Positions 1-16,842 of a stretch of 16,842 bases of DNA are shown one piece after another; the stretch's first letter is position 1, and each line of letters starts with the position of its first letter. Below the pieces are notes generated by a model, which saw only the letters and a program-made list of their open reading frames with translations, did not search any database and had not been told where the DNA came from. Both the position numbers and the translations under genes were made by a program. This stretch comes from Candidatus Thorarchaeota archaeon. Its GTDB lineage: Archaea > Asgardarchaeota > Thorarchaeia > Thorarchaeales > Thorarchaeaceae. The stretch is from NCBI GenBank assembly GCA_016840855.1, contig JAEORO010000071.1:1-16842 (forward strand). Reading direction: 5' to 3'.

Positions 1-158
1 CTAGTGGTTTCTGTCCCATCATCAACTGTTGTTTCAGTTTCATCTTCTGTTGTGTCATCCTCTGTGGTTGTTTGTGCTTTGGCACTCACAGCAGATGATA
101 ACACGAGGAAGAGTAACATCACAAGAAATGCTTTGTTAATAGTAGCGTGCTTCATCAT
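1..158 (-). CDS. 5' part of a secreted/surface protein (signal peptide + acidic Thr-rich linker); continues beyond window start
   Basis: Not in the ORF track. Manual translation from ATG 158: MMKHATINKAFLVMLLFLVLSSAVSAKAQTTTEDDTTEDETETTVDDGTETT..., open to position 1. It has a basic N-terminus, hydrophobic core and AxA cleavage-like site. TATA-like TTATATA lies ~30 nt upstream. Confidence 0.85.
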   Translation of the reverse strand, partial: MMKHATINKAFLVMLLFLVLSSAVSAKAQTTTEDDTTEDETETTVDDGTETT

Positions 159-188
159 TGAATCACTGAACCAACTGTCCAAAGTTAG

Positions 189-195
189 TATATAA
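189..195 (-). promoter_or_regulatory. Putative archaeal TATA box for the 1..158 gene
   Basis: Minus strand TTATATA ~30 nt upstream of the ATG at 158. Confidence 0.5.
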
Positions 196-377
196 CGTAT
201 GTTAAGCAAGTTTGTAGTATTGTGGAAAAAAAAGGAGCTCATAATGCTTTATTTCGATATAGAAGCTTCATAACGTTTCAGAACATTTCTATGAGCAAAT
301 AGAAATTATTTTGTCTCTATATCTGAACGGGCTCATCGTTTGACTCATTGCCAAAGTATCCACAGGAAATCAAAGCC

Positions 378-410
378 GAAAGAAAACCCAGAGGGTCTCG
401 CAAAACCCTC
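378..410 (-). terminator. Putative terminator hairpin + T-rich tract
   Basis: Minus strand GAGGGTTT-TGCG-AGACCCTC (8-bp stem incl. G-U) followed by TGGGTTTTCTTTC, ~16 nt after the stop of 427..1239. Confidence 0.55.
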
Positions 411-426
411 AACTCTTTTGTTCTGT

Positions 427-1239
427 TCAACTACGTCTGCGGTAGATAATAACTAATAGAATCACTACGCCGACACCGATTCCACCAAACAGACCAAGCA
501 ATACTGGATCGATTGGTAGAGGAGTTGCAGTTGTTGTGGGTGTTGTGGGTGTTGTAGTAGTCAAATCCACATGATTCCAGAATTCTTCGGGATCATCATA
601 AACAACGAGGTTATCGATTGCAGCACCAGCGGCATCATTGCAAATGAACTGGAGATAAATGGAGCTTGTTACTAAGGTGTGGGTCGTGTTAGCAACGATT
701 GTTCCATTGAAAGCGACCAAGAATCGACCTTCACTTGTTCTGCTTACAACAATACGGTGCCATCCCTGTAGTGGATCTATAATGATGTTTTTGTAAACTG
801 ACCAACTAGATCCTACAATTGACCAGAGAACGAACTTGTTATCATCTAAATAGGCTCCAACAGAAACAAACGATGCGTTTCCAAATTCGATAAAACTAGA
901 TCCGTTGGACAGGAACTCGACATAGATATTCCCCTCACCATCGTCATCGTCTGGTACAAACATATCGAAAACCCAGGTTCCAACACTCGTATCACTGTCG
1001 TGCCTGGCAATGTTGACATCATCATCAAGTGAGACCAAAGTACCAGATGCATGTGAGAAGTTACCTTCTGTCGGGACTGGATATCCATCATATATGTATC
1101 CGAATATCGTCCAATCTTCTAGCGGACCTTCAAAGTCCTCACTCCAGACCTCATCCGCATTAGTAGTAGTTGTGCAAACTGAAACGCAAAGCACAACCAT
1201 TGTAAATCCTGCAATCAGGTGTTTCCATTTTGTTTTCAT
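427..1239 (-). CDS. Membrane-anchored secreted protein, beta-rich (possibly ConA/LamG-like) domain
   Basis: Signal peptide (MKTKWK + hydrophobic stretch), 'WSEDFE...WHRIVVSR...IDNLVV' beta-sandwich-like motifs, TTP linker, C-terminal TM ending in RRRS. SD GAGGGTGA precedes the ATG, which directly abuts the upstream stop. Confidence 0.85.
   Translation of the reverse strand: MKTKWKHLIAGFTMVVLCVSVCTTTTNADEVWSEDFEGPLEDWTIFGYIYDGYPVPTEGNFSHASGTLVSLDDDVNIARHDSDTSVGTWVFDMFVPDDDDGEGNIYVEFLSNGSSFIEFGNASFVSVGAYLDDNKFVLWSIVGSSWSVYKNIIIDPLQGWHRIVVSRTSEGRFLVAFNGTIVANTTHTLVTSSIYLQFICNDAAGAAIDNLVVYDDPEEFWNHVDLTTTTPTTPTTTATPLPIDPVLLGLFGGIGVGVVILLVIIYRRRS
532..558. repeat. 9-bp tandem repeat (TGTTGTGGG x2 + one degenerate copy) encoding the Thr-Thr-Pro linker
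   Basis: Read directly at 532-540, 541-549 and 550-558. Confidence 0.7.
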
Positions 1240-2544
1240 TCAATCACCCTCCTTTGTCCACGCGACAAATAATTGACCATTCTGTGTATCCGCTTCTGAA
1301 AAATTGTCAAATACAGAGGATAGATGGTTGGAGGCTATCATTCCAAGAATAGTCAGACCACCAGATGTGTTGTAGATGATATCAGAAACAAAGAAACCAG
1401 CAGCCTGAAATGAGCGTGTCCAAATAGTGGTGCCATTTGCATCAAAGCACTCAAGGTAAACATCTGGGTGGCGACAGCCCATCTCACGTATACCAACTGT
1501 TTCAAAAGCAACGAATCGGTCAGGACTCAACTCCTGAATACCATGCACACAGAAGTCAACATCTCGCACCCATATGATTTCTCCTTCAATGTTAAAACGA
1601 ATGATGTGATGATAGTACCAGCCCAAGTATTCACCATTACTGCATTGTTTTATCCAAAACAGCCACAATGCTGATGTTGAATTTGTGAACACTCTCGAAA
1701 TTTCATTGCCATGATTATCAAGTCGGACTATTCCAATAGGACCATCGAAAACAGGTGCATAGGGTATTGTGAACCCGCCTGTCATATCTTCAATAATATC
1801 TGTCATCGAAGCGAAGTGGGGATATGTCTGATTCCAGATTACATTCAGATCTGTATCAATGCGGGCTATCCAAAAAGGTGAAGCATCAACAGTGAAGTAG
1901 ATCTCTTTTGCTAGAATGAATCCCCCCTCATCACAATGTGAAAATCCACTCAACCAGCCAAAACGCCAACTCTGTTCTCGAACAAAGTCACCTTCATCAT
2001 CAATGACTATGATCTGAAATAGGCCCTTATACTTGTGGTCGTTGTACTCCTCGATGTAATGCCCAATCGCAAGATCCCCATTACTCATCTCCGTTATCAA
2101 ACGAATTTCAAATGTTTTTCCATAGGTTCTGTTCCAAAGCGGATTGTAGTTCTCATCAGTCAGTATCACCCAAAGTTGACGATAAGCAGTATCGTTCTCG
2201 TGATAACCTGCAATTGCAAATCCTCCCGTAGTCAATTCAGTTATCTTTCCCCAAAACGGATAGGGACCCAAATGAATACTGGTATTGTAGAATACAGGTA
2301 TTGTTGCATTCTGCACAAGCTTACCATCCTGATCCACATCCATTAGCAATACATCGAAGCTATCTGTCGTTAATGGAAAAATGAATGGAGCTGGAACTAA
2401 GGTCGAAAATGATGAAAAGAACAAAATTGTGATTGCACCAAGTGACATTGTGATAGTCCAAGGTTTCTGATGCCAAATTCTACTCCTCGATAGAGTAGGA
2501 GGAACTGGGCATATTCTTAATCTATTTTTTATTCTTGATTCCAC
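1240..2544 (-). CDS. N-terminally anchored extracellular beta-propeller-like repeat protein
   Basis: One TM near residues 33-55, then ~6-7 repeats of 'GGF.I.G...W..(R/T)D..G...W.RTY'. Many N-x-S/T sequons. GTG start preceded by GGGAGGCGA; overlaps the upstream gene by 16 nt. Confidence 0.8.
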   Translation of the reverse strand: MESRIKNRLRICPVPPTLSRSRIWHQKPWTITMSLGAITILFFSSFSTLVPAPFIFPLTTDSFDVLLMDVDQDGKLVQNATIPVFYNTSIHLGPYPFWGKITELTTGGFAIAGYHENDTAYRQLWVILTDENYNPLWNRTYGKTFEIRLITEMSNGDLAIGHYIEEYNDHKYKGLFQIIVIDDEGDFVREQSWRFGWLSGFSHCDEGGFILAKEIYFTVDASPFWIARIDTDLNVIWNQTYPHFASMTDIIEDMTGGFTIPYAPVFDGPIGIVRLDNHGNEISRVFTNSTSALWLFWIKQCSNGEYLGWYYHHIIRFNIEGEIIWVRDVDFCVHGIQELSPDRFVAFETVGIREMGCRHPDVYLECFDANGTTIWTRSFQAAGFFVSDIIYNTSGGLTILGMIASNHLSSVFDNFSEADTQNGQLFVAWTKEGD

Positions 2545-2999
2545 TTAAGTCGCCTCCCAATTATATCCACTAGGTAAACGCCGATTTCTGTTGGAGGCTT
2601 GTCATCTGGAAGAGGGATCTCCCACTCCTCTGCCAGTGTTTGAAGAGTCCTAAGGCATTGGTCTTCCATTTCGCAAGAGCCACAAGCGCGCTCGTGCTCA
2701 TACCAAATCTGAAGACCAATTTTTGGAGAATAGAAGATGTAGGTGTTTGTATCGTAAGCAGCACAATATCCCTTTGCAATACCATATCGTGTGCTAAGTC
2801 GTTCTATATGTACTCGATTGACTGATGCTGTATGCTGTAGGAGTTTGAGGATTCGTTCCTCAGCTGTCTTTTGAGCCATGGTGACAAATGGTCGCGATAC
2901 CTTCAGATCCTTGGCTATCTCTGAGGGTTTCTCCCTCTGACGACGCCTGAGCCAGATGATTCCCTGTTGTTTTGTGGGATATCGAAGATATCTGAACAT
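2529..2999 (-). CDS. Putative transcriptional regulator: N-terminal HTH + C-terminal His/Cys cluster
   Basis: HTH-like 'PSEIAKDLKVSRPFVTMA'; putative metal site 'WYEHERACGSCEMEDQC'. First gene of a tightly coupled 3-gene unit. Confidence 0.8.
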   Translation of the reverse strand: MFRYLRYPTKQQGIIWLRRRQREKPSEIAKDLKVSRPFVTMAQKTAEERILKLLQHTASVNRVHIERLSTRYGIAKGYCAAYDTNTYIFYSPKIGLQIWYEHERACGSCEMEDQCLRTLQTLAEEWEIPLPDDKPPTEIGVYLVDIIGRRLKWNQE

Positions 3000-3003
3000 T
3001 TGT

Positions 3004-3058
3004 CTAACCTTCTGAGTTAACGCGAATACCTTAACAGAATTAACCTAAATACTTTAAC
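3004..3058 (-). promoter_or_regulatory. Array of five GTTA(A/G) boxes, putative autoregulatory operator
   Basis: Plus strand CTAAC 3004, TTAAC 3017, 3031, 3040, 3054, immediately upstream of the HTH gene ATG. Confidence 0.5.
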
Positions 3059-3140
3059 TACTTTCTAATAAGTTCTTCGGAGTTCTAGAGTTCACTACGC
3101 AACAATACTACTGCAATTGCCAATATGTTTGTACTAATCA

Positions 3141-3177
3141 CCGGCGCTTCCATCCTGTAAGAATGGAAAAACGCCAG
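3141..3177 (-). other. Strong 3' RNA hairpin downstream of the small ORF (terminator/stability element)
   Basis: Minus strand CUGGCGU-UU-UUCCAUUCU-UAC-AGGAUGGAA-GCGCCGG. Three G-U pairs work only on the minus strand. Confidence 0.6.
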
Positions 3178-3197
3178 GATCCAGTATAAGGTTTGAA

Positions 3198-3308
3198 CTA
3201 AACACCAGACCAACCGATGTCCAATTTATCTTCTATCACAGGAATGTGTCTCCGATGAGAGTTCCGATTCCTGTTCCTAGGTCCTCTAGAATTATTATGT
3301 CTGCCCAC
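3198..3308 (-). CDS. Unannotated 36-aa Arg/Asn/His-rich small protein
   Basis: GTG at 3308 lies 4 nt after a perfect GGAGGTGA (3313-3320). Translation MGRHNNSRGPRNRNRNSHRRHIPVIEDKLDIGWSGV-TAG. Below the ORF-track length cutoff. Confidence 0.55.
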   Translation of the reverse strand: MGRHNNSRGPRNRNRNSHRRHIPVIEDKLDIGWSGV

Positions 3309-3433
3309 AATCTCACCTCCCTTGTGTTTGGGAATCGAATGTAAAGCTACATGAAGTTACCACAAGGAAATTGCATTGGTGAAAAACAGATGTGGGCGAG
3401 CATCCCTTCTTCCAGAGTGGATTACCAAGGATG
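3303..3433 (-). promoter_or_regulatory. Structured 5' leader sequestering the SD and start codon of the small ORF
   Basis: Nested helices 3391-3397/3303-3309, 3378-3382/3313-3317, 3361-3369/3318-3326, apical 3348-3352/3339-3343; adjacent hairpin 3401-3433. Confidence 0.55.
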
Positions 3434-3609
3434 TTTCTTGTGACCTTTTGCATGAATATTATCATGATGTCTACATTCGCCTTGAAAACTAAGTTGCGTA
3501 AATTTGGTATTAAATATTGAGTGACCATGAAAATACAATATAATGCATCTATGGGTCCTTTCACAAAGTAGTGCTTGAAAAATCTTCTATTTTCAAAAAC
3601 CACTTTGCC

Positions 3610-3641
3610 GAGAAGCCGCCATTTACAGGAATGGCGGTCTC
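3610..3641. other. GC-rich hairpin/inverted repeat
   Basis: GAGA-AG-CCGCCATT-TACAGG-AATGGCGG-TCTC; folds on either strand. Confidence 0.6.
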
Positions 3642-3782
3642 ATCAATGAGAGGAGAGTCATCAGATGCTGGAAACAATAAATGAATTCATCCTTTCGACG
3701 AGTTTGTCAGTATAGAATCAACTCTAGAGTCTACAGCAGTAACCACAACTACACTCATTGACTGGTGAGGCGTTTATACAAA

Positions 3783-4976
3783 TCATTCAATAATGAGGCT
3801 CTGAAGGTCTCTCGGATATTTAGTCAATATTTCAATCCCATCTTCAGTTACAACGAAGGTATCACTATGTCTAAATCCTCCAAGCCCCTTCTCATAGATT
3901 CCAGGTTCGCAAGAGAATATCATGCCAGGTTTGAGAACATCCTCTGAACCTTTGTCTAAGAAAGGTCGTTCATGGCCTTCCATTCCAAGAGCGTGACCAG
4001 TGTGATGCCGGACTAGGTGAATAACTTCGCATTCTTTGAAGACCTGACGCGCAGCTTGGTCAACATCTGAGCAGTACACGCCAGGTCCAGCAGCTTGAAG
4101 TGCTGCATCCTGTGCGGCAAGCATTGCATCAAAGAGCTCATGTTGTCTTTTGCTTGGCTCACCCATGAACATAGTTCGTTCTAATTCCGATTGAACACCA
4201 TAGACATCTGAAGAAGCCCCGGTAACTAGTGTATCACCTCTTTTGAAAACAAGACCCTTCGACAGAGCATGTGGAAAATATGAGTTTGGGCCAATCTGAC
4301 CTCTGTAGAGTGCAACTGCTGGAAACATTGAGAATCCAGTAGGATAATAGTCATCACCAAGCTCAGTTATCATGTCGTGAGAACCTTGAGTACTTGCTCT
4401 GATTGTAACATCGATTTCATTGGCTCCAACTTCGGTGTATTCTTGGAGATACTTGTGTACTCTATCAGCCCATCTGGAAGATTCACGCATCAAGTCGATC
4501 TCTTCGGATTCTTTTATCAACCGCATCTCCATAATGATGTCAGGAAGGAGCTTGAATTTTAGACCTGTGACTTCCTCAAGATTAGGTCCTTTATATCCCC
4601 AATAACTTGGAGCTCCAGGTGCTTCTGATGAAACTCTGTTAGGAACAAGTTTCAGCTCATTCTTCAATATTGATGCTAGGTGATACATTGGATGTCGCTC
4701 ATCAGGATATTCAAAGTACGAAAAAACCTGAGATACAAATGGCACTTGATGGTGTACATGGTCTATCTCGAGTGATGGTACAAAGAAGTTGACATCACCT
4801 TTGTGGATGATTAGGATAATGGGTCTCTCAGTTGGAATGAATGATAGTCCAGTGAGGTAAAACACATTCTTTGAATTGAAAACAAGGATCGTTTCAATAT
4901 CCTGCTCCTGAAGGTTAGCACAAAGTTTCTCAACTCTCATTTTATGCTGGTTTGGTGTTAGGTAAGTGCGTCGCAA
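3783..4976 (-). CDS. M24-family (Xaa-Pro peptidase/creatinase-like) hydrolase
   Basis: Creatinase_N-like N-terminus (NVFYLTG), 'MRLIKESEEI', 'PHA', 'ERT', 'HHTGHALG..GHERP', 'EPGIY', 'GFRHSDT'. TTG start with AGGAG SD. Confidence 0.9.
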   Translation of the reverse strand: MRRTYLTPNQHKMRVEKLCANLQEQDIETILVFNSKNVFYLTGLSFIPTERPIILIIHKGDVNFFVPSLEIDHVHHQVPFVSQVFSYFEYPDERHPMYHLASILKNELKLVPNRVSSEAPGAPSYWGYKGPNLEEVTGLKFKLLPDIIMEMRLIKESEEIDLMRESSRWADRVHKYLQEYTEVGANEIDVTIRASTQGSHDMITELGDDYYPTGFSMFPAVALYRGQIGPNSYFPHALSKGLVFKRGDTLVTGASSDVYGVQSELERTMFMGEPSKRQHELFDAMLAAQDAALQAAGPGVYCSDVDQAARQVFKECEVIHLVRHHTGHALGMEGHERPFLDKGSEDVLKPGMIFSCEPGIYEKGLGGFRHSDTFVVTEDGIEILTKYPRDLQSLIIE

Positions 4977-5049
4977 GTTTGTACGCTCCTATTTAAAATA
5001 TCGAATAGACTTCTCAATAAGCGTTACCAATTTTCACACTATAGGAAGT

Positions 5050-7299
5050 TTAAGATGATACATCAACAGAATGTAGTCTGATAGAAAATAATCGACCGTC
5101 ACAAATATCATTTTTCTCGATTGATTCCATTTCAAAATGCCCATTCAGTGATTCGGTCATCAGCTGTGCTGCCAATAGTCCCAATTTTCCACTACTATAA
5201 TCAGCCTCTTTATCAGCTCTTCTTCCTGCTGCTTTTATATCAATTTGCCAAAAATTACTTCCTGAATGCTCAATCTCGTTCATATTAATTGTAACTCGTT
5301 CGCCTCGTTCTCGACATTCTAAAGCGCTATAGAGGATATTTAGGATAATCTGAACGAGATGATCATTCGCCATAACATATGCATTTGCTTCTTCTGATTT
5401 GAATTCGACAATGAGTTCTCCAGACCCAACTCGGCGAGTGAATATATCAAGTGCACTTACGATTGTATTCACTAAATTGGTGGGTCGAAGCTCAACAGCT
5501 TTCAGTTTATCGGCTTCGCTCAGGAGACGGACATTACTGATCAGTTGTTCCGAAAATGAAATCACCTGACGTCCGTCATCGGCAAGTCGAACTCGTTTTG
5601 TTTCAGATAAATCATGAGACCCAAGAAGCTCAAGGGATGTCATCATCATTTGATTATAATTTGAAACATCATGCATGAGAAGGTCTGCATACATGTTTGC
5701 CCGTTTATGTGAAGATTCAACTTCATGCATTGATTTCACATACAATCCTATCAAAATGGGTGGCCCAGCAAGAAGCCCTGCAAACATGAGAATTTCCGAT
5801 ACCCACCAGCCTGGAGTCCATGTTGCGTAGTATGCCTTGAGAATGTTTGGGAGAATCCACATACTCAAGAAGAATGTCACATATAGTTCTACAGGCGAAC
5901 GACCTTTCGATCCTTCAGCTAAAAGGAAAATAATGTATGCGAATGCGAACATAATGAATAAGTTTGAACTTAGAATAAGAGTACTCCCCAGTGGATTGTA
6001 CTCTTGTTCGTGAGATATTGAAAGTACTATTTGGTTTATTATTTCTCCAGCTACAACAGTAGCAACTAAGCCAGCCAAGATAATGAGAAGTTGGTAAAGT
6101 GATGGAGGATTTCCTCGTTCTAGTGGAGGTTTCTTTGTCCATAGGATCGTGAGATAAAGCAACCCAACTGTCAATAGACTTCCAACAGTGATAGGAGTAA
6201 TTGGTTCTCCATATGGAGTCAGAAATGGAAACACCAATGAGAATACGAGTACTATCGCGATTCCAGCCCACATTCCAAAAACTAGTATCAATGGATAATG
6301 ATTCCAAGATGTCCGTTTCTTTGGATAGACATACAGTAGTATCGCCATCATTATTGAGAGCGTTGCAGCTCCAAGGTGAATAATGGAATAAGCCAAGAGG
6401 TTGAAAACATCAATTGGCCCGAATAATTCTAGTGTTTCTATACCGATTGTTATTAGAAATGGAAAATAAGCTATGAGAATTAGTCCGATTACAACACCAT
6501 ATGCAGTTCTGCGCTTGTAACCTTCTGTCCGTAGGAAAGGTACGCCCATACACAATGCAAGGAGCAAGTACCCTGCCATCTGTAGGCTCTCTGCAAATTC
6601 CCAATTCATAGTTGGATTTGGAAGTGAGAATAGAAGAGATACTACCGAGATGGAAAATAGGAGTAGAGAGCTGGCTAGGTATCCAGAATCAAATGGGAAT
6701 CCATAACTCCTAAATCTTGGAATAAGGAGAATTACCGTCACAAAACCAATTAGTGTAATGCCGCCAAGAACCCAACTTATACCACTTAAAAGAACAGGAG
6801 TTATGTAATTCGAAACAAATAGCCACACGATCCCGAAAATTATCAATGGCAGAGATATGAGCATCACAATCAGAATATTGTTTGGAATAGAGGAACTGAC
6901 TTGAGTGCTCTGTTTAATGGCACAAATATAAGCACTTACAAAGAGAACCGCGAGCATCGCAAGCTCAAAAAGGTCACCAATCATATCGATAGGAACTCTC
7001 TCGACAGTGGCGTCTCCAAGAAAGAAGAGATTCTTTACTGCACTTCCGATGTGTACAAACATAGGAAAGATCAATGCAGACATGAGCATCATGTATGCAC
7101 GAACCGGTTTCCTCTGATAGGCTAAAACACTCAGCGCTGCAGGGATAGCTATCCAAAATGCCATCATGGCATGGACACCTAGTCTTGTGGCAGGTGTGTA
7201 GGACACAAGGCCACCTGGTCTTATTGCAAGCGCAACAGCCATGATAGTGATTGGTACTAAGACCAGAACCTTTGCGAAAGCTCGTCTTAAACCTCTCAC
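5050..7299 (-). CDS. Polytopic membrane sensor histidine kinase-like protein with degenerate HATPase domain
   Basis: About 15-16 hydrophobic segments, coiled coil, H-box 'DLLMHDVSNYNQ' (His at 5671-5673), 'QIILNILYSA' N-box-like and 'GKLGL' G2-like segments. GTG start with AGGAG SD. Confidence 0.85.
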   Translation of the reverse strand: MRGLRRAFAKVLVLVPITIMAVALAIRPGGLVSYTPATRLGVHAMMAFWIAIPAALSVLAYQRKPVRAYMMLMSALIFPMFVHIGSAVKNLFFLGDATVERVPIDMIGDLFELAMLAVLFVSAYICAIKQSTQVSSSIPNNILIVMLISLPLIIFGIVWLFVSNYITPVLLSGISWVLGGITLIGFVTVILLIPRFRSYGFPFDSGYLASSLLLFSISVVSLLFSLPNPTMNWEFAESLQMAGYLLLALCMGVPFLRTEGYKRRTAYGVVIGLILIAYFPFLITIGIETLELFGPIDVFNLLAYSIIHLGAATLSIMMAILLYVYPKKRTSWNHYPLILVFGMWAGIAIVLVFSLVFPFLTPYGEPITPITVGSLLTVGLLYLTILWTKKPPLERGNPPSLYQLLIILAGLVATVVAGEIINQIVLSISHEQEYNPLGSTLILSSNLFIMFAFAYIIFLLAEGSKGRSPVELYVTFFLSMWILPNILKAYYATWTPGWWVSEILMFAGLLAGPPILIGLYVKSMHEVESSHKRANMYADLLMHDVSNYNQMMMTSLELLGSHDLSETKRVRLADDGRQVISFSEQLISNVRLLSEADKLKAVELRPTNLVNTIVSALDIFTRRVGSGELIVEFKSEEANAYVMANDHLVQIILNILYSALECRERGERVTINMNEIEHSGSNFWQIDIKAAGRRADKEADYSSGKLGLLAAQLMTESLNGHFEMESIEKNDICDGRLFSIRLHSVDVSS

Positions 7300-7401
7300 A
7301 TTACAGTCTCCTGTAGAGATGGGCTAGAATATTGAGAGAGAAAAGCCTTTCTTGCGTAATCCTGTTGAAAAATCGGCTAATTCTTGCGCTGAACTAAGAG
7401 C

Positions 7402-7409
7402 TATATAAT
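7402..7409 (+). promoter_or_regulatory. Putative TATA box for 7446..7802
   Basis: TATATAAT ~37 nt upstream of ATG 7446; SD GTGGTGA at 7435-7441. Confidence 0.5.
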
Positions 7410-7445
7410 TAATTCATCATAGATGTCATACTGCGTGGTGAATTT

Positions 7446-7802
7446 ATGGTGGACAAGTTTCATCAAGTGAAAGCAATTCCTGAGGAATTGAAGTATGCTG
7501 AAGTTCCAAAACCTCTTCTAAAAAACTTCATCATTGGAAGATCGATTAGGTGTGCAGTCTATATTGCACTTTCTGGTTTGCTGATTATGCCACTCACTGT
7601 CCTTCCAGGACTTATACTATTAGTACTTCCAGCAGAAGTATCACTAGTTTCTAGAATCCGAGATGAAACAGAACTCATTCAATGGGTGAGGAACAATATG
7701 ATAATTCAGCCAAGCAATTGGGATGATGTTGAGTCGGAGTCTGAGTTGGCTCGTCTGAGAGCTCACGACAGACCAGGTGCTCTGCAAGGCTATATACGTT
7801 AA
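7446..7802 (+). CDS. Small membrane protein of unknown function (paralog 1)
   Basis: Central hydrophobic segment broken by 'PG', amphipathic C-terminus; aligns without gaps to 7962..8315. Confidence 0.85.
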   Translation: MVDKFHQVKAIPEELKYAEVPKPLLKNFIIGRSIRCAVYIALSGLLIMPLTVLPGLILLVLPAEVSLVSRIRDETELIQWVRNNMIIQPSNWDDVESESELARLRAHDRPGALQGYIR

Positions 7803-7873
7803 TTCAATTTCTCACTAGCACGATTGTGTCATCTCGTGCCGTTTTTGCCTAACGTTTGGCGCTGACCAAACTA

Positions 7874-7948
7874 TTTATATAGATTTGGAACTCTAGAACG
7901 TACGTAGGAAACGGAACGTTCCGGAATAACGGAACGATTTCGAATTCG
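7874..7948 (+). promoter_or_regulatory. TATA box plus GGAAC/palindrome operator array
   Basis: TTTATATA 7874-7881; perfect palindrome CGGAACGTTCCG 7912-7923; direct repeat AACGGAACG at 7910 and 7928. Confidence 0.65.
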
Positions 7949-7961
7949 CGTGGTGCTACCG

Positions 7962-8315
7962 ATGTATAATGCACGAATCAAGGTAAACAAAAAACACAAA
8001 GTCGCGCCTTTTGAGAACCTTGGTTTCTCTCTTGAGCGATTGATTGTAAGTCGAACAATTAGGGTTCTTGCTGCAGTTGCAGTGATTACAGGGCTAGTGT
8101 ATCTAGTCGCACTTATTCCAGGCATGATTGTTGTTGCCATTCCTGGTGAGGTTGCCGCTGCAAGTAAGATCTATGATGAAGCACGTCTGATACAGTACCT
8201 GAGATATGGTGATCCTGTCAGTCCAGGAACTTGGGAGCTGGCAGAGCTTTCAGCTGAAATGGCTCGGATAAAAGCGTTAGACAACCACTATGTTTCTCAT
8301 CAGTTCTCTAGGTGA
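7962..8315 (+). CDS. Small membrane protein of unknown function (paralog 2), 117 aa
   Basis: ATG 7962 preferred over GTG 7950 because GCGTGGTG (7948-7955), identical to the sequence before paralog 1 (7433-7440), serves as SD. Confidence 0.85.
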   Translation: MYNARIKVNKKHKVAPFENLGFSLERLIVSRTIRVLAAVAVITGLVYLVALIPGMIVVAIPGEVAAASKIYDEARLIQYLRYGDPVSPGTWELAELSAEMARIKALDNHYVSHQFSR

Positions 8316-8364
8316 GCAGATCTAATGGTATTTTTTTCCATCTCGACACATATCTATCTCCTTA

Positions 8365-8392
8365 GTGACCCCATCAGTGTTGGTGGGGTCAC
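8365..8392 (+). promoter_or_regulatory. 12-bp GC-rich stem-loop upstream of the four-gene operon
   Basis: GTGACCCCATCA-GTGT-TGGTGGGGTCAC (one G-U on + strand). Lies after the T tract at ~8331-8337, not before it. Confidence 0.55.
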
Positions 8393-8424
8393 ACCACTCT
8401 TTCCAAATCTACTGAGGTATAGCA

Positions 8425-9378
8425 ATGAGTTGGCCAAGTAACTATCCTGACACACCAGATAATGATACGAAATTTAAGGAATCCAAAATTGCTGCGCCAT
8501 CACCAACTGGACTATTAAAGGATTTCAAAGTAGGTTTTACTCTCGCGATAAAGAACATTCTTTCATATGGACTAGCTATGCTAGGAATACTCCTAGTTAC
8601 ATTGCTCCTCATAGTCACAATCCTTCTGTTCATTGTGATCCCAATCCTTATCACAATGGGTCTTCCGTTCTTGATATGGCTTGTACAAGCCATAGTAGAA
8701 GGATTCTCTGTCACCACTGGTCTCACTCTTGTCCTCTTGATTATGTTTTTAGTACTGCCCCTCCTTGGGCCATTTTTCATGGCACTTGGTGCCTTATTTG
8801 GTATGTCAAGGGAGCTTGTGGAGAGTGATGGCACTCAAGCCGAGAGTGCTTTTGCATGGTATGGCAAGAGAGGTTTCTCATTGCTTGGTGGAGGTATGAT
8901 TCATTTTCTAATTACACTTACTCCACTAATCTTGGCGTTTCTATCAATCTCCTATCCAACATGGAACCCACCAACAAATGATGAATTGAATGTCTTAATT
9001 CCACTCATTGTGATTTGGATTATTCTGATAAACGGGATGTTATCATTGACATTTCCAGGAATTATTGATGGACTTTCAGCAGTCAGAGCTGCGGCTAGGT
9101 CTGTTAGACTGACATGCCAGTTTCCGGGACGCGTACTTGGTGCATGGTTCATAATTGTTGGGATGATTGTTTTGCCAATCTTACCAATAATTAATGATTT
9201 GGCATTTCTTTGGACGCCAATTATAATTCTAGAATTCTTAGAGCAATATAGTGTACTTGTCCTCATCGTCACACTCTTCCTCGTGATTCCAGCTGTATCG
9301 ATTGTCCTAACGAGAATCTACATGATTCTGACAGCCAAAATTGATGCAACATACACACATCATGGTGGAGGTGAGTGA
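8425..9378 (+). CDS. Multi-pass integral membrane protein of unknown function
   Basis: ~7 hydrophobic segments; 'FPGIIDGLSAVRAAARSVRL' is typical of DUF975/GPDPase-membrane-like helical bundles (recognition only). GAGGT SD. Confidence 0.8.
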   Translation: MSWPSNYPDTPDNDTKFKESKIAAPSPTGLLKDFKVGFTLAIKNILSYGLAMLGILLVTLLLIVTILLFIVIPILITMGLPFLIWLVQAIVEGFSVTTGLTLVLLIMFLVLPLLGPFFMALGALFGMSRELVESDGTQAESAFAWYGKRGFSLLGGGMIHFLITLTPLILAFLSISYPTWNPPTNDELNVLIPLIVIWIILINGMLSLTFPGIIDGLSAVRAAARSVRLTCQFPGRVLGAWFIIVGMIVLPILPIINDLAFLWTPIIILEFLEQYSVLVLIVTLFLVIPAVSIVLTRIYMILTAKIDATYTHHGGGE

Positions 9379-10028
9379 AGTTGAACCCAAAGCTCTCAGT
9401 TAAACCAATCAAAGAATTCGAGATAATCACAAATCCCAAGATTATCAAACTCTTACTAGATGGGACTAGGAAGGAGATTGTTTTCAAGTATCTTGTAAAT
9501 GAGCCAATGACTGTAAAGCAGCTATCAGATGCCATGAACAGAAAACCAGGTACTGTTCTCCATCATGTACAGAAGCTAAAGAACGCAGGCATAATTGAAC
9601 TTGTTGAAACTCGTGAAACTCCGCGAGGTATAGTTGAGCGATATTATAGAGCGACTGCAAAAGAGTTCCGATTAGGAATAAGTGAGAGGATGAGTACCTA
9701 TGATGAAGAACCTGTTGCTGCAAAAGATAGGGTCAGAGCTACTCTTCTTGGTCTCTCAACACTCGGAATTCATATCACAGATTCTGAATTCGAATATGCT
9801 CGAACTACTCTTCAGAAACTAGTTGGTAGAGAAGGTGAAGTTTCTAGGGTTTACGACTCTCCTAGCAATCATGCATTTCAGAGTCTTCCCCCATCGACCC
9901 GCAGTGATGTTTCTTACAGAATGTCACAATTTCTCCTGTCACAGGATGCGATATACAAGAAAACACTCTCCGAATGGCATGATTTGATCTCACGCTATCT
10001 AAGGAGGATTGAGTCGGAGTCGATGTAA
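9375..10028 (+). CDS. ArsR/HTH_20-like winged-helix transcriptional regulator
   Basis: 'TRKEIVFKYL..EPMTVKQLSDAM..KPGTVLHHVQKLKNAGIIELVET......IVERYYRA'. Start is GTG 9375 (GTGA overlap) or TTG 9381 (better spacing from GGAGGTGA 9367-9374). Confidence 0.88.
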   Translation: MKLNPKLSVKPIKEFEIITNPKIIKLLLDGTRKEIVFKYLVNEPMTVKQLSDAMNRKPGTVLHHVQKLKNAGIIELVETRETPRGIVERYYRATAKEFRLGISERMSTYDEEPVAAKDRVRATLLGLSTLGIHITDSEFEYARTTLQKLVGREGEVSRVYDSPSNHAFQSLPPSTRSDVSYRMSQFLLSQDAIYKKTLSEWHDLISRYLRRIESESM

Positions 10029-10952
10029 ATGTTTATTGAATTCGTTTTCACTATTTTCCAAGCAAATGTTGTTGCATTTGTCCTACCTATTATCACAGTT
10101 GTTCTCTTTTACCTGATAATTCCAAGGCTTAGGAATGGGTCTGGTAGTCGGCTGAGAGGTTATCTCTCATACCTGATAACTCCTCCACGAATTGGATTCG
10201 AAGGTTCTGAATACGCAGAGGATGATAAAGAACCAAAAAATGCAAAATCTTGGAGAGATGACAAAGTCAGGCTCTTTTTCTATTATATTGGAATCATCCT
10301 TTTCCTTTCTAGTTTTGTTATTGGTGAGTTCTATGAGGTCATGTTTGACCTTCTGCTACCGGTTTCGCAGGGCACAACTGGAGAAACGAGGGTTGCAATA
10401 AGCGTGATGTTCGAAAGCGCATTCAGCGCAGGGTGGATCGGTTCACTACCTTGGATGGGCGTAAACGCATATCATGAAACTTGGAGTTGGATATTCTTCA
10501 CAGCTGCCTTCACAGATAATCCAATCTTTCTTAGCACAGTCATCTATTTCCTGTCACAAGTTTCCATTGTTGTAGGAATTGTGTTCCTGTTGCCTCTTTC
10601 TATTAAGAGAATTAGGCATTCTTTCTTCCCCTCAATGTTCTTCTTTACGACAGGGATGACAATCTTTACGAAAACAAGCTTGAGCTGTTTAGCTTATGCA
10701 GTCGCACTTGCCTTTGGGAATGCTGAATTAGATTATATCACATTAACCGCGAATGGTAGTATGATTCCAGGCCTCTCGAATATTATCGCAGTTTTACTCC
10801 CGATTGTACTTGTGATGCTGACATTTTTCCTTATACTCGGTCGAAATCTATGGAGAGTATATTATTCTGATAAAAGGTCAAGTGCTTGGTTTATGGTCTA
10901 TATCATCCTGAGTTTTTGCTTAGGTTTTGCAATTACGATGCTGCTGGTGTGA
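10029..10952 (+). CDS. Multi-pass integral membrane protein of unknown function
   Basis: ~6-7 hydrophobic segments; ATG directly follows the regulator's TAA. Confidence 0.8.
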   Translation: MFIEFVFTIFQANVVAFVLPIITVVLFYLIIPRLRNGSGSRLRGYLSYLITPPRIGFEGSEYAEDDKEPKNAKSWRDDKVRLFFYYIGIILFLSSFVIGEFYEVMFDLLLPVSQGTTGETRVAISVMFESAFSAGWIGSLPWMGVNAYHETWSWIFFTAAFTDNPIFLSTVIYFLSQVSIVVGIVFLLPLSIKRIRHSFFPSMFFFTTGMTIFTKTSLSCLAYAVALAFGNAELDYITLTANGSMIPGLSNIIAVLLPIVLVMLTFFLILGRNLWRVYYSDKRSSAWFMVYIILSFCLGFAITMLLV

Positions 10953-10963
10953 GGTGAAATAAC

Positions 10964-12157
10964 ATGAAACAGACTATGTCAATCTTCTTAGTTAGCATGG
11001 TACTCCTGGTGATCACGATGGCCCCAACTCAGGTTTATTCGGATGCGCAGGTCAATACTCCGAGAAACTACTGGCCTACGAATGAATGGAGAAACTCGAC
11101 ACCAGAAGAACAAGGATTAGACTCCAACACTTTGAATAGTATTGATGATGTAATTAATGAAGATGATATCGAACTTCATTCAGTCATCATTATCAAAAAT
11201 GGATACATTGTCTATGAAAAATATTATAGCTATTGGACACAGTACATGGCACACACGATTCAATCATGTACAAAGAGCTTCATGTCTGCGCTTATTGGAA
11301 TCGCTATAGATCAAGGATACATCGATAATGTGAGTCAACCTATTCTTGATTTCTTCCCGAATTATACAATTGACAATTGGGATGAAAGAAAAGAGAATAT
11401 CACTTTGTTCCATCTTCTAACGATGTCTTCTGGCCTTGAATTTCATGAGGTTGATATTCCATACGAAGAGCCAGAAAATGATCTTTTTGCTATGTATCGG
11501 AGTGACGATATGTGGGAATATGTTTTGGATAGACCAATGGAGTATGACCCTGGAGAACATTGGTCATATAATTCTGGAGGTATTGAGCTTCTTGGAGGAG
11601 TTATTGAAAAAACTACAGGATACAGTATAGTTGATTTCGCGGAGGAGTTCTTGTTCAATCAAATAGGAATCGACTACTACTCATGGTGGCGTGTACCAGC
11701 GAGTGGTCAATATGGCTGTAGCGGAGGATTGAGCCTTAAATCGAGGGATATGGCACGCTTTGGATATCTCTACCTCAACGAAGGGAACTGGAATGGTACA
11801 CAAGTTGTTTCTTCAGCGTGGGTAAATGTTTCAACCCAGATGTATTTTGACACAGAGTCATGGTATCAATATGGCTACACCTGGTGGGGGGTTCCGGGAT
11901 ACTCTTTCTATGAGGCAACAGGTCACTATGAACAGAAGATTTTCGTCATACCTGAAGAAGACATTGTTGTTGTGTTTACAGGAAATATTCAGGATGAGGA
12001 TTGGCACCCTTCAGATTACTTTGTGATTGAATATGTAATACCAGCATCGGAAACATTAGACTATACTGATCCATTACTCATCATCAATCTGACGTTTCTC
12101 ATTGTGGTATTTCTACCAATCATTATCATAGCTGTAAAACAAACATTTAGGCATTGA
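10964..12157 (+). CDS. Membrane-anchored extracellular serine hydrolase (class C beta-lactamase/NylB-like family)
   Basis: Signal peptide, 'YWPT..W..STPEEQGLD', SxxK = SCTK, 'LLTMSSG', YNS, 'RDMARFGYLYL', 'YGYTWW', 'ATG', C-terminal TM. SD GAGGTGA. Confidence 0.92.
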   Translation: MKQTMSIFLVSMVLLVITMAPTQVYSDAQVNTPRNYWPTNEWRNSTPEEQGLDSNTLNSIDDVINEDDIELHSVIIIKNGYIVYEKYYSYWTQYMAHTIQSCTKSFMSALIGIAIDQGYIDNVSQPILDFFPNYTIDNWDERKENITLFHLLTMSSGLEFHEVDIPYEEPENDLFAMYRSDDMWEYVLDRPMEYDPGEHWSYNSGGIELLGGVIEKTTGYSIVDFAEEFLFNQIGIDYYSWWRVPASGQYGCSGGLSLKSRDMARFGYLYLNEGNWNGTQVVSSAWVNVSTQMYFDTESWYQYGYTWWGVPGYSFYEATGHYEQKIFVIPEEDIVVVFTGNIQDEDWHPSDYFVIEYVIPASETLDYTDPLLIINLTFLIVVFLPIIIIAVKQTFRH

Positions 12158-12295
12158 TTTACTCATCCTATAAAGAGATACAATCAGAGATTGTTTCCGT
12201 TTCTTGTATCATATTGAGAAAGAAGAATCCACTGCGGCCATCAACTCTGCCGAAAAAGTGGTTTCTTAAATTTCTTCAGGAATTGCATATAGTTA

Positions 12296-12331
12296 AAGAA
12301 AAATGAACAGGCTTCATTCATTGAAGCCCGT
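12296..12331 (-). terminator. Terminator-like hairpin + T tract after ssb
   Basis: Minus strand ACGGGCTTCA-ATGAA-TGAAGCCTGT followed by TCATTTTTCTT. Confidence 0.65.
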
Positions 12332-12355
12332 GTTTGTTGCTAGATTAATTGTCAA

Positions 12356-12901
12356 TTAGTACCTACGACGTCTATCACGATCGTTATAACCGCCTCTGCG
12401 ATCTCGACCACCATAGCCGCCGCCTCTACGGTTTCCGCCATAGCCGCCACCATAGTCTCGATCTCCGCCAGAGTATCCTCTACCGCCGCCGCCACCACCA
12501 CCGTAGCTGCGTCGACGTCGAAAATCTTCGTGCTCTTCCGCACTCATATCGATAGCTTCATTGACTTCTCCAATCTCTTCCTCAGCCTTGGCTAGCTCGC
12601 CGAATTTACCAATGTTAAGTCGTAGGTTTCCTCGGAACAACCCAGTATAACCGTTCTTCAGTGTATAAGTTGAACCAGCTTCAATTTCATCAATTGAGGC
12701 GTCCCACAATGGTACCTGTACGCATCCAGTTGAGTCTCCAACTGTTGCATCAGCAACGCGGTGTGTAGCACCATCATCTCGAGACGTGACCTCACGTTCT
12801 TCACCAATTGCAACCACTTTGAAAGTGATTGTAAGATTTTTCATTCGTGGCTTTAATTCAGCCACTGTAGCCTCAATAGGCTCACGTTCTTCGTAGCTCA
12901 T
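12356..12901 (-). CDS. ssb: Single-OB-fold single-stranded DNA-binding protein (crenarchaeal SSB/RPA-like) with Gly/Arg/Tyr-rich tail, 181 aa
   Basis: 'TVAELKP.MKNLTITFKV...VADATVGDSTG.V...LWD.....IEAG......NGYT..FRG.LRLNIGKFG' matches the Sulfolobus-type SSB pattern. ATG 12901 (MSYEERE) preferred over TTG 12937. Confidence 0.9.
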   Translation of the reverse strand: MSYEEREPIEATVAELKPRMKNLTITFKVVAIGEEREVTSRDDGATHRVADATVGDSTGCVQVPLWDASIDEIEAGSTYTLKNGYTGLFRGNLRLNIGKFGELAKAEEEIGEVNEAIDMSAEEHEDFRRRRSYGGGGGGGRGYSGGDRDYGGGYGGNRRGGGYGGRDRRGGYNDRDRRRRY

Positions 12902-13132
12902 TGTAAATATCTCTCGCTTATGAGAATAGCAGGTCAAACAAAATCAGGTTGTTCATCAGTGGGTATGTGTGTGTAATCGTGTCGAACCCTCACCAGACCA
13001 CGTCTTGAAGGCGCCTCATGCTTGGTAATCCTGCACTTTCTTGCTGCATATTTTCCCTTAAGAACTTGTGTACAGTGACCTTTTACAGAGCATTCCATAA
13101 GTTGAAATCATAAGTCAATATCTATTATTTTT

Positions 13133-14119
13133 ATGAGTAGAAATCAGAAATATCTCGCGGGTTCTCTCATGGCTATTGCTATCCTAGTTATTCTGATAGT
13201 TGGTCCAAGCTTGAATCCAACGCCACCTTCTACTAATCTCTCAGATTTTCCAGATTTTTTCACAAAGAACGAAGACTATTTTGTGACACGAATTGGACCA
13301 ATTCCGAATATTGACAGGGACACTTATCGACTTGAAATAAAAGGTCTAGTAGATAATCCCACGAGCTTTTCCTTAGATGAACTAAAAGCACTAAACTTGA
13401 CCGAACTACCTCTCACCATTGAATGCATTGGTAACGGAATTAATGGGAAATTAGTGGGAACTGCCTTATGGAAAGGATTCAATGTTTTAGAATTGTTAGA
13501 ATCGCTAGGACTTTCTGAGGATGCTACTGGAGTCAAATACTTGGCAGCAGATGGATATTATGCATCTCATACTTTGGATCAGCTTCGGAATAATGGTATA
13601 CTTGGGGCTTTGTATATGAACGGTGTAGAGATACCTCCAGTACAGGGATTCCCTTTGCGAATTTTAAATCCAGGATACTATGGTGTTAAACAACCAGCAT
13701 GGGTGAATATGATTGAAGTGATTGATAGACCACTTGAAGACTACTGGCAAGATCGTGGGTGGGATACTTCCCAACCAATAGCTATCGACTCAAAGATATT
13801 CTTCCCTACTGGAGTGACCTTCCTAAATAGAAGCCAGAATCTGAGGATTGGAGGATGTGCATTTGGAGGAACACGGGTAAAATTAGTAGAATATACAATA
13901 GATAATGGCTCGACATGGAATGATGCCACTATTATTCAACAAATTGATGCTGACAATGTATGGGTGTTTTGGGAAATCAATGTCAGCTTCGCAAATGCTG
14001 GGGAAATCACTTTGCGGGTCAGAGCTACTGATATCAATGATAATCAGCAAATAGCGTCAGATCCTTTCCCCCTAGATGGAACCAGTAGCTGGCCATATTT
14101 AATCATCAACGTAACGTAA
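13133..14119 (+). CDS. Sulfite oxidase family molybdopterin-dependent oxidoreductase with dimerisation domain
   Basis: 'YRLEIKGLV', Mo-ligand Cys in 'TIECIGN', 'A.WKG', 'ADGY', 'MNG..IP..QGFPLR...PGYYGVK', 'YWQDRGW', 'VEYTIDNG.TW', 'VRATD'. N-terminal hydrophobic anchor. Confidence 0.92.
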   Translation: MSRNQKYLAGSLMAIAILVILIVGPSLNPTPPSTNLSDFPDFFTKNEDYFVTRIGPIPNIDRDTYRLEIKGLVDNPTSFSLDELKALNLTELPLTIECIGNGINGKLVGTALWKGFNVLELLESLGLSEDATGVKYLAADGYYASHTLDQLRNNGILGALYMNGVEIPPVQGFPLRILNPGYYGVKQPAWVNMIEVIDRPLEDYWQDRGWDTSQPIAIDSKIFFPTGVTFLNRSQNLRIGGCAFGGTRVKLVEYTIDNGSTWNDATIIQQIDADNVWVFWEINVSFANAGEITLRVRATDINDNQQIASDPFPLDGTSSWPYLIINVT

Positions 14120-14181
14120 TATAAGAGAAGGTTTCGAGCACAAAAACTGAGATTCATTTAACTGAACTTAGGTGATGTTGA

Positions 14182-14568
14182 TTGAGGAGTATGAAGATCT
14201 ATGTTGCTGGTCCTTACACAGGGTCCACATCCGAAGAGATCGAAACGAATGTGCGAAAGGCAATGGAAGCAGGTCTTATAATCTGGAAGAAAGGGCATTT
14301 TCCATACATACCACATCTCACTCATTGGCCAGACATTCTAGCAAAAAAGCTGAATATTGAGATGGATTGGGTGGACTATATGAACTGGCATGCACCATGG
14401 GTCGATCATTGTGATGCTTTATTCCTACTAGCTGAATCCAAAGGAGCACTTCTAGAATGTAATCGTGCAAAGCAAGAGGGCAAGACCGTTTTCCATTCCC
14501 TAGATGAAATACCCACTGTAGAGAGAGCTCAAACTTGGGCTCATAAATGGGTGAATAACGATTCTTGA
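14182..14568 (+). CDS. DUF4406/DUF1937-like protein, nucleoside 2-deoxyribosyltransferase-like fold
   Basis: 'KIYVAGPYT', 'GH.PYIPH', 'CDALFLL..SKGA..E...A...GK.VF'. Start TTG 14182 (GGTGA SD) or ATG 14191. Confidence 0.8.
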   Translation: MRSMKIYVAGPYTGSTSEEIETNVRKAMEAGLIIWKKGHFPYIPHLTHWPDILAKKLNIEMDWVDYMNWHAPWVDHCDALFLLAESKGALLECNRAKQEGKTVFHSLDEIPTVERAQTWAHKWVNNDS

Positions 14569-14582
14569 AAGTTCATGAGTCA

Positions 14583-16842
14583 TTAGCATTTCTGTTTATG
14601 ATGCGAATACCCATACCCATGCCACCATCTCCAGTGCCACCAACGAGGACGCCATCCTTTTGTTGCATCGTACTTCTGACCATCATCTATTGGCATCACA
14701 TAACTGCATTTCTTCTTATTATGCGGCACATAAACAAATACGGAACCGATTGTTTCGCCACCTCTGCCATCCGAAGCCAGGAAGGTGATTTCGTAAACTC
14801 TACCATTACCAAATCCATCCCTTTCAGCACGGAGCCAAGCAGTATCACAACCAACCCCAAAGGCATCTGGATCCCATCCGACGAACTCATCACTAGTTAT
14901 GTTCATTATCGTGATAGTTACATCGTCTCCATCGGGGTCAGTAACACCTTCTATCGATACTTCTACAAACTTACCATTAGGCGGCCATATGAACTCTATA
15001 CTTGGACAAGCTCCAGAAACATCGGGAGGACGATTATGTGTCTGACCAGCGATTCCAAATAGTGAAAGGTGAGTGACTTGCGCCCACACGTAGCCCGCAT
15101 AGACCTCACCAAACAAGTACAGGTCATTTGTGTTTACACCAGTTGCAATCACCCAATCGAGACCTTCGTTGAGTTCTATCCATTGTTCTAAAACTTCATT
15201 ATAGTAGTAGAGAACAAGCGTGGTTTCATTGAAATCATCAGTGTCATTCACAAGCCCATTACCAGTGAGATCCAATTCGAGTTCCTTGTAGTAAATCCGA
15301 ATCATTGCTGAATCAACTGGAGCTTCATCAAATCCTTCAACACTGAAGTCAATTTCAAGGTATTTACCCATAGCATAGCTATAAACATCCAAGCCGTTGG
15401 AATTTGAAAGTTGGACCGGAGTTGTTGTTTCGTTATACAGTCCGATCTTAATTGTTGGTTGTGCTGGTTCTGAAAGCGAAATCATCAACTCCGAGTCGGT
15501 CATCTTGACCATGTCAATGTCATCGAGGGACAACATGATATTGACAATATGCTCTGTGTTTGTCAGAAGTGGAAATTCCACAATTAGAGCGCCATCATCC
15601 ATTGTGACGTTCTTCTCTTTCAGAGCTTGAAGCACTGGATAGACATCTTGAGAAGCGGCCTGTGAAAGCATTACAATGGTCTGAGTTTCATTCCAGACGC
15701 CATATCTGACAGCAATATGGTTCCCACCAGACTCTACCATGGTCTGAAGGACATCTGGAGAGTCTGCTAAGAGAGTATAAATGAGATTGCCCACAGTTCC
15801 CGGTTCAGATGCAGGATTTCCAACTAGTATAATCCATGGCTCGTTAGTATAGTTTGCCAAAAAGTCGTCCAATCCTATGATGTTTGCATGATGATAACTT
15901 ACTAGTCGGTTCGCAAATGCTGCCAATCCTGGGTCATTCAAATTATCACAAACTAGGATGATTTCTCCTTTAACCTCAGATGACGAATCTGGGTCGAGAT
16001 TATCTGGAACACCATCATTGTCTGTATCATTGTTTCGAGGATTTGTGCCCTGAATCAACTCGATGTTATCAGGTATATTATCTCCATCAGTGTCATTTGA
16101 CAATGGATCGAGTGATAGACTGATTTCAACAAAATCGGAAATATTGTCTCCGTCTGTATCATTTGAAAGTGGATTAGTACCTATGATACCTTCCAATCCG
16201 TCGTCTATGAAGTCATTATCGCTATCACCTGAATTGGGATCTGTTCCCTTGTCGAGCTCTGCACCATCAAAGACGAAGTCCTGGTCAGAATCAGGTGATA
16301 ACGGGTCAGTGCCAGCATTCAATTCCTCAGTGTCAGTTGCTCCGTCTTTATCAGTATCAGCTGAGCACGGATTTGTGCCATGCAAGAATTCAAAATAGTC
16401 ATCAGTCCCATCAGCATCTGTATCTTGTAGGAATGGATTGCTACCAAAGGTCAGCTCCGTGCTATCATCCAGGAGTTCACCGTCAGTATCGTAACTGCTC
16501 GGATTAAGACCATTCTGCCACTCAAAAAGGTCATCGAGAGCATCCTTGTCAGTGTCTCCTGAACTAGGATTTGTCCCCAGTTCCCACTCCTGCAAGTCAG
16601 AAAGTCCATCAAGATCTGAGTCTACTATGTTTGGATTGCTGGTGACATGGATATTATACGTCCCACTAGATGACTCGTAGGAAATCTCCCAGCCAGTGGT
16701 TTCAACATCATTCGTAAGCCCATCTTCATCCCAATCACTCACATCAGTTGGCGGTTCAACCTCGACAACAACTTCAAGGAGCCGATATTTACCAATGTTA
16801 TTTTGATTGATAACAAACAGATTATCTTCGCTGTCTATTTGC
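14583..16842 (-). CDS. 3' part of a large multidomain cell-surface protein (TSP3-like Ca-binding repeats, S-layer-like and Ig-like modules); 5' end outside the window
   Basis: The frame stays open from 16742 to the window end (..QIDSEDNLFVINQNNIGKYRLLEVVVEVEPPTDV-SDWDEDG), so GTG 16742 is not the true start. C-terminal 'WPPN...LRAER.G.GNGRVY.I...A.D' Ig-like module. Confidence 0.9.
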   Translation of the reverse strand, partial: QIDSEDNLFVINQNNIGKYRLLEVVVEVEPPTDVSDWDEDGLTNDVETTGWEISYESSSGTYNIHVTSNPNIVDSDLDGLSDLQEWELGTNPSSGDTDKDALDDLFEWQNGLNPSSYDTDGELLDDSTELTFGSNPFLQDTDADGTDDYFEFLHGTNPCSADTDKDGATDTEELNAGTDPLSPDSDQDFVFDGAELDKGTDPNSGDSDNDFIDDGLEGIIGTNPLSNDTDGDNISDFVEISLSLDPLSNDTDGDNIPDNIELIQGTNPRNNDTDNDGVPDNLDPDSSSEVKGEIILVCDNLNDPGLAAFANRLVSYHHANIIGLDDFLANYTNEPWIILVGNPASEPGTVGNLIYTLLADSPDVLQTMVESGGNHIAVRYGVWNETQTIVMLSQAASQDVYPVLQALKEKNVTMDDGALIVEFPLLTNTEHIVNIMLSLDDIDMVKMTDSELMISLSEPAQPTIKIGLYNETTTPVQLSNSNGLDVYSYAMGKYLEIDFSVEGFDEAPVDSAMIRIYYKELELDLTGNGLVNDTDDFNETTLVLYYYNEVLEQWIELNEGLDWVIATGVNTNDLYLFGEVYAGYVWAQVTHLSLFGIAGQTHNRPPDVSGACPSIEFIWPPNGKFVEVSIEGVTDPDGDDVTITIMNITSDEFVGWDPDAFGVGCDTAWLRAERDGFGNGRVYEITFLASDGRGGETIGSVFVYVPHNKKKCSYVMPIDDGQKYDATKGWRPRWWHWRWWHGYGYSHHKQKC
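15988..16740 (-). repeat. About ten consecutive 22-aa (66-nt) TSP3-like DxDxDGxxDxxE repeats plus one N-terminal copy
   Basis: Units such as NPSSGDTDKDALDDLFEWQNGL, NPFLQDTDADGTDDYFEFLHGT and NPLSNDTDGDNISDFVEISLSL. Confidence 0.9.

Follow-up and report, generated by a model that had tools for sequence, protein, structure and literature searches.

A conserved basic micro-protein gene of an Asgard archaeal family and its putative coupling to an upstream open reading frame

A 36-codon open reading frame (ORF) on the minus strand of a 16,842-nucleotide stretch of Candidatus Thorarchaeota DNA (the window) is a real gene, which encodes a new and very basic micro-protein of a single Asgard archaeal family. 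On balance it is probably the second cistron of an autonomous two-cistron small-gene cassette, in which its translation would be coupled to that of an upstream ORF lying in what a preliminary description of the locus had taken to be a leader.

In the mechanism that we propose, an archaeal promoter (TATA box at 3514-3508) would give rise to an mRNA that starts at about 3484 and opens with AAGGCGA. About 19 nt further on, a 50-codon upstream ORF would begin at 3465 without a Shine-Dalgarno (SD) sequence, cross both the GCCCACA arm of a long-range helix (codons 23-25) and a local anti-SD element, and stop inside the SD of the second cistron (3308-3198). This SD is very strong, yet in the free mRNA both it and the start codon are predicted to be base-paired. 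Ribosomes translating the upstream ORF would melt these helices and bring a terminating ribosome to the start site of the small ORF, and synthesis of the 36-aa product would therefore be slaved to upstream translation through RNA unfolding and termination-reinitiation. The 3' hairpin would close the unit, whose product would be a micro-protein with a conserved N-terminus (MGRHN.S) and C-terminus (D-x4-G-W-x-G-x).

To our knowledge, the Asgard archaea, which are the lineage closest to eukaryotes and are not yet routinely manipulable, have hardly been studied for small proteins or for post-transcriptional control. The cassette yields an unannotated conserved micro-protein family that is nearly absent from protein libraries, a compact and covariation-backed natural case of an archaeal start codon apparently locked by sequence within an upstream ORF, and a candidate initiation site without an SD beside a conserved 5' motif. 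The locus bears on translation initiation and coupling in this lineage, and the proposals made here are testable with short synthetic constructs.

Organization and folding of the locus

Reading of the sequence over 3900-2800 located every element of the preliminary description at its place on the minus strand, including the SD followed by the 36-codon ORF and the second leader and 3' hairpins (Table 1). Two of these elements are unremarkable by themselves. The 8-mer SD is present in two copies in the window against 0.58 expected, which is not significant alone because 23 of 200 shuffles reach the same count, and with 40 ORFs of at least 30 aa within 1500-5500 the 36-codon ORF is ordinary by length, so the case for a real gene rests on conservation.

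The fold itself stands up well to comparison with dinucleotide shuffles. The minus strand of 3433-3141 reaches -98 kcal/mol (z -4.41, with none of 200 shuffles as good), against a z of -1.61 and 13 of 200 shuffles as good for the plus strand; for a 106-nt core the values are z -2.89 (0/200) and z -2.13 (3/200), respectively. The nested helices originally drawn are the minimum-free-energy fold of 3400-3295, and the predicted whole transcript (3484-3135) has a fold z of -4.23, with none of 100 shuffles as good. The full-transcript fold also has a 4-bp fold-back of the 5' end on the 3' end (AAGG/CCUU), for which conservation was not found.

Table 1. Features of the cassette and its surroundings, with positions in the window.
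Feature	Position	Strand	Remarks
Peptidase M24 gene	4976-3783		Flanks the locus
Archaeal TATA box, TTTAATA	3508-3514	minus	TTTA[AT][ATC] 47-50 nt before the upstream-ORF ATG in 16/18 loci
Invariant 5' motif, AAGGCGA	3477-3483	minus	AGGCGA in 18/18 loci, 17-18 nt before the ATG
Upstream ORF	3313-3465	minus	50 codons (3465-3316) and TGA (3315-3313); evidence: frame openness
Hairpin within upstream ORF	3401-3433	minus	Second leader hairpin of the preliminary description
GCCCACA / TGTGGGC	3397-3391 / 3309-3303	minus	Long-range helix; arms cover the GUG start and upstream-ORF codons 23-25
TCACC / GGTGA	3382-3378 / 3317-3313	minus	SD-covering helix of the preliminary description
TTCCTTGTG / CACAAGGGA	3369-3361 / 3326-3318	minus	SD-covering helix of the preliminary description
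Distal anti-SD arms, UCACC and UUCCUUGUG	3361-3382	minus	Within the minimum-free-energy fold of the window
Apical ATGTA-GCTT-TACAT	3352-3339	minus
Local anti-SD element, UCGAUUCCC	3330-3338	minus	Alternative SD partner; pairs with GGGAGGUGA at 3321-3313
Shine-Dalgarno GGAGGTGA (RNA form GGAGGUGA)	3320-3313	minus
GTG start	3308-3306	minus	TAG stop at 3200-3198
Small ORF (MGRHNNS...IGWSGV)	3198-3308	minus	36 aa and TAG; evidence: dN/dS and conserved residues
3' hairpin	3141-3177	minus	Terminator-like or stabilizing
156-aa ORF	2999-2529		Other flank of the locus

The 36-codon ORF encodes a conserved micro-protein

Pairwise comparison among five close relatives gives an in-frame dN/dS of 0.09 for the small ORF; the other two frames score 0.89 and 1.36. 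Variable columns are distributed 15/5/23 over the three codon positions, and the stop codon is at the identical position in all five. A DNA search identified clear relatives in four genomes from the genus of the window, together with weak SD/start matches in two more that turned out to be diverged copies encoding 48-aa peptides with the same ends. A profile of seven peptides was then run over 87 genomes of the class to define a set of 18 loci, distributed over six genera that all belong to one archaeal family; the set includes a second copy in the genome of the window (contig C84), and copies per genome can exceed one, with two each in genomes G000 and G003. Alignment of the 18 members (A6) shows residues M1, R3, S7, D27, G32, W33, and G35 to be invariant, and the amino acid motifs are kept across genera despite synonymous change. 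The small basic minus-strand peptide that was originally proposed is thus a coding sequence under purifying codon-level constraint and a member of an 18-locus family.

The preliminary description left room for a structured non-coding RNA in which the ORFs would be accidental. The fold z-scores fit such an RNA, but it is unsupported because the in-frame dN/dS of the small ORF is so low, and the conserved stop, the retention of motifs across genera and the lack of Rfam matches (see below) likewise contradict it, leaving the idea hardly credible at all.

Several matches lie outside the 18-locus set: those in G008, G015, and G024 (in a 153-aa ORF, which in G008 resembles ribosomal protein uL13), the first match in G003 (a 101-aa protein), a match in G056 (E 6.6e-5), and three later-found cassettes of genus g23. 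An 18-member profile detected the family in 17 of the 85 other genomes that belong to the taxonomic family of the window and in none of 314 genomes from other families of the phylum, many of the surveyed genomes being incomplete. Searches of protein libraries yielded just three proteins, with three matches in 5.8 billion clusters and three in 1.84 billion representatives; one of these library proteins is a hypothetical protein from a Candidatus Thorarchaeota MAG and is identical to the G065 frame. In all loci read by eye, GGTG lies 5 nt from the start codon, and a metagenome scan with a 5-nt SD-start pattern built on this reading returned six stretches, of which five repeat known peptides and one (L037) is a chance match.

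No longer proteins with the family motifs were found at E values up to 0.1, and no Pfam family matches the 36-aa peptide of the window. NCBIfam, PADLOC and PDB yielded no family, with isolated sub-threshold matches in one to three of the 18 members; PDB gave 0 matches at E up to 10, and the ESM Atlas no usable match. A literature search of article text, as distinct from supplements, found no description of the family.

The 36-aa peptide has a predicted pI of 11.9, a charge of about +5 with eight arginine and lysine residues, and a GRAVY of -1.49, and it has no hydrophobic or membrane segment, in keeping with the earlier remark that it is unlike hydrophobic type I toxins. AlphaFold2 run on the 18 rows gave a pLDDT of about 62.5 without secondary structure, and the product is probably disordered. 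Most likely it acts by binding to a nucleic acid, to the ribosome or to another protein, although this is a guess because the peptide is without a predicted fold or a known relative.

An open reading frame in the presumed leader

Selection acts to keep the upstream frame open. Its ATG is invariant and is followed by A at all 18 loci, and between this ATG and the SD frame 0 has just two stops, which go back to a single event shared by G064 and G066, compared with 55 stops in frame 1 and 52 in frame 2. Shuffles put the probability that any one locus has an open frame at 0.02-0.16. The ORF spans 48-72 codons across the loci, with length differences between relatives that are multiples of three (50, 52, 64, and 72 codons), and in 16 of 18 loci its stop lies between -7 and +11 nt from the start of the small ORF, with the junction taking the form of a TGA inside the SD, TAGTG, TAATG or TGAGTG. 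In the window the TGA is inside the SD, beginning 7 nt and ending 4 nt before the GTG. These features point to a translated upstream ORF in place of a leader. The TTTAATA box previously suggested to drive a leader of ~170 nt is indeed conserved as a promoter element, but the non-coding character of that leader is not supported, with the ORF open in 16 of 18 loci.

Two observations run against this picture. No SD precedes the upstream ORF, whose AUG in most loci comes only 3-4 nt after a 5' hairpin; this counts against coupling. The open-frame rule is moreover broken in genus g23, in which G064 and G066 stop 52 nt early and the later-found cassettes L058, L077, and L078 each have one internal frame-0 stop (against two to five in the other frames); these stops are evidence against a universal open-frame rule.

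In the clade of the window the sequence of the upstream peptide is unconstrained, with a dN/dS of 0.69 that resembles the off-frame values of 0.80 and 0.71 and with variable columns divided 27/29/25 among codon positions. This bears on the alternative that the upstream ORF encodes a functional partner, forming a small complex or a toxin/antidote-like pair with the micro-protein, and that coupling merely sets their stoichiometry. According to the title of PMC10666635, coupled pairs often encode subunits of complexes, and a partner protein would account for the openness of the frame; the upstream peptides of clade B also share their ends (MK[RL][ST][IL]TQ... and ...CQEVI) and have dN/dS values below 1 (G001/G012, 0.07/0.19; G066/G064, 0.16/0.33). 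However, the shared C-terminal residues are there because the SD sequence dictates them, upstream peptides of different clades cannot be aligned, and that of the window has no Pfam match. Together with the lack of constraint in the clade of the window, this makes a partner protein unlikely.

The frame relation of the two ORFs varies between clades, and a programmed frameshift that would fuse them is therefore unlikely. A 96-aa ORF at 3603-3313 is the upstream ORF extended across the promoter; it was rejected as a gene in its own right, its 5' part being absent from G042, where the peptidase gene abuts the locus.

RNA structures over the ribosome-binding site

Support for the individual helices was counted on an alignment (A5) of nine sequences of the clade of the window (clade A), for which helices slid to control positions have 40-50% of cells paired. 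The helix over the start codon, GCCCACA/UGUGGGC, is paired in 95.2% of cells, and two of its seven pairs change on both sides; one of the covarying pairs goes from C-G to U-A in a locus that starts with AUG rather than GUG. The start-codon helix thus covaries. The helices drawn over the SD fare less well, with 66.7% of cells paired for UCACC/GGUGA (one of five pairs changed on both sides) and 59.3% for UUCCUUGUG/CACAAGGGA (four of nine), as does the apical stem (56.4%, one of five). A local hairpin, UCGAUUCCC/GGGAGGUGA, is instead paired in 93.5% of cells and is the RNAalifold consensus, but its support is by conservation only because none of its eight pairs changes on both sides. The initial proposal that nested helices lock both the SD and the start codon is therefore retained for the GUG helix, whereas the SD helices and apical stem are not conserved as drawn. 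The hairpin at 3433-3401 was compared in five close relatives: its outer stem, in which one of seven pairs changed on both sides (C-G to U-A), is 77% paired, and its inner UCCA/UGGA stem is 95% paired. Covariation over the whole structure in the nine related sequences is matched by 11-22 of 500 column shuffles.

Modeling suggests that these structures occlude the ribosome-binding site. From the SD to five nucleotides beyond the start, the modeled unpaired probability in the window is 0.05, compared with 0.30 when the leader is shuffled (z -3.3), and five of the nine clade-A loci have an occlusion z of -1.66 or lower (-3.1 in G014, -2.3 in G043, and -1.7 in both G060 and G081, besides the window). 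Masking 30 nt around codon 25 of the upstream ORF raises modeled accessibility in all nine clade-A loci (from 0.05 to 0.32 in the window), while a mask around codon 10 has an effect in G042 alone (0.21 to 0.30). In clades B and C, which make up nine of the 18 loci, there is no occlusion beyond that of shuffles (z -0.5 to +0.7), and their strong, exposed SD could permit independent initiation. The start-codon lock thus appears, from these models, to be specific to the clade of the window. Between clades, the leaders cannot be aligned and have nothing in common beyond the 5' motif and the SD/start region.

The preliminary description placed this occlusion among RNA thermometers and translational riboswitches, in which an untranslated structured leader would open the SD and start codon in response to temperature or a ligand. 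The strong minus-strand fold, the conserved start-codon helix and the conserved local SD hairpin are all compatible with such a leader, but it would not explain why the upstream frame is open and stops at the SD. Neither a curated family nor a shared sensing core was found, since Rfam has no match at gathering score and the clades have no common sequence core beyond the 5' motif and the SD/start, and clades B and C are without occlusion. We regard a thermometer or riboswitch as decidedly unlikely. What stands of the earlier claim of a translationally controlled small peptide is the start codon within a conserved, covarying helix; as to the means of control, coupling fits better than a thermometer or riboswitch because the leader is an ORF that is open in 16 of 18 loci and ends at the SD/start.

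Coupling works at short spacings between stop and start and fades beyond about 30 nt, and models of it by RNA unfolding and by reinitiation have been described (PMC12548453, partial text). The two ORFs of the cassette are co-directional, and in 16 of 18 loci, the window included, stop and start lie within such a spacing; a putatively inhibitory structure at the downstream start, with its other arm in the upstream ORF, is present in clade A and absent from clades B and C.

Promoter, flanking sequences and gene neighbors

The spacing from the TATA box suggests that the transcript would start at about 3484, and with its own promoter and 3' hairpin the cassette appears to be an autonomous unit of about 345 nt. 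In 13 of 18 loci the AGGCGA motif contributes the 5' half of a hairpin (AAGGC..GCCUU), whose 3' half is missing from the clade of the window (five loci). A search for the signature formed by the TATA box, spacing, AGGCGA, spacing, and ATGA matched the genome of the window at its two cassettes only, and the reversed control gave 0 matches. Over 86 genomes of the family the same signature was matched 28 times and its reversed control 14 times. Known cassettes account for 14 of the 28, and three belong to a further type of cassette in genus g23, whose product is 51 aa long, keeps the N-terminus and has no GW tail; of the other 11 two were inspected (L056 and L073), both of them chance-like.

At the other end, the 90 nt after the stop of the small ORF fold to -29.2 kcal/mol (z -4.3), and a strong hairpin (z -2 or lower) of unrelated sequence lies 3' of the small ORF in 13 of 18 loci. 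A scan for bacterial-type signals found no terminator-like sites and a number of promoter-like sites near expectation, and ARAGORN found no tRNA or tmRNA. Rfam has no match at gathering score anywhere in the window, so that no family was assigned by this check on the preliminary description; at E up to 10, the region 2950-3850 has seven weak, chance-level matches that are far below gathering score. In one RNA run (X1), 7% of sampled words were found and two contigs cover only 2900-3004, at the neighboring 156-aa gene; three other runs gave no contig on the window.

No neighboring genes are common to the clades, and one copy of the cassette adjoins an IS605 OrfB/TnpB gene. Just downstream of the clade-B cassettes in G000 (contig C84), G001, and G003 there is a convergent radical SAM gene, and with the invariant tryptophan near the C-terminus of the peptide this raises the alternative that the small ORF encodes the precursor of a RiPP, modified by the neighboring enzyme. 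The radical SAM gene is nonetheless absent from the window, and the NCBIfam matches of the enzyme are generic and far below cut-offs. An orthologue (at least 59% identity, about 290 aa) is present in most of the 86 family genomes, 76 of them at E 1e-20 or better, whereas the peptide is in 17 of 85. The orthologue is near-universal and therefore does not track the cassette as a maturase would its precursor; it provides no support for a RiPP, which is extremely unlikely.

Relationship to known systems

The class of mechanism proposed is already known; what is new is the small-protein family, with a clean archaeal candidate for a structure-locked start gated by an upstream ORF. In the rpmI-rplT pair of E. 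coli, the coat-lysis pair of MS2 and genes VII-IX of f1, as in the cassette, the ribosome-binding site of the second gene can pair with sequence inside the upstream ORF, which also contains the SD, and the stop-start spacing is short (PMC12548453, partial text). The cassette differs in that its two cistrons are only 50 and 36 codons long, the upstream peptide is apparently unconstrained, and the whole appears to be a stand-alone unit of an Asgard archaeon with its own promoter and 3' hairpin.

Overlapping pairs of Haloferax volcanii and E. coli, 13 of 14 of which are strictly coupled, similarly have stop and start overlapping or adjacent and an SD before the second gene (PMC6728339, partial text); the corresponding junctions of the cassette are TAGTG, TAATG, and TGAGTG in relatives and a 4-nt gap in the window. 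The Haloferax and E. coli pairs consist of ordinary protein genes (PMC6728339, partial text), whereas the first ORF of the cassette starts without an SD near the 5' end, and the clade of the window adds a covarying long-range helix.

In attenuation of ermC and cat, a leader ORF with a conserved stalling peptide ends well before the sequestering hairpin. The cassette resembles these systems in having a leader ORF ahead of a gene whose SD is sequestered by a hairpin, but the upstream ORF of the cassette extends into the SD, and the peptide that it encodes can vary freely.

The hok/mok/sok system of plasmid R1 makes a small peptide that depends on an upstream or overlapping frame and whose mRNA is folded shut. 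The cassette shares the small peptide, the folded mRNA and, as proposed here, dependence on an upstream frame, and it could accordingly be a type I toxin-like or hok/mok-like module, in which mRNA folding, together with an antisense RNA that has escaped notice, would keep a harmful peptide from being made. Consistent with this are the apparently tight lock on translation, the patchy spread through the family, the multiple copies in G000 and G003, and the varied genomic contexts, including that beside the IS605 gene. In contrast, type I toxins are small, hydrophobic, membrane-inserting peptides, which the hydrophilic product of the cassette is not, PADLOC matched only one of the 18 members (one family, E 0.00025), neither an antisense RNA nor a conserved antisense promoter was seen by eye, and the upstream frame does not overlap most of the gene but stops where the gene starts. 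Such a module is very unlikely.

Beyond the coupling that we favor, a broader and quite doubtful proposal is that the products are Asgard-specific, disordered Arg/His-rich micro-proteins with fixed end motifs, licensed only by translation of the SD-less upstream frame and acting as dose-sensitive effectors on the ribosome or nucleic acid. If true, licensing by the upstream frame would amount to an archaeal version of the hok/mok logic.

The tail of the ribosomal stalk protein recruits translation GTPases, and the ...GLGW[AS]G[AC] tail of the clade B and C micro-proteins loosely recalls the ...GLGSLFG tail of the stalk protein of the genus, which was taken from relatives because PF00428 was not found in the genome of the window (92% complete). 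The likeness was set aside as a loose one, the invariants of the family being G-W-x-G and not the hydrophobic positions of the stalk.

Further cassettes and the family tail

The genome from which the window comes carries a second cassette, of another clade, on contig C84 (stretch L033), with an upstream ORF of 72 codons that terminates at TAGTG. Its 5' hairpin is intact, and occlusion of its SD and start codon does not go beyond that of shuffled sequences. An additional cassette type was detected in genus g23 (L058, L077, and L078) through the promoter and 5'-motif signature of TATA, AGGCGA, and ATGA at set spacings. Its 51-aa product retains MGKHNNH... and lacks the GW tail, and there is one interruption in the upstream frame.

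A tail similar to the C-terminus of the small proteins (...RLTVIQNQQELGWSGI) is found on a 101-aa ORF in a related genome (G003), and because this ORF lies 3.3 kb away from a regular cassette, the tail could be a module that moves between genes.

Genes adjacent to the cassettes

Two related genomes, G043 and G005, have a full or longer gene that terminates at the same point ahead of the cassette as the 38-codon remnant in the window. In G043 this gene matches adh_short_C2 (E 1e-66); the 38-codon piece itself has no match in Pfam. A peptidase gene abuts the cassette in G042 in place of the dehydrogenase remnant, and in G066 an OrfB/TnpB-type gene immediately adjoins a cassette.

Features described in the text, with characteristics of each
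Feature	Location	Strand	Characteristics
Short-chain dehydrogenase C-terminus-like remnant, 38 codons	window 3561-3677	-	same end point as a full or longer gene in G043 and G005
IS605 OrfB/TnpB-type gene	L026:1934-2953 (G066)	-	OrfB_IS605 and Cas12f1-like TNB domains
156-aa ORF	window 2529-2999	-	weak Tfx/HTH-like N-terminus and Cys-rich stretch
719-aa ORF	window 14583-16742	-	bacterial TSP3 repeat
101-aa ORF	L025:1267-1572 (G003)	+	hydrophobic N-terminal segment; tail resembling small proteins' C-terminus
Second cassette, another clade	L033:1501-1644 (contig C84)	-	48-aa peptide

The 5' motif

The 5' motif AGGCGAU, which is invariant at all loci (window 3477-3483, minus strand), is a single substitution away from AGGUGAU, the SD core of the small ORF. 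Its spacing from the upstream ATG, approximately 11 nt past the GAU, is too great for an ordinary SD.

The window's clade is without the local 5' hairpin. The GGCGA of its motif has a possible partner, UCGCC, at 3395-3399 (minus strand), overlapping the GCCCACA arm. The duplex energy of GGCGA/UCGCC is -8.9 kcal/mol, compared with -17.9 for the start-codon pairing, and the duplex is absent from the minimum-free-energy fold; it could form an alternative pairing in this clade.

Other features of the window

The Tfx/HTH-like match of the 156-aa ORF (E 0.003-0.03) is under cut-offs. This ORF is shared with G005, where it lies downstream of the cassette, and two contigs from an RNA run terminate at 3004 and 3000, right ahead of its ATG. 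Within the 719-aa ORF there are direct DNA repeats (16020-16589) with spacings of 132, 198, and 330 nt.
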